Source of the DNA: Polyangiales bacterium
GTDB lineage: Bacteria > Myxococcota_A > Polyangia > Polyangiales > Ga0077539
Reading direction: 5' to 3'
Assembly (NCBI GenBank): GCA_044229975.1
Contig: JBGARZ010000013.1
Span: forward strand, 96,001 to 160,000
Length of the DNA stretch: 64,000 nucleotides
The position numbers were made by a program, and so were the translations under genes. The notes under the pieces were generated by a model that was not told the origin of the DNA, searched no databases, and saw nothing but the letters and a program-made list of their open reading frames with translations. This document shows positions 1 through 64,000 of the stretch, one piece after another (position 1 is the first letter of the stretch; each line of letters opens with the position of its first letter).

Positions 1-800
1 TGGTTGTCCCCGGTGAGCACCCGAAACGGCGGACGAAACATCGCCACCGTCGCGCCCGCATCACCCACCGCCACGCCGTTGCCCTGCGCCGACGAGCTCG
101 CGAGCACGTCCGTCGCCGTCGCCGTCACCGCCCCGCGCGACGGCCCCGCCCACGCCACCAGCAGCGGATCACCCGGCGACGGATCGACCGCCACCGACAC
201 CTGATCGAGCCCGCAGGTGTCGGCCACCAGCCGCAGCGCGCTCCACCCTGCCGCGCCCCGCACCCGATGTCGCAGTTGCGCCCCGCCCATGCACGACCCG
301 CCCGTCACCGCGTAGACCACGTGCAGCGCTCCGCCCGCGCCCAGCGCCATGCTCGCGACGCTCGGCTGCTCGGTGCCCTGCAACGTCACCGGCTCCGGCG
401 CCGACCACGTGTCGCCGAGGAAGCGCCGCACATACAGCACCGTCCCGATGGCCCCGTCGGCGCGGGTGAGCACCGCGGGCGTCGGCTCGCTGGTCACCCA
501 CGCCACCGTCTCCGAGGTCGTCCCCGCGGGGCGCACCCACTGGATGCCGCCGGTCCATGCGGTGCCGACGCGCTCGATGATGGTCACGCCCGGGCCGTCA
601 CCCCGCGCGCTGGTGATCGCCAGGAAGTCTCGGCCCCCTGGCGCGTGGACGGGCCACACCGAGAGCAGCGCCCCGTCCGACCGCTGCTGCACCACCTGCG
701 GCTGGCTGAAGCGCCACGCCGTCGGCGTCTCGTCGGGCTCACCGCAGGCCGAGTACGCGAGACACCACACCGCCACCAACGCCGACCGGAGAGCGCGCAC
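1..800 (-). CDS. Putative lipoprotein, beta-rich (propeller-like); runs off the window start
   Basis: Not in the ORF track; read manually from GTG at 800: MRALRSALVAVWCLAYSACGEPDETPTAWRFSQPQ..., lipobox-like YSA-C; starts 11 nt after the htrA stop. Confidence 0.6.
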   Translation of the reverse strand, partial: MRALRSALVAVWCLAYSACGEPDETPTAWRFSQPQVVQQRSDGALLSVWPVHAPGGRDFLAITSARGDGPGVTIIERVGTAWTGGIQWVRPAGTTSETVAWVTSEPTPAVLTRADGAIGTVLYVRRFLGDTWSAPEPVTLQGTEQPSVASMALGAGGALHVVYAVTGGSCMGGAQLRHRVRGAAGWSALRLVADTCGLDQVSVAVDPSPGDPLLVAWAGPSRGAVTATATDVLASSSAQGNGVAVGDAGATVAMFRPPFRVLTGDN

Positions 801-811
801 TGCATCGTTCC

Positions 812-2191
812 TTACTGGGTGTTTCCCACCGCGAGCCCGACGTACTCCTGGGTCGCGCCACGCCGCACCAGAAACACCGCGCGACCATCCCGCGCCGCGG
901 CCACCACGTCGTCGGTCCCGCGCACCGGGCGACGGTCGGCCTCCACCACGACGTCCCACGGACGCAGCCCCGCGCGGTCGGCCGCGCCGCCCCGCTGCAC
1001 CGCGCGAATCACGACGCCGATGCCCGGCTCCAGCCCGATGCGCGGCGCAAGCTGCGGGGGTAGCGCCTCGATGGTGATGCCGAAGCCCGTCGGCCCCGGC
1101 TCCGCGGGCGGCGGCGGCGGTGGAGCGCTCGGCGGCGGCGCCTCGCCAGGTCGCAGCCCGGTGGTGACCGAGACGTTCACGCGCTGACCGTCGCGCAGCA
1201 CCGTCATCGGGATGACCTCGGCGTGGGCGTGCGTGGCCAGCATCCGGGTGACGTCGTTGCGTCCGCGCACGGGTCGACCGTCCATGGCCACGACGACGTC
1301 CGACAGGCGAAGGCCCGCCGCCGCCGATGGGCTCCCGGCGAGGACGGCGCTCACCAGCGCGCCGCTACCGGGCGCACCGAAGGTGCCGAGGTCGGGGGTG
1401 AGGTCTTGCACGTAGAGGCCGATCCAGCCGCGGGTGACCCGACCTGTCGCGAGCACCTGCCGCATCACCTGCTGGACGATGCGCGCCGACACCGCGAACC
1501 CGATGCCCGACCCGCGGCCCACGACCATGGTGTTGATGCCGAGCACCTCGCCGCGGAGGTTGATGAGCGCGCCACCCGAGTTGCCCGGGTTGATGCTGGC
1601 GTCGGTCTGGAGGTAGTCCTCGACCTCGTTGACGCCGAGGCCGCCGCGACCGGTAGCCGACAACACACCGTGGGTCACGGTGGCTTCGAGGCCGAAGGGC
1701 GCGCCGATGGCCAGCACCCACTCGCCCACGCTGGCGGCGTCGCTGTCGCCGAGGCGCGCCGTGGGGAGCCCCGTGGCCTCGATCTTCACCACCGCGAGGT
1801 CGGCCGAGGGATCGCTGCCGAGCACCCGCCCCGCGAACGATCGCCCGTCCCGCAGTCGCACCTGGATGCGCGTCGCGCCTTCGACGACGTGGTGGTTGGT
1901 GACGATGACCCCGTCGGCCCGCATCACGACGCCGGAGCCGCTGCCGTGGCTGCGCTGGGCCTCCTCGGGCGGAGCGCCCCAGAAGCCGGGTGCGTTGTAG
2001 AGCTGCTGATCGCCCCGCGGATCGGATTCGACGTGGATGGTGACCACCGACGGGAGGGCGCGGGCGGCCACCTCGGTGAACACCCGCCCGAGCTGGAGCG
2101 CCGCCTCGGCTCCGGGCGGGGCCTGCGCGCCTGCGAGGCGCGGTGCAGCGAGGGAGAGGGACAGGGCCAGGAGCAGCGACGACCGACGCAT
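812..2191 (-). CDS. degP: HtrA/DegP (Do-family) serine endoprotease with PDZ domains
   Basis: Signal peptide MRRSSLLLALS; TNHHVV, DLAVVKI and QTDASINPGNSGG catalytic motifs; two PDZ-like segments. Confidence 0.9.
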   Translation of the reverse strand: MRRSSLLLALSLSLAAPRLAGAQAPPGAEAALQLGRVFTEVAARALPSVVTIHVESDPRGDQQLYNAPGFWGAPPEEAQRSHGSGSGVVMRADGVIVTNHHVVEGATRIQVRLRDGRSFAGRVLGSDPSADLAVVKIEATGLPTARLGDSDAASVGEWVLAIGAPFGLEATVTHGVLSATGRGGLGVNEVEDYLQTDASINPGNSGGALINLRGEVLGINTMVVGRGSGIGFAVSARIVQQVMRQVLATGRVTRGWIGLYVQDLTPDLGTFGAPGSGALVSAVLAGSPSAAAGLRLSDVVVAMDGRPVRGRNDVTRMLATHAHAEVIPMTVLRDGQRVNVSVTTGLRPGEAPPPSAPPPPPPAEPGPTGFGITIEALPPQLAPRIGLEPGIGVVIRAVQRGGAADRAGLRPWDVVVEADRRPVRGTDDVVAAARDGRAVFLVRRGATQEYVGLAVGNTQ

Positions 2192-2228
2192 TGGACGGCG
2201 GAGCGTACGACGACGGCGGGGCGCGAGC

Positions 2229-4475
2229 CTACTCGGTCGGGGTGAAGCGCACCCGCGAGTTGCTGACGGTGACGCAGGAGGTGCTGGTCCCGCCGCAGCC
2301 ACCGAAGGCGGCGGTGCCAGCGTTGTTCTCCAGGCCGACGGTCGCAGTCTGCGGGGAGGTCATGGCGCCGTAGGCGAGGTCGACGATGCCGGTGCCTTCG
2401 TGGACGACGACCTCGAAGTTGAGCGTTCCTCCGCCGGAGTAGTTGCTGGCCCCAACCCACTGGGCGACCCAGCGACGGTTGGGGGCGGCGCCCGTCGTGG
2501 CGATGCAGACGCCCGACGTGCTCGTCCGCAGGTCACGCCACTGCGGCGCGATGAGTCCGTTGGGGCTCGACGAGTCGGGGATGTTCCCCGAGAGGGAAGT
2601 AAGCCCGAAGCTGGGGGCGATCTGCACGTTGCCGTTGGTGACGACGTACACCGAGAAGCCTGCCGCGAGCGGCGCTCCCCACCAGCGGGTCGCGAAGGGC
2701 ACCGTCACCGAGACCCCGTAGTCGTCGTAGTCCACCAGCTCGCGACGCGAGCCGGTGGCGCTGCACGCGTCGATGTACGGCACGTCCGTGATGCTCGGCG
2801 TCGTCGCCACGTAGCGCGTGCCTCCGCCGCACACGCCGTTGCTGCACCACTGCGCGCCGACGCAGGTGCGGCCGCACATCCCGCAGTTGGTGGCGCTGCT
2901 CGTGGTGTCGACGCAGACCCCGCCGCACGCGCTCTGACCCGCCGGGCACGCGAGCCCGCACACGCCCGCGGTGCAGCTCTCTCCCGCGGCGCAGGCGCGA
3001 CCACACATCCCGCAGTGGGTGCGGCTGGTCTGGAGATCGGTGCACGCGCCCGAGCACATGGTGTCGATGGGTCGGCACGGGAGCGTCGGGCCCGTGATGG
3101 CGACGTCGCAGTACCCGACGGTCTCGCCGTAGACGTTGCGAAACTGCGAGGCCGTCTCGTGGTGGAAGTACCAGCGCCGCCAGAGGGGAGACACGGTGAA
3201 CGAGCACATGTCCCCGAGGCCACCCGCGAAGGTCGCGATGGGGGTGGTGGTCCCCTGCGGGACGCGCATGCGGGCGATGACCGTCGCGCTCTGCACATAG
3301 TCGACGTAGAGCGCGTCGCCGTAGAACTCCGCCGTCCCCCAGATCGCCCAGTTTTCACACGCGGTGCGAGCAGCGGGCAGGGCCACGGCGCCGAGGTCGA
3401 TGACGGCGCCGCTGGGCAGGCTCACGTGCCACGCGCGACCGCCGCCCATGAGGATGACGCGCTCGTAGCCCGAGAAGATGCCGACGCTGCCGGTGGCCGG
3501 GAGGTCGATGGGCTGCGAGAGGTTGACGAAGGTTCCGGTGAGGCCGCCCGTCGTGCCGTTGAGCGCCATGAGGGTGGTGACCGCGCCGCCCGTCTGCGTG
3601 AGCGGGGTCGAGCCGATGGCCAGGGTGTAGAGCGTCCCGGTGGCGAGGTCGCTGACGAGGGCGTCGTAGATGCGCCCGACGGCCTCGGGGTGGCCGAGGT
3701 CGGCGATGTCGAAGCGACCAGTGCTGGTGTCGCCCGAGTAGAAGATCCTCTCGCTGGAGAGCGCGATGCCTCCGCGGTCGTCGCCGGTCGTCGCCTCGTG
3801 GTCGATCGCGGCGCAGTTGTTGGGCGTGAGCCCCACCTGAAACGACGGCCCCGGGATGACCCCGCCGACGCAGCGACCCGCCGCGCACGTCGCCCCCATG
3901 GCGCACGCGCGGTCGCACATCCCGCAGTGGGCCGTGCTCGTCTGGAGGTTGGCGCAGGCCCCGCCGCACACCACCGTCGGCGCGGCGCACACCAGCGTGC
4001 AGGCGCCCGCGACGCACGACTGCCCGGTGGCGCAGGTGCGGCCGCAGCCACCACAGTGGGCGGTGCTCGTCTGCGTGTTGACGCACGCCCCGCTGCAATC
4101 GACGGTCGTGCCGGTGCAGCGCGGACCCGTGTCGGGCGTCCCGACGTCCACCGCGGGCGTGCCCACGTCGACCTCGGTTGAGCCCGCGTCGGGCTCGGCG
4201 TACCCGACGTCCTCCACGGCGGTGCCCACGTCGTCGGCGCCCACGACGCCCACGTCCTCGGGCTCGACGGTGCCGAGGTCTTCCACGAGTGCGGCGCCGG
4301 TGTCCTTGTCCACGGTTCCCGTGTCGGGATCGCCTGCGTCCTCGCCGCCGCCCACCTCCAGGAGGTCCCCCGCATCGGCACCAGGCAGGCTGCCGTCGCT
4401 GCGTTGCTGCGCGCACGCCAGGGGGAGGAGCGCGAGACACAGGGCGAAACCACGGAATGGGGGCGGGCGGTTCAT
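2229..4475 (-). CDS. Large Cys-rich myxobacterial-type lipoprotein
   Basis: Lipobox PLAC; acidic DVG/DAG linker; four Cys-rich repeats (C..C.GAC...QTS..HCG.C.R.C.....C..G.C); C-terminal nidogen-like IAPQWRDL segment. Confidence 0.7.
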   Translation of the reverse strand: MNRPPPFRGFALCLALLPLACAQQRSDGSLPGADAGDLLEVGGGEDAGDPDTGTVDKDTGAALVEDLGTVEPEDVGVVGADDVGTAVEDVGYAEPDAGSTEVDVGTPAVDVGTPDTGPRCTGTTVDCSGACVNTQTSTAHCGGCGRTCATGQSCVAGACTLVCAAPTVVCGGACANLQTSTAHCGMCDRACAMGATCAAGRCVGGVIPGPSFQVGLTPNNCAAIDHEATTGDDRGGIALSSERIFYSGDTSTGRFDIADLGHPEAVGRIYDALVSDLATGTLYTLAIGSTPLTQTGGAVTTLMALNGTTGGLTGTFVNLSQPIDLPATGSVGIFSGYERVILMGGGRAWHVSLPSGAVIDLGAVALPAARTACENWAIWGTAEFYGDALYVDYVQSATVIARMRVPQGTTTPIATFAGGLGDMCSFTVSPLWRRWYFHHETASQFRNVYGETVGYCDVAITGPTLPCRPIDTMCSGACTDLQTSRTHCGMCGRACAAGESCTAGVCGLACPAGQSACGGVCVDTTSSATNCGMCGRTCVGAQWCSNGVCGGGTRYVATTPSITDVPYIDACSATGSRRELVDYDDYGVSVTVPFATRWWGAPLAAGFSVYVVTNGNVQIAPSFGLTSLSGNIPDSSSPNGLIAPQWRDLRTSTSGVCIATTGAAPNRRWVAQWVGASNYSGGGTLNFEVVVHEGTGIVDLAYGAMTSPQTATVGLENNAGTAAFGGCGGTSTSCVTVSNSRVRFTPTE

Positions 4476-4652
4476 GGCGTCGGTGACGCTATCGCGACAC
4501 CCGCCCGCTTAGAAGCAAAGGATTTGTACCTATGTGGCGTAGCGCACCCCTTCGGCCGGAACCTCCGCCTCCCCACCGCTGTCCACCGCCCCGATGACCA
4601 ACCGCGCGCCGACGGTCGGCCGCGCGAGCGTCACACGAGAGGAGTCGAGGCC

Positions 4653-5024
4653 ATGATGGAGCACTTTCGCGAGGGCGGCTGGGGGATGTTCCCGACGCTG
4701 GGGTTCGGGTTGTTGATGCTGGCGGTGGCCGTTCGCTACGCGACGCGCCCGGAGCGGCGGTACGTCCCGCTGCTGCTGGGGACGGGCGTGCTGACCCTCT
4801 CCTCGGGCGCGCTGGGCTTCGTCACGGGGCTCATCACGACGTTCCGGTACATCGGTCAGGTGAGGCCCGACCAGCGGTACCTCGCGATCATCGGCATCGG
4901 CGAGTCGCTGGAAAACGTGGCGTTCGCGCTGGTGTTCGCCGTGCTGGCGTCGCTCATCGTGTCGGTCGGCGCGTGGCGCATCGCGCACGACGGGCCGACG
5001 CCATCCCCCTTGCCAAAGCACTGA
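4653..5024 (+). CDS. Small three-TM membrane protein (MotA/TolQ/ExbB-like minimal domain)
   Basis: MMEHFREGGWGMFP...; three hydrophobic helices; GGAG/GAGG upstream. Confidence 0.6.
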   Translation: MMEHFREGGWGMFPTLGFGLLMLAVAVRYATRPERRYVPLLLGTGVLTLSSGALGFVTGLITTFRYIGQVRPDQRYLAIIGIGESLENVAFALVFAVLASLIVSVGAWRIAHDGPTPSPLPKH

Positions 5025-5046
5025 GGGTTGGGCGAGTTTCCGCGGC

Positions 5047-6147
5047 ATGACCCAATCCCCCGACGAGCTTGCCCGCGCGCTCCGTGGGCGCCGGGTGCTC
5101 GTCACGGGTCACACCGGCTTCAAGGGCGCCTGGCTCACCCGCTGGCTGCTCGACCTCGGCGCCGAGGTCACCGGCTACGCCCTCGCCCCCGACACCACCC
5201 CCTCGCTCTTCGACCTGCTCTCCCTCGACCGGCACGTCCGCCATCACATCGGTGACATCCGCGACCTCGACCGCCTCCGCGCGGTCGTCGCGGAGTGCGC
5301 GCCCGACGCGGTCTTCCACCTCGCGGCCCAGCCGCTGGTGCGACGCAGCTACGCCGAGCCGCTGCTCACCCTCGACACCAACGTGATGGGCACCGCGCAC
5401 GTGCTGGAGGCCCTGCGCCTCGCCGGCCGCCCCTGCGCGGCGGTGATGGTGACCTCGGACAAGTGCTACGAAAACCGCGAGCAGGTGTACGGCTATCGCG
5501 AAGACGAGGCCATGGGCGGCCACGACGTCTACTCGATGTCCAAGGGCGCCGCGGAGCTGGTCATCGCCTCGTGGCGGCGCAGCTTCTTCCCGCCGTCGCA
5601 GCTCGCCACGCACGGCATCGCCGTGGCCTCGGCGCGCGCGGGCAACGTCATCGGCGGTGGTGACTGGGCCGCCGATCGCATCATCCCCGACTGCGTGCGC
5701 GCCCTCCGCGGGGGAGAGCCCATCGCGGTGCGCAACCCCGGCGCGGTGAGACCGTGGCAGCACGTGCTGGAGCCTCTTGGGGGATACCTCCTGCTCGCGG
5801 CGCGGATGCTCACCAGCGACACCGCCGCCCGCGCCCGCCTCTGCGAGGGGTGGAACTTCGGTCCCCAGACCGAGGCCACCCGTCCGGTTCGCGACCTGGT
5901 GGGGGCGCTCATCGCGACGTGGGGTTCGGGCTCGTGGGACGACCGCTCGGATGGCGCCGCGCCGCACGAGGCGAAGGTGCTGCGGCTCTCCATCGAGAAG
6001 GCCTGGGCGCATCTCGGGTGGTCACCCCGCTGGGCCTTCGAGCGCACCATCGCCGAGACGGCTCTCTGGTACCGCACCTGGAGTGATGGCGCCGACGGTG
6101 CTGCCCTCGACGCGCTCTGCGCCGAGCAGATCCGCCGCTACTCCTAA
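5047..6147 (+). CDS. rfbG: CDP-glucose 4,6-dehydratase
   Basis: [54 protein letters not shown]. Confidence 0.95.
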
Positions 6148-6188
6148 CCCCGCTTCGTAAGCCCCAACGAGAGACCCCAGAGACCCCT

Positions 6189-7592
6189 ATGTCCAAGGAC
6201 GACGACGCCCTGGAGAAGCAGCTCACCAGCGAGATCCTCGAACGCGTCCGGCAGATCGCGCGCCTGCGCGACGAGTCGACGGCGGAGTTCAGGCCCGGTC
6301 GCACGCCGGTGCGGTACGCGGGCCGGGTCTACGACGAAAACGAGATGGTCAACCTCGTGTCGAGCTCGCTGGAGTTCTGGCTCACGGCAGGGCGCTGGCA
6401 CCGACGCCTGGAGGCCGACCTCGCGGCCTGGTTCGGGCTCGACCACGCGCGCCTCGTCAACAGCGGGTCGAGCGCCAACCTCCTGGCCACCGCGTCGCTC
6501 ACGTCCCCCAACTGGGGCGACCGACGACTGCGTCCGGGGGACGAGGTCATCACCGTCGCGGCGGGCTTCCCCACCACCGTCGCGCCCGCGATGCAGCTCG
6601 GGCTCGTGCCGGTGTTCGTCGACATCGAGCTGCCGACCTTCAACGTCGACGTGACGCGGCTGGAGCTCGCCCGCTCGCCCCGCACCCGCGCCGTGATGAT
6701 CGCCCACACGCTGGGCAACCCCTTCGACCTCGGCGCCGTCACGGCCTTCTGCAAGCAGCACGGGCTGTGGCTGGTGGAGGACAACTGCGACGCCGCGGGC
6801 TCGCGCTACCACGGGCAGCTCACCGGAACCTTCGGCGACCTCGCGACGCTGAGCTTCTACCCGGCGCACCACATGACGACGGGCGAAGGCGGCGCGGTGC
6901 TCTGCAACGGCGACGAGATGCTGCGGGTGGTGGAGTCGATCCGCGACTGGGGCCGCGACTGCTGGTGCGTGGGCGGAACCGACAACACCTGCGGCAAGCG
7001 CTTCGAGTGGCAGCTCGGCGAGCTCCCCACCGGCTACGACCACAAGTACACGTACAGCCATCTTGGCTACAACCTGAAGATGACCGACATGCAGGCCGCC
7101 GTCGGCCACGCGCAGCTCTCCAAGCTCGAAGGCTTCGGCGACGCGCGACGCAGGCACTGGAAGTTTCTGCGCGAGCGACTCGACGGGCTCGCCGATGTGC
7201 TGGTGCTGCCGGAGCCCACCGCGGGGAGCGACCCGAGCTGGTTCGGGTTCATGATGGCGGTGCGCGAGGGCGTGGGGTTTACGCGCGACGAGATGGTGCG
7301 GCACCTGGAGTCGCGGCGCATCCAGACGCGCATGCTCTTCTCGGGCAACCTCACGCGGCAGCCCGCGCTCACCCGCCTCGCGGAAGACTGCGCCGCCCGC
7401 GGCATGCCCGCGCCCTACCGCGTCGCGGGCGACCTCACGCGCACCGACTTCGTCATGAACCAGGGCTTCTGGATCGGTGTGTACCCGGGCATGACCGAGG
7501 CGATGCTGACCTTCATGGCCGACGAGATCACCGCCTTCGCGCGATCGCGGGCGGGCGCACCGCCGCGGCGGATGCTGCCGACGGCGCCGTAG
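6189..7592 (+). CDS. rfbH: CDP-4-keto-6-deoxyglucose 3-dehydrase (RfbH/DdhC, E1)
   Basis: [25 protein letters not shown] (His at the usual PLP-Lys position), RDWGRDCWC...[18 protein letters not shown]. Confidence 0.93.
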
Positions 7593-7593
7593 G

Positions 7594-8904
7594 TCAGAGC
7601 GTGCGGTCGGGCACGCGCCGCGCGGTCCAGGTGCCGAGTCGGGCGCGCAGCTTGTCGGTGAAGCGATAGGGCGTGATGGGGGTCGGCATGGTGTAGGGAC
7701 CGAGGAGGTTGCCCATCCACGCCGCGGCGGCGCTCACGTCGGTGATGCCGAAGGGTGCGAGGTCGACGGTCAGCATGCCGTAGGGGTCGATGCCGAGGGC
7801 GGGCCCGCGCGCGGCGCCGACCACCGGGCGGTTGGGCACGAGGCGCCGGAGGGCCGCGATGTACCCCTTCAAGGCGCGGTCGTTGCGCGTCTGGGCGACA
7901 GCCTCCAGCCGCGCGACGGTGTCCGACCAGCGGTCGGGGGTCATCCGGGAGATCTCGCGGAAGAAGGCCGCGATGACCATCGGGCGCACCGGCCGGAGGC
8001 GACCGCCGAAGGCGTGGTCGTCCGCCTGGAAGAACGCCTCCATCACCGCCAGCAGGATGGACCCGGGGATGATCGCGAGCCGCGGGTGCGGGGCGATGTC
8101 GTTCTCGGCGAGGAAGCGGTCGCGCGGCGCGGCGTTGGCGGGCATCGCGCCAAAGGCCGACCCGGTGCTGTGCCCGGAGGCGGCGTTGAGCGAGAAGGGG
8201 CGCGTCGAGTACAGGTACCAGGGGAGCTCGGACAGCACCGCGAAGCCGGAGTAGGCGTCGGGGATGGACGAGTGGAAGAAGCGCCCGTCGCGGCGTCGGA
8301 TGGCGTGCAGCGCCCGCGCGTCGACGAAGCTGTTGTAGAGCGACGGGCAGCGGTAGTACGGCAGCCAGAGGTTCTTGACGTCGCGCAGGGCCGCGTCGCT
8401 CTCGTAGCGGATGAGCCTGTTTTCCAGGGGGACGCTGCCGGAGTTGCGACGCAGCGGCTCCGGAAACGAGGGCCACATGTACTCGGCCTTGCGCCACGAC
8501 AGCGCGCGCGCGCCGGTCGCCCGCAGCACCGCGGCGACGTCGTCGAGGGCCCCCGGCAGCAGCGCGTCGTCGTCGCCGAGGTAGTGGACGAAGTTGCCCG
8601 GCTCGTCGTCGACGGCCGCGAGGGCGAACTCCCAGTTGCCGCTCATGCTCGTGCGACGACCGGTGTTGACGTACCGCACGCGCGGGTCGCCGAAGGACTC
8701 CACCACCGCGCGGGTGGCGTCGACGCTTGCGTTGTCGCTCACCACCACGGTGAGCCCCGGCGACGACTGATCGAGGCAGGTCTGCAACGTGTACCGGAGC
8801 GTGTCGCAGCGCTCGCGGGTGGGGATGACCACGGTGAACCTCACCGGGGGACCGCCCCCCTCCCGAGGGCCCGTCGGGGCCGCGGCGTCCGTCGTCGACT
8901 TCAT
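7594..8904 (-). CDS. Glycosyltransferase family 2
   Basis: FTVVIPTRER, VSDNAS, LGDDD (DxD) motifs. Confidence 0.85.
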   Translation of the reverse strand: MKSTTDAAAPTGPREGGGPPVRFTVVIPTRERCDTLRYTLQTCLDQSSPGLTVVVSDNASVDATRAVVESFGDPRVRYVNTGRRTSMSGNWEFALAAVDDEPGNFVHYLGDDDALLPGALDDVAAVLRATGARALSWRKAEYMWPSFPEPLRRNSGSVPLENRLIRYESDAALRDVKNLWLPYYRCPSLYNSFVDARALHAIRRRDGRFFHSSIPDAYSGFAVLSELPWYLYSTRPFSLNAASGHSTGSAFGAMPANAAPRDRFLAENDIAPHPRLAIIPGSILLAVMEAFFQADDHAFGGRLRPVRPMVIAAFFREISRMTPDRWSDTVARLEAVAQTRNDRALKGYIAALRRLVPNRPVVGAARGPALGIDPYGMLTVDLAPFGITDVSAAAAWMGNLLGPYTMPTPITPYRFTDKLRARLGTWTARRVPDRTL

Positions 8905-9023
8905 CGATTCTCTCGGGGTGACAAGGGTGGAGCGGCGGCACGCTTGCCCCCACCACAGAGCGTTGTCAACGGCCGTCGCGCCCTTGTCGCCCGCGGCGCC
9001 CGCGGGTACTCCGTCGACACCCG

Positions 9024-10571
9024 ATGGCCTCGCCTTCCGCGCTCCCGGCGGTCTCCCGCCGCCTCACGACCCTCTTCAACCTCCTCTTCAATTACGCCAG
9101 CGTCCTCCTCGTCGTGGTGCAGGGCATCGTGCTGATGCCGCTCTACCGCCGGCACGTCCCCGACGCGCTCCTCGGCGCCTGGATGGCGACGGGCAACCTC
9201 CTCACCTGGCTGGAGCTCGTCGACCCGGGGACCAGCGACGTCATCCGGCAGCGCGTCGCCCATCACTACGGCGCCAACGACCGCGCCGCCCTCGCGCGCA
9301 CCATCGGAACCGGCATCCGCCTGAGCCTCGGCTTCGCGTGCATCCCCCTGCTCGGCTGGCCGTTCGCGGACCTCGCCTGCGCCGCCGCCAGCGACCTCAC
9401 CCGGCTGTCTCCCGCGGACGCCGCGTCCCTCGTCACGAGCTTCCGCGTCGGGCTCCTCGGGGTCTCCCTCTCCCTCGCCTCGTACGGCTTCTCCGCCGTG
9501 TGCAGCGGCCTTCAGCTCGCGCTCAAGTCCGGGCTCTTCTTCATCGCCACGGGGGTGCTCAGCATCGTCATCACCGTGGTGATGGTCCTGCTCGGCTATG
9601 GCCTCGTGGCCATCCCGACGGGCCTCGCGGTGCGCGCCGCGCTGATGTCCCTCTCCTTCGCGTGGCTCGTCTACCGCTGGAAGCGCGAGCACCTCCCCGA
9701 GCCGATGACCCTCGACCCCGTCGAGGCGCGGCAGGTGCTCTCGCTCACCGCCACGACCTTCACCAGCCGCCTCGGGACGACGCTCCTCGACCGCCTCGAC
9801 GCCTCGCTCATCGCGCGCGTGCTCGGCAACACGCAGACCTTCACCTACGGCGTCACGGGGCGCGCGCTGGAGCCCGTGCGCATGGTGAGCGTGAGCCTCC
9901 CGACCTCGCTCATGCCGAGCCTCTCGCACATGGTCGGCGCCGGCGAACGCACCGAGATCGCCCGGGTCGTCGCGCTGCTCTCGCAGGTGACCGGGACCTT
10001 CGTCGCGGTGGGCGCCGGGTCCGTCGCCGCCCTCGACGCGGTGTTCGTGCGGGTGTGGCTCGGGCCGGCGGTCTTCGGCGGGCCGGACCTCATCGCGCTG
10101 CTCGCGGTCTCCACCTCGCTCTCGGTGTTTGCGGTGACGCTCAACCGGGTGGTGTCGTCCCTCGGCGCGATTCGTCAGGCCGCGTGGGTGTCGCTCGCCG
10201 AGGCGGTGGTGAAGGTGCCGCTCCAGTTCTTCCTGCTGCGCCGCCTTGGACTCATCGGGCTCCCGATCGCCACCTGCGTCGGCGCGATGTCCGTCTCCGG
10301 CTGGTACCTGCCCTCCCTCGTCGCCCGGCTGGTCGACGAACCCCCGTGGCGGCACGTGCTGCGCAACCTCGGCAACGCCGCCCGCGTGGTCGTCGCCGTG
10401 CTCATCGGCCGCGCCCTGCACACCCTCATCGACCGGCTCCCGGTGGCCTGGACCGTCGGGCGCTTCGTGGTCGCCGCCGTGGTGGTGGGCGCGTTCTTCT
10501 CGGCGCTCGGCCTCGCCACCGACCGCCACCTCTTCGAGCGCCTGCGCGCGGCGCTCCGCCGCAAGCGCTGA
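9024..10571 (+). CDS. Polysaccharide flippase (Wzx/MOP family)
   Basis: About a dozen hydrophobic helices; lies in a sugar cluster. Confidence 0.75.
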   Translation: MASPSALPAVSRRLTTLFNLLFNYASVLLVVVQGIVLMPLYRRHVPDALLGAWMATGNLLTWLELVDPGTSDVIRQRVAHHYGANDRAALARTIGTGIRLSLGFACIPLLGWPFADLACAAASDLTRLSPADAASLVTSFRVGLLGVSLSLASYGFSAVCSGLQLALKSGLFFIATGVLSIVITVVMVLLGYGLVAIPTGLAVRAALMSLSFAWLVYRWKREHLPEPMTLDPVEARQVLSLTATTFTSRLGTTLLDRLDASLIARVLGNTQTFTYGVTGRALEPVRMVSVSLPTSLMPSLSHMVGAGERTEIARVVALLSQVTGTFVAVGAGSVAALDAVFVRVWLGPAVFGGPDLIALLAVSTSLSVFAVTLNRVVSSLGAIRQAAWVSLAEAVVKVPLQFFLLRRLGLIGLPIATCVGAMSVSGWYLPSLVARLVDEPPWRHVLRNLGNAARVVVAVLIGRALHTLIDRLPVAWTVGRFVVAAVVVGAFFSALGLATDRHLFERLRAALRRKR

Positions 10572-10574
10572 CCG

Positions 10575-11747
10575 TCAGGGCGTCTCGAAGCGCGCGCGCA
10601 CCCCGAGGGCCGCGCACCGCTCGCGAATCTCCTGCGCGTAGTTGCCGTTCATCACGAGCACGGTCACCTCGCCGCCGAGCGTCGCGAGCCACTCGGGCGC
10701 GTGGATGGCGTGCCCGCTGCCGGGGATGAAGCGTCCCTGCTTCTTGGGGTTCACGTCGACGCCGCCGCGCAGGAGGGTGCCGTCGGGGTCGACGAGGTTG
10801 GCGAACACCACCCCCTTGGTCGCCATGCCCCACAGCACGCACGGCCCTCCAGCGCCCGCCGCGCGCAGCCGCTCCCGCGCGCCGTCGATGCGCCGCTGCT
10901 CGTCGGCGGCGTAGCCCGCGAGGCGCGCCACGGCGTCGGCCCCGTCGAGCGCGGTCGCGTCCTCGTCCCCCGCCTCCCCTTCGGCCCACTGGTACTGGTC
11001 GCCAAACGCGGACCGCGCCGCCGTCAGCGCCACCCCGCCGCGCCGGAGCGCGTGCGCGAAGGTCGGGCGCGTGAAGTAGTTGCAGTGCTCGTAGCAGAAG
11101 TCCCAGAAGGCCCCCTGCGCGATGATCCATTCGAGGTCGGGCACCTCGAAGAACAGGGGCGTCCCGGGGTGTTCGCGCACGCCCGCTACCACCGCGCGGA
11201 TGAAGGGGACGGGCGCGGGGATGTGCTCGATGACGTGGCGGCAGACGACGAGCGACGGGCGCTCGCCCACCAGCTCGGAGCGGAACATCTCGCGCACGAG
11301 CTCGACGGGCCGCTCGGGCGTCGCCGCGCGCGGGGTGCAGCTCGGGTCGACGCCGACCCCGCGAGCGCCCGGAACCTCCGCGCAGAGCACGTCGAGGAAG
11401 GTCCCCTTGCCGCAGCCGACGTCATAGACGGGGGCGCGGGTGAGGTCGCGGGCTGCTGCGAGGTGGCGCGCGATGGAGCGGTAGTAGTCGGTGAAGACCG
11501 CGGACGGGACGTCGTTGTCGTAGCGCGGGTCGTAGACCATCAGCGCCGCGTCGAAGCGGGTGTTGAACGCGAACCCGCACCCGGCGCACACCCCGAGGGT
11601 GAAGGGCGCGCAGGGCGCCGCGAGGGCCTCCTCGCGCGACGGCCACACGAGGTTTTGCATGACGGGGAGGCGGTCGCGGTGGAGGACCGCGACGGGGTCG
11701 GGGCGGTCGCAGACCGGGCACCGCAGCGGGGACCCGGCCGTGGTCAC
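10575..11747 (-). CDS. SAM-dependent methyltransferase (NDP-sugar C-methyltransferase-like)
   Basis: CPVC...CAGC Zn motif, DVGCGKG, RHVIEH, YEHCNYF, WGMATKG, DVNPKKQG; GTG start overlaps the upstream stop (GTGA). Confidence 0.8.
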   Translation of the reverse strand: MTTAGSPLRCPVCDRPDPVAVLHRDRLPVMQNLVWPSREEALAAPCAPFTLGVCAGCGFAFNTRFDAALMVYDPRYDNDVPSAVFTDYYRSIARHLAAARDLTRAPVYDVGCGKGTFLDVLCAEVPGARGVGVDPSCTPRAATPERPVELVREMFRSELVGERPSLVVCRHVIEHIPAPVPFIRAVVAGVREHPGTPLFFEVPDLEWIIAQGAFWDFCYEHCNYFTRPTFAHALRRGGVALTAARSAFGDQYQWAEGEAGDEDATALDGADAVARLAGYAADEQRRIDGARERLRAAGAGGPCVLWGMATKGVVFANLVDPDGTLLRGGVDVNPKKQGRFIPGSGHAIHAPEWLATLGGEVTVLVMNGNYAQEIRERCAALGVRARFETP

Positions 11748-12517
11748 GGGAGGCGCCGGAGCCAGGCGCCGGGCCAGTGGGTGATGTGCTCGCGCACCTC
11801 GCCCTCGTTGAAGACGAAGGGCGGCGGCTCGTCGATGACGAACTCGGGGTGGGCGTCGGCGAACTCGCGCGCCGCGGCGGTGGGGTTGTCGTCCTTCCAC
11901 TCGGGCTTGCCGCGGGGGACGTCATCGAGAAACTGCATGAGCCCGTCGGTGGCGACGATGTACGACCCGGCGGTGACCAGCGGGGCGTAGGCGGCGAGCT
12001 CGTCGGCGACGTGCTGCTTGGTGTGGTTGGAGTCGAGAAACACCAGCACCTTCTGGCCCGGCTTGATGAGCCCGCGCACGCGCTCGACGATGCTCGGGTC
12101 GGTGGAGCTGCCTTCGAGCAGGGTGATGGACGACGACAGCTCGTGGGCCTCGATGGCGGCGCGGTTGTGCGGGCGGATCTCGATGTCGACGCCGATGATG
12201 CGCCCCGGGTTGCCCATCATCTTGAGCAGGCTGGCGTTGTAGATGAGCGAGCCGCCGTGGGCGACGCCGGTCTCCACGATGACGTCGGGCTTCACGCGGT
12301 AGATGACCTCCTGCGCGCGAACCATGTCCTCGGGGAGCTGGATGATGGGGCGCCCCATCCAGGTGAACGAGTAGATGTGCTTGAGGGCCCAGCCGACCTG
12401 AATCCACACCCGCGAGATCGCCGAGAACGCCTCGCGGCTGTACAGCGGGAGCGAGCGGGCGCCGGTGGCATCCTCGCAGGCGACGGTTCTGGCTTCGGTG
12501 TCGATGGTCAGCTTCAT
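11744..12517 (-). CDS. Cephalosporin hydroxylase (CmcI)-family / sugar O-methyltransferase
   Basis: FTWMGRPIIQLPEDM, ETGVAHGGS, LDSNHT. Confidence 0.88.
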   Translation of the reverse strand: MKLTIDTEARTVACEDATGARSLPLYSREAFSAISRVWIQVGWALKHIYSFTWMGRPIIQLPEDMVRAQEVIYRVKPDVIVETGVAHGGSLIYNASLLKMMGNPGRIIGVDIEIRPHNRAAIEAHELSSSITLLEGSSTDPSIVERVRGLIKPGQKVLVFLDSNHTKQHVADELAAYAPLVTAGSYIVATDGLMQFLDDVPRGKPEWKDDNPTAAAREFADAHPEFVIDEPPPFVFNEGEVREHITHWPGAWLRRLP

Positions 12518-12754
12518 GGGGGTATTGGGTGCTTCCTCGAAGGGCGTGGACGCTCTCGCACGGCGGCGCTCGTTGTCAACGCCGACGGCGGTCGCCGGGC
12601 GTCGATGGCAGCCATGCGTTGCGGCTCCGGGCGCGGGTCATTCACCATTGACTGCCGCGGGTGCTCGGGCATTGTCCGCCGCCGATGAATCCGGGCGCGC
12701 CGGCGCGCCACGGACCGCGAAGCGAACACCGCACGACGCCGGAGCGAGCAACCC

Positions 12755-13555
12755 ATGAAGGTCATCATCTTGTGCGGGGGCCAGGGCACCCGGATCCGCG
12801 ACGCCAACGAGCTCGTCCCCAAGCCCCTGCTCGCCATCGGCGACCGGCCGATGGTCTGGCACATCATGAAGTCGTACGCGACGCACGGCTTCACCGACTT
12901 CGTGCTCGCCCTCGGCTTCAAGGGCTGGCTCATCAAGGAGTACTTCCTCAACTACCGCTCGATGACGGCCGACCTGCGGGTCTCGCTCGGGCGCACCGAG
13001 GCCGTCGAGGTGCTCGACCGCCACGCCTCCGAGGACTGGTCGGTCACCCTCGCCGAGACGGGGGAACACACCATGACCGGCGGGCGCGTCGCGGCCCTCC
13101 GCCGCTACGTCGAAAACGACGACCTGTTCATGGTCACCTACGGCGACGGGGTGTCCGACGTCGACATCGGCAAGCTCGTGGCCTTCCACCGATCGCACGG
13201 CAAGGTCGCCACGGTGACGGCCGTGCACCCGCCGGGTCGCTTCGGCGAGCTGGGTATCCGCGACGGGCTCGTGCAGGAGTTCAACGAGAAGCCACAGACG
13301 ACCCTCGGGTTCATCAACGGGGGCTTCATGGTCTTCGACGCGAAGCGCGCGTGGGACTACATCCCGACGGGCAATCCCGGCCTCGTGCTGGAGGTCGAGC
13401 CGCTCCAGTCGCTGGCCAACGCGGGCGAGCTGGTCGCGTACGAGCACCACGGGTTCTGGCAGCCGATGGACACGCTGCGCGAGTACACCCAGCTCAACCA
13501 GCAGTGGGCCTCGGGCAACGCGCCGTGGAAGACCTGGGCCGACGACCCCCGCTGA
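12755..13555 (+). CDS. rfbF: Glucose-1-phosphate cytidylyltransferase
   Basis: ILCGGQGTR, PKP, TMTGGR, TYGDGVSD, GFWQPMDTLRE. Confidence 0.93.
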   Translation: MKVIILCGGQGTRIRDANELVPKPLLAIGDRPMVWHIMKSYATHGFTDFVLALGFKGWLIKEYFLNYRSMTADLRVSLGRTEAVEVLDRHASEDWSVTLAETGEHTMTGGRVAALRRYVENDDLFMVTYGDGVSDVDIGKLVAFHRSHGKVATVTAVHPPGRFGELGIRDGLVQEFNEKPQTTLGFINGGFMVFDAKRAWDYIPTGNPGLVLEVEPLQSLANAGELVAYEHHGFWQPMDTLREYTQLNQQWASGNAPWKTWADDPR

Positions 13556-13598
13556 GGGCCTCGACGACCCCCTCCGACTACACCAACAGGATGTCCCC

Positions 13599-14831
13599 AT
13601 GACTGAAGGCCGAACGTTTCGCTGCTGGTCCTGCCAGGGCAACCGACTGACCCCGGTGCTCGACCTGGGGCGCACCCCGCTCGCCAACTCGCTCGTCCCC
13701 GAAGGCGCGCTGCACCACACCGACCCGACCTTCCCGTTGGAGCTGGCCTGGTGCGCCGACTGCTCCCTCGTGCAGATCACCGACTCGGTGCCGCCCGAAG
13801 ACCTCTTCCGCGACTACCTCTATTTCTCGTCCTACTCCGACACCATGCTCCTGCACGCGGAGTCGCTCGTCGAGCGCATGATCCGCGAGCGCTCCCTCGA
13901 CCCGCACTCGCTCGTCGTCGAGGTCGCCAGCAACGACGGCTACCTGTTGAAGTTCTACAAGCGCGCCGGGGTGCAGGTGCTCGGCGTCGAGCCCGCGGTC
14001 AACGTCGCCAAGGTCGCCGTCGAAGAGCACGGCATCCCGACCGTCACCGAGTTCTTCGGCGACGACCTCGCGGGTCGGCTGCGGTCCGAGGGGCGGCGCG
14101 CGTCGGTGATGCACGCCAACAACGTGCTGGCCCACGTGCCCGACCTCAACGGCTTCGTGCGCGGCTTCAAGACCCTGCTCGCCGACGACGGCGTGGCCAT
14201 CTTCGAGGCGCCGTACGTGCGCGACATGGTCGAGGGCGTGGCCTTCGACACGATCTACCACGAGCACCTCTGCTACTACTCGCTGACGGCCCTCGACGCG
14301 CTCTTCCGCCGCAACGGGCTGGTCATCGCGCACGTCGAGCGGCTCGCCATCCACGGCGGCTCGCTGCGCATCTTCGCCACGCACAACGAGACGCCCGACG
14401 AGACGGTGACGTCGATGCTCGCCGACGAGCACGCCCTCGGCATCGACGGCCTCGCGTACTACGAGGTCTTCGCGCGGCGGGTGCAGCACCTGCGGGTCAC
14501 GCTCACCGGGCTCCTGCGCGACCTGAAGGCCGCCGGGCGCACCATCGCGGCGTACGGCGCCAGCGCCAAGGGCAGCACGCTGCTCAACGCCTTCGGCATC
14601 GGCCGTGAGGTGCTCGACTTCGTGGTCGACCGATCGCCCCACAAGCAGGGGCTCTACACCGCCGGCACGCACATCCCCATCCGCGCGCCGGAGGCTCTCG
14701 TCAGCGCGCGCCCCGACTACGCGCTCCTGCTCACCTGGAACTTCGCCGACGAGATCCTCGCCCAGCAGGAGGAGTACCGCGCGGGGGGTGGTCGCTTCAT
14801 CGTTCCGGTGCCGCAGGTGCGGGTGCTGTGA
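13599..14831 (+). CDS. NDP-hexose C3-methyltransferase-like protein
   Basis: CWSC...LDLG.TPLAN, EVASNDGYLL, NNVLAHVPD, FDTIYHEH, YGASAKG. Confidence 0.88.
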   Translation: MTEGRTFRCWSCQGNRLTPVLDLGRTPLANSLVPEGALHHTDPTFPLELAWCADCSLVQITDSVPPEDLFRDYLYFSSYSDTMLLHAESLVERMIRERSLDPHSLVVEVASNDGYLLKFYKRAGVQVLGVEPAVNVAKVAVEEHGIPTVTEFFGDDLAGRLRSEGRRASVMHANNVLAHVPDLNGFVRGFKTLLADDGVAIFEAPYVRDMVEGVAFDTIYHEHLCYYSLTALDALFRRNGLVIAHVERLAIHGGSLRIFATHNETPDETVTSMLADEHALGIDGLAYYEVFARRVQHLRVTLTGLLRDLKAAGRTIAAYGASAKGSTLLNAFGIGREVLDFVVDRSPHKQGLYTAGTHIPIRAPEALVSARPDYALLLTWNFADEILAQQEEYRAGGGRFIVPVPQVRVL

Positions 14832-15358
14832 GGTTCACCGAGACGCCCATCCGCGGCGCGTGGGTGGTCGACCTCGAACGCATCGAGGACGAGCGAGGGT
14901 TCTTCGCGCGGACGTGGTGCGCGAAGGAGTTCGCCGAGCACGGGATGCACGCCCAGCTCGCGCAGTGCTCGGTGTCCTTCAACACCAAGAAGAACACCCT
15001 CCGCGGGATGCACTTCCAGAGGGCCCCGCACGAGGAGGCCAAGCTGGTGAGCTGCCCCCGCGGTCGCATCTGGGACGTGGTGCTCGACCTGCGGCGCGAC
15101 TCGGAGACGTTCTGCCGGTGGCACGGCGTCGAGCTGTCGCCGGAGAATTACCGGGCGTTGTATGTTCCGCCGGGGTGCGCGCACGGGATGGTGACGCTGG
15201 AGGACGACACGCTCGTCGCCTACCAGATCTCCGTCGCGTACGTGGCGGGTCACCAGGCCGCGGTGCGCTGGGACGACCCCGCGTTTGGCATCACCTGGCC
15301 GACGACGTCGCCGATTCTGTCCGAGCGCGACCGATCGCTGCCGGACTTCGTTCGATGA
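14828..15358 (+). CDS. rfbC: NDP-4-keto-6-deoxyhexose 3,5-epimerase
   Basis: DERGFFAR, TLRGMHFQ, YVPPGCAHG, RWDDPAFGI. Confidence 0.92.
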   Translation: MRFTETPIRGAWVVDLERIEDERGFFARTWCAKEFAEHGMHAQLAQCSVSFNTKKNTLRGMHFQRAPHEEAKLVSCPRGRIWDVVLDLRRDSETFCRWHGVELSPENYRALYVPPGCAHGMVTLEDDTLVAYQISVAYVAGHQAAVRWDDPAFGITWPTTSPILSERDRSLPDFVR

Positions 15359-16266
15359 AGGTGCTGGTCACCGGAGCCGCGGGCTTCGTCGGCTCGCAGG
15401 TCGTGCGACAGCTCGTGGCGGGCGGCGACGAGGTGGTGGCGCTCTTCCGCCCGGGCGAGTCCACCGCGCGTGTCACCGACGTACTGCCGCGGCTCACGGC
15501 GCGCGACATCGACCTCGCCGACCACGCCGCGCTCGCTGCGATGGTGGCCGCCGAGCGCCCCGCCGCGTGCCTCCACACCGCCTGGAACGCCGAGCCCGGC
15601 AAGTACCTCCACTCGCGCGAAAACCTGCGACTGGTGGAGGCGTCGCACCGCCTCGCGGAGGCGCTCGCCGACCACGGGTGCGCGCGCTTCGTGGGCGTCG
15701 GGACCAACGCCGAGTACGACACCAGCTACGGCTACCTCTCCGAGCGAACACCCACGGCACCGGGGTACCTGTACTCGGCGTGCAAGCTGGGTCTCTCGCA
15801 CTCGCTCGCGCAGCTCGGGTTGCTCACCGGGATGCAGGTCGCGTGGGCGCGGTTGTTCTATCTGTACGGGCCGTGGGAAGACCCGCGGCGGCTGGTGTCG
15901 TCGGTGGCGCGCGCGCTCTTGGAGGGGCGCGAGGCGCCGTGCAGCGAGGGCTCGCAGGTGCGGGACTTCCTGCACGTGGCCGACGTCGCGGGCGCGCTGG
16001 TGGCGGTGCTGCGCTCGGGGCTGACGGGTGCGGTCAACGTGGGGTCGGGCGAGCCGGTGACGGTGCGCGAGGTGGTCACGCGGCTGGGTGCCATCATCGG
16101 GCGCCCGGAGCTGCTGCGGCCGGGCGTGATCGCGGTGAAGGCGGGTGAACCGCCGTTTGTGTGCGCCGACAATGGCAAGCTGAGGGCCGAGACCGGGTGG
16201 GCGCCTACGTTCACGCTGGAGCGCGGACTGACCGACACCGTGGACTGGTGGCGCGCACGAGGCTGA
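15355..16266 (+). CDS. NAD-dependent epimerase/dehydratase (probable 4-keto reductase)
   Basis: MKVLVTGAAGFVG, YSACK (YxxxK), RDFLHVADVA; ATGA overlap with rfbC. Confidence 0.88.
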   Translation: MKVLVTGAAGFVGSQVVRQLVAGGDEVVALFRPGESTARVTDVLPRLTARDIDLADHAALAAMVAAERPAACLHTAWNAEPGKYLHSRENLRLVEASHRLAEALADHGCARFVGVGTNAEYDTSYGYLSERTPTAPGYLYSACKLGLSHSLAQLGLLTGMQVAWARLFYLYGPWEDPRRLVSSVARALLEGREAPCSEGSQVRDFLHVADVAGALVAVLRSGLTGAVNVGSGEPVTVREVVTRLGAIIGRPELLRPGVIAVKAGEPPFVCADNGKLRAETGWAPTFTLERGLTDTVDWWRARG

Positions 16267-16305
16267 ACTCCACCGTCGGCACATCCGACGTGCTCAGCGC
16301 GACGA

Positions 16306-16475
16306 GAGAGAAGCCGCAAGGACGCGAGGGTCGCAAGGGAGCCGAAGGATGAGGGGCTCGGACCGTTGGTCCTACGTCGCGAAACCTTGATCCAATACCT
16401 CGCTAGACCGACGGCTCTCTTGCCGTGAGCCTTCGTCTTCCTTGCGACCCTTGCGTCCTTGCGACTGCTTCTCTC
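16306..16475. repeat. Dispersed inverted-repeat element, copy 1 ((CGCAAGGG)n core)
   Basis: Arm 16306-16348 GAGAGAAGCCGCAAGGACGCGAGGGTCGCAAGGGAGCCGAAGG is near-complementary to 16430-16475. Confidence 0.85.
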
Positions 16476-16533
16476 CCCACACGCGACGTCGCCCCCGTGA
16501 CGGCGACCTCCGCTTCTGCGACAACCGCGGCCC

Positions 16534-17745
16534 ATGCGTCGCCCGCTCCGCCTCATCGCTCTCGCCTCGCTCGTCCTCGTCGCCGGGTGCAGCATCGACT
16601 TCGACCGCTTCCTCGAAAGCCGCGTCGCCGACGCGGGCACCGCGCCCGAAGCGGGCACGCCGATGGACACTGGCGCCGTCACGCCAATGGACACGGGCAC
16701 CGTCACCCCGATGGATACCGGCACGCCGCCGCGCGACACCGGCGTCGTCACCCCGACGGACAACGGCGTCACCCCGCCGCGTGACGTTCCGGTCGGTCCG
16801 GCGACGTGCCGCGCGCCGTACCTCCTCGCCGCCGCCGAGAACCTCGACACGGGCGCCGGTCGACTGCTGCGCTGGTCCTTCGCGGACGACCGCCGCTGCG
16901 ACGACCTGGTGCTCACGATCCAGCGACCGCACGCCGTCGGCGTGGCCTACGACACCATCGCCGACCTCGGCGGCCCGCAGCTCATCGTGGTCAACGACGA
17001 GTCCGTCAGCATCGTCGACCCGACCGACGGCGCGACCATCCGCGACGTCTCGGTCGCCGGGTCTCCGCGCTCGGTCTTCGACATCGTCGCCAACGGAGAA
17101 GGCACCTTCGCCGTCGCCTACTCGGCGATGGGGGACTCGCCCCCCGGCAGCGTCGGCTCGGTGGGGGTCTTCGACCACCGCGGCGGCAACCTCCGCCTGC
17201 TGCGAACCTGGATGCGGAACGCACAGTTCGGGCTCAGCGTGATGTCGATGACCGGGTACCCGGGCAACCAGGGCCAGTACCTCCTGGTGCAGTTCGCGGA
17301 GGGCGGCAGCGGCTACTCGGCCTTCGTCACCTCCCCGACGAGCTCGGGGTTTCACCCGCGCACCACGCCCGCGCTCATCGCCGACCGGCAGAACGTCCGC
17401 GCCATCAGCGCCTACCGCACCGTCGACCGCCGCGGCCACTACGCCGTGACCATGTCCAACGGCACCGTTACCCCGACGGTCTACCTCGCCAGCACCAACG
17501 TCTCGTCGTCGTCGCTGACCAACGTCTTCGTCCCGACGGTGCGCTGCTCCGACCCCTGCCCCAACATCACCCGCGCCGTCGCCTTCCCCGACGAAAACGA
17601 CCAGGCCGCCGCCATCTGCGAGCTCACCGGCACCTCGTACACCGTGACGCGCGTCGGCGGCGCCGGCACCGGCTGCCGCATGCTCGACACCGACGCAACG
17701 CCAGGCCGCTGGCGCATCCACGACCTCGCCGTGATGACCCGCTAG
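16534..17745 (+). CDS. Lipoprotein with PMDTG-repeat linker and beta-rich domain
   Basis: Lipobox VAGC; repeats PMDTGAVT/PMDTGTVT/PMDTGTPP. Confidence 0.7.
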   Translation: MRRPLRLIALASLVLVAGCSIDFDRFLESRVADAGTAPEAGTPMDTGAVTPMDTGTVTPMDTGTPPRDTGVVTPTDNGVTPPRDVPVGPATCRAPYLLAAAENLDTGAGRLLRWSFADDRRCDDLVLTIQRPHAVGVAYDTIADLGGPQLIVVNDESVSIVDPTDGATIRDVSVAGSPRSVFDIVANGEGTFAVAYSAMGDSPPGSVGSVGVFDHRGGNLRLLRTWMRNAQFGLSVMSMTGYPGNQGQYLLVQFAEGGSGYSAFVTSPTSSGFHPRTTPALIADRQNVRAISAYRTVDRRGHYAVTMSNGTVTPTVYLASTNVSSSSLTNVFVPTVRCSDPCPNITRAVAFPDENDQAAAICELTGTSYTVTRVGGAGTGCRMLDTDATPGRWRIHDLAVMTR

Positions 17746-17840
17746 TAGAGCCGGGCCCCCGTCGAAGGCCCTCACCAACACCCGCCGCTTCTCGCGCCCC
17801 CGGTGCTCGCGAACAACGACCGGACGCTGGGCGACTCGAC

Positions 17841-19322
17841 CTACGAGGTGCGGCGGGTGCGCTTCTTCGCGGCGACACGCACGCGCGTGGTGGGGGCGTT
17901 CTTCCAGAGGCGCTCGTAGGCGCGGAAGGTCTCTGCCGGTCGACGGAGCGGATGGCTCACACGGTAGAGCTCATCGAAGATCACGTCGGCGACGAGAGCG
18001 GGCTCGGCGTTCCAGAGGCGAGCGCGGCCGAAGGTCAGCGCGATGGGACCCATGTCGCCCCGAAGCACCAGGAGCAGGTCAGAGGCCCAGCATTCGAGGC
18101 CCAGGAGATAGGCGCTCTCGGGGTCGTCGACGTCGACGCGGCGGAAGACGCACGCGGACGGCACGTACTCGAACACATGCCGGCGCGCCCCGTCGCGGAG
18201 CGCAAACGCAAAGGTCGGCCGGCGCCCCTCGGACTCGCCCGCCATCATGGAATAGAGGTACCGAAAAAGCGGACCGCCCACCAGCGCGCAGGCGAGCTCA
18301 TGGAGTCCTTCTTCGATGCGCCGGAGGTCACCGCGGCCGAGCGCAGGTGCTCCGCTCGCGGGTGCAAAATCCGGGAGCGGGCCGAGGTGGGCTGGCTCGC
18401 GCGAAGGCCAGACGTCGCGCGGCTCGGTCGCGAGAAAGTCGGTCGACGCGTCGACGCGCACGAGCCGATGGCCCTCCATCCAGAACGTCTGCCCAGGGAG
18501 TGTGGAGACGAACTTCTCGCGCGGATGGGCGCGCTCGAGCAATGCGCAGGCGCGATCGCAGTCGATGGGAAACACGCGCCGATTGAGCCACGCCCGCTCG
18601 CCGTAGAACGAGAACCCGCCCGCGCACAGCAGCGTCGCGGCGGGCCGTCCCCACGTCGCGCGAACGAGCTCGCGACCGACCCCCATCCGCGCCGCGCACG
18701 CCTCCGTGCTGCCGCTCATCTCGTCGACGAAGTCGGTCATGTGACTCCAGTCGAGGGCGTTGTTGGTCCAGGTGACCAGCCCCGGCTTCGCGAGCACGCC
18801 CTTGGCGAGGAGGAGGTGACGCTCGGTCGGTGTGATGTCGACCATCGAGAAGAAACTCCCGGCGCCGCCCGCGTCGCGCACGAGCAGCGGGAGCGTGTCC
18901 CATTCGTCGCCGCAGTCGACGTTCACGTGATCTCCGGCCAGCGGGATGACCTCCAGATCGTCGAAGGTGACGGGCACCCCAGGCTCGAGCGGCACCACCC
19001 GGAACCCCATCTCGCGAAGGATGCGGTGCGCGGCGCTCGACGAGCGGGCGGACAGATGGACGGGGATCTTGCGGCTCAGCCGGGCGAGGGACGGAATGTC
19101 GAAATGGTCGTCGTGCTCGTGCGTGAGCACCACCGCATCCAGCGCGGGGAAGCGTGCGAGGTCGAGCCGCCGGGGCGGAAACACCCGGTACTCGAGCGCA
19201 TGCTGCGCGCCGAAGTGCTCGCACAGCAGCGGGTCGACCGCGACGCACGCGCGATCGGAGCGAAAGAGCCAACCCTGATGACCGAGAAACGTGACGGCGA
19301 ACACGGGCGCGCATGGTGCCAC
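17841..19322 (-). CDS. MBL-fold metallo-hydrolase/oxygenase-like protein
   Basis: VTFLGHQGW, VDPLL, LTHEHDDHFD motif; start uncertain (GTG at 19322 or 19304). Confidence 0.7.
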   Translation of the reverse strand: MAPCAPVFAVTFLGHQGWLFRSDRACVAVDPLLCEHFGAQHALEYRVFPPRRLDLARFPALDAVVLTHEHDDHFDIPSLARLSRKIPVHLSARSSSAAHRILREMGFRVVPLEPGVPVTFDDLEVIPLAGDHVNVDCGDEWDTLPLLVRDAGGAGSFFSMVDITPTERHLLLAKGVLAKPGLVTWTNNALDWSHMTDFVDEMSGSTEACAARMGVGRELVRATWGRPAATLLCAGGFSFYGERAWLNRRVFPIDCDRACALLERAHPREKFVSTLPGQTFWMEGHRLVRVDASTDFLATEPRDVWPSREPAHLGPLPDFAPASGAPALGRGDLRRIEEGLHELACALVGGPLFRYLYSMMAGESEGRRPTFAFALRDGARRHVFEYVPSACVFRRVDVDDPESAYLLGLECWASDLLLVLRGDMGPIALTFGRARLWNAEPALVADVIFDELYRVSHPLRRPAETFRAYERLWKNAPTTRVRVAAKKRTRRTS

Positions 19323-19389
19323 GAACCGTCGCGCGCGGTTCGAGGGGAGTGCCTTCACCTCGATGGGCTCCTTGGTAATTTCACGTCCT

Positions 19390-19869
19390 GTGAGCCTGAA
19401 CCTCAAGACCGAGACCGAGCGTGTGGTCGACGTCCTCCAGCGAGCCGAGGTCGACTTTGCGATCTGCGGCGGCATCGCGGTCACGATGCATGGCGCGCCC
19501 CGGTTCACCCGCCACATCGACCTGTTGATTCGTGCGGAGGACGAGCCGCGAGCCATCGTCGCCGTCGCGCGAGCGGGCTTCGACCTCCCCGCCGATCCGA
19601 TGGTGTTCGATGCAAGCGGCCCCCTCGAAGGTCGCATCCTTCGGGTCTCCAAGGCGGAGGGCTCCGACCTCCTCACGCTCGCCCTCATCGTCGCGTCGCC
19701 CAGCTTCGAGGACGTGTGGAGCACGCGGGTGTTGGTCGAGTGGGAAGGTCGAAGGGTTCCGGTCGTGTCGGTCGAAGGACTGATCCCGATGAAGCGCGTC
19801 GCGGGTCGCCCGCAGGACCTCGTCGACATCGACAACCTGTCCGCACTGACCGCGACACCGGAGGAGTGA
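19390..19869 (+). CDS. Minimal nucleotidyltransferase (DUF6036/AbiEii-like)
   Basis: CGGIAVTMHGAPRFTRHIDLL; C-terminal LIPMKRVAGRPQDLVDI. Confidence 0.8.
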   Translation: MSLNLKTETERVVDVLQRAEVDFAICGGIAVTMHGAPRFTRHIDLLIRAEDEPRAIVAVARAGFDLPADPMVFDASGPLEGRILRVSKAEGSDLLTLALIVASPSFEDVWSTRVLVEWEGRRVPVVSVEGLIPMKRVAGRPQDLVDIDNLSALTATPEE

Positions 19870-19871
19870 CC

Positions 19872-20045
19872 ATGGCATCGCGCACCGTCGACATGTCCCC
19901 GGCGGCGATCTCGCGACGCCTCGAAGAGCTCGCCCAGCTCTACGAGATGGCCCGCTCGCTCAAGCGCGCACGGGTGATCGGTCCGCTGCGGTCGGCCGTC
20001 GCGGAGGCCGCTCCTGCGCTCGCAGCGGAGGACGAGACGACGTGA
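19872..20045 (+). CDS. 57-aa helical protein, putative partner of the nucleotidyltransferase
   Basis: GGAGGAG RBS; MASRTVDMSPAAISRRLEELAQLYEMARSLKRAR; begins 2 nt after the NTase stop. Confidence 0.6.
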   Translation: MASRTVDMSPAAISRRLEELAQLYEMARSLKRARVIGPLRSAVAEAAPALAAEDETT

Positions 20046-20235
20046 CCGCGGACGCCCAGACTGCGAAGTTCACCCGCAAGCGGGCGACCTCGAGCTCATG
20101 CTCATAGGAGATCCAACGGGGGAGGCTTGCGAGCACAGATCCACCGGAGGTTACAGATCGCCCAGACCGCGAAGTGCCCCTCTCCGTGACGTGCGGCGGG
20201 AGCTCTACGCGCAGTCGTTGGAGAGCTCGCTGGCG

Positions 20236-20502
20236 CTGGAGGTAGGGAAGCTGCTGCTCGACGCCGAGCCAGTCGCCGCCCTGGTAGCGGCCGAGCGAGC
20301 TGCGGTCGACGCGCACGTCGTTGCCCGTGTCGCCGTTGGCGAAGCGGTCGACCAGGAGCTGGTAGATGACCTCGTCGCGCCAGTCGTCGACGTGGGTCGC
20401 GAGCGGCTGCTACGTGTAGTCGTCGAGGTCGCCGAGGCACGACGTCCCGCGGAGCAGCGCGCCGATCATTCCCACCGTCGCGAAGAGTCCTCGGCGCCTC
20501 AC
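20236..20502 (-). pseudogene. Truncated GH13 alpha-amylase lipoprotein pseudogene
   Basis: MRRRGLFATVGMIGALLRGTSCLGDLDDYT*QPLATHVDDWRDEVIYQLLVDRFANGD...RYQGGDWLGVEQQLPYLQ; in-frame TAG at 20412-20410; similarity ends near 20236. Confidence 0.8.
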
Positions 20503-20551
20503 GCCGTCGAACGCAACCCGCGGGGGGAGAGCGGGGGAAGCATCGACGCGC

Positions 20552-20965
20552 TCAGCGAACCGCGGCCCCGTAGCGCTCGACGATCTCCTGCGCGAGGCGA
20601 CGCAGCAGCGCGCCGCCTCCGGTGTTCAGGTGCAGCTCCAGTCCGGGGATGAGCACCACGCGCTCCCACGCCTCTCCCGCGAAGGTCGCGACGGGCGGCG
20701 CGGTGGTCGCGGGGACGACCGGCGCGGGGACCTCGGCCGCCAGCCGCTGACGGATCTTCCCGAGCGAGAGGTGTTGATCGCGCAGCTTCACGATGGCCAG
20801 GAGGCGTTCGCGGTGCCCCGCCGGGTAGCGTGTCGCCGGGCCGCGTCGCTCGGGCGGGGCGATGACGCCCGCGTGCGTCCACCGGCGCAGGGTGCGGCGA
20901 GAGACGCCGGTCCCCTTCACCAGCTCATCGAAGCTCAGCGTCGGCGGCGGGACAGCGGCGGTCAT
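20552..20965 (-). CDS. MerR-family HTH protein with short C-terminal WERVVLIPGLELHL domain
   Basis: LSFDELVKGTGVSRRTLRRWTHAGVIAPPERRGPATRY...LSLGKIRQRL. Confidence 0.85.
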   Translation of the reverse strand: MTAAVPPPTLSFDELVKGTGVSRRTLRRWTHAGVIAPPERRGPATRYPAGHRERLLAIVKLRDQHLSLGKIRQRLAAEVPAPVVPATTAPPVATFAGEAWERVVLIPGLELHLNTGGGALLRRLAQEIVERYGAAVR

Positions 20966-20984
20966 CGGGCGATGTCACCCGGAG

Positions 20985-21210
20985 GGGGCAATCGAGGTCA
21001 ACCCTTGAGATTGCGAGGCCAAGGGAGAGCCTATCAAGGACAACCATGCGGCTAGCGACGTCGTTCGGAAGCCTATTTAGGACAAGCACAACGATCGCAC
21101 CGTCGCTTTCGAGGCTATTCAGGTCACCAAGCAGGATACCGAAGGTACAAATGGAGCCCATCCAGGTCACACATGGCCTTCCGGTGGACATTCTCGAAGC
21201 AATCGAGGTC
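20985..21210 (-). repeat. Regularly interspaced array: six degenerate ~16-nt repeats, 42-43 nt period, unique spacers
   Basis: Minus-strand consensus TGWCCTNRATDGSCTC; plus-strand AGG cores at 20995, 21037, 21079, 21121, 21164, 21206; 120/220 GC over 20991-21210; strand inferred from G.U pairing. Confidence 0.8.
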
Positions 21211-21468
21211 GCTCCTTGGCCTGGTCGACCCGCGCCACGACCACGACGTCGACCGGCGCCGTGCGCCTCGGCTGGGCACCCGCAGGAGCGACGTCGAGCG
21301 CGGCGGTGAGCACCAGCGCGCGTGCCGTAGAGATCGTCGGTGGCGGCGCCGACAAGCGTCGCGGAATGGTCGCGCTTGTGATCGACCTGCACCCCTTCGC
21401 ACGCTCCCGGTCGCAGCGGAGGCGCGCGACGACGGGGCGTGCGACGACTGCGTGCGGAGGTCAATGCC

Positions 21469-22473
21469 ATGCACGTTGCGGTCTGGTCACGGGCGGTCGT
21501 CGTCGGGTCCATCGGGGTCGCGCTGGTCGCGATGCTCGGAACGCTGTGCTTCGAGGCGAGCGCGGACAGCGCGTCGTCGCCGACCTTCGGGGATCGCGCA
21601 TGGCTGGCGGAGGCGGACGACGTTCCGCTCGACCGATACCGCTCGTGGCGCGAGGTGATCGGCGAGCCGTCTCCGTCGGAGTGTGATCACCAGGGGACCA
21701 GCGGCTCGGCGCACTATCACGACGACGTGACGACGTGCCGCGGGACGCTGGGCCTGCTGCGCTTCGTCGACACCCGGTTCAGCTCGGGCGGGACCCACGG
21801 AGGTGGCAGCTCCCGCGCGCTCACCCTCGAACGCTCCTCCGAGCCGTGCGAGGTGTCCTGGTCCCGCACGGACTTCGGCGTTCCGTCCCCGTATCAGAGC
21901 TCGTGGGGCGGTGGCGGCGACCTGCTCTACGCGCACGATCGGATCCGTGACCTGCACCGCTATCGCTGCGTGATCTCGGGCGGGCGCAACGCGTCGGTCC
22001 CGTGGACGCTGTCGATCTACGGGCCCGGCTCGCGGGTGGCCGCGAGGTGGAGGGCGTCGCGCCCGTTGGTTCCGTACGAGCGTCTCGGCGCGGTTGCGCT
22101 GCTTGTACTCGCGATGGCCATCCTGGCCCGCCAGGAGCGGCGCAACCGGTCGAGCGCGCTCGCGTGGCAGGAGGCGACGCGCGGCACAGACGGCGTGCTG
22201 CGGCTCGGAGAGGTCGCCGTGCAGACGGGCGTGGGGGATGACTGCGTGACGACGGCCGCCGCGGTGTGCGTAGTCGTCCCCGAGGAGCCGGAGACCGGGA
22301 TCTATCGGGCCGCCGCGACCGTCACGCCCACGCATGCGCGGGTCGGATCGCTCGACGCTCTCCGACGGGAACATCGGCGCGATTGCCGCGTGAGTGCGAT
22401 CGCCGTGGTGGGGTTCGCCGCGGCGTCGCTGGTGTTGTCCGCGTGGCTGATCGCCGTGTCGCTACGCGTGTAG
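21469..22473 (+). CDS. Hypothetical membrane protein
   Basis: N-terminal, internal and C-terminal hydrophobic helices; GGAGG upstream. Confidence 0.55.
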   Translation: MHVAVWSRAVVVGSIGVALVAMLGTLCFEASADSASSPTFGDRAWLAEADDVPLDRYRSWREVIGEPSPSECDHQGTSGSAHYHDDVTTCRGTLGLLRFVDTRFSSGGTHGGGSSRALTLERSSEPCEVSWSRTDFGVPSPYQSSWGGGGDLLYAHDRIRDLHRYRCVISGGRNASVPWTLSIYGPGSRVAARWRASRPLVPYERLGAVALLVLAMAILARQERRNRSSALAWQEATRGTDGVLRLGEVAVQTGVGDDCVTTAAAVCVVVPEEPETGIYRAAATVTPTHARVGSLDALRREHRRDCRVSAIAVVGFAAASLVLSAWLIAVSLRV

Positions 22474-22489
22474 CGACGCCCTGCTTGAC

Positions 22490-22900
22490 GGAAGCGAGGC
22501 ACCGTCGGTGGAGACGCCGAGGTGCTCCACCAAGCAAACGATCCCCGCCCGCTCGGTGAGCGCGACGATCATCCTCATCCGCCCGCCGCACCCCGAGGCA
22601 CGCCAGGGCGTCGACCCCCACACTCGCCACAACAGGCGTGCCCACTTGATGCGCGCGCTCCGCTGGCTCTCTCCATCGGGTCCACCGACGCGGTCGTTCG
22701 GCAGCTCTCCCCCGGGCGTCCCGGCCTTCGCTTCTCCCAGCACGGGCGTCGTCGGCGCCGCCACCACCACGCGAGGGCACCCCTGCGCCAGGGGCGGCAA
22801 CGGCACCACCGCGACGCGCCAGGGAGAGTTCGCTCCGGGTGAGGCGCATTGGGCTGGCCTGTCGAAGGTGTGCGCGACGCCAGGACGAGGCAGAGGCACT
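22490..22900 (-). pseudogene. IS91-like (Y2) transposase C-terminal relic
   Basis: NSPWRVAVVP...KWARLLWRVW[fs]VDALACLG[fs]CGGRMRMIVAL...LVEHLG matches the WA.LL.RV..D.L.C..CGG.M...HLG pattern; boundaries approximate. Confidence 0.65.
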
Positions 22901-23021
22901 CGGACGTCCCGCCCGCTCTCTCTTCGCTTCGTCGCCGATGAGGGCGTGTCGTTGACGCCTACGCCCACTCCCAACTGGCGTGTCGCCGCCGCCGGGTGCA
23001 TCGTCCCCGTCGCCGCCCGCG

Positions 23022-24995
23022 ATGCCTGACGCTGCCGCAGATCTCGCCGTCCTCGCCGTCGCCGCCCGCCGCGTCCGCTGGCAACGCGCCCTGCACACCG
23101 CCGCGGCCCTCAGCCCCGTCGCGCTCACCGCCTCCGTCGCGCTGGTGCTGCTCACCCGCCTCCGCGTGCTCCACCTCGCGCACCCGGTCGCCATCGCCCT
23201 CGCGCCCGCCGCGCTTCCGCTGGTCGGCGCGCTCGTCCACGCGCTCCTCCGGGTGTCTCCGCTCGACGCCGCGCGGCGGCTCGACGCCCACCATCAGCTC
23301 CACGATCGCCTCGGCATCGCGTGGCAGTTTCGCCAGCAGCCCACCGACTCGCGAACGCCCTTCATGCAGGCCGCCATCGACGACGCCGTCACGCACGCTC
23401 GCGGCGTCGACGTCCGGGCCGCGCTCCCGTGGCGCGTCCCCGGTGAGCTGAGTGTGGTCGCCGCGCTCGTGGTGCTGCTGGTGCTCGTCGCGCGGGTCCC
23501 CGTCCCCTCACGAACGCCACCGCGAGCCGCGCGCCCTGCTCCGACGACCTTCGCGCGAGACGCGGCCGAGCTCCACGACGACGACCTCGCCGCCTTCCGC
23601 GAGGCCGCGCGTCAGCTCGAAGCGCAGGCCCGCACCGACGACGCACGGCGCGGCGTCGAGCAGTTCAACCGGCTCCTCGACGACCTCGCGCATCGGCGAC
23701 TCGACCGCGACGAGGCCTTCCGTCGCCTCGCCGCGTTGCAGGAGTCGCTCACCGCGCAGGACGCCGCGGCGGGGCAACGGGTGACCGAGGCGCTGCGCAC
23801 GCTCGGCGACGAGATGAACCCCCGTGACGCCGCCACGCGACGGCTCACCGAGGCGCTGCGACGAGGCGACGCGGGCGCGGCCTCCGAGGCGATGCGCGAG
23901 CTCGCGCAGTCCGCGCGCGAGGGGACCATGACCCCGCAGCAGCGGCAGCAGACGGCGCAGGCGCTCCAGCGGGCGGCCGAGGCGCAGCCCGACACCGAGG
24001 CGCTGCGACGGCAGGTCGAGCAGGCGCGGCGCGAGGTGGAGGAGATGCTCCGTCAGCAGCGGGAGCGCGCGCTCAACCAGCAGGAGGAGTCGCTGCTGCG
24101 ACGGCGACAGCGCGAGGCCGAGCGGCTCACGGGCGAGCAGCAGCGCCGGGAAGAACAACGGCGCGAGGCCGAGCACCTGCAACGCGAGCTCAACCAGGCG
24201 GCGCAGGACCTCGCGCGCGACCTGCAGCAGGCAGGCGTCGACCTCCAGCGCGGCGCCGAGGAACTCTCACGGATGCACGACGAGCAGCAGTCGCAGCGCT
24301 CGACCGAGGAGCTTCGCCAGCAGCTCGAACAGCTCCGCGAGCTGATGCGCCAGCAGCGCGGTCAGGGCGGGCAGCAGCAGCGCATGCGGCTCCAACAGTT
24401 TTCGCGCAACGCCGGCGGCCAACGCGGGCAACAGGGACGCGGGCAGCAGGGACAGGGACAGGCGGGACAAGGGCAACCGCAGCCCGGGCAGGGTCAGTCG
24501 GGGCAGCCCGGGCAACAGGGACAGGGAGTCGGAGAAGGGCAGGGCCAGCCGGGAGCGGGGCAGCCTGGGCAACAGGGCAACGGTCCGCCGCAGGGCCTGG
24601 CCCTCGGTGCGGGCGGGAGCGGCGGTGTCGCGCTGCCAGTACCAAGTGCGGGTGGCAACCAACCGGGAGGCAGCCAACCCGGCGGCGAGGGTCGCGACCC
24701 CGGTGGGCAGGGCGCGGGTGCACAGCACGACGAGAACCTCCGCGGCGCGGCCATCGACCCGCTGTCACGCACGCAGGCGGTGCAGGTGCAGGGGCAGCAG
24801 ACGGGCAACGGGCCGTCGCGCTCGCAGGTGATTCGCACGGCGGCGGGGTCGGGCTTCGCGAGCCGTCCATACCAGCAGGTGTATTCGCCGTACTGGGATC
24901 GGGCGCGCGAGGTGTTGCACCAGGGCGAGGTTCCGCCGGGGTTTCGGTCTTATGTAAGAAGGTATTTCCAGCTCATCCGACCGAGGGAGGAATGA
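23022..24995 (+). CDS. Membrane-anchored coiled-coil Gln/Gly-rich protein (DUF4175-like), MoxR operon member
   Basis: N-terminal TMs, LHDRL motif, long Q/E-rich coil, QG low-complexity tract, C-terminal VPPGFRSYVRRYF. Confidence 0.7.
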   Translation: MPDAAADLAVLAVAARRVRWQRALHTAAALSPVALTASVALVLLTRLRVLHLAHPVAIALAPAALPLVGALVHALLRVSPLDAARRLDAHHQLHDRLGIAWQFRQQPTDSRTPFMQAAIDDAVTHARGVDVRAALPWRVPGELSVVAALVVLLVLVARVPVPSRTPPRAARPAPTTFARDAAELHDDDLAAFREAARQLEAQARTDDARRGVEQFNRLLDDLAHRRLDRDEAFRRLAALQESLTAQDAAAGQRVTEALRTLGDEMNPRDAATRRLTEALRRGDAGAASEAMRELAQSAREGTMTPQQRQQTAQALQRAAEAQPDTEALRRQVEQARREVEEMLRQQRERALNQQEESLLRRRQREAERLTGEQQRREEQRREAEHLQRELNQAAQDLARDLQQAGVDLQRGAEELSRMHDEQQSQRSTEELRQQLEQLRELMRQQRGQGGQQQRMRLQQFSRNAGGQRGQQGRGQQGQGQAGQGQPQPGQGQSGQPGQQGQGVGEGQGQPGAGQPGQQGNGPPQGLALGAGGSGGVALPVPSAGGNQPGGSQPGGEGRDPGGQGAGAQHDENLRGAAIDPLSRTQAVQVQGQQTGNGPSRSQVIRTAAGSGFASRPYQQVYSPYWDRAREVLHQGEVPPGFRSYVRRYFQLIRPREE

Positions 24996-26006
24996 ATGGC
25001 GTCGAAGGCTGAGGGGACCGCGGCTCCGAAGGAGTCCGTCGAGCGCTTCCGGAAGGACCTCGCGGCGGTGCGGTTGGAGGTGGGCCGCGTGATCGTCGGG
25101 CACCAGTCCGTCGTTGATGGCGTGCTCACGTGCCTGCTCGCGGGCGGTCACGCGCTGCTGGAGGGCGTCCCCGGCCTGGGCAAGACGATGCTCGTCCGAA
25201 CGCTCGGCCGCGCGCTCGACCTACAGTTTGCGCGAGTGCAGTTCACGCCCGACCTGATGCCCTCGGACATCCTCGGCACGCAGATGATCGCGGAGGACGA
25301 GAAGGGCGCCAAGCGCTTCGAGTTTCAGCGCGGGCCCATCTTCGCCAACCTCGTGCTCGCCGACGAGATCAACCGCGCGACCCCGAAGACCCAGAGCGCG
25401 CTGCTCGAAGCGATGCAGGAGCAGTCGGTCACCATCGCGCGCAAGACCCACGCGCTCGACCAGCCCTTCTTCGTGCTCGCCACGCAAAACCCGCTGGAGA
25501 TGGAGGGCACCTACCCGCTACCCGAGGCGCAGCTCGATCGCTTCTTCTTCAAGCTCAACGTGCCGTTTCCCAAGCGCGACGACCTGCACGCCATCCTCGA
25601 TCGCACGACGGGTGGCGACGAAGCCGCCGTGAAGCCCGTGCTCGACCGCGCGCGCATCCTGGAGCTGCGGGCGCTCACCAGGGAGGTTCCGGTCGCGCGC
25701 TCGGTGCAGGACTACGCCATTCGCCTGGTGCTCGCGACGCACCCCGATCAGGAGGGCGCGACGGCGTCGGTGAAGCGCTACGTCCGCTTCGGCGCGTCGC
25801 CGCGTGGGGCGCAGGCGATACTCCTGGCGGCGAAGATTCGCGCGGTGATGGACGGCCGCTTCAGCGCGAGCGCCGACGACGTGAAGGCGAGCGCGCCGCC
25901 GGCACTGCGACACCGGATGATCCTGAACTTCGAGGGCGAGGCCGAGGGTGTGCGTCCCGATGCGGTGCTCGAAGAGATCCTCGGGTCGGTGAAGCCGGGG
26001 GCATAA
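24996..26006 (+). CDS. moxR: MoxR-family AAA+ ATPase
   Basis: LLEGVPGLGKT, QFTPDLMPSD, LADEINRATPKTQSALLEAM, EGTYPLPEAQLDRF. Confidence 0.95.
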   Translation: MASKAEGTAAPKESVERFRKDLAAVRLEVGRVIVGHQSVVDGVLTCLLAGGHALLEGVPGLGKTMLVRTLGRALDLQFARVQFTPDLMPSDILGTQMIAEDEKGAKRFEFQRGPIFANLVLADEINRATPKTQSALLEAMQEQSVTIARKTHALDQPFFVLATQNPLEMEGTYPLPEAQLDRFFFKLNVPFPKRDDLHAILDRTTGGDEAAVKPVLDRARILELRALTREVPVARSVQDYAIRLVLATHPDQEGATASVKRYVRFGASPRGAQAILLAAKIRAVMDGRFSASADDVKASAPPALRHRMILNFEGEAEGVRPDAVLEEILGSVKPGA

Positions 26007-26009
26007 CGC

Positions 26010-26936
26010 GTGGGCTGGCTCGACTGGCTGCGCGCGCCGAAGACCGTCGCGGTGACGGAGGACGAGCTCTTCGACGCCGACTTCCAACGGCGTCTGGAGT
26101 ACCTCGCGGTGGCGTCGCGGCGGCTCTTCGCGGGTCGCATCAAGGCCGAGCGCCGCACGCGCATCGCGGGCAGCGGCATCGAGTTCGCGGACCATCGGGC
26201 GTACACGCCGGGCGACGACCTGCGCGCGCTCGACTGGAGCGTCTACGGCCGCACCGAACGCCTTCTGGTGAAGCGCTTCGAGGAGGAGGAAGACCTCACC
26301 ATCGCCATCGTCCTCGACGTGTCGGGATCCATGGCCTTCGGCGATCGGGCGCGCTTCGACCACGCGCGGAGATTGGCGGCAGCGATGGCCTACGTGGCGC
26401 TGTCCAATCTCGATCGGGTGGCGATGGTGGCGGTGTCGACGAAGATCGAGCGGCGCATGGCCCCGGCGCGCGGCAAGGGACAGATCTTCAAGGTGTTCGA
26501 GTTTCTGCGGGGGTTGAAGCCGGGCGGGGAGACGGCGCTCGCCGAAGCGGGTCGCACGCTGGGTGCGGAGCTGAAGCGCCGCGGCGTGGCCATCGTGGTG
26601 AGCGACCTCTACGACCCGGCGGGCTTCGAGCGCGGGCTCAACGCGCTGCGGTACCAGAAGTTCGAGCCGATGGTGATCCACGTGACCGACGCGCGGGACG
26701 CCGACCCGGGCGCGCGCGGCGACGTGCTGCTGGTCGACGCGGAGTCGGGCGAAGGCCGCGAGGTGACGCTGACGCCCGCGCTGGTGGCGAAGTTTCGCGA
26801 CGCGCACGCGCAGTGGGGACGCGAGGTAGAGGGCTTCTGCAAGGCGCGTCGCGTGGCCTACGCGCGGGCTGAAGTGGGCGGAGCGCTCGAAGACCAGGTG
26901 CTGAATCTGTTCCGCCGATCGGGGCTGGTGGAGTGA
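26010..26936 (+). CDS. DUF58 domain protein
   Basis: GSGIEFADHRAYTPGDDLRALDW; DVSGSM. Confidence 0.92.
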   Translation: MGWLDWLRAPKTVAVTEDELFDADFQRRLEYLAVASRRLFAGRIKAERRTRIAGSGIEFADHRAYTPGDDLRALDWSVYGRTERLLVKRFEEEEDLTIAIVLDVSGSMAFGDRARFDHARRLAAAMAYVALSNLDRVAMVAVSTKIERRMAPARGKGQIFKVFEFLRGLKPGGETALAEAGRTLGAELKRRGVAIVVSDLYDPAGFERGLNALRYQKFEPMVIHVTDARDADPGARGDVLLVDAESGEGREVTLTPALVAKFRDAHAQWGREVEGFCKARRVAYARAEVGGALEDQVLNLFRRSGLVE

Positions 26937-28828
26937 TGGAGTGGCTGGGCCTCGCGCCGTCGCAGCTCGCGTGGGCGGGCGCGCTCGCGGGCCTCGCGGT
27001 GGTGGCGCTGTACCTCCTCAAGCAGCGTCGTCGGCGGGTGCTGGTTCCCTTCGCGCCGCTGTGGACGCGCGTCATCGAGGAGCGCCCGAGCGCGAAGCTC
27101 TTCGAGCGTCTGCGTCGGCTGCTCTCGCTCCTCCTGCAACTGGTGCTGCTGGCGCTGCTGGTGGTGGCGCTGGGTGATCCGCGGCCCGCGGGGGCGTCGC
27201 GGCGCGGGCGCACGACGGTGCTGCTGCTCGATGCGAGCGCGAGCCTGTCGGCGACGGACGTCCCCGGGGGGAGGGCGACGGCGGCGCGCGAGGCGGCGCG
27301 GCGCATCGTTCGCGCGATGGGCCCCGACGACCGGATGCTGGTGGCCCAGATGGACGCCGAGGTGACGGCGCTCACGCCCGTGACCGACGACCTCGCGGCG
27401 CTGGAGGCGGCGGTGTCGTCGTACCGGCCGCGCGACACGGGCGTCGACCTCCCGCGGGCGCTCCGCTTCGCGCGCGACGTGCTGCGTGGAGATGCCCACG
27501 GCGAGGTGATCGTGGTGGGCGACGGGGCGTACCCCGCGATGGCGGGAGAGAGCCCGCTGGGCGCGCTGCCGCTGCGCTTCGTGGGCGTCGGTCGTCGCGG
27601 GCGCAACCTCGGGCTGACGGCGTTTTCGGCGCGGCGCTATCCGCTCGATCGGTCGCGCTGCGAGGCGATGGTCGAGCTCCAGAGCTGGAGCGATCGGGCC
27701 GAGTCGGTGGTGCTGACGGTGAGCGTCGACGGCGCGCCCATCGAGCGCGCTCGCTTGCGGGTGGCGCCGGGCGAGCGCGTGCAGCGGGTCATCGAGCGGC
27801 TGTCGGGCGGCGGCGAACGCCTGGAAGCGCGCATCACCCTGGAGGACGGGACGCGCGACGACCTCCCGGTGGACGACGTGGCCTACGCGACGCTGCCGGA
27901 GAGACGGCGCGCGCGGGTGTTGTCGGTGGGCAACGGCAACCGCTACCTGGAGGCGGCGCTGCTGCTCGACGAGTACCTGGAGGTGGTCGACGCGACGTCC
28001 GAGCGGGCGGGCGCGGCGCTGGCGCAGGGTCACTTCGACGTGGTCATCAGCGATGGGGTCGCGGTGGAGGTTCCGCCGGGGGTGGGCTGGATCTCGCTGC
28101 GACCGCCCGAAGGAGGCTCGCCGCGACCGGTGGAGGCGGGCTTCGCGACGGCGCCCGCGGGGGGAGCGCTGGGCTTCGAGCGGGTCGATCGGAGGCACCC
28201 GGTGACGCGCTTCACCAGCGACCTCGAAGAGGCCCACATCGGTCGCATCGCGCGCTACCGCCTCGACGCGCGCGACCGGGTGCTGGGCGCGAGCGCGGCG
28301 GGTCCGCTGCTGGTGGCGGGCGAGCGGGAGGGGGCGCGCTTCGTGATGTTCACGTTTGATGTGCGCGAGAGCGACGTGCCGCTGCTGGTGTCGTGGCCGG
28401 TGCTGCTCATCAACGCGATCGACTGGTTTTCCGGGGAAGACGGAGCGTTTCAGTCGTCGTACCGGACGGGCACGGCGTGGCGGATGCCGGTTCCTGCGGG
28501 TGAGTCGGAGGCGACGGTGGAGACGCCGTCGGGGCGGCGCGTGCGGGTGCCAGTGGTGGAGGGGCGCGCGGTGTTCTTCGGGACGGAGGCGGGCTTCCAT
28601 CGGCTGCACGCGGGTGAGTCGCACACGCTGGTCGCGGGCAACCTGATGGACCCGGACGAGTCCGCGTGCGCGCCGCGGGCGACGCTGGCGGTGGGCACGA
28701 CGCGCGCGACGGCGCCGCTGCCGGGGAGGCCGGGGTTGCGGCGCGAGTGGTGGGCGGCGCTGCTGGCGGTGGCGGCGCTCATCGTGGTGGCCGAGTGGGC
28801 CACGTGGCATCGACGGGTGACGGTGTAG
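26933..28828 (+). CDS. BatA-domain / vWA membrane protein
   Basis: N-terminal LYLLK...LLLQL BatA motif; DASAS MIDAS; C-terminal TM ending in EW. Confidence 0.85.
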   Translation: MMEWLGLAPSQLAWAGALAGLAVVALYLLKQRRRRVLVPFAPLWTRVIEERPSAKLFERLRRLLSLLLQLVLLALLVVALGDPRPAGASRRGRTTVLLLDASASLSATDVPGGRATAAREAARRIVRAMGPDDRMLVAQMDAEVTALTPVTDDLAALEAAVSSYRPRDTGVDLPRALRFARDVLRGDAHGEVIVVGDGAYPAMAGESPLGALPLRFVGVGRRGRNLGLTAFSARRYPLDRSRCEAMVELQSWSDRAESVVLTVSVDGAPIERARLRVAPGERVQRVIERLSGGGERLEARITLEDGTRDDLPVDDVAYATLPERRRARVLSVGNGNRYLEAALLLDEYLEVVDATSERAGAALAQGHFDVVISDGVAVEVPPGVGWISLRPPEGGSPRPVEAGFATAPAGGALGFERVDRRHPVTRFTSDLEEAHIGRIARYRLDARDRVLGASAAGPLLVAGEREGARFVMFTFDVRESDVPLLVSWPVLLINAIDWFSGEDGAFQSSYRTGTAWRMPVPAGESEATVETPSGRRVRVPVVEGRAVFFGTEAGFHRLHAGESHTLVAGNLMDPDESACAPRATLAVGTTRATAPLPGRPGLRREWWAALLAVAALIVVAEWATWHRRVTV

Positions 28829-28838
28829 CGGGCGGCCT

Positions 28839-29495
28839 TCAGCGAACGCGGCGAGAGCGACGACGCAGCGCCAGGCCGAGCAGCCCGAGCGCCCACCACG
28901 AGCGAGCGGGCGCAGCACCGACGACGGTGCACCCGCAGCCCTGAACGAGCCGCCCGGTGTCATCGACGGGCATCTCGTCGACGACGGCGGGAGCGTCGGT
29001 AGTGCCAGCGTCCTGCGTGATGATGGGCGACTCCTCGTAGTGGACGAAGGTGTCGCTCGGGACGTCGCTGATGGGCGGCAGCGGACGATCGATGACGGGG
29101 AGGATGCCCACGTCGCGCACGATGACGACGTCGGCCACGCGGTCTTCGTTGCCCGGGCGATCGGGCGGAGGCGGCGCGCCCGCGGCGTCCCACGGCGGCT
29201 CGGCGCTGGCGTCGAGAGAGGACGTGCGAGCGACGCAGCGACGATCGACGCACACGGTGGCGCTGCACTCGGGTCGGCAATCGCTGTCGGCGCTGCACTC
29301 GACGGGGACGAGGTCCGAGCCGCGGTACCAGCAGTACCCGGTCACGCAGACGTAGCCGCACGGGCACGACGACGCGCCGAAGCAGGTCACCGACGCGTCA
29401 CGAATCCCGGACGTCTCCGCGGCCCCCGTCGACCCCGCCCCGAGGACCGCACCGAGCATCGCAAACGCCACCACCCACTGGGAGAACTCTTTCAT
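28839..29495 (-). CDS. Cys-rich secreted protein with MYXO-CTERM-like sorting signal
   Basis: Signal peptide; Cys clusters; C-terminal GCGCTV...WALGLLGLALRRRSRR. Confidence 0.75.
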   Translation of the reverse strand: MKEFSQWVVAFAMLGAVLGAGSTGAAETSGIRDASVTCFGASSCPCGYVCVTGYCWYRGSDLVPVECSADSDCRPECSATVCVDRRCVARTSSLDASAEPPWDAAGAPPPPDRPGNEDRVADVVIVRDVGILPVIDRPLPPISDVPSDTFVHYEESPIITQDAGTTDAPAVVDEMPVDDTGRLVQGCGCTVVGAAPARSWWALGLLGLALRRRSRRVR

Positions 29496-29589
29496 CGTCT
29501 GACCTCGGGCCCACGCCACTGCACACGCCGCACCGCGCGAGACAACGGCGTTTGTGCGCCGAATCGCTGCGCCGGGTTGTGCCATCGCT

Positions 29590-29675
29590 CGGGGTGGGGA
29601 CGGTTTCAACTTTTCACGTTGTTACGGTTGGGCTCGATCGTAGCAACTTGAAAACTTGAGACCGTCCCCACCCCG
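29590..29675. repeat. 86-nt near-perfect inverted repeat (REP/MITE-like hairpin)
   Basis: 41-bp arms 29590-29630 and 29635-29675 with 6 non-Watson-Crick positions. Confidence 0.85.
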
Positions 29676-30632
29676 TCACCCGCCGCGCGCCTTCTCCTTC
29701 TTACAGCGCTCGGTAAACTCGGCGATGATGTGCTCGCGGAACACCCGCACCTTCGGCGTCACCAGCCGCGTCGCGTGGTGCACGACGAAGAGCGTTCCTT
29801 TGAAGCCCGCCCAGTCCTTGAGCACCGGCACGAGGCGCCCCGCGGTGACGTCGTTGCGCGCGACCACGTCGGGCAGCAGCGCTACGCCGCCACCACCGAG
29901 GGCCACCTCGCGGGTGAACGAGTAGTCCGACCCCGCGATGGGCGCGTGTCCCTTGAAGCGCAGCCGGTGCTCCTCCGTCCCGCGCCGCAGCGTGAGCGAC
30001 GCGGCACCTCTCCCCCCCTGCCCCAGCAACAACCGATGGCCATCGAGTTCGTCCACCCGCTTCGGCGCGCCGTGCTGCTTCACATACCCCGGCGACGCGT
30101 AGAGCCGCGCCTCGATGTCCAGCAGCCGGTGCGCGACCAGCGTCGAGTCCTGCAACACCGACCCCGCCCGCAGCGCTACGTCGATCTGGTGCGCGTCGAA
30201 GTCGAGAAACGTCTCCGTCAGCACCATCTCCACGGTGACCTCCGGGTAGCGCTCGACGAAGCTCGCGATCACCGGCGGCAGCAGCGTGAGCCCCACGTCC
30301 GTCGGCGCCGTCACGCGCAGGTGCCCGCTCGGCGACGTGAGCGCCCGCCGCGCCTGCGCGTTGGCCTCGTCGAGCATCTCCAGCACGCGCCCCACCGAGG
30401 CCCGATACGCCGCGCCGTCCTCGGTCGCCTGCACCAACCGCGGCGACCGTCGCAGCAGCACCACGCCGAGCGAGCGCTCCAGCCGCGTGATGCGCCGGCT
30501 CACAGCACCCTTCGTCTCACCGAGCGCCTTCGCTGCCCCCGTGATCGACCCGAGATCCACCACCCGGCAAAACGCTCGCAGGTCGTCGACGTCCGTCGCG
30601 GCTGTTTCCGTTTCCACAACCTGATGTTTCAT
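29676..30632 (-). CDS. LysR-family transcriptional regulator
   Basis: DLRAFCRVVDLGSITGAAKALG...VSRRITRLE HTH; substrate-binding domain. Confidence 0.93.
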   Translation of the reverse strand: MKHQVVETETAATDVDDLRAFCRVVDLGSITGAAKALGETKGAVSRRITRLERSLGVVLLRRSPRLVQATEDGAAYRASVGRVLEMLDEANAQARRALTSPSGHLRVTAPTDVGLTLLPPVIASFVERYPEVTVEMVLTETFLDFDAHQIDVALRAGSVLQDSTLVAHRLLDIEARLYASPGYVKQHGAPKRVDELDGHRLLLGQGGRGAASLTLRRGTEEHRLRFKGHAPIAGSDYSFTREVALGGGGVALLPDVVARNDVTAGRLVPVLKDWAGFKGTLFVVHHATRLVTPKVRVFREHIIAEFTERCKKEKARGG

Positions 30633-30713
30633 CTCCACCCGATTGTGGCACCTCCGGGAACGCTCTAGAAGCACATCACTCGACGATCTTCTCGCTCGTC
30701 ACGGAGGCTCCCC

Positions 30714-31355
30714 ATGCGTTCTGTCGCCGTCACCCTCGCCGCCCTCTCCATTGCCACTTTCGCCGCCTGCAAGGACCCCAACGCCAACACCGCGCGCGCC
30801 GCCACCAGCGCCGCCGTCGCCGCCCCGACGGCCCCTGCCGCATCGGCCAGCGAGCACCTCACCATCAACGCCGCGGCGTCGTCTGTGGGCTTCACCGGCG
30901 CCAAGGTCACGGGCACGCACCTCGGCAACTTCCCGACCTTCAGCGGCACCATCGACCTCGACCCGGCCCGCGTCGAAAACAGCCGCATCAGCGTCGACGT
31001 CGACACCACCTCCGTCACCACCGACACCCCGCGCCTCACCGAACACCTGAAGTCCCCCGACTTCTTCAACGTCGCGCAGTTTCCCCACGCGACCTTCACG
31101 TCCACTGCCATCACCGCGGGCGGCACCGGCGGCGCCACGCACACCATCACCGGCAACCTCGCGCTGCACGGCGTGACCCGCGCCATCACGTTCCCCGCCA
31201 CCGTGACCATCACCCCGGGTGAGTTCGCCGCCACGGCGGAGTTCGTCATCAACCGCCGCGAGTTCGGCATCGTCTACGCGGGCATGCCGGACAACCTCAT
31301 CCGCGACGACGTCGCGATGCACCTCTCGCTGCGCGCCCCGCGCGCGGCGCACTGA
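30714..31355 (+). CDS. YceI-family lipoprotein
   Basis: HLKSPDFFNVAQFP, GNLALHGVTR; lipobox FAAC; divergent from LysR. Confidence 0.9.
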   Translation: MRSVAVTLAALSIATFAACKDPNANTARAATSAAVAAPTAPAASASEHLTINAAASSVGFTGAKVTGTHLGNFPTFSGTIDLDPARVENSRISVDVDTTSVTTDTPRLTEHLKSPDFFNVAQFPHATFTSTAITAGGTGGATHTITGNLALHGVTRAITFPATVTITPGEFAATAEFVINRREFGIVYAGMPDNLIRDDVAMHLSLRAPRAAH

Positions 31356-31502
31356 CCGCGCCCCTCCCCGACCGTCAACGTTGGTTCGCACCCCCCGCCG
31401 CCAACGACCCGCCACGACAGACCCACCGCCGACCCGCCTCGCAGGCATTTCCACCGCGTGGCATCGCCCGTGCTCCGGGGTGGTGCCTCAGGAGGTCCGC
31501 CC

Positions 31503-32459
31503 ATGACCATCACCCGCCCGTCCCTCCTCGCCTTCTTCACCATCGCCCTCGCCGCCCCGCTCGCCACGGCCCAGACCGTCGACCGCTCGGGCGTCACCAC
31601 CATGGTCGGCGCCATCAACGCCGAGCGCGCCCGGCAGAACCTCCCAGCCCTCACCGAAGACCCGCGGCTCGACGCCGTCGCCGAGGCCCACTCCCTCGAC
31701 ATGGCGCGCGCCCGCTTCTTCTCGCACACGTCGCCGACCACCGGTCAGCCCGCCGAGCGCGTCACCAGCGCCGGCATGAGCTGGAACGCCGTCGCCGAAA
31801 ACATCGCCATCAACCAGTCCCCGCAGGCCGCGCAGCAGAGCCTCGTGCGCAGCCCCGGCCACTACCAGAACATGATCGACCCCGCGCAGCGCTCGGTAGG
31901 CGTCGGCATCGTGCGCCACGGCGATCAGGTGTGGGTCACGCAGCTCTTCGCGGCGCTCAACGGCCCCGCTCCCACCGCGGCTCCGGTGGTCACTCCGCCT
32001 CCGAGCGCCGCCGCTCCCACCGCCCCGACCGCCGACACCAACGACGCCGACGAAGACGACGCCGAGCAGGACGACCAGGACTGCGACGCCGAGACCGATG
32101 CGCCCGCGCCCACGGCTCCCCCCGTCGCCGCGGCGCCCGTGGCCCCGCCGGTCGCCGCGCCCGTCGCCGCTCCGACGGTCATGCCGTGGCAGAGCATCCC
32201 CGGGCTCGACCAGTTTCTTACCGGGCTCGGTATGACCCGACAGCCCGCTGCCCCCGCGGCCACTCCCGCGGCGCGCGCTGCGAGCCATCAGGTCTACGTG
32301 GTGCAGACGCCCTTTGGTCCGGTCAGGGTCGAGGTCCCCGGCGCGATGGCCGCCCCGGCCGCCGCGCCCGCCGCCCGCCCCGCAGCGCCGGCTCCCCGCA
32401 CGCACCGCCGCCGCGCCGCGCCCGGCCGCGTGGTGCAGCTCGACACCCTCGACGTCTGA
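31503..32459 (+). CDS. CAP (SCP-like) domain secreted protein with Pro/Ala/Asp-rich tail
   Basis: INAER, AHSLDM...FFSH, AENIA, SPGHYQNM. Confidence 0.85.
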   Translation: MTITRPSLLAFFTIALAAPLATAQTVDRSGVTTMVGAINAERARQNLPALTEDPRLDAVAEAHSLDMARARFFSHTSPTTGQPAERVTSAGMSWNAVAENIAINQSPQAAQQSLVRSPGHYQNMIDPAQRSVGVGIVRHGDQVWVTQLFAALNGPAPTAAPVVTPPPSAAAPTAPTADTNDADEDDAEQDDQDCDAETDAPAPTAPPVAAAPVAPPVAAPVAAPTVMPWQSIPGLDQFLTGLGMTRQPAAPAATPAARAASHQVYVVQTPFGPVRVEVPGAMAAPAAAPAARPAAPAPRTHRRRAAPGRVVQLDTLDV

Positions 32460-32516
32460 TCGACAACACCTCCCACCGCTGCTTCGCCTCCGCGGACTGC
32501 GCTATCGTCCGACGCG

Positions 32517-34139
32517 ATGCTCACCCGACGAGACCTGCTGGCCGCCGTGGGCGCCTCCGCCGCCTCGGGCCTCGCGAGCACGGGCTGTAGCGGCGACGCC
32601 CCGTACGTTCCTCCCTCCCCCGACGACGACGCCTCCACGAACTCCGACGGCGGTTCGCTCCCCGTAGAAGCTGACTTCCTCCACGGCGTCGCGAGCGGTG
32701 ACCCCCTCTCCGATCGCGTCATCCTGTGGACCCGCGTCACCCCGCGCGGCGGCCTGCGAGGCTTCGTCGACGTCCGCTGGGAGCTCTCCGCCACGCTCGA
32801 CTTCGCCACCCTCGTCGCCTCGGGCAGCGTCGTCACCACCTTCGAGCGCGACTACACGGTCAAGGTCGACGCCGCGGCCCTCAGCCCCGGGACCACCTAC
32901 TACTACCGCTTCGCCGTCGGCGCGACGCACTCCGTCGTCGGCCGCACCCGCACCACGCCCGTCGGCCCCGTCGACCGACTGCGCCTCGCGGTGGTCTCCT
33001 GCGCGAGCCTCGCCCACGGGTACTTCCACATCTACCGCGACATCGCCGAGCGCCTCGACCTCGACGCGGTCGTGCACCTCGGCGACTACATCTACGAGTA
33101 CGCCAACGGGCGCTACGGCAACGTGCGGCCGTACGACCCGCCCACCGAGACCTTCTCGCTCTCCGACTACCGGCGTCGGCACGCCCAGTACAAGCGCGAC
33201 GCCGACGTGCGGGCCGTCCACCAGCAGCACCCGATGATCGCCATCTGGGACGACCACGAGTTCGCCAACAACACCTGGATGAACGGCTCGGAGACGCCGC
33301 CGCCCCGCGGCGTGGAGTGGCGCGACCGCAAGGCCGCCGCCATGCGCGCCTACTTCGAGTGGATGCCGATCCGCGAGCAGGCCGAGGGGCGCATCTGGCG
33401 GCGCTTCGCCTTCGGCGACCTCGCGGACCTCGTCATGCTCGACACCCGCCTCTGGGCGAGGCCGATGCCGCTCCCGGGCGGATCGCCCGGCGCCAACGAC
33501 CCGCGGCGCACGCTGCTCGGCGACGACCAGGAGCGCTGGTGCTTCGACGCCCTGGGCGGCTCCACCGCGCGATGGAAACTCGTCGGTCAGCAAGTGCGCA
33601 TGGCGCCGCTCTCGCCCAAGTACAACACCGACACCTGGGAGGGGTTTCCCGCCGCGAGGGACCGCTTCCTCCAGGCCATCGCGCGCATGCGCACCGACGA
33701 CGTCGCGGTGCTCACCGGCGACATCCACACCTCCTGGGCCATGGACCTCGCGCTCAACCCCTTCGACCGCCGCGAGTACGATCCGCGCACCGGCATGGGC
33801 TCGCTCGCCGTGGAGCTCATCACCCCCGGCGTGACCTCCCCCTCCGGGCACCCGCCCGAGGTCGAGGAGACCATCCCCGACATCCTCCGGGACAACCCCC
33901 ACATGCGCTACGGCAACGGCTCCAAGCGCGGCTTCATCCTCGTCGACGTCACCCGCGAGCGCCTCCAGGCCGAGTGGTTTCACCTGCCCTATGGCGCCGT
34001 CGAGCAGCGCGAGCGACGGCGCCCCACCTTCAGCGCCGCGTGGCTCACCCGCGCGGGCGCCAACCACCTCACGCCGGGCGGCAACCCGACGACGGCCCGC
34101 GAGAACCCTCCGGCCGCCGCGCCGTGGGAGCCCGCGTAG
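32517..34139 (+). CDS. phoD: Alkaline phosphatase D (Tat-exported lipoprotein)
   Basis: TRRDLL Tat motif; HGVASGDP, HLGDYIYE, WDDHE, LTGDIH. Confidence 0.93.
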   Translation: MLTRRDLLAAVGASAASGLASTGCSGDAPYVPPSPDDDASTNSDGGSLPVEADFLHGVASGDPLSDRVILWTRVTPRGGLRGFVDVRWELSATLDFATLVASGSVVTTFERDYTVKVDAAALSPGTTYYYRFAVGATHSVVGRTRTTPVGPVDRLRLAVVSCASLAHGYFHIYRDIAERLDLDAVVHLGDYIYEYANGRYGNVRPYDPPTETFSLSDYRRRHAQYKRDADVRAVHQQHPMIAIWDDHEFANNTWMNGSETPPPRGVEWRDRKAAAMRAYFEWMPIREQAEGRIWRRFAFGDLADLVMLDTRLWARPMPLPGGSPGANDPRRTLLGDDQERWCFDALGGSTARWKLVGQQVRMAPLSPKYNTDTWEGFPAARDRFLQAIARMRTDDVAVLTGDIHTSWAMDLALNPFDRREYDPRTGMGSLAVELITPGVTSPSGHPPEVEETIPDILRDNPHMRYGNGSKRGFILVDVTRERLQAEWFHLPYGAVEQRERRRPTFSAAWLTRAGANHLTPGGNPTTARENPPAAAPWEPA

Positions 34140-34142
34140 CCG

Positions 34143-35984
34143 TCAGCCCTCGCGCACGACGAGACCCGGCGGCAACGGGATGCCGGCGTGGTGCAGCGCG
34201 GTGCGAAACTCCGACTTGTTGAAGCTGCGGCTGTACGCCTCGCGCACGTCGACGCGGCCCGAGCGCACCAGCTCGCAGAGCGAGTCGTGCTGCGAGATCA
34301 TCCCGACCTGTCGCGAGGTCTGCATCACGCCCGCGAGCTGGAAGGTCTTGCCCTCGCGGATGAGGTTGGCCACCGCGGGCGTCACCAGCAGGACCTCGTA
34401 CGCCGGGATGCGCCCGCCGCCGATCTTCCGGCACAGCGTCTGCGACACCACGCCCTTCAGCGACTCGGCCAGCATCGTGCGAATCTGCGGCTGACGCTCG
34501 GCGGGAAACTGGTCGATGATGCGGTCGACCGTGCTGGGGGCCGTGCGGGTGTGGAGCGTTCCGAAGACGAGGTGACCCGTCTCCGCCGTCTCGATGGCGA
34601 TGGCCGTCGTCTCCAGGTCGCGCATCTCGCCCACCAGCACCACGTCGGGGTCTTCGCGCAGCGCCGCCCGCAGCGCGTGCTTGAAGCCCTCGGTGTGCAT
34701 CCCCACCTCGCGCTGGTTGACCAGGCAGCGCTTGTTCTTGTGCACGAACTCGATGGGGTCTTCGATGGTGATGATGTGGTCTTTGCGGGTGCTGTTGATG
34801 CGGTCGATCATCCCCGCCAGCGACGTGCTCTTGCCCGAACCCGTCGGGCCCGTGAACAACACCAGACCTTTGGGCAGGTCGCACAGGTCGAGCACCGCGC
34901 GCGACAACCCGAGCTCCTCGGCCGACACGATGTCCATCGGGATGCGCCGCAGCACCGCCGACGGCCCGCGTCGCTCCACCATCGCGTTGCAGCGGAAGCG
35001 CGCGACCCCGTTGATCTCGTAGGCGTAGTCGGCGTCGTTGCGGGCGGCGTACTCGCGCCGCGCCGCGCCCTTCATCGTCGGCAGGATGAGCGCCTTGAGT
35101 CCGTCCGCGGTGAGCGGGAGGTGGTCGCCGGGCAGCGGCCTGATCTCGCCGTGCAGACGCATCATCGGCGGCCGACCCGTGGCGAGGTGCAGGTCGCTCG
35201 CGCCCACCTTGGTCATCAGCCGCAGGATCGCGTCGATGCCCGCGGTGTCGCCCACCCGCTCGTCGTCCGAGGCGACGATTGGTGCGGCAGGCGCCTCGCT
35301 CGCGCGACCGTTCTGCACCGCGCGGTCGATAATCACCTCGGTGCCGCGCGGCCCCGTCGACTCCGCCCCGCGGGGCACGTCGGGCTGCATCGAGACGCGC
35401 TGGAGGTCAGGCCGCGAAAACCGCGGGCCCTCCGGGATGGACAGCCGCTCGGGCGCGGGCAACGACTGGCGGGGTGAGTCCTGTCGCGGGACCTCCAGCC
35501 GGGCGCCCTGACCGACCATCGGAGACGGTGCCTGAGGGGCGGCCGAGCGGACGGGCTGCGGGCCGGAGGGGATGGTTCCGCTGCCGGCGACGCGCACGAT
35601 CGGGTGCATGTCGCCGCTCGGGCGACGGCCGACGGCCGCGAGGTTGCCCGACGTGACGTGCGCCGACGCCACCTGGCGCGGACTGGGCAGCGGGATGAGC
35701 ACGAGCTTCCACGCGCCGGGCGTCGGCGTGACCTCCACCGTCACCGTCGGAACATCGAGCGGATAGAGGAACTTCGTCGGCCGCGACGCGCGCAGGTCGG
35801 ACATCGCACCGGGCGGCGCGCTCTCGTTGACGGCCGCCACCAGCAGCGAGTGCTCGACGGTCTGCGTGGACGCCTTCTCGGTGCCCGAGGCGAGCCGCGC
35901 CACCACCGGGCCGTTGGACGTGACCATCAGCGAGAGGGCCTCGAAGCGCAGCAGGTGCTGGATGTACTTGTCGATCTGCGCCAC
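34143..35984 (-). CDS. pilT: PilT/PilU-family ATPase with N-terminal extension
   Basis: GASDLHL, GPTGSGKST, TIEDPIE, REDPDVVLVGEMRD, GTLHT, NLIREGK. Confidence 0.88.
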   Translation of the reverse strand: MAQIDKYIQHLLRFEALSLMVTSNGPVVARLASGTEKASTQTVEHSLLVAAVNESAPPGAMSDLRASRPTKFLYPLDVPTVTVEVTPTPGAWKLVLIPLPSPRQVASAHVTSGNLAAVGRRPSGDMHPIVRVAGSGTIPSGPQPVRSAAPQAPSPMVGQGARLEVPRQDSPRQSLPAPERLSIPEGPRFSRPDLQRVSMQPDVPRGAESTGPRGTEVIIDRAVQNGRASEAPAAPIVASDDERVGDTAGIDAILRLMTKVGASDLHLATGRPPMMRLHGEIRPLPGDHLPLTADGLKALILPTMKGAARREYAARNDADYAYEINGVARFRCNAMVERRGPSAVLRRIPMDIVSAEELGLSRAVLDLCDLPKGLVLFTGPTGSGKSTSLAGMIDRINSTRKDHIITIEDPIEFVHKNKRCLVNQREVGMHTEGFKHALRAALREDPDVVLVGEMRDLETTAIAIETAETGHLVFGTLHTRTAPSTVDRIIDQFPAERQPQIRTMLAESLKGVVSQTLCRKIGGGRIPAYEVLLVTPAVANLIREGKTFQLAGVMQTSRQVGMISQHDSLCELVRSGRVDVREAYSRSFNKSEFRTALHHAGIPLPPGLVVREG

Positions 35985-35999
35985 TGCCTACGCCTCCGT

Positions 36000-37460
36000 C
36001 TATGCGTCCGGGAGAGAGACGCCGGCGTTGTGGAAGAGCTGCCGGATCTCGGTCTTGTTGATGGACTTCAGGTACGCCTCGCGCGGCTCGACGAGGCCCT
36101 TCAGCACGAGGTCGAGCAGCGAGTCGGCCATGGTCACCATGCCGAGGTGCTTGCTGGTCTGCATGGTTCCGGGGAGCTGGAAGGTCTTGCCCTCGCGGAT
36201 GAGGTTGGCCACCGCGGGCGTGCCGATGAGCACCTCGTAGGCCGCGATGCGACCGCCGCCGATCTTCTTGCAGAGCGTCTGCGCGATGACGCCCTTCAGC
36301 GAGTCCGAGAGCATCGCCCTGATCTGCGCCTGACGGTCGGACGGAAACTGGTCGATGATGCGATCGACGGTGCTCGCGGCCGTGTTGGTGTGGAGCGTTC
36401 CGAAGACGAGGTGACCGGTCTCCGCCGTCTCGATGGCGATCTCGACGGTCTCCAGGTCGCGCATCTCACCCACCAGCACCACGTCGGGGTCTTCGCGCAG
36501 CGCCGCGCGCAGCGCCACGCGGAAGCCTTCGGTGTGCACGCCCACCTCGCGCTGCCGCACGAGGCACTTCTTGTCGTTGTGGACGAACTCCACCGGGTCT
36601 TCGATGGTCACGATGTGGTCGTCGCGCGTGGCGTTGACCCGGTCGATCATCGAGGCGAGCGTGGTGCTCTTGCCCGACCCGGTGGGGCCCGTGACGAGCA
36701 CGAGGCCGCGCGAGAGATCACACAGTTCGAGCACCTGCACCGAGAGCCCGAGCTTCTCCGCCGAGAGGATCTCGAAGGGGATGCGGCGGAAGACGGCGCC
36801 GATGCCGTTGCGGTCCATGAACAGGTTGACGCGGAAGCGCGAGACGCCGGCGATCTCGTGGGCGAAGTCGGTGTCCCGCTTGCGCTCGAACTCCTCGCGG
36901 TTGCGCTTCGGAACGATGGGCCAGATGAGCGTGCGGAGGGCTTCGGGGCTGAAGGGCTGCGAGTCGTCGACGCGCTGCATCTCCCCGTGCAGGCGCATCA
37001 TGGCGGCGACGCCCGACGAGAGGTGCAGGTCGCTCGCCCCGCGCTGCGACATGGCGCGGAGCATGGACTCGATGCCCGCCTCGGCGCCGGGCGCGGTGGA
37101 GGCAGTGCCCCCCGCGGGCATCGCCTCGGGCAGCACCGCCGAGCGGGGCAAGCCCGGTGAGGCGCCAGGGATGAGCGTGACGCGCCAGGTGCCCTGCGAC
37201 GGCATGACCTCGACGGTGACGGAGTTCATCGCCGTGCTGCCGTAGTTGAAGCGGGTGGTCTTGCCGAGGCGCAGCTCCTGGAGGCAGCCGGGCGGCGCGA
37301 CCTCGGAGATCATCGCCGCGACGCTCGCGTGGTCGAGCACCTGGTTGGAGACCTTCTCCCCGGAGGCCGTCTGCACGGTCACGGGCGCGCCCGATCCCAC
37401 GACGAGGGCCTCGCCCGCGAAGCGGATCAAGTGTCCGACCAGCTTGTCGATCTGACGCAT
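36000..37460 (-). CDS. pilT: PilT/PilU-family ATPase with N-terminal extension
   Basis: Same motifs as its neighbour (GPTGSGKST, EDPVE, GTLHT, AVANLIRE). Confidence 0.9.
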   Translation of the reverse strand: MRQIDKLVGHLIRFAGEALVVGSGAPVTVQTASGEKVSNQVLDHASVAAMISEVAPPGCLQELRLGKTTRFNYGSTAMNSVTVEVMPSQGTWRVTLIPGASPGLPRSAVLPEAMPAGGTASTAPGAEAGIESMLRAMSQRGASDLHLSSGVAAMMRLHGEMQRVDDSQPFSPEALRTLIWPIVPKRNREEFERKRDTDFAHEIAGVSRFRVNLFMDRNGIGAVFRRIPFEILSAEKLGLSVQVLELCDLSRGLVLVTGPTGSGKSTTLASMIDRVNATRDDHIVTIEDPVEFVHNDKKCLVRQREVGVHTEGFRVALRAALREDPDVVLVGEMRDLETVEIAIETAETGHLVFGTLHTNTAASTVDRIIDQFPSDRQAQIRAMLSDSLKGVIAQTLCKKIGGGRIAAYEVLIGTPAVANLIREGKTFQLPGTMQTSKHLGMVTMADSLLDLVLKGLVEPREAYLKSINKTEIRQLFHNAGVSLPDA

Positions 37461-37595
37461 GCGACCGAAGCACCCACTGTCGCGCGCCCGACGAGCCGGA
37501 GCATCCGCGAGGCCCGGGGTTATACCAACACCCTCGCGCCCACCGCGAGGACGAACGCCACCGCCGCGTGTGGGTTATGCTCGACCGCCAGTCCG

Positions 37596-38237
37596 ATGGG
37601 ATACGCCGTCAAGGAGCTGTTCTACACGTTGCAGGGCGAAGGGGCGCGGGCCGGCCGGGCGGCGGTGTTCGTTCGATTTACGGGCTGCAACCTGTGGACG
37701 GGGCGCGAGGCCGACCGGGCGAAGGGCCCCGGCGGGTGCTCGCTCTGGTGCGACACGGACTTCGTCGGAACCGACGGCGACGGGGGTGGAAGGTTTGCCT
37801 CGGCGGACGATCTGGCGAGGGCGGTGGCACGGGCGTGGGGGCCCGACCGCGAGGCGCGCTACGTGGTGTGCACCGGGGGCGAGCCGCTGCTGCAACTGGA
37901 CGAGGCGCTGGTCGAGGCGCTGCACCGCGAGGGCTTCGAGGTGGCCATCGAGACCAACGGGACCATCGCCGTACCCGCGGGCGTCGACTGGGTGTGCGTG
38001 AGCCCGAAGGCGGGCTCGACGGTGGTGGTGCGCGAGGGCGACGAGCTGAAGCTGGTGATCCCGCAGGAGGGGATGAGCCCGACGGACTTCGAGGCGTGGG
38101 GCTTCGCGCACCGCTTCGTGCAGGCGTGCGACGGCCCGCAGCGGGTCGAGCACACGCGCGCGGCGGTCGAGTGGTGCCGCGCGCACCCGCGGTGGCGGCT
38201 GTCGCTCCAGACCCACAAGCTCCTGGGCATCCCATGA
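37596..38237 (+). CDS. queE: 7-carboxy-7-deazaguanine synthase (radical SAM)
   Basis: KELFYTLQGEG, RFTGCNLW...CDTDF, TGGEP, ETNGT, LSLQTHK. Confidence 0.93.
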   Translation: MGYAVKELFYTLQGEGARAGRAAVFVRFTGCNLWTGREADRAKGPGGCSLWCDTDFVGTDGDGGGRFASADDLARAVARAWGPDREARYVVCTGGEPLLQLDEALVEALHREGFEVAIETNGTIAVPAGVDWVCVSPKAGSTVVVREGDELKLVIPQEGMSPTDFEAWGFAHRFVQACDGPQRVEHTRAAVEWCRAHPRWRLSLQTHKLLGIP

Positions 38238-38851
38238 GGCGCGCGCTGGTCTCCGTCGCAGTCGTCGCGGTCGCGATGGTGTCGCTGGGCGCGTGCGCGC
38301 AGGGCCGCAGCGACGATCGCACCACCGACGTCGCCATCTCGGGGATGTCGCCCATCGTCGACCCCGTCGAAGACGGCGCGGTGGACGAGTACGGCGACCC
38401 CATCAAGCCGACGCCGGATGTTCCGGAGGTGTGGAGCGACCTGGGCGCACCGATGGTCGATGCGGGCGTGGCGCCGAGGGTCGACGCGGGACCGTGCGGG
38501 ACGGCGGGGCGCATGTGCTGTCAGGGGTCGACCTGCGGCAACGGGCTGCGGTGCACGGCCAACCTCTGCGTGGAGATGAGCGCCTGCGGGTCGTGGCGCC
38601 AGCCGTGCTGCGGCGCGGCGGCGTGCGGCCCGGGGCTGAGCTGTTCGAGCGCGCGCTGCGACGGGGCAGGAGCGTGCGGGGCGAGCGGGCAGTCGTGCTG
38701 CGGCGGGGCGACGCCATGCCTCGCGCGGCAGGTGTGCGCGGCCGCGACGTGCCGACCGTGCGGGGCCGCGGGTCAGCCGTGCTGCACCACGCTGGCGCCG
38801 ATGTGCAACGGGAGCCTCGCGTGCGCGGGCGGGTACTGCGTGGGCGGGTGA
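38234..38851 (+). CDS. Cys-rich lipoprotein
   Basis: Lipobox LGAC; four CG..GQ.CC-type repeats; ATGA overlap with queE. Confidence 0.7.
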   Translation: MRRALVSVAVVAVAMVSLGACAQGRSDDRTTDVAISGMSPIVDPVEDGAVDEYGDPIKPTPDVPEVWSDLGAPMVDAGVAPRVDAGPCGTAGRMCCQGSTCGNGLRCTANLCVEMSACGSWRQPCCGAAACGPGLSCSSARCDGAGACGASGQSCCGGATPCLARQVCAAATCRPCGAAGQPCCTTLAPMCNGSLACAGGYCVGG

Positions 38852-38861
38852 TTTGGGGAGT

Positions 38862-39044
38862 TGCGTCGCGGAAAGAGAGAGAGCCGCAAGGGCGCAAGGA
38901 TCGCAAGGGAGAGAACGAAGGGTCGGCAGATCCGACCGACGCGGTTGAGCAAGACGGACCGACGCGGATGAGCGCCGGTCCGTCCATTCCATCTCTCCCT
39001 TGCGACCCTTGCGCCCTGGCGGCCCTTTCTCTCTCGACGTCGCA
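38862..39044. repeat. Dispersed inverted-repeat element, copy 2
   Basis: GCCGCAAGGGCGCAAGGATCGCAAGGGAGAGA versus TCTCTCCCTTGCGACCCTTGCGCCCTGGCGGC. Confidence 0.85.
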
Positions 39045-39077
39045 TCCGTCACCGGCCCGCCGCGCGTAGTCCCTCCT

Positions 39078-39770
39078 GTGAGCCCGCTGCGCTTCGCCTT
39101 CATTGCTCTCCTCCTCGCCTGTCGCGCCGAACGTCCACCCGCCGTCGCCGCGCCCATCGCCGACGCCACCCCTCGCCCGTCGGTGCGCTACCTCGCGCTC
39201 GGCGACTCGTTCACCATTGGCACCGGGTCGTCCCCAGCACAGTCGTTTCCGTCGCGCCTCGTCGCCCGCTGGGACGCGCGCTGCGCCGTCACCCACCGCA
39301 ACCTCGCGGTCAACGGCTACACCACGCAGGACGTCCTCGACGAGGAGCTTCCCGAGGTGCGCCCCTTCGCGCCGACCTTCGTCACGCTCGCCGTCGGCGC
39401 CAACGACCTCGTGCGCGGCCGCTCCGTCGCCGAGTACCGCGCGCAGCTCGGTCGCCTCTTCGACGCCCTCGCCGCCGCAGGCGTCCCCGCGTCGCGCGTC
39501 GTCACGCTCCCGCAGCCCGCGTGGGACCGCTCGCCCGCCGCCGCCAACTTCGGCGACCCCGCGGTCACCGCGCGCTCCATCGCGGCCTTCAACGACGCCC
39601 TGCGCGAGGTCTCCGCCGACCGCGGCGCCCGCTACGTCGACCTCACGACCCTGCTCCGCGCGCAAGCCGAGCGCGGCCTCATCGCCCCCGACGGGCTGCA
39701 CCCCTCCGCCGAGGCCCACGACGCCTGGGCCGCCGAGCTCGATCGCACGCTGCCGCCCTGCGGCGGCTGA
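39078..39770 (+). CDS. SGNH/GDSL hydrolase lipoprotein
   Basis: LGDSFT, GANDL, DGLHP; lipobox LLAC. Confidence 0.9.
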   Translation: MSPLRFAFIALLLACRAERPPAVAAPIADATPRPSVRYLALGDSFTIGTGSSPAQSFPSRLVARWDARCAVTHRNLAVNGYTTQDVLDEELPEVRPFAPTFVTLAVGANDLVRGRSVAEYRAQLGRLFDALAAAGVPASRVVTLPQPAWDRSPAAANFGDPAVTARSIAAFNDALREVSADRGARYVDLTTLLRAQAERGLIAPDGLHPSAEAHDAWAAELDRTLPPCGG

Positions 39771-39818
39771 GACCCTTCCAACCGTCTCCCTCGTTGGCGT
39801 ATCACCGTCGCCCCTCCC

Positions 39819-41390
39819 GTGGCGCGCTCTCCCCTGTTCGGTCGGTTGATGCACTCGCTCCGCCTCGCGTCGTGGCTCGACGCGCGCCGCGTCTCCACCG
39901 CCGAGGGCCTCGAACGCCGTGATGCCTGGAGACACCAGCGCCGCGCCCTCCTCGTCGGGGCCGTCAGCGCCGCCGGGTGCGCCACCGCGTCGACGCTCAC
40001 TCCCGCGACGACCCAGCGATCAACGGGCGATGCGGGCGTGGTCATCGTCGGCGCGGGGCTCGCCGGTCTCACCGCCGCGACGCGGTTGCACCAGGCGGGG
40101 ATACGCTCGCGGGTCTTCGACGCGCAGCGACGGGTGGGCGGGAGGGCGTTCACGCTAAGGGGTCACTTCCCGTGCAAGGCAGAGCTCGGCGGCGAGCTCG
40201 TCGACACCGGGCACACCTCCATGCGCGGGCTCGTGCGCGAGCTCGGGCTCACCCTCGTCGACCGCGACGCGGGCCTCGAACCCGGCATCGAGCGCGAGCG
40301 CTACGTCATGCTCGGCCAGAGCTGGACCGAGCGGCAGGTGGTGGAGATGTTTCGCCCCGTCGCGTCGCTCATCCGGCGCGACCGCGCGCTGCTCGGCGGA
40401 CGCGAGGTCAGCCACGCGCACCACACGCCCGCGGCCGAGTCCCTCGACGCGCTCAGCACCGGTGTGTGGCTGGAGCGCAACGGCGTTCGCGGGCCGCTGC
40501 GTGCGCTGCTCGACGCGGCCTTCACCAGCGAGCTCGGACGTGACCTCGACGGGCAGAGCGCGCTGACATTCCTGTACGCGATCGGGGCCGAGCCCGACCG
40601 CTTCGCCCTCTATGGCGACAGCGACGAGCGCTACGTGGTGGCCGAAGGGTCCGACGCGATCGCGCGCACGCTGGCCTCGCGGCTGGGCGACGCGGTGATG
40701 CCCGGACACGCGCTGGTGGCGCTGCGACCGCGCGACGACGGCCGTGTGCGCTGCGTCTTCGACCGCGAGGGGACGACCGTGGAGGTCGACGCGGGGCGGG
40801 TGATCCTGGCGCTGCCGTTCAATCAGTTGCGGCGCGTGGAGCTGGGCGTGGAGCTGCCGCCCGCCAAGCGACGCGCCATCGCCGAGCTCCCCTACGCGAC
40901 CAACACCAAGGTCTTCATCACCACCACGGCCCGCCCCTGGCGCGAGGCGCGCAGCAGCGGGACCACCTTCCACGACGGCGGCGTCTACCATGAGAGCTGG
41001 GAGTCGGTTCGCGCGGCGGGGACGGAGCACGCGCTGCTCACGGCTTTCTCGGGGGGGAGGCTCGGGGTGTCGCTCGGTGAGAGCAACCCCGAGGCGCAGG
41101 GGCGGCGCTTCGCCGAGGCGTTGGACACGGTGTTTCCGGGGAGCGCGGAGGCGTTTACGGGACGGGCGGCGCGGATGCACTGGCCCGCGGCGCCCTTCCA
41201 CGAGGGCAGCTACGCCTGCTACGGGCCGGGCGACTGGTGCCGCATCGGCGGCGAAGAGGCGACGGCCGTCGGCGCGGTGCACTTCGCGGGCGAGCACACC
41301 AGCCGGCGCGCGCCGGGCTTCATGGAAGGCGCCGTGGAGTCAGGCGAGCGGGCGGCGCGTGAGGTGATCGCGGCGACACGTCGGGGGTGA
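39819..41390 (+). CDS. Flavin monoamine oxidase-family protein
   Basis: IVGAGLAGL, RVGGR, ELGGELVD, FAGEHT...GFMEGAVESG. Confidence 0.9.
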   Translation: MARSPLFGRLMHSLRLASWLDARRVSTAEGLERRDAWRHQRRALLVGAVSAAGCATASTLTPATTQRSTGDAGVVIVGAGLAGLTAATRLHQAGIRSRVFDAQRRVGGRAFTLRGHFPCKAELGGELVDTGHTSMRGLVRELGLTLVDRDAGLEPGIERERYVMLGQSWTERQVVEMFRPVASLIRRDRALLGGREVSHAHHTPAAESLDALSTGVWLERNGVRGPLRALLDAAFTSELGRDLDGQSALTFLYAIGAEPDRFALYGDSDERYVVAEGSDAIARTLASRLGDAVMPGHALVALRPRDDGRVRCVFDREGTTVEVDAGRVILALPFNQLRRVELGVELPPAKRRAIAELPYATNTKVFITTTARPWREARSSGTTFHDGGVYHESWESVRAAGTEHALLTAFSGGRLGVSLGESNPEAQGRRFAEALDTVFPGSAEAFTGRAARMHWPAAPFHEGSYACYGPGDWCRIGGEEATAVGAVHFAGEHTSRRAPGFMEGAVESGERAAREVIAATRRG

Positions 41391-41445
41391 CGCGGGGACG
41401 GGGTGGCGCGGCGCACGGTACCGCTCCGGCCGAGTGAGCGGGGTG

Positions 41446-42132
41446 TCAGACCGATGCAGCGGGTCGGCGGGTGTCCGGCGCCGTGAGGTGCGGAACCGCC
41501 GCGGTGTACTCGGCGGCGCGCCCCATCATCAGGAGGACGCCTTCGAGGATGAGCGCGGCGCCGCGGTAGGTGCGCAGCCACGCGCGCTTCTCCGAGGACT
41601 GCTCCGAGAGGGTGACGAGTCGCGCGCGCTCGGCCTCGTCGCCGCGGGTGACGAGCGGTTCGAGCGTCGCGAGCTGGGCGTCGAGGCGCGCGATCCAGCG
41701 GGTGTGATCGGGCACCGACGGCTCGTGCGCGAGGTGTTCGCGGGCGACGAGCGTGGCGTCGCGGAGGTTGCGGGCCCCCTTGCCGATGCCCGTCAGGCCG
41801 TGGGGGAGGAAGAGGTGGGGGTCGCCGTTCCAGGGGTCGTGGGCGTCGGACTTGCGGGCGGCGAGGTGCAGGGCGAACGACCGGAGCTCGCCGCGCGCGG
41901 CCTTCACCACGGGCAGCTTCTCCTCGGCGGTGGCGCCGCGCTCCGACTGGGCGCCACGACTCGCCGCCATCGCCCCGCGCATGGTGAGCGTCGCGGCGTC
42001 GAGCCGATCAGCGCACCACCCGAGCATGGCGATGACGGGCGGTGGGGCGTCGACGCCGACGATGCGCCGGAGGTTGCCGCTGAAGCGGTCGCCGTAGGTC
42101 TGGGTCTCCTGGTTGTCGATGTAGCTGTCCAT
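41446..42132 (-). CDS. Hypothetical all-alpha protein (228 aa)
   Basis: GGAGG RBS before ATG at 42132; amphipathic helices; FLPHGL turn motif. Confidence 0.65.
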   Translation of the reverse strand: MDSYIDNQETQTYGDRFSGNLRRIVGVDAPPPVIAMLGWCADRLDAATLTMRGAMAASRGAQSERGATAEEKLPVVKAARGELRSFALHLAARKSDAHDPWNGDPHLFLPHGLTGIGKGARNLRDATLVAREHLAHEPSVPDHTRWIARLDAQLATLEPLVTRGDEAERARLVTLSEQSSEKRAWLRTYRGAALILEGVLLMMGRAAEYTAAVPHLTAPDTRRPAASV

Positions 42133-42257
42133 GGTGATGCCTCCGTCCCGGGCGGGGCGCACCGTGCGCCGTTTCCTGGAACGCAGGTTCATCGGGACGC
42201 CGACCCGGCAGGTTTCCCACCGGGTGATGAATTCGACACGAGGGGAGAAGACGAGCG

Positions 42258-42472
42258 TCCGCCCGCTACCACTCGGCCGACGTGGACCAGCGGGAAGGCA
42301 CCCGACCGCCACCACTCGGCCGACGTGGACCAGCGGGAAGACACCCGACCGCGACCGCTCGTCCGACGTGCACCAGCGGGAAGACGCCCGACCGCTACCA
42401 CTCGGCCGACGCGGACCAGCGGGCAGGCACCCGGCCGCTGCCGCTCGCCCGATGCGAACCAGCGGGCAGGCG
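42258..42472. repeat. Tandem repeat, 5 x 43 bp, non-coding
   Basis: ACCAGCGGG at 42286, 42329, 42372, 42415, 42458. Confidence 0.92.
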
Positions 42473-42498
42473 CACGTCAGAACTCCTGCGACCCGGGA

Positions 42499-43626
42499 CT
42501 ACGGCGTCGGCGTCATCGTCACGCCCGGCGCCGCAGCGGGAGCGGTCGTCGGCGCGGCGGGCTGCTCGTTGCCCGTCGGCGTCGCGCCCGCGGCGGTGGC
42601 CGGCGCGGCGGCCCCGAGCAGCTCGCGCAGACGCGCCCGGCGCTCGGCCTCCGGCAACTGGAGCACCTGCGTGGTGTCCATCGTCATCATCGGAACACTC
42701 CCCCCGCCCGTGACCACCGGCAGATGGCCGTCCCAGCGCTGGAGCTGCCGGTACGCGATGACGTCGCGGTTCATGGAGAGGCGGATGATCTCGTTGGCCT
42801 GCGCCTCGGAGCGCGCGCGGATGAGCAGCGCGTCGCCCTCGCCCTGCGCCCGCTGCCGCGACGCCTCGGCCTCGCCGCGCGCCTGCGCCACGGCCTGCTC
42901 GGCCTCGGCGCGAATCTGTCGCACGCGGTTTTCCGCCTGGATGGCGTTTTGCGTCGCCTCCATCGCGCGGTTGATGGCCGCGACCACGTTGTCGGGCAGC
43001 CGCAGCGCCGAGTTGAACGTGAGCTGGTCGATGACGAAGCCATCGGTGCCGAGGCGGGTCACCACCCGCTGGAGGCTCTCGTTGAGCAGCCGCGTCTTGC
43101 CCGCGCCGTAGATCTGTTGCACCGGCATCACGGCCGCGCCCTCGTTGAGCGCCTCGCGCACCACGTTGCGGACATACCCGTGGGCGAGGATGAGCACGTC
43201 GCGCTGCCGAAACCGCGCGTACAGCCGCGGCGCCCGCTCGGCCTCGACGTGGAAGGCCAGGCCCACGTCGGCGTTGACGGTCACGCCCTCCGACGACGCG
43301 AAGGTGATGGACTCGTCGATGGTCGAGCCCTCGTGGGGGTCGTGGCTCCAGACGATGTTTTGCACGCTCGTCGGAAACTCCACGACCATCTCGGTGAGGG
43401 GGTTGTAGGCGACCCAGCCCGTCACGATGGGCGCGTCCTGCACGCCCCGCGCGCTGCCCGCGAGCTTCACCCGGATGCCCACGTGCCCGGGGTCGACGCG
43501 CGCACAGCTCGCTGATCCGACCACGCACGCCAGCACCAGCACCAGCAGGGTGATGAGCCCGCTGCGCACCGCGCCCCCGACGTTGGACGGGTTGAACTGC
43601 ACCGTGTTGTTGCCTGTCTTCGCCAT
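42499..43626 (-). CDS. SPFH (band 7/prohibitin) domain protein
   Basis: N-terminal TM, VDPGHVGI, AEAEQAVAQARGEAEA coil, RWDGHLP. Confidence 0.88.
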   Translation of the reverse strand: MAKTGNNTVQFNPSNVGGAVRSGLITLLVLVLACVVGSASCARVDPGHVGIRVKLAGSARGVQDAPIVTGWVAYNPLTEMVVEFPTSVQNIVWSHDPHEGSTIDESITFASSEGVTVNADVGLAFHVEAERAPRLYARFRQRDVLILAHGYVRNVVREALNEGAAVMPVQQIYGAGKTRLLNESLQRVVTRLGTDGFVIDQLTFNSALRLPDNVVAAINRAMEATQNAIQAENRVRQIRAEAEQAVAQARGEAEASRQRAQGEGDALLIRARSEAQANEIIRLSMNRDVIAYRQLQRWDGHLPVVTGGGSVPMMTMDTTQVLQLPEAERRARLRELLGAAAPATAAGATPTGNEQPAAPTTAPAAAPGVTMTPTP

Positions 43627-43639
43627 CGCCGCTCTCCTG

Positions 43640-43936
43640 TCATCCCCGCGCGGGCCGCAGCACGCGCAGCGCGAACACCACGTTGGCCACCAGCAGCAGC
43701 GCCGCCGCCGACCAGCCGAGCCACACGTCCGCGTCGCGCGGCGCGTTGACCCAGCGCACCACCGCCGTGAACACCAGCCCGTCGACCACCAGCGCCGCCG
43801 CCACCAGCACGGCCGTCTTCACGCGCGACCGCTGCGCCCCGCGGAGGCCCGCGAGCTCAGCCGTCAGCCGCGCGTTTTCCGCCGCCAGCGAGTGCCGCTC
43901 GTCCCGAAACGCCCCACGATCGCCGCCGGGTTCCAC
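43640..43936 (-). CDS. Small protein with a coiled coil and two TMs, upstream of SPFH
   Basis: C-terminal part of ORF 43640..45667 from GTG at 43936: LAAENARLTAEL followed by two hydrophobic helices. Confidence 0.55.
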   Translation of the reverse strand: MEPGGDRGAFRDERHSLAAENARLTAELAGLRGAQRSRVKTAVLVAAALVVDGLVFTAVVRWVNAPRDADVWLGWSAAALLLVANVVFALRVLRPARG

Positions 43937-44092
43937 TGGGCGCAGCGTATACCCCCGGCCCTCGCCCCACGCACCCGCTGACCGCGCTTTGTGAGGCTCG
44001 CGAACCACAGCGCCGCGGTGTTTCCGCCCCCGATGGAGCGGTGTTAGGGTCCGCGCCCTCCATCGCCTGAACTGCCCGCAAGAGGTTCGCTC

Positions 44093-45649
44093 GTGAAGCC
44101 CGTGCCCCGCCGACTCATCGCCTCCGTCGCGCTCGCCTCCGTCACGCTCACCGCCGCGCTGCCCTCCGAGGCCATCGTCGTCGCACGCGTCACCCGGCAC
44201 GGGTACATCCTCACCGACGCCCCGGACGACCCCATCTACGGCGAAAACCTCCCGGTCTCCAACAGCCGCGACATGATCACCTTCATCGGTGAGGCCACCG
44301 CGGTGCTGAGCGAGGTCGAGGGCTTCCACGCGGGGAAGTTTCTCGCGACGATGCAGCTCCCGAGCACCCAGAGCCCGCTGGCGTTCTACCTCCCCATCCG
44401 CAACGACGTGCGCGGCATCGGGCAGCGCAGCAACGCCGACACGCGCGTCGAGGTCTTCGACAACAACCGCGCCTACAACACCGCCTTCTCCCTCGACGGC
44501 TTCCTCTACCTCAACTCCCTCCGCTTCTACACCGACCCGCGCTCCATCAACTTCGGGCGCTACCTCATCTGCACCCAGGAGTTCGGTCACCGCTACGGGC
44601 CGCGCAACGAGGTCCCCGCGTTTCCCCTCGGCGCCTCCGACGGCGGCGTGACCAACGACGGCGGCGTGACCAACGACGGCGGCGTCGCCACGCCCGATGT
44701 GACCGAGCTCGACGTCGCCACGGTGGATGTGCCCGCGACGGACGTACCCGTGACCGACGTGCCCGCGACCGACGGCGGCGCGCGCGACGGGTCCGCCGAC
44801 GCTGCCACCGGCCCGATCGCTCTCGTCCGCGACGCGCTCCTCGGCCGCGGCAACGAGGTCAACGGCATGGTCACCAACCGCGCCCACTGGAGCTACTTCT
44901 TCAACACCGGCGGATCGCCGATGGAAGGCAACCTCTGGACGGAGTCGGAGCCGGGGACCTTTCGCACCGAGCGACCGTCGTTTCGCTTCTCCGACTTCGA
45001 CCTCTACAACATGGGCCTCGTGCCCGCGTCCGCGGTGCGCCCCACCTTCCTCATCGCCGAACCCACCATGCTCCCGCGCGGCATCGACCGCGACTCCGCG
45101 CCCGAATACTCGGGCCGAACGGTGACCATCCGCGGCCGACGCGTCCCCGTCTCCATCGACGACATCATCTACGCCAACGGCCAGCGCAGCCCCGCGTACC
45201 CCGACACCCCGCGCGACCTCGACGTCGTGTGGGTGCTCTGGGTCGAGCCCGATCAGGTGACCGACGACCTCGCCGCGGAGTTCGACCAGGCCATCGAGTC
45301 GTGCGCCCTCGGCTACGACACCGCGAGCGCCAACCTCTCGCGCCTCGTCTCCAACACCCCCTTCGTCGAGCCCCCCGACGCGGGCTTCACCCCCGACGCA
45401 GGCACACCCGACGCGGGCGCTGAAGACGCCGGAACACCCGACAGCGGAATCAACTTCCCCCCCGAGGACGTGGTGCTCGCGACCGAGGACGTCGTGACGC
45501 CCGTCGCCCCCACCGCCGCGGGCGGCTGCGCCTGCTCCACCCACGCGCGGCCCACCGCCCCGTCGGGACTCTGCGCCGTCGGCGTCGCGTTGGCGCTTGC
45601 CACCACGCTGCGCCGCCGGCGCCGCGGGGTGGTAGCCTCGGCCGCGTGA
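44093..45649 (+). CDS. Secreted zincin-like protein with MYXO-CTERM-like tail
   Basis: Signal peptide; QEFGHRY, HWSYFF, FSDFDLYNMG; C-terminal GGCACS...TM...RRRRR. Confidence 0.65.
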   Translation: MKPVPRRLIASVALASVTLTAALPSEAIVVARVTRHGYILTDAPDDPIYGENLPVSNSRDMITFIGEATAVLSEVEGFHAGKFLATMQLPSTQSPLAFYLPIRNDVRGIGQRSNADTRVEVFDNNRAYNTAFSLDGFLYLNSLRFYTDPRSINFGRYLICTQEFGHRYGPRNEVPAFPLGASDGGVTNDGGVTNDGGVATPDVTELDVATVDVPATDVPVTDVPATDGGARDGSADAATGPIALVRDALLGRGNEVNGMVTNRAHWSYFFNTGGSPMEGNLWTESEPGTFRTERPSFRFSDFDLYNMGLVPASAVRPTFLIAEPTMLPRGIDRDSAPEYSGRTVTIRGRRVPVSIDDIIYANGQRSPAYPDTPRDLDVVWVLWVEPDQVTDDLAAEFDQAIESCALGYDTASANLSRLVSNTPFVEPPDAGFTPDAGTPDAGAEDAGTPDSGINFPPEDVVLATEDVVTPVAPTAAGGCACSTHARPTAPSGLCAVGVALALATTLRRRRRGVVASAA

Positions 45650-46707
45650 GCCGCGAGACCCCTCCACTCCCCCAACACGTCTTCCGCTGGGACCTCGACA
45701 AGACCTACCTCCACACCGAGTTCGATCACTGGATCGACCTCGTGAAGACCGCCGTCGAGACGCCCGAGACCAAGCGCTCCATGCCCGGCGCCGCGCGCCT
45801 CATCCGCGCGCTCAAGCTCCACCAGCCGAGCCGCGTCACCATCCTCTCGGGCAGCCCCGAGCAGATGCGCGGAACCCTCGAATCCAAGCTCCGCCTCGAC
45901 GGCATCGCGTGGGACGAGTTCACCCTCAAGCCGTCCGTCCGCAACATCCTGCGGCTGCGCTTTCGGGCCCTGCGCGACCAGCTCGGGTACAAGCTCCCGG
46001 CCCTCCTCGACGCCCGCACCCGCGTCGCCCAGGACGTCCCCGAAACCCTCTTCGGCGACGACGCCGAGGCCGACGCGCTCGTCTACTCCCTCTACGCCGA
46101 CGTGCTCTCGGGCAAGGTCTCGGACCGTCAGCTCACGGCCGTTCTGGAGCAGTCCCGCACCTACGCCGACGTCGTGTCGGAGGTCATCCGCCTCGTGCAT
46201 CGCGTGGAGAAGGGCGACGTCGTGCGCCGCATCTTCATCCACCTCGAACGCCGCTCCGACCCCGACTTCTTCCGTCTGTATGGGCCGCGCGTGGTGCCCG
46301 TCTCCAACTACCTCCAGGCCGCCGTGGTGCTCGTCTCCGACGGGCTCCTCGGCACCGACGCCCTCGCCCCCATCGCCGCCGCCGTGCACACCGAGACGCA
46401 GCTCCCGGTGCCCGCGCTCGCCGCCACGCTGCATGACCTCGTGCGCCGCGGCGACCTCACGCCCGACGTCGTGCACCGCGTCGCCAAGGCCCTCGGTGAC
46501 TCCGCCCCGCAGCTCGACCTCACCGCCGACGAGCTCACCGAGCTCGCCGATGCCCTGCAGGACACACCCCCCGCGGCCGATCCTCCGCCGGTCGTGGCGA
46601 TCGACTACCTCAACGCCCTCGACGACGACCGCGCGCGCTGGGAGGCCGCCCGCCTCGCGGCCCGCGCCCGCAACCGCGAGCGCAGCAAGCCCCCGACGGA
46701 GCAGTGA
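45646..46707 (+). CDS. HAD-like (App1-type) phosphatase-domain protein
   Basis: WDLDKT (DxD), ILSGSP, LFGDDAEAD. Confidence 0.7.
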   Translation: MSRETPPLPQHVFRWDLDKTYLHTEFDHWIDLVKTAVETPETKRSMPGAARLIRALKLHQPSRVTILSGSPEQMRGTLESKLRLDGIAWDEFTLKPSVRNILRLRFRALRDQLGYKLPALLDARTRVAQDVPETLFGDDAEADALVYSLYADVLSGKVSDRQLTAVLEQSRTYADVVSEVIRLVHRVEKGDVVRRIFIHLERRSDPDFFRLYGPRVVPVSNYLQAAVVLVSDGLLGTDALAPIAAAVHTETQLPVPALAATLHDLVRRGDLTPDVVHRVAKALGDSAPQLDLTADELTELADALQDTPPAADPPPVVAIDYLNALDDDRARWEAARLAARARNRERSKPPTEQ

Positions 46708-46761
46708 CGCCGCGCGGCGCGCACGGTGGACGCACCACCCGCCGCTCTCTACACTGCCTTC

Positions 46762-48099
46762 ATGAACCGACTGCTCCGCGCAACCCTCCTGCTCGCGGTG
46801 CTCGGAGGATGCGGCGCGCGGACGGGGCTTCGTACCCCCGACGTGGTCACCGACTCTCCGCCCGTCGACGACGTCCCGCCGCGGCCACCTCCGACGTGCA
46901 TCGAGGTGCAGCCCGGCACCGACGTGGTCACCGTCAACCTCGAGACGCGGCCGCAGGTGAGCGTGGCGGACGTGTTCTTCCTCATCGACCGCACGGGCTC
47001 GATGGACGGCGAGATCGACAACATCAAGGCCAACCTCCAGCGCAGCATCGTGCCGGCCATCGCGCGCGCCATCGACGACGTGCAGTTCGGCGTGGCGACC
47101 TACGCGGACTTCCCGCTGCGGAGGCCCGACGGCGTCGAGTACGGCAACATCAACATCCCCACGGACATCCCCTTCACCCTCGTCTCCCCCATCGACCGCG
47201 GCATCGCCAACGTGCAGGGCGCCGTCGACGGCATCATCACGGGCGGCGGCGGCGACAACCCCGAGGCCATGGTCGAGGCGCTCTTCCAGGTCGCCAGCGG
47301 CGAGGGTTACACCCCGTGGATCACCCCACGCGCGGCATGCCCCGTCCCCGGCCGCCTCGGGTACGGGTGCCTGCGCCCCAACGCCCAGACCATCATCCTC
47401 CTCATCGCCGACGCGCCCAGCCACAACGGCCCCTTCGGCAGCAACGCCTACGTCAACACGTCGTTCACCACGCCCGCCCTCTGCCCGGCGTCGCTCCCGG
47501 CATGTGCCGCCGCGCGCGGGCCGCACACCTACGTCGAGGCCCTCGCGGCGCTGCGCGCCCTCAACGCGCGGGTCATCGGCATCAACTCGGGCGCCGGCCA
47601 GTACACGGGTCGCCCCGACCTCCAGCGCCTGGCGATGGACACCGGGTCGGTCACCGCCGCGGGCTCGCCGCTCGTGTTCGACATCGGCGCCGATGGGCGC
47701 GACCTCGACTCCCGCGTCGTCACCGCCGTCGAGACCTTCACCCAGCAGGTGCGCTTCAACGCCTCGGCGCGCGTCATCGACCTCGACCCCCAGCGCCCCG
47801 CCTCGCAGTTCGTGGTGGCCGTGCGCCCCGTCTCCGCCGCGCCCGCCGCCAACATCGAGCGCCTCGACATGACGACCTTCTACGGGGTGGTCCCGGGCAC
47901 GCGGCTCACCTTCGGGCTCGACCTGCGCACCAACCTCCCGCGCATGGCGACGGCGCAGCGCTTCCCCGCGCGGGTGCAGTTCTTCGGCGACGGCCGGCCC
48001 AACCTCGGGTCACAGGACATCGTCATCGTCATCCCCGGCGAAGACATGACGGGCTGCAACGACAACTCCGTCGAGATCACCGATGCCGGCGTTCGGTGA
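46762..48099 (+). CDS. vWA-domain lipoprotein
   Basis: Lipobox LGGC; FLIDRTGSM MIDAS; GGGDNPEA; IADAPSH. Confidence 0.8.
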   Translation: MNRLLRATLLLAVLGGCGARTGLRTPDVVTDSPPVDDVPPRPPPTCIEVQPGTDVVTVNLETRPQVSVADVFFLIDRTGSMDGEIDNIKANLQRSIVPAIARAIDDVQFGVATYADFPLRRPDGVEYGNINIPTDIPFTLVSPIDRGIANVQGAVDGIITGGGGDNPEAMVEALFQVASGEGYTPWITPRAACPVPGRLGYGCLRPNAQTIILLIADAPSHNGPFGSNAYVNTSFTTPALCPASLPACAAARGPHTYVEALAALRALNARVIGINSGAGQYTGRPDLQRLAMDTGSVTAAGSPLVFDIGADGRDLDSRVVTAVETFTQQVRFNASARVIDLDPQRPASQFVVAVRPVSAAPAANIERLDMTTFYGVVPGTRLTFGLDLRTNLPRMATAQRFPARVQFFGDGRPNLGSQDIVIVIPGEDMTGCNDNSVEITDAGVR

Positions 48100-48682
48100 G
48101 CGCAGCACCACGGCGGCCCGCGCCCCCGACGTGACGCCGCAGCGGCTGCTCACGGTGCGCATCCTGTGGGCGGCGCTGCTGTCGACCAACTTCGTCTACC
48201 TCGGCGTGCTGGCGTACGTGCGCGACCACCGGGCGCCGCTGCCTGCGCCCGCCTCCGCGATGGTGATGGCGATGGCGGTGGCGGGTCTCGCCAACGCCGT
48301 GATGAGCTTCGTGATGCCGCAGATGATCTACCGGCGGGCGGCGCTGGCGACGGGCGTGGCGACGCGCGAGGGGCTGATGGGCGACCCGCTGGGCGCGACG
48401 CAGGGGTTTCGCACGGCGGCCGCGAGCGGGCGGGTGTTTGGCGACGATCGCGCGGCGCGGCAGGCGGCGTTTCGCGTGTACCAGACGCCCTTCATCATGG
48501 GCATGGCGATGGCGGAGGCGGTGTCGCTCTTCGGCTTCGTGCTGGGCTTCCTCGGCGCGGAGTGGGCGCAGGTGCTGCCGTTCTTCGCGGTGGGCATCGC
48601 GGCGCAGGCGGCGCGGCTTCCGACGATGGGCAGGGTCGAGGGGATGTTCGAGGCGGCGCACGGGGCGCGCTTCGGGGGGTAA
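48083..48682 (+). CDS. Hypothetical membrane protein
   Basis: Four hydrophobic helices; start uncertain (48083 or 48131). Confidence 0.6.
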   Translation: MPAFGERSTTAARAPDVTPQRLLTVRILWAALLSTNFVYLGVLAYVRDHRAPLPAPASAMVMAMAVAGLANAVMSFVMPQMIYRRAALATGVATREGLMGDPLGATQGFRTAAASGRVFGDDRAARQAAFRVYQTPFIMGMAMAEAVSLFGFVLGFLGAEWAQVLPFFAVGIAAQAARLPTMGRVEGMFEAAHGARFGG

Positions 48683-48802
48683 AGACCCCTGAGCCACCCT
48701 GCGCCAGCGCACCACGCTCGTTGCGTCCTTCGCTGATCGCGCACTCGACGAATCTCGCGGGGCACGCCCATTGCGATCGGTCTCTCCACGGAGGTCGATG
48801 CG

Positions 48803-49441
48803 ATGCGATGCCCGGCGCTGTTCACCCTGCTGGCCCTGCTCACCGCAGCGGCCACCGCGCACGCTGACCCCGCTCCTCCCGCCCGCCGGCGCGTCGTCCG
48901 CGACTACTTCCGCCGAACCATCTCCGCTGGCGCAACCCTTGGCGTGGGCTCGGCCCTCGGGCTCGTGGGCGCCTTCGTCGAGCTGCGCCCGTGGCGGGCC
49001 TTCGGCGTCGCGGTCGGCGGTGGCCTGGGCGGCAGCTTCGGCCCCAGCGTGGCGGCAACCTTGTTGGCATCCCCCATCGGAACGCGCCGCTGGGCCCTCG
49101 ACCTCGAAGCGTCGATCTCGCACCACTTCGCCTACGCCCAGGGGCTCTCGTTGAGCGGCGGGCGCGAGCTGCCCGGGTCGTCCAACTGGGTGGGCCTCGG
49201 GGTCGCGAGCGAGTGGCGCCCCAGCCGATCGATCATGCTGCGCGTCGCCGTCGGTCACGCGTGGCTCCTCGACACCAGCGGGTACGGCGTGCTGCGCGAG
49301 TCCGAGCTCCCCGAAGCGGAACAAGCGGTCGGCTTCCTCCCCGGCGCGACGCCCGTCGACGCAGCGCGCGCCGCCATCGCGGGCGACACGCTCGGCGTCT
49401 GGTACGTGCACATCGACCTCGCGCCCACCTGGCGTTGGTAG
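48803..49441 (+). CDS. Secreted, probable outer-membrane beta-barrel protein
   Basis: Signal peptide ending AHA; alternating beta pattern; C-terminal aromatic WRW. Confidence 0.5.
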   Translation: MRCPALFTLLALLTAAATAHADPAPPARRRVVRDYFRRTISAGATLGVGSALGLVGAFVELRPWRAFGVAVGGGLGGSFGPSVAATLLASPIGTRRWALDLEASISHHFAYAQGLSLSGGRELPGSSNWVGLGVASEWRPSRSIMLRVAVGHAWLLDTSGYGVLRESELPEAEQAVGFLPGATPVDAARAAIAGDTLGVWYVHIDLAPTWRW

Positions 49442-49527
49442 CGCTCGGACGGTCGTTCCAAAAGCCGGGAAGTACGCGGTAGCGTCCGTCGTTCGTCGGT
49501 GACGGTCGTGGGCCCGGAGTTGGACGC

Positions 49528-50706
49528 GTGCTGATTCTCACAAGCCTCCTGCTGCTCGGTTGGGTCTGCCAACTGGTCCTCGCGTTTCGCATCCGGGGAG
49601 CCGTCCCGGTGGTCGCGTCGCTGCCCGCGCCCGCCCGCGACACGTGGCCGACGGTGTCGCTCATCGTGCCGGCGCGCGACGAAGGGCTGCACGTCGAAGC
49701 GGCGCTCGCGTCGAAGCTCTCGTGCGGATACCCGTCGCTGCAGGTGATCGCCATCGACGACCGCTCGACCGACGAGACGGGCGCCATCATCGACCGCGCC
49801 GCCGCGAAGGACCCGCGCGTGGTGGCGCTGCACCTCACCGAGCTGCCCGACGGGTGGCTCGGCAAGGTCCACGCGATGGCGCGGGGCCTGGAGCGCGCGA
49901 CGGGCGACTGGGTGCTGCTGAGCGACGCCGACGTGCACGTCGAGCCCGGGACCCTGGAGCGCCTCGTCGCCTGGGCCGAGGCGGGGAGCATCGATCTGGT
50001 CGCGGTGTTTCCGCGGATGCAGCCGGTGAGTCCGCTCATCGACGCGGCGCTGGGCGCGACGATCCGGGTGCTGACGCTCTCGGGCCGGGCGTGGAAGGGC
50101 AACGACGACACGAGCGGCGTGGGGATGAGCGTCGGGGCCTTCACGCTGGTGCGACGCGCCATGCTGGTGGAGAGCGACGCGCTCGGCCACCTGCGCATGG
50201 AGGTCGCCGACGACGTGGCGCTCGGCGGGTACCTGAAGGCGCGCGGCGCGCGGTGTCGCGTGCTGGTGGGACACGGCGACGTGCATCTGGTGTTCATGGA
50301 GTCCCTCGGGGCGATCGCGCGGAGCGGCGACAAGGGCGGCGGGATGCTCGGGTTCTCGTGGTGGAGGACGGTGTTCTTCGCGCTGCTGCCGTCGACGCTC
50401 GACGTGGTGCTGCCGACGGCGGCGCTCGCGTCGGGCGGGGCGACGGCGCTCGTCGGCGCGGCGACGCTCGCGGTGGCGACGGTGACGCACGTGGTGCTCA
50501 CGCGGCACTTCGACGGACCGTTGCGCGGCGCGCTGCTGTGGCCGATCGGCGAGGTGATGATGGGCGGGTTCACCCTCCGCGCGGGGCTGCGCGCGTGGAG
50601 GGACCAGGGGATCTACTGGCGGCGGACGTTCTACCCGCGAGCGGTCATCGAAGCGGGGCGGAAGCTGGACATGATCTCGATGAAGGTGACGCCGCGGGGG
50701 AAGTAG
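49528..50706 (+). CDS. Membrane GT2 glycosyltransferase (HpnB/CrtQ-like)
   Basis: IVPARDE, DDRSTD, GWLGK, SDADV, ADDVALG; TM helices. Confidence 0.85.
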   Translation: MLILTSLLLLGWVCQLVLAFRIRGAVPVVASLPAPARDTWPTVSLIVPARDEGLHVEAALASKLSCGYPSLQVIAIDDRSTDETGAIIDRAAAKDPRVVALHLTELPDGWLGKVHAMARGLERATGDWVLLSDADVHVEPGTLERLVAWAEAGSIDLVAVFPRMQPVSPLIDAALGATIRVLTLSGRAWKGNDDTSGVGMSVGAFTLVRRAMLVESDALGHLRMEVADDVALGGYLKARGARCRVLVGHGDVHLVFMESLGAIARSGDKGGGMLGFSWWRTVFFALLPSTLDVVLPTAALASGGATALVGAATLAVATVTHVVLTRHFDGPLRGALLWPIGEVMMGGFTLRAGLRAWRDQGIYWRRTFYPRAVIEAGRKLDMISMKVTPRGK

Positions 50707-50732
50707 GAGTGACTCCCCGTCGGGGCTTCGTC

Positions 50733-52301
50733 CTACCGCGGAATCGCGCACTGCAAGCGCGTGAACCACGCCTGGATGCGCCCCTCGCGCTGATCGCGGA
50801 AGAGCACGCCCACGTCACCATCGGGCCCGCGCGCGAGCACCGGGTACACGCTCGCCGTCGGGCCCATCGCGGTGCGGGTCACCCGCGACTCCGCGCTCAG
50901 AGGCGCCAGATCCGCCGTGAACGTGCGCGCCCACAGTGAGTATTGCCCGCCGTCGCGGTCGTCGGCCCAGGCCATCAGCACCCGATCGCCCAATGGCAAC
51001 AAGGTTGGATATCGACTGAAGCCCGCGTCCATCGTGAGCCGCTGCGCCGCCCGCATCGCGCCGCCGCCCGCCGCCCTCGTCGCGCCCCACACCTCGTGGT
51101 CGGGCGACATCTCGTCGTCGTCGAACCAGGCGAGCACCCAGCGATCGCGGTTCCAGACCACCTGCGCGCCGATGGCGCTGGTGGTCTGTGGAGACACCTG
51201 CTGGTCGGGAGAGACCCGCGTGAGGTTGCGGTCGAAGGTCGCGAACCAGACCGCGCGACGCCCGCTGCGACCGTCCATCCACGCGACGCCGATGCCCGCT
51301 TCGTTGATGGCCACCGCGGGCGCCTCGCTGTTGGACCGATCACGCGTCAACCGCTGGTTGGGCAGGATGAGCCGCCCCTCCTCGTCGATGCGCTGCGCGT
51401 AGATCTCATAGGCGCCGGCGTCGAGGGAGTCGCGCTCGTCCTGCCACACCAGGATGAACTCCTCGCCCGTCCACGCGATGCTCGGGTTGATGGAGAAGCC
51501 CGGCGCAAAGGAGATGCGCTGGTCGGGCCCCACCCGCTCGCCCGCTGGCGTCAGTCGGTTGAAGTAGATCTCGTAGCCGCCCGATGGGTCGCGCCGGTCT
51601 TGCCACACGGCGCCCAGCACCCGCCCGCTCCACGCGAGCGACGCACCAAACGCGTCGTTGGGCGTCGTCGTCACCTGCTGCCGCATCCCCACCGGCGCGC
51701 CGTCCCGATCGATCTCCCGATAGAACACCCGCGCCCGGCTCTCGGCATATCCCCAATAGCTCACGCCATATCGGTTGCCGGTCCATTGGACACCGCCCGG
51801 CCCGCTCGGGGCGACCTCGGCCTCGCTCACCCGCACCACGCTGCCCACCGGCGTCAGCGTCGCGTTGTCGTCGATGACCCCGTTGCAGTCGTCGTCGAGC
51901 CCGTTGCACAGCTCCGTCGCGCCGGGATGAACCGCCCGGTTGGTGTCATCGCAATCATCACCGCAGCGGTTGGGCGCGCCCGGGAGCGTCCCCGCCCGCG
52001 GCGCGCGAAACCCATCACCGTCGCGGTCTTCCGTCGCGGGCTGGCTCTGACACGCGCGCAGCGTCTCGTCGCAGGCCACCGCGATGCAGGTCGTGCTGCC
52101 CATGCAAACGAGCGGTGCGCCGGGGATGCACCGCTCCTCCACGCAGGTCTCCTGGCCGTCGCAGAAGAGCTGGTTGTCGCAGTCCTGATCGCTCGTGCAC
52201 GGTGGTACGGGCGGACCCGCGTCGCGGTCGAGCAGCCCCGTGCGCGCCCCGCACCCGACCAGCAGCACCAGCGGCCACAGGCAGGCCCGGTAGCCACTCA
52301 C
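50733..52301 (-). CDS. Lipoprotein with Cys-rich and MopE-like metal-binding motifs plus beta-propeller
   Basis: LVGCGARTGL; DRDGDG...DCDD...PGATELCNGLDDDCNG; repeated W.D.R...IY blades. Confidence 0.75.
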   Translation of the reverse strand: MSGYRACLWPLVLLVGCGARTGLLDRDAGPPVPPCTSDQDCDNQLFCDGQETCVEERCIPGAPLVCMGSTTCIAVACDETLRACQSQPATEDRDGDGFRAPRAGTLPGAPNRCGDDCDDTNRAVHPGATELCNGLDDDCNGVIDDNATLTPVGSVVRVSEAEVAPSGPGGVQWTGNRYGVSYWGYAESRARVFYREIDRDGAPVGMRQQVTTTPNDAFGASLAWSGRVLGAVWQDRRDPSGGYEIYFNRLTPAGERVGPDQRISFAPGFSINPSIAWTGEEFILVWQDERDSLDAGAYEIYAQRIDEEGRLILPNQRLTRDRSNSEAPAVAINEAGIGVAWMDGRSGRRAVWFATFDRNLTRVSPDQQVSPQTTSAIGAQVVWNRDRWVLAWFDDDEMSPDHEVWGATRAAGGGAMRAAQRLTMDAGFSRYPTLLPLGDRVLMAWADDRDGGQYSLWARTFTADLAPLSAESRVTRTAMGPTASVYPVLARGPDGDVGVLFRDQREGRIQAWFTRLQCAIPR

Positions 52302-52825
52302 TGGCAGGCACCGAAGTCGGGGAGGTCGGTGGGCTCACACACCGTGCCGCGCTGGCACCGTGGCTCGGTGCCGTCGAGGCGACACAGGCGCAGGCAGCGG
52401 TTCATCGCGCCCGTGACGAAGCAGCCCGCACCCGCGGTGCACTCGGTGCCCGTGCGGCAGAACGTCCCCGGAGCATTGCTCCCTGCGGGAAAGCACCGCG
52501 CCCGGTAGGTCTCGCTCCCGCAGCGCACCGACGGGTACTCGATGAACGCGTAGCACCCCTCGCCCGCGGGACAGCCGCCGCCCGCGATCGGGTCGCACTC
52601 GTACGCGCGCTGCGCCGGAGGGCGGGCGCCGCCGCACGCGTCTTCGCGGTAGACGTCGTACACGCGCACGTCGAAGTAGGGGACGTCGCGCACGTCGCCG
52701 CCGAGGTCGCGCGACGCGGCGCTGTCACCGCGCCCGCCGACGCTTCCGTCCGGGCCGCCTGTGCCATCGACGGTGCTGGCACACCCCAGAGACGCCCACG
52801 CCAACAGCGAAATCACGCGCCGCAT
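52298..52825 (-). CDS. Cys-rich lipoprotein
   Basis: Lipobox SLGC; CDP...C..GEGC pattern; stop overlaps the next start. Confidence 0.7.
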   Translation of the reverse strand: MRRVISLLAWASLGCASTVDGTGGPDGSVGGRGDSAASRDLGGDVRDVPYFDVRVYDVYREDACGGARPPAQRAYECDPIAGGGCPAGEGCYAFIEYPSVRCGSETYRARCFPAGSNAPGTFCRTGTECTAGAGCFVTGAMNRCLRLCRLDGTEPRCQRGTVCEPTDLPDFGACQ

Positions 52826-53004
52826 CTGCACTACCGCCTCCGAGGGTTCGCAGCCTCGCACGGACATGGTGCAAGTGGCAGGCCCCGTCGACCCCTCGTG
52901 CGCGACCGATGGCGCGAGGGTCGCGGGTGCCGCACAGCGTCAGGAAGTTAGCGGTAGACCGCGCGACGAACGATCGGCTACCGCAGAGCGAAGAGGAGCG
53001 ACGC

Positions 53005-54006
53005 ATGGAGTACACGGTCACGTTGATTCCGGGGGATGGGATCGGGCCCGAGGTGACGGCGGCGACGCAGCTCGTCGTGGCGGCGACGGGCGTGAAGGTT
53101 CGGTGGGAGCCCTTCGAGGCGGGCGCGGCGGCGGCGGAGAAGTACGGCAACCCGTGCCCCGACGAGGCGATCGAGTCGATTCGCCGCAACCGCATCGCGC
53201 TGAAGGGGCCCGTGGGGACGCCCATCGGGACGGGGTTTCGCTCGGTCAACGTGACGCTGCGGCGGGCGCTCGACCTCTACGCGTGCGTGCGGCCGGTGAA
53301 GTCGATCAAAGGGGTTCCGTCCCGCTACGACGACGTCGACCTGGTGATCGTGCGGGAGAACACCGAGGGCCTGTATTCGGGCGTCGAGCACATGGTGGTT
53401 CCGGGCGTCGCAGAGAGCCTGAAGATCGTCACCGAGAAGGCGTGTCTGCGCATCTGCGAGTACGCGTACCGCCACGCGCGCGCCAACAACCGCAAGAAGG
53501 TCACGGCGGTGCACAAGGCCAACATCATGAAGCTGACGGACGGGATGTTTCTCGACGTCGCGCGGCGGGTGTCCAAGCGGTACGCCGACATCGAGGCGCA
53601 TGAGGCCATCGTCGACGCGTGCTGCATGCAACTGGTTCGTGACCCGTCGCGCTTCGACGTGCTGGTGATGGACAACCTCTATGGGGACATCCTGAGCGAC
53701 CTGTGTGCAGGGCTCGTCGGGGGATTGGGCGTCGTCCCGGGGGCGAACTTCGGGGAGAACTGCGCGGTGTTCGAGGCGGTGCACGGCAGCGCGCCGGACA
53801 TCGCCGGCAAGAACGTCGCGAACCCCACGGCGCTCATCCTGTCGGCGGCGATGATGCTGCACGCCATGGGCGAGCGCGACGCAGGGAAGAAGGTGGAAGA
53901 CGCCGTCGCGTGGCTCTACGCGGAGACCGACGTCCGCACCGGTGACCTGGGCGGCAAGGTCGGCACGATGGAGTTTGCGGAGGCGCTGGCGAAGCGGGTG
54001 AGCTGA
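53005..54006 (+). CDS. Isocitrate/isopropylmalate dehydrogenase family (NAD-IDH-like)
   Basis: IPGDGIGPE, RENTEG, HKANIMK, NLYGDILSD, EAVHGSAPDIAG. Confidence 0.92.
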   Translation: MEYTVTLIPGDGIGPEVTAATQLVVAATGVKVRWEPFEAGAAAAEKYGNPCPDEAIESIRRNRIALKGPVGTPIGTGFRSVNVTLRRALDLYACVRPVKSIKGVPSRYDDVDLVIVRENTEGLYSGVEHMVVPGVAESLKIVTEKACLRICEYAYRHARANNRKKVTAVHKANIMKLTDGMFLDVARRVSKRYADIEAHEAIVDACCMQLVRDPSRFDVLVMDNLYGDILSDLCAGLVGGLGVVPGANFGENCAVFEAVHGSAPDIAGKNVANPTALILSAAMMLHAMGERDAGKKVEDAVAWLYAETDVRTGDLGGKVGTMEFAEALAKRVS

Positions 54007-54095
54007 GGGTCGCGAGCCCACGGAACCGTGACGTCGTCGAAGGCGCGGTCGTAGAGTTCATCGACGGCGATGCGGAGGTCGGGCGAGTGCCTGTC

Positions 54096-54419
54096 CACAG
54101 GAGACTTCGATGCGTTGGAGAGCATCCGCCCACGTCGGCCCAACGCCCCTCACCGTCGCGCAGCGACGGGGCGACGCGTGGTCGGAGATGGGCCGCCAGG
54201 GCGCAAGGGTCGCAAGGGAGCAAGCGATAGGGGCGGTTCGGCGCTCCCGACGCCACCAGCCTGCGAACGTGGATGTGTCGTAGCCCACTCACTCCTTGCG
54301 ACCCTGGCGCCCTGGCGGCCCATCTCCGACCACGCGCCGCCCCGTCGCTTCGCGACGGTGAGGGGCGTTGGGCTGACGTGAACGAGTGCTCGGCGATCAA
54401 CCCATCGAAGTCCCCTGTG
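54096..54419. repeat. Dispersed inverted-repeat element, copy 3 (arms about 125 bp)
   Basis: 54096-54220 is near-complementary to 54292-54419; core GGCCGCCAGGGCGCAAGGGTCGCAAGGGAG. Confidence 0.9.
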
Positions 54420-55095
54420 AGCGGGTCCTTCGCAGACTCACGCGACGTGCGACGACCGCCGCGCAGTCCGCGCAGAAGCGCCCGCCGCGTGCGTCGATTG
54501 TCTCGACCGAGTCGACGTCGGCGTCGCCGATCATCAAGCAGTCCACACCCTCTTCGTAGCTGTGATGATCGAGCCCGAAGGTGTGACCGATCTCGTGCAG
54601 CGCGATCTTCGCCGCGCGCGTAACGAGTCGGCGCCGCGAGGGACAATCGGCGTCGAGCATGTGCAGGCTCAACACGCAGGCCGGGCGCGCGAGGTAGGCG
54701 AGGCCAAAGACGAAGTTCCAATCGCGGCGCGGTGTGATGTTGTCTTCGGTGATCCCCAGCGAAGCGACCGCCCCCGCCAGCTTCCGGCGCTCCACCTGCG
54801 CGAGGAACACGTTGGCCGACCGACCACGCCACCCCGCCGCGCTCCGCACCGACGGCCGCGCGTCGACCGCCGCTGGCTGCACCACCACCGGCACGCCCAG
54901 GGCGCGCGTCACCGCCGTCGAGAGTGAGCGCACGAAACCAGCCCGCATCGGCCCCAGCGTCCACAGTGACACCGCCCCGCGCGCGTCGACCACGAGCGGC
55001 GCCCGACACGCGGGACACCGCCGTCGCGAGAGCACCACCCGCGCACCGCAGCCGCACTCGTGCGCGTCGGAGAGGCGCTTCACGGTCGCTTTCAC
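54397..55095 (-). CDS. Archaemetzincin-family Zn protease with N-terminal Zn ribbon
   Basis: NFVFGLA, HEIGHTFGLDH, CLM, FCADC; N-terminal HECGC...CPAC. Confidence 0.8.
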   Translation of the reverse strand: MKATVKRLSDAHECGCGARVVLSRRRCPACRAPLVVDARGAVSLWTLGPMRAGFVRSLSTAVTRALGVPVVVQPAAVDARPSVRSAAGWRGRSANVFLAQVERRKLAGAVASLGITEDNITPRRDWNFVFGLAYLARPACVLSLHMLDADCPSRRRLVTRAAKIALHEIGHTFGLDHHSYEEGVDCLMIGDADVDSVETIDARGGRFCADCAAVVARRVSLRRTRSQGTSMG

Positions 55096-55129
55096 ACAGC
55101 GACCATACAGCGATCCGTAGGCCGACCCG

Positions 55130-55996
55130 TCACCCCATGAAGGCCGCGCGGTGGTCGCGCGCGAATGCCGCCAGCGAGCGCGGCTCCGCGCCCGTCACGC
55201 GTCGCACGTCGTCGGTCACCCGCTCGGTGCGGCCCGCCGCGAAGGCCGTCACGTAGACGTCCGTCAGCAGCTCCGCGAACCACCGCGGCAGCCCCGCCTC
55301 CACCATCCCCTGACAGAACGCCGCGCCCGGCAGGTCGATGAACTGCACCGGTCGCCCCAGCGCCTCGCCCAGCACCCGCGCCGCGTCGCCGTGGCTCAAC
55401 GACTCCGGGCCCGTCAGCGTGTACGTGCGACCCGCGTGGCCGTCCTCCGTGAGCACCTTCTCGGCCACCCGCGCGATGTCGCCCGCGTCGATGAGCGCCG
55501 ACCGCGCCGCGCCCGTCGGCATCGGGAGCGCGCCGTTGCGGATGGCGCCCGCGAGGCCGAGGAAGTTCTGCATGAAGAAGTTGGGGCGCAGCACCGTGGC
55601 GGGCACACCCGACGCGGCGAGGTGCCGCTCGATCGCCCCGTGAATCGCCTGGATGCGCGCGGGACCATCCGGGTGCGCGTCGACACCCGACACCTTCACG
55701 TAGTGCCCGACGCCCGCCGCCTTCGCGGCGTCGATGAGCGCCGACTCCGCGCTCACCAGATCGAGCGTTCCGGTCGGGCCTCCAACCGCGACGTACATCC
55801 GCTCGGCCCCAGCGAGGGCGCGGCTGAAGGTGTCCGGTCGCTCGATGTCCCCGACCACGAACTCCGCCCCCTCGCCCACCGCGCGTCGCGCCCGCTCGAC
55901 GTCGCGCGCCACCACGCGCACGCGGCGACCCGCCGCGACCAGGGCCTTCACCAGTGGGGTTCCCGTGCTACCCGTTGCTCCGTAGACGACGATCAT
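55130..55996 (-). CDS. NmrA-like / atypical SDR oxidoreductase
   Basis: YGATGSTG, LRPNFFMQN, YTLTGPE. Confidence 0.88.
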   Translation of the reverse strand: MIVVYGATGSTGTPLVKALVAAGRRVRVVARDVERARRAVGEGAEFVVGDIERPDTFSRALAGAERMYVAVGGPTGTLDLVSAESALIDAAKAAGVGHYVKVSGVDAHPDGPARIQAIHGAIERHLAASGVPATVLRPNFFMQNFLGLAGAIRNGALPMPTGAARSALIDAGDIARVAEKVLTEDGHAGRTYTLTGPESLSHGDAARVLGEALGRPVQFIDLPGAAFCQGMVEAGLPRWFAELLTDVYVTAFAAGRTERVTDDVRRVTGAEPRSLAAFARDHRAAFMG

Positions 55997-56090
55997 GGCG
56001 CTCTCTCCTCCGGTTGGTGATTCAACCGAAGGCCACCGTGCGCCGAGCGACGTCACCCGAGAATTGGCCGGGTGGCGCATGGACGGGCGT

Positions 56091-57617
56091 TCAGGCGTCG
56101 AGCAGGCGGTGCTCCATCGCGAAGAGCGCGAGGCCCGCGCGGCTCTCCAGGCCGAGCTTCTCGTAGACGTTCATCACGTGCTTCTGTGCCGTGCGCGGCG
56201 ACATCCCGAGCAGCGCCCCCACCTCCGGGTTGGTGCGCCCCACCGCCACCAGACGGATCACCTCGACCTCGCGATCGGTGAGCCCGCGCGGCCACGCCGA
56301 CGAGCGCTCACGGGCGACGCCAGCGGCCTCCAGCACGGCGCCGACGGCGGTGCGATCGAGGGCACCGTCGCGCACCATCGCGAGCATCTCGCGACGCGAC
56401 GCCTCGGGCGCAAAGGCCTCTCGATGGGGCCGCCTGGAGCAGAGGGCCACGTAGACGTCCGCGGCAGCGAGCACCCGCGCCACGGCCGGAACGCTCTCCA
56501 ACCCCAGCCGTCGGTGATAGCCCGCGCCCGCACCGCGCTCGTGGGTGGCCGCGGCGACATCGGCGAAGGGACCCAGCGCCGGAGCGAGCCGGAGGATGGT
56601 CTCGGTCTGCTGGCTATGGGTTCGCACGCGCTCGCGCTCGTAGGGGGTGAGCGCGCCGGGCTTCTCCCACACGCCGTTGGCAACAGCCACGCGACCGAGG
56701 TCGTGCACGAGACCAGCGTCGCGCGCGAAGCCCGGGTCGGGCAGCGCGGCGATGACCGCGGCCTTCTCCGCGAGCTCGGCGACGCGCTCGGAGTGACCGA
56801 GCGTAAACACCGACCCGAGGTCGGCGAAGCGAGAGAACGCCCGCAGGTAGCGGGTGACCTCCGCCCCGTCGACGGCGATGAGATGGGGTGCGGGCTCCGA
56901 GGCGAGAAAGGCGTCCCACACCGAGCTGCCGTAGAGGGGCGCCCAGAGCTCGCCCGCGTGCGCGATGAAGGCGTCGACCATGACCGGATCGAGCTCTCCT
57001 CCACGGCGGCGACGGAGCTCGGCGAGGGCCTCGTCGGGGCCGAAGTTCCAGGCGTAGAGCTCGGCGGTGTCGGCGACGTCGGCGAGGCGCGCGGCGGCCG
57101 GCATCGCGTCGCCGCCGCGCGCAGACAGCGGGCCGCGGCCGTCCCAGCGCTCCCCCCGCAACATGAGCACGTCGGCGACCGCGGGCATGCCGACGGCGAG
57201 CGCGAAGCCACGGCCGCCCTCGCACTGGGCGTGGGAGTGGCCGGCGACCGCAGCGGGGGTCAGGAGGCGACCGATGGCCGCGGCGCGTGCGGCGATGGGG
57301 GCGTGCGCGGCGATGCCGCGGAGGGCGGCCGCGACGAAGGTCGACGGGCGGCCGAAGTCGACCATGGCGAGCGTGCGGCGCAGGGCGATGTCGTCGCCCG
57401 CGCTGAAGTAGCGGCCCTCCTCGTGGGCGAAGGAGGTGCAACCCACGAAGCGCAGCAGCGTCGCCCAGAACGCCGCCCGAACGCCCTCGTCGTCGGCCCC
57501 GGTGGCGCGCGCGAGGCGACACGCGAGCACGGTGTTGCGCAGCGACTTCTCCAGGGCGAACCCGTCGGCGAGGTCGGTGGCGAGGGAGAGCGACCCGAGC
57601 AGCTCCGCGACACGCAT
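56091..57617 (-). CDS. HD-GYP-domain LuxR-family regulator
   Basis: ERWDGRG, HDLG, HER, LTDREVEVIRL HTH. Confidence 0.88.
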   Translation of the reverse strand: MRVAELLGSLSLATDLADGFALEKSLRNTVLACRLARATGADDEGVRAAFWATLLRFVGCTSFAHEEGRYFSAGDDIALRRTLAMVDFGRPSTFVAAALRGIAAHAPIAARAAAIGRLLTPAAVAGHSHAQCEGGRGFALAVGMPAVADVLMLRGERWDGRGPLSARGGDAMPAAARLADVADTAELYAWNFGPDEALAELRRRRGGELDPVMVDAFIAHAGELWAPLYGSSVWDAFLASEPAPHLIAVDGAEVTRYLRAFSRFADLGSVFTLGHSERVAELAEKAAVIAALPDPGFARDAGLVHDLGRVAVANGVWEKPGALTPYERERVRTHSQQTETILRLAPALGPFADVAAATHERGAGAGYHRRLGLESVPAVARVLAAADVYVALCSRRPHREAFAPEASRREMLAMVRDGALDRTAVGAVLEAAGVARERSSAWPRGLTDREVEVIRLVAVGRTNPEVGALLGMSPRTAQKHVMNVYEKLGLESRAGLALFAMEHRLLDA

Positions 57618-57654
57618 GGTGGGCTCCGATGGTACGACAGTCGTCGGAGCACCG

Positions 57655-58404
57655 ATGAGCACGCACCCCGATCGCATCCTCTACACCTTCAAGATCTCCC
57701 ACTACGCCGAGAAGGCGCGCTGGGCCCTCGACCGCAAGGCGCTGCCCTATCGCGAGGAGGCCGTGCTCATCGGCCCCGGCCAGGTGCTGCTCAAGCTGCG
57801 CACCGGCAGCCGACAGGTTCCGGTGCTCGATGATGGTGGGCACGTGGTGCCGGGCTCGACCGCCATCCTCGAACACCTCGATCGGCGCTACCCCACCGCG
57901 CCGCTCTGGCCGGAAGACCCGACGGTGCGCGACGAAGCGAAGTCCCTCGTCACCTGGATCGACGAGCGCATCGGCAAGGGCGTGCGGGGCTACCTGCTCG
58001 CGCAGGCGCGTCACAACAAGCGCATCGGGGTGGGCGCGAAGGTCGCGCAGGTGGTGGGCCCCGCGGTGCTGGGCGTCGCGTCGGACTACTTCGGCTACGA
58101 GTCCCTCGACCGCGCGCAGGAGGAGTTTCCCAAGGACCTCCGCGAGCTCGCCGCGCGCCTCGTGGGCAACGACTTCCTCGTGGGTGACCGCTTCGGCGCG
58201 GCCGACCTCACCGCGGCGTCGCTGCTCAACGCGCTGTATGCGCCGGTCGGGTCGCCGCTGCGCACCCGGCTCAACAGCCACCGCCCGGGCATCGCGAAGG
58301 ACCGCGAGCTCACCCCGCTCTTCGACTGGCTCGACCGGATGTACCGAGACCACCGCCGCGCCCGACCGGTCGCCGACTACGGCACGCCGTCGAGCGCGGC
58401 GTAG
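57655..58404 (+). CDS. Glutathione S-transferase family protein
   Basis: ISHYAEKARWAL, QVPVL, GSTAILEHL, FLVGDRFGAADL. Confidence 0.88.
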   Translation: MSTHPDRILYTFKISHYAEKARWALDRKALPYREEAVLIGPGQVLLKLRTGSRQVPVLDDGGHVVPGSTAILEHLDRRYPTAPLWPEDPTVRDEAKSLVTWIDERIGKGVRGYLLAQARHNKRIGVGAKVAQVVGPAVLGVASDYFGYESLDRAQEEFPKDLRELAARLVGNDFLVGDRFGAADLTAASLLNALYAPVGSPLRTRLNSHRPGIAKDRELTPLFDWLDRMYRDHRRARPVADYGTPSSAA

Positions 58405-58408
58405 CGGG

Positions 58409-58738
58409 TCACTTCACCGCGAGCAGCTCGACGTCGAAGACGAGCGTGGCGTGGGGCGGAATCCTCCCGCCAGCCGCGCCGCCCGCGCCGTAGCCGAGCT
58501 CCGAGGGGATGGTGAGCTTGCGCTTGCCGCCGACCTTCATGCCGACGACCCCCTGGTCCCACCCCTTGATGACGCGCCCGGCGCCGAGGGAGAACGAGAA
58601 GGGGCGGCCGCGGTCGACGGACGAATCGAACTTCGTCCCGTCGGTGAGCCAGCCCGTGTAGTGCACGTCGACGGAGCGGCCCGTGGTGGCTTCGGCGCCG
58701 GTCCCAACCTGGAGGTCTTCGATCTTGAGGTCTGCCAT
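58409..58738 (-). CDS. FKBP-type peptidyl-prolyl isomerase
   Basis: VHYTGWL, FDSS, VIKGWDQG, IPPHATLVFDVELL. Confidence 0.95.
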   Translation of the reverse strand: MADLKIEDLQVGTGAEATTGRSVDVHYTGWLTDGTKFDSSVDRGRPFSFSLGAGRVIKGWDQGVVGMKVGGKRKLTIPSELGYGAGGAAGGRIPPHATLVFDVELLAVK

Positions 58739-58800
58739 GATGGCCGCGACGCTCTCACGCCCGACGGGTCGGTGTGAAGACCGCCGGTGGCCCTTGTCCG

Positions 58801-59907
58801 CTACCGCCAGGCCTGCACGCGGTAGGCGTCGCCGTTGTCGTCGCCGACGAGGTACAGCCGCTGCCCGCCGCCGCACACGACGTCGCGCGCCACGTTGCCC
58901 GACTCGGTGAGCGCTGCGGGCGCGCCCTGCCCCGTCCACCGCCACACCTGCGGGCGCGTTCGGTAGCGGGCGCGCGTCAACAGCACCGTGGTGCAACCGG
59001 GGCCCGTCGCCGCGGGGTCGAGCGCGAGCAGCACCCGCCGGTAGTCGTTGAAGCCGATGTCCACCACCGGGTCGTGCGCCGCGAGGGACGTCGGCAGCAC
59101 CGCCTCCAGCGACGGCGCCGTCGGGTCCCACGCGATGCGCGGGTGACCCATCGGGCTGCCCGTCCCGCGGGCGCTCAGCGTCGCGAACCACGTCACCACC
59201 GCCGTCGCCGAGGGCGCCACCGCCGCGTGCGCCCGGTCGATCATCGCCTCGGGCCACGCGAGCGTCGCCCCCGCCGGCTGCTGCGCCGTGAGCTCGTCCC
59301 ACTCCGCGCCGCGACCCGCGAAGGCTACCGCCGTGCTGTCGAAGCGGCCGCGTCGCAGCCCGCTGAAGCCCCCGGTGGTCGACCACGGCGCGCGGGTGAG
59401 CAGCACCGTCGCGCTCGACTCGGTGTACCGCGGCGGCCGCTCGTGGCTGCGCCGCGTCGTCTGCGCGCTCACCACCACGGTCATCGCCTGCGTCGCGCAG
59501 TACTGCACCTGCCCCGCTGCGCCTTCGGGGTGATCGACCGCGGCTTCTGTGATGGTGCCCGCCGGGCCGGGCGCCGCGAGGGTCAGCGCCGTCAAGCGCT
59601 GGAAGCCCGACACGCCCGCGATGACGGCCACACACTCGCGCGCCGCGAGGTTGACCGTGAGCTGCAACGGCCCTCCCGCGCCGACGGCCCGCGCCGACGC
59701 GCTCACGTCCGCCGCCGGGGGGAAGCCCGTCGCGGTCGCACTCGCGAGCTCCCGCGCGATGGCCGCGCGCGTCACCTCGACGGGCGTCGCCGTCGGCACG
59801 CTCTGCACGGCCGCCTCGTCGGCGAACGCGTACGCCCCGATCACCCCGGCGACCGCAGAGCAGCAGCCCGCCACCACCAGCCCAGCCGTGCGCGCAACCG
59901 ACACCAT
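58801..59907 (-). CDS. Hypothetical membrane-anchored protein
   Basis: N-terminal hydrophobic helix; paired Cys; no recognised motif. Confidence 0.5.
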   Translation of the reverse strand: MVSVARTAGLVVAGCCSAVAGVIGAYAFADEAAVQSVPTATPVEVTRAAIARELASATATGFPPAADVSASARAVGAGGPLQLTVNLAARECVAVIAGVSGFQRLTALTLAAPGPAGTITEAAVDHPEGAAGQVQYCATQAMTVVVSAQTTRRSHERPPRYTESSATVLLTRAPWSTTGGFSGLRRGRFDSTAVAFAGRGAEWDELTAQQPAGATLAWPEAMIDRAHAAVAPSATAVVTWFATLSARGTGSPMGHPRIAWDPTAPSLEAVLPTSLAAHDPVVDIGFNDYRRVLLALDPAATGPGCTTVLLTRARYRTRPQVWRWTGQGAPAALTESGNVARDVVCGGGQRLYLVGDDNGDAYRVQAWR

Positions 59908-59957
59908 CGCACCGTCGCATCCTCCGCCCGTCCCCCACAAGGGACGATTGCGGTCCT

Positions 59958-60170
59958 GGGACTCGGAGTGGGCAGTGAGGGAGTCAGAAGAGCCGCAAGG
60001 GGCGGTTGGGCATTGAGGGCGAGAGCGTGAAGCGCTGGGTGAGCACGACCGTTCGAGCCACCACATCACAACCTTGCGCTCGCCTGTGCCTCTCACACCC
60101 GAACTGCACCCCTTGCGACCCTCGCGCCCTTGCGGCTCTTCTGACTCCCTCACTGCCCACTCCGAATCCT
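59958..60170. repeat. Dispersed inverted-repeat element, copy 4 (left core shortened)
   Basis: TCGGAGTGGGCAGTGAGGGAGTCAGAAGAGCCGCAAGGG versus CCCTTGCGGCTCTTCTGACTCCCTCACTGCCCACTCCGA. Confidence 0.88.
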
Positions 60171-60207
60171 CGTGCCGTCGCCCCCGCGAACGTTGTCCTA
60201 TGCGTTC

Positions 60208-61305
60208 ATGCGCTGGTCGTCGTCGGTCGCGTTCGCCCTCTGCCTCTTCGCCACCCGCGCCTCGGCGCAGCACAGCGGCGGTCGCTCGGGCCACAGCAGC
60301 TTCGGCGGCGGATCATCGAGCCACAGCTCATCCTCGTCGTCGCGCTCGTCGTCTTCGTCCTCCTCGTCGCACTCCTCGACGCCGACCCGCGTGGCTCCTT
60401 GGCGACGCATCACGCCGACGGCCACGCCCGGTGAGTTCGCGGCTCCTCCCACCGCCACGGTGACGGTCCCGGCCGAGGAGCGCCTCGCGGTGGCGGTGCT
60501 CCCGACGCTCTACGACCCGCCGTCGGCGCCCGCGGGCGTGGTGGTCTTCGGGCTCTCGTTTGGTGTGCTCGGCGGCCTCGTCTGGGTCGTCACCCGCAAG
60601 CGCCCGCCGCTCCCGCTCGGCACCGCCGGAACACGCCCAGGCCCCTTCCCCGGCTGCGACCTGCGGCGCATCACCATCGGCTTCGACGGCACCGCGCGCC
60701 CCGCTCTCCAGTCGGCGCTGCGCTCCATCTCCACGCGCCTCGACCCTGCCAACCCGCAGGCCCGCCATCAGTCCATTCGTGAGGCGGTCGCGCTGCTCGG
60801 CGCGCACCTCGCGTCGGCGCGCTACGCCTGCGTGCAGTCGAGCGCGATGGCCGTGTCCGCCGCGGCGGGAGCCTTCGAGCGCCTCGCCACCGATCTGCGC
60901 GGTCGCTACCTCGTCGAGGCCGTCTCGAACCAGCAGACGGTGCAGGTGATGCCGGGCGCCGCGCCGCGCGTGGAGGAAGGCGCCGGGATGCTGGTGGTGA
61001 GCGTTCTGGTGGCCAGCACCGAAGACCTCGCCGAGCTCTCGGGCGCCATCTCGCGCGAGGCGCTGTTCGACGCGCTGCAACGGCTCGCTCCGTCGCGCGG
61101 TGAGGCGATGGCGGGCTACGAGCTCATCTGGTCGCCGTCCGAAGACGCCGATCGGATGTCGTCCGCCGAGCTGGAGGTGCGCTACCCCGAGCTCAAGAAG
61201 ATCGACGCGGGCGCGGCCTTCGGGCGGGCCCAGTGCGCGGCCTGCCAGACGGTGTTTGCGCGCGAGCTCGGCCGCTGCCCCCACTGCGGCAACCCTTCGA
61301 CCTGA
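60208..61305 (+). CDS. DUF1517-domain protein with C-terminal Zn ribbon
   Basis: SGGRSG..SFGG after the signal peptide; ELIWSP...D.MS..EL...YPEL; CAAC...CPHC. Confidence 0.75.
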   Translation: MRWSSSVAFALCLFATRASAQHSGGRSGHSSFGGGSSSHSSSSSSRSSSSSSSSHSSTPTRVAPWRRITPTATPGEFAAPPTATVTVPAEERLAVAVLPTLYDPPSAPAGVVVFGLSFGVLGGLVWVVTRKRPPLPLGTAGTRPGPFPGCDLRRITIGFDGTARPALQSALRSISTRLDPANPQARHQSIREAVALLGAHLASARYACVQSSAMAVSAAAGAFERLATDLRGRYLVEAVSNQQTVQVMPGAAPRVEEGAGMLVVSVLVASTEDLAELSGAISREALFDALQRLAPSRGEAMAGYELIWSPSEDADRMSSAELEVRYPELKKIDAGAAFGRAQCAACQTVFARELGRCPHCGNPST

Positions 61306-61338
61306 CCTCACCCTCTCTCATCCCCCATCGGAGTCTTC

Positions 61339-62370
61339 ATGGAACATCGTCAACTCGGACGCTCGGGCCTCAAGGTGCCCGTGCTCAGCCTCGGCACCGG
61401 CACCTTCGGGGGCGTCGGCGCCATGTTCAGCAAGTGGGGCGCGACGGACGTGAGCGAGGCCACGCGCCTCGTCGACGTCTGCCTCGAAGCCGGCCTCAAT
61501 TTCTTCGACACGGCCGACGTGTACTCGAAGGGTGCGGCCGAGGAGATCCTCGGTCAGGCCATCAAGGGGCGGCGCGATGACGTGCTCATCTCCACCAAGG
61601 CGACGTTCACCTCGGGCACCGGGCCCAACGGCAAGGGCTCCTCGCGCTGGCACCTCATCCGCGCCTGCGAGGCCAGCCTCAAGCGCCTCGGCACCGATTA
61701 CATCGACCTGTACTTCATGCACGCCTTCGACGCGCTCACCCCCGTGGACGAGTCGCTGCGCGCGCTCGATGACCTCGTCCGCGCGGGGAAGGTCCGCTAC
61801 GTCGGGTGCTCCAACTTCTCGGGCTGGCACCTGATGAAGGCGCTCGCCACGTCGGAGCGCGAGGGCCTCGGGCGCTACGTCTCGCACCAGGCGTACTACT
61901 CGCTCATCGGGCGGGAGTTCGAGTGGGAGCTCATGCCGCTCGCGCTCGACCAGGGCGTCGGAACCATGGTCTGGAGCCCCCTCGGCTGGGGCCGACTGAC
62001 GGGGAAGATCCGCAGGGGTCAACCGCCGCAGGGCGGGCGCATCCAGCAAGGTGGCGCCGACGGCGGCCCGAAGGTGGACGACGAGTACCTCTACACGGTG
62101 ATGGACGCCCTCGACGCGGTGGCCGCGGAGACGGGCAAGAGCGTCCCGCAGATCGCCCTCAACTGGCTGCTGGGGCGACCGTCGGTGACCAACCTGGTCA
62201 TCGGCGCGCGCAACGAGGAGCAGCTCCGGCAGAACCTCGGCGCCCTCGGCTGGAACCTCACCGCCGAACAGGTCGCGCGCCTCGACGACGCGAGCCGACG
62301 CGAGCCGATCTACCCCTACTGGCACCAGGCCGACTTCGCCGAGCGCAACCCGTTTCCCACCCGCTGGTGA
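61339..62370 (+). CDS. Aldo/keto reductase
   Basis: FFDTADVY, SLKRLGTDYIDLY, GKVRYVGCSN, WSPLG. Confidence 0.95.
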   Translation: MEHRQLGRSGLKVPVLSLGTGTFGGVGAMFSKWGATDVSEATRLVDVCLEAGLNFFDTADVYSKGAAEEILGQAIKGRRDDVLISTKATFTSGTGPNGKGSSRWHLIRACEASLKRLGTDYIDLYFMHAFDALTPVDESLRALDDLVRAGKVRYVGCSNFSGWHLMKALATSEREGLGRYVSHQAYYSLIGREFEWELMPLALDQGVGTMVWSPLGWGRLTGKIRRGQPPQGGRIQQGGADGGPKVDDEYLYTVMDALDAVAAETGKSVPQIALNWLLGRPSVTNLVIGARNEEQLRQNLGALGWNLTAEQVARLDDASRREPIYPYWHQADFAERNPFPTRW

Positions 62371-62413
62371 GCCTCCGCACAAACCTGACAGGAGGCTGAC
62401 ATCGCGCCCTGCG

Positions 62414-63397
62414 ATGCTTCGGCCCATGCACACCCTCCTCCTCGATCGTCCGACGGGCTTCGTCCTCCAGAGCGCGACCGACTTCTACGCGCAGTTCATC
62501 CCGGGTTCGGGCATGGCCGCCGCGTCCACCGACGGCCTCACGCTCGCGTTTCGCCTCGATCGCACCTTCGACGCCGTCGCCGCGCGCCTGCGTGACGAGG
62601 GCGCCCACCTCGTCGTCGACTACGCCGGAACCGACGACGCCGAAGCCGTCCGCGCGCAGCTCGCGCGCATCCTCGGACTGGAGGGCGACACGAACGCGTG
62701 GTGGCAGCTCGGCGCGCGCAACCCGACGGTCGGCGCGCTCCAGCGGGAGTTTCCGGGCTTCCTCACGGCGGCCAAGTCGTCGCCCTACGACGCCGCGACG
62801 TGGTCGGTGATCGCGCCGCGCATCCCGATGCACCTCGCCGCCGCCGTGAAGATGGAGCTCAGCCGCGTCTACGGCGACACCGTGCGCCTCGGCGACGTCG
62901 AGCATCGGGTGTTTCCGCGACCCGAGGTGCTCGTCTCGCTCGCGCGCATCGAGGGCCTCACCGACGAGAAGGTCGCCCGCCTGCGGGGCGTCGCGCAGGC
63001 CGCGCTCGACGGCCGCCTCGACGCCGAGACGCTGCGCCGCCAACCCGAGGATGTCGCCCTGCGCGAGCTCCAGCGCCTCCGCGGCGTCGGCCCCTGGTCC
63101 GCGAGCCACATCTACTACCGCGGCGCGGCGCCCATCGACGCGCTGCCCACCACCGAGCCGCGCGTGCTCCACGGTCTCGCCCACGCGCGCGGCGTCGCGT
63201 CGGTCACCACTGCGGACTTCGTTCGCGAGGCAGGCGACTGGCGGCCCTTCCGGATGTGGGTCGCGGTGCTGCTCTCGCGACACCTCGCGCGGAGCGGCCA
63301 GTGGCATGCGCCGACGCTCGCGTCGGAGCGCGCTCGCAGCGGCCGGGCGCTCGCACGTCGCGTGAGCGGCGCCGCGACACGATCCAGCGACACTTGA
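62414..63397 (+). CDS. AlkA-like HhH DNA glycosylase
   Basis: FPRPE, LRGVGPWSA HhH motif, DALP, WRPFRMW; start 62414 or 62426. Confidence 0.8.
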   Translation: MLRPMHTLLLDRPTGFVLQSATDFYAQFIPGSGMAAASTDGLTLAFRLDRTFDAVAARLRDEGAHLVVDYAGTDDAEAVRAQLARILGLEGDTNAWWQLGARNPTVGALQREFPGFLTAAKSSPYDAATWSVIAPRIPMHLAAAVKMELSRVYGDTVRLGDVEHRVFPRPEVLVSLARIEGLTDEKVARLRGVAQAALDGRLDAETLRRQPEDVALRELQRLRGVGPWSASHIYYRGAAPIDALPTTEPRVLHGLAHARGVASVTTADFVREAGDWRPFRMWVAVLLSRHLARSGQWHAPTLASERARSGRALARRVSGAATRSSDT

Positions 63398-63521
63398 TGG
63401 ACGTCGGGATCGGCGAGGTCCGCGACGGCCGCTCGACGATGCGCCGCAGTTTAGCGATGGGCCGCTCCCGCGCGCCGACAACTCGGGCCGACGCCGGTCA
63501 CCGTGATAGCGTCGCACGCCT

Positions 63522-64000
63522 ATGAACGGCGTCCCGATCACCATGTTCATGCCCTTCGTGGTGCTCATCGTCGTGATCGCGATGGTGATCAACGGGCGGC
63601 GGATGCGCGCCGGCTACCTCGCCGACAACCCCCAGTTCGGCCTCGGCGCGATCGCGCAGCGGCTCGGGCTCCAGTTCGTGCACGGCGACCCCACGTACAA
63701 CATCCTCGTCAACGACCACGACCTGCGGCGATCGGCCGCCATCCCGATGATCGCCGGGATGACCGGCAACACGCAGCCCGTCGAGGCGCGCGCCGTCGGA
63801 CAGCACCGCGGTCACCCCGTGGAGTTCGTCTTCTACGACCAGACGCGCGTCGAGAAGGGGATCATCGAGACCACCTTCTTCCGCACCTTCAACTGCGTCG
63901 TGCAGGTCGGCGTCAACGGGTACGTCCCGCCCTTCGAGATCGTCCTGCGCAACGAGAACGAGTACCTCGTCACCGAGCGCATCATCGATGCGCCCGAGCA
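63522..64000 (+). CDS. Hypothetical membrane-anchored protein, partial
   Basis: Read manually: MNGVPITMFMPFVVLIVVIAM...AQRLGLQFVHGDP; appears open to the window end. Confidence 0.6.
   Translation, partial: MNGVPITMFMPFVVLIVVIAMVINGRRMRAGYLADNPQFGLGAIAQRLGLQFVHGDPTYNILVNDHDLRRSAAIPMIAGMTGNTQPVEARAVGQHRGHPVEFVFYDQTRVEKGIIETTFFRTFNCVVQVGVNGYVPPFEIVLRNENEYLVTERIIDAPE

Follow-up and report, generated by a model that had tools for sequence, protein, structure and literature searches.

In a 64,000-nt stretch of a Polyangiales bacterium genome, referred to here as the window, a phased array of 6 short sites lies directly upstream of an orphan MerR-type gene. Judging from sequence comparisons, this array is likely a double-stranded DNA binding platform for the gene's own product, which would bind cooperatively along a single helix face and likely act as a repressor of its own transcription; we place the probability of this reading at roughly 55%. 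A sequence-only reading of the same DNA had offered 2 alternatives, an array processed into ~42-nt RNAs acting with the MerR-like protein or a set of binding sites phased on the helix, and the second is the better supported one. The locus does not constitute evidence for a new RNA-guided system.

The array and the adjacent MerR-type gene

The features of the locus are given below in window coordinates, with main-site offsets counted from the MerR ATG at 20965.

20100..20235, no strand assigned: dispersed ~130-bp repeat, candidate IS end, with one copy situated 108 bp past an IS91-family transposase gene
20232..20544, minus strand: 5' fragment left of a broken alpha-amylase-family gene (93% identity to an intact gene)
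20552..20965, minus strand: 137-aa orphan MerR-type gene; its paralog on contig C20 is 91% identical
20558..20668, minus strand: conserved C-terminal beta-hairpin and helix (residues 100-136), without a Pfam family or clear fold match
20732..20941, minus strand: MerR winged helix-turn-helix (approximately residues 9-78), recognition helix SRRTLRRW; Pfam MerR_1, E 9e-12
20966..20981, minus strand: short inverted repeat that ends at the ATG and overlaps the last secondary site
20985..21210, minus strand: phased array of six main sites spaced by 42 or 43 nt, plus degenerate secondary sites near +21; the paralog shares the register
21196..21210, minus strand: main site 1 (start 21210, offset -245)
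21154..21168, minus strand: main site 2 (start 21168, offset -203)
21111..21125, minus strand: main site 3 (start 21125, offset -160)
21069..21083, minus strand: main site 4 (start 21083, offset -118)
21027..21041, minus strand: main site 5 (start 21041, offset -76)
20985..20999, minus strand: main site 6 (start 20999, offset -34), with its G at 34 nt 5' of the ATG, the operator-dyad slot of VIT-operon relatives
20996..21001, minus strand: TTGACC, candidate -35 element of a putative leaderless promoter

The six 15-bp repeats at intervals of 42, 43, 42, 42, and 42 nt described in the sequence-only reading were confirmed at these coordinates, and the periodicity score of the array (36 vs a shuffle mean of 2.8) was reached by 0 of 300 dinucleotide shuffles. 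The first and last repeats indeed have GACCTCGATTGC in common, and the composition reported earlier, about 55% GC and far below the surroundings, also held, with 55.5% in the array vs 74% in the MerR gene and 73% upstream. The main-site consensus, GACCTCGATAGGCTC, is a near-dyad with the core CCT-N4-AGG, and CCT and AT are invariant over all 12 units of the window array and the array of the C20 paralog, which likewise has six repeats in the window's register (-245, -203, -161, -118, -76, and -33). Most of these units contain a degenerate secondary GACC site at approximately +21 (G21 in 9, C23 in 9, and C24 in 8 of the 12), and the spacers therefore carry no independent cargo. The 5 spacers had been described as different, and their sequences do differ, but they are not unrelated: between window and paralog, 12-17 of 27 positions are identical at matching positions and 8-16 off-diagonal, as in diverged relatives of one another. 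Spacer conservation between the paralogs is lower than that of fourfold sites in the MerR gene, 20 of 91 of which differ (78% identity). No array variants were identified in short pieces from four DNA sequencing runs. No good -10 element for TTGACC was found at the window locus, where a consensus scan detected no promoter, and the inverted repeat at 20966..20981 was rejected as a terminator, being without a U-tract and not terminator-like.

The earlier description of the protein as a MerR-type HTH with an uncharacterised tail was borne out, and Pfam MerR_1 was identified in 32 of 32 aligned family members. The MerR domain of the predicted structure (pLDDT 77) matched PbrR best (Z 10.3), along with TnrA (Z 9.9) and GlnR (Z 9.6). 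In this model, a low-confidence linker separates the MerR domain from the hairpin and short helix, and the MerR coiled coil is absent; the predicted linker, hairpin, and short helix, with no long coiled-coil dimerisation helix, argue against a classical MerR activator. Searches with a 44-residue model of the tail (pLDDT 88) gave best values of Z 3.6, Foldseek E 3.6, and PDB profile E 0.09. Neither a nuclease nor a Nop domain was found in the protein.

The amylase remnant abutting the MerR gene identifies the window locus as a duplicate that has undergone rearrangement relative to the C20 locus, where the intact alpha-amylase-family gene lies 3.5 kb downstream of the paralog and a 1080-aa gene, absent from the window locus, sits between the two. 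Rolling-circle mobilisation of the window copy is a possibility; lying within a rearranged duplicate, this copy may be decaying. Just past the IS-like end, a nucleotidyltransferase-like ORF (19291-20045, weak AbiEii/DUF6036 matches) lies beside a short ORF, and the two resemble a toxin-antitoxin-type pair. Further, a MoxR AAA+/DUF58/vWA-BatA cluster (22980-28828) is apparently unrelated to the array.

Distribution of arrays in the MerR-type family

A profile search returned 253 clusters for the whole family at E up to 1e-30, and the named relatives belong to Polyangiaceae. From genome and metagenome searches, we compiled 131 non-redundant, full-length loci, and the 124 with at least 250 nt upstream were scored for arrays. 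Arrays were identified upstream of 0 of 53 loci with a downstream VIT/vWA gene vs 45 of the 71 loci without one, 6 of these 71 having downstream DNA too short to classify. Among the non-VIT loci, arrays preceded 44 of 60 genes with an altered recognition helix and 1 of 11 with the canonical helix; 26 of the 71 fell below the array threshold, with several showing 21-, 41-, or 84-nt arrays by eye. Helix diversity runs parallel to array diversity, with 38 different recognition-helix hexamers among the 45 array loci vs 3 among 57 VIT-linked loci. When the first 76 scored loci were placed in a tree, a single branch (support 91/82) separated off all 25 rows with arrays, linking the arrays to one fast-evolving part of the family that stands outside the operon; this result is to be read with long branches, possible attraction, and the non-independence of related loci in mind. 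A third subfamily (L020, L104, and L105) has the helix RTLRFY, no array or VIT match, and a different long ORF downstream.

The VIT-linked relatives share a conserved operator, TGTC-N5-GACA-N7-TGTC over TTGACA, located 31-40 nt 5' of the start in 52 of 56 loci. The conserved MerR plus VIT/vWA operon with its leaderless-type TTGACA promoter is represented by L043 of the host genome (G000:C33:342892-345851) and by 56 relatives. The last site of the window array, TTGACC, occupies the operator slot of this class, and TTGAC in the ancestral slot was found in only 2 of the 45 arrays, those of the window gene and its paralog.

Array sequences are lineage-specific, and 190 of 228 steps measure 42 or 43 nt across unrelated sequences, with a mean step of 42.3 nt, corresponding to 10.6 bp per turn. 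Besides the peak at 42/43, which the array definition selects for, pooled autocorrelation of the 45 arrays had maxima at 21 and 63 but no peak at 10-11. Array period showed no correlation with GC content among these arrays (rho -0.01). Of the periodic motif expected upstream of homologues, the period recurs (45 of 71 non-VIT loci), but the sequence differs by lineage. The proposal of six sites phased at four helical turns is the better supported of the 2 alternatives, although 21 bp is the basic period and 42 bp the putative unit of duplication. No neighbour family recurred in a scan of flanking ORFs that covered 49 of 67, with a family assigned to 21; the other 18 were excluded as likely wrong-frame calls. 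We found no description of the MerR branch, the operator of the MerR-VIT operon, or the arrays in a literature coverage that largely leaves out subscription journals and does not extend to supplements.

These data bear on 2 rival explanations. Arrays might be by-products, that is, local tandem duplications formed as the stand-alone genes are copied into new locations, inherited in cis, decaying, and functionless. Dispersed gene copies (three or four in several genomes, with three in Sorangium So ce1014), the lack of a recurrent neighbour family among the 49 flanking ORFs, the IS91-like end and broken gene beside the window copy, and some family arrays that are recent near-perfect duplications are all consistent with such an origin. 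We nevertheless regard it as quite improbable, as window and paralog have retained both the 15-bp sites and the register while the spacers fall below the fourfold-site identity, and the 42/43-nt step persists despite unrelated sequences. The other explanation, a relic of a 14-residue repeat protein, draws on a gene-strand frame that is open across the window array and on 42 being a multiple of three. It is largely refuted, and we give it hardly any weight: stops interrupt that frame in the paralog, where the 43-nt steps also come at other positions, and 31 of the 45 arrays contain a non-triplet step. The earlier statement that no protein repeat explains the array is accordingly upheld.

Proposed double-stranded sites and RNA-based readings

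A matrix built from the 12 window and paralog sites was run over 126 upstream regions and identified five sites before L118, which was the best non-self match in one of the homologue searches and comes from another family than the window. All five are reversed, with gaps of 64, 42, 22, and 63 nt that follow a 21-bp lattice; in the host genome, any of the other 2213 upstream regions had at most 3 such matches. L056, which also comes from another family and belongs to the sister group of the window gene and its paralog (89/70), shows five reversed sites spaced by multiples of 21, a pattern found in 0 of 200 shuffles, although this test is post hoc because the pattern was refined after L056 had been seen. 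Inversion of the motif at 21-bp multiples in both relatives is as expected of a double-stranded site. Dyads with arms of at least 5 were identified in 7 of 34 array consensuses vs a shuffle mean of 2.2 and maximum of 5, whereas arms of at least 4 were not enriched (13 of 34 vs 9.3, maximum 13). Motif clusters in the host genome occur only at the two MerR loci. A wider regulon was not apparent, with 419 matrix matches outside both arrays forming no clusters and 39 of them non-coding (9% vs approximately 12% of the genome).

Weighing against a cognate site, array similarity did not follow similarity of the recognition helix across 34 divergent loci (r 0.00, P 0.49; Mantel test with a crude k-mer measure), nor was it related to the remaining protein sequence (r 0.05, P 0.24). 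In the same direction, arrays of proteins that differ in the recognition helix have a CCGTCC motif in common.

We consider it very unlikely that a transcript of the array is processed to ~42-nt RNAs which serve the protein as ligands or guides. The repeat-spacer appearance of the array and the rapid divergence of its spacers from those of the paralog would fit such a system. Folding gave some support as well, with the whole 271-nt region reaching z -2.04 on the gene strand (4 of 200 shuffles) vs -0.77 on the other, and the 45 arrays exceeding their shuffles by a small margin on either strand (mean z -1.34 and -1.48). However, with pairing limited to 45 nt, the strand signal in the 271-nt region disappeared (z -0.45 on the gene strand and +0.73 on the other), and the sense strand folded better in 22 of the 45 homologous arrays, which lends no support to the suggestion of an RNA co-oriented with the gene. 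The hairpins named in the sequence-only reading are possible pairings, but taken one at a time the spacers did not exceed their shuffles in folding (z +1.9 to -2.2 for 10 spacers on 2 strands). The hairpins are also not kept in the 91%-identical paralog, where some units lack them and one spacer has no gene-strand fold. The inverted motif in L118 and L056 also speaks against a processed guide array, as does the MerR fold of the protein, a DNA-binding fold with no nuclease or Nop domain. Further, a -10-like TAnnnT lies between array and start at 17 of 45 loci vs 8.5 expected, an excess 3' of the arrays which suggests that many arrays lie upstream of the promoter. The spacers, for which matches had been proposed as a check, gave no significant match in the host genome, in phages (best E 0.8), or in plasmids (none), and no Rfam family covers the window array. 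A two-unit array pattern searched in viral contigs gave 0 matches.

The view that no cas or Nop gene accounts for the array agrees with our genome profile searches and the local neighbours. CRISPR-Cas was rejected, with repeats that are 15 bp long and degenerate, spacers that share a secondary site and match no phage or plasmid, no cas gene at the locus (the window neighbours belong to other families), and the only cas1 of the host genome on another contig. For TIGR-Tas, no PF01798 Nop match was obtained in the 93% complete genome (the control matched in 4 of 14), and box C/D intervals are irregular, with 3 on the gene strand and 7 on the other, in an array of period 42. Type III toxin-antitoxin systems have near-identical repeats with a conserved RNA fold, followed by a terminator and then an RNase toxin; the window array has no Rfam match and no terminator, and its downstream gene encodes a MerR HTH.

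Wider arrays, proposed mechanism, and known systems

The host genome contains 42/43-bp arrays in 38 of 2215 upstream regions, a count in which divergent gene pairs share one array, vs 0-15 for ten control lag pairs, and the lengths of its non-coding tandem repeats have maxima at 21-22 and 41-44 nt. Two of the 38 belong to the MerR genes, and 16, picked by eye, precede uncharacterised orphan ORFs of 189-298 aa forming several small families. These 16 helical orphan genes are unrelated to the MerR gene and share its period, and the motif of the window protein does not account for them. Either the orphan-ORF proteins are DNA binders with private arrays too, or a shared factor sets the period. Under the latter view, the arrays would be a general architecture read by a host factor such as RNA polymerase, a nucleoid protein, or a DNA-wrapping enzyme, with phase and shape mattering more than sequence and MerR genes being one of several orphan classes. 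The genome-wide count, the repeat-length peaks, the orphan ORFs, and the absent helix-motif correlation at the 34 divergent loci all point in this direction. In contrast, only upstream of related proteins is the window motif found again, in phase and inverted, the other 42/43 arrays of the genome have at most 1 window-motif match each, and the period is independent of GC content in the 45 family arrays; we consider this explanation unlikely.

In the preferred reading, in which the array serves the adjacent gene's own product, the protein would dimerise through its C-terminal hairpin-helix tail, and dimers would bind near-dyads cooperatively, spaced two helical turns apart along a single DNA face. 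Bound protein would cover its own -35 element and repress its own promoter. The array would represent an enlarged version of the operator of the operon-linked relatives, grown by 42-bp duplication of a two-site unit, and after release from the operon, helix and array may have diverged together. Counting against this reading are the missing correlation between helix and array, the presence of TTGAC in the ancestral slot in only 2 of 45 arrays, the lack of enrichment of the shorter dyads, the 26 non-VIT loci below the array threshold, the shared period at the 16 unrelated orphan genes, and the possible decay of the window copy. What appeared as one odd repeat becomes a family-wide rule, with a conserved operon regulator having given rise to a stand-alone branch, each member with a different phased array.

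More speculatively, and with doubt outweighing expectation, these genes may form an undescribed class of self-contained modules in which a protein is paired with its own private DNA address. Such stand-alone genes would spread through the chromosome while rapidly re-evolving helix and four-turn-period array, like plasmid incompatibility pairs. On this view, 42-bp arrays at unrelated DUF6261-like genes would point to a general nucleoprotein mechanism, serving as an anchor, a barrier, or an addiction-like system, and protein-DNA pairs of this kind would make up a natural orthogonal library. Were the pairs cognate, they would supply orthogonal repressor-operator parts for immediate use and illustrate how DNA specificity diversifies. 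The MerR-type protein is the most tractable entry to the 42-bp orphan-gene arrays because its DNA-binding fold is recognisable.

TnrA/GlnR, RacA, and pSK1 Par bind palindromic or repeated sites. They have a MerR-type winged helix as in the window protein, with homology confined to the HTH; unlike them, the window locus has no glutamine synthetase, polar anchor, or plasmid context. By analogy, the array may well work like the operator arrays of CarA/CarH or BldC, with the geometry of sopC, while standing outside those families. As described in PMC9304148, CarA/CarH of Myxococcales are MerR-type proteins that act cooperatively on tandem sites of one DNA face, including a TTGACA -35 element, so that the window system is like them in its MerR-type DNA-binding domain, myxobacterial origin, and tandem sites; the same text gives 11-bp repeats over approximately 55 bp and a B12-binding domain. 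The window system differs in its 21/42-bp lattice over 226 bp, unclassified tail, lack of a regulated operon, and lineage-specific sequence. BldC of Streptomyces (PMC5859096) is a small MerR-like protein that has a winged helix but lacks the MerR coiled coil and multimerises on variable-length arrays, features in which the window protein resembles it in part; BldC is HTH-only and has head-to-tail direct repeats and a genome-wide regulon. In contrast, the window system has near-dyad sites, no 10-11-bp period, no regulon seen, and a conserved extra C-terminal domain, and its MerR model matches BldC with Z 3.9 vs Z 9.6-9.9 for TnrA/GlnR. A BldC/CarH-type operator of direct repeats one helical turn apart was rejected, with no 10-11-nt autocorrelation in the 45 arrays.

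The F-plasmid sopC centromere has dyad sites every 43 bp beside the gene of its binder SopB, and differs in its near-identical repeats, ParB binder, and adjacent ParA ATPase (PMC3177203). A partition centromere of the sopC or pSK1 type was rejected, with no plasmid match and no partition family among the 49 of 67 neighbours scanned. TIGR-Tas loci resemble the window locus in having a compact degenerate array beside a small gene (10.64898/2026.09.09.750476; PMC12045711), with 36-nt units that carry box C/D and a Nop-domain protein; unlike them, the window locus yielded neither regular box C/D intervals nor a Nop-domain protein.

Several other repeats were observed in the window and host genome. 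Five 43-bp repeats (87% match) at window positions 42259-42471 lie approximately 130 nt 5' of a 228-aa uncharacterised helical ORF (41446-42132, minus strand), which has a close paralog on contig C20 with its own 43-bp array. This ORF is weakly linked to DUF6261 (32% of a cluster, score 0.90), a label that rests on one Atlas lead because a DUF6261 profile search matched neither the host genome nor the controls. A 43-nt array (L183, G000:C11:441960-442112) is located between the genome's only cas1 and a helical orphan gene, with no cas2-sized gap evident between the two. Further, a REP-like family of GC-rich tandem repeats of 53-55 nt, often in inverted pairs and with up to 18 copies, was identified on host contigs C2, C19, C20, C26, C27, C28, C32, C33, and C39.
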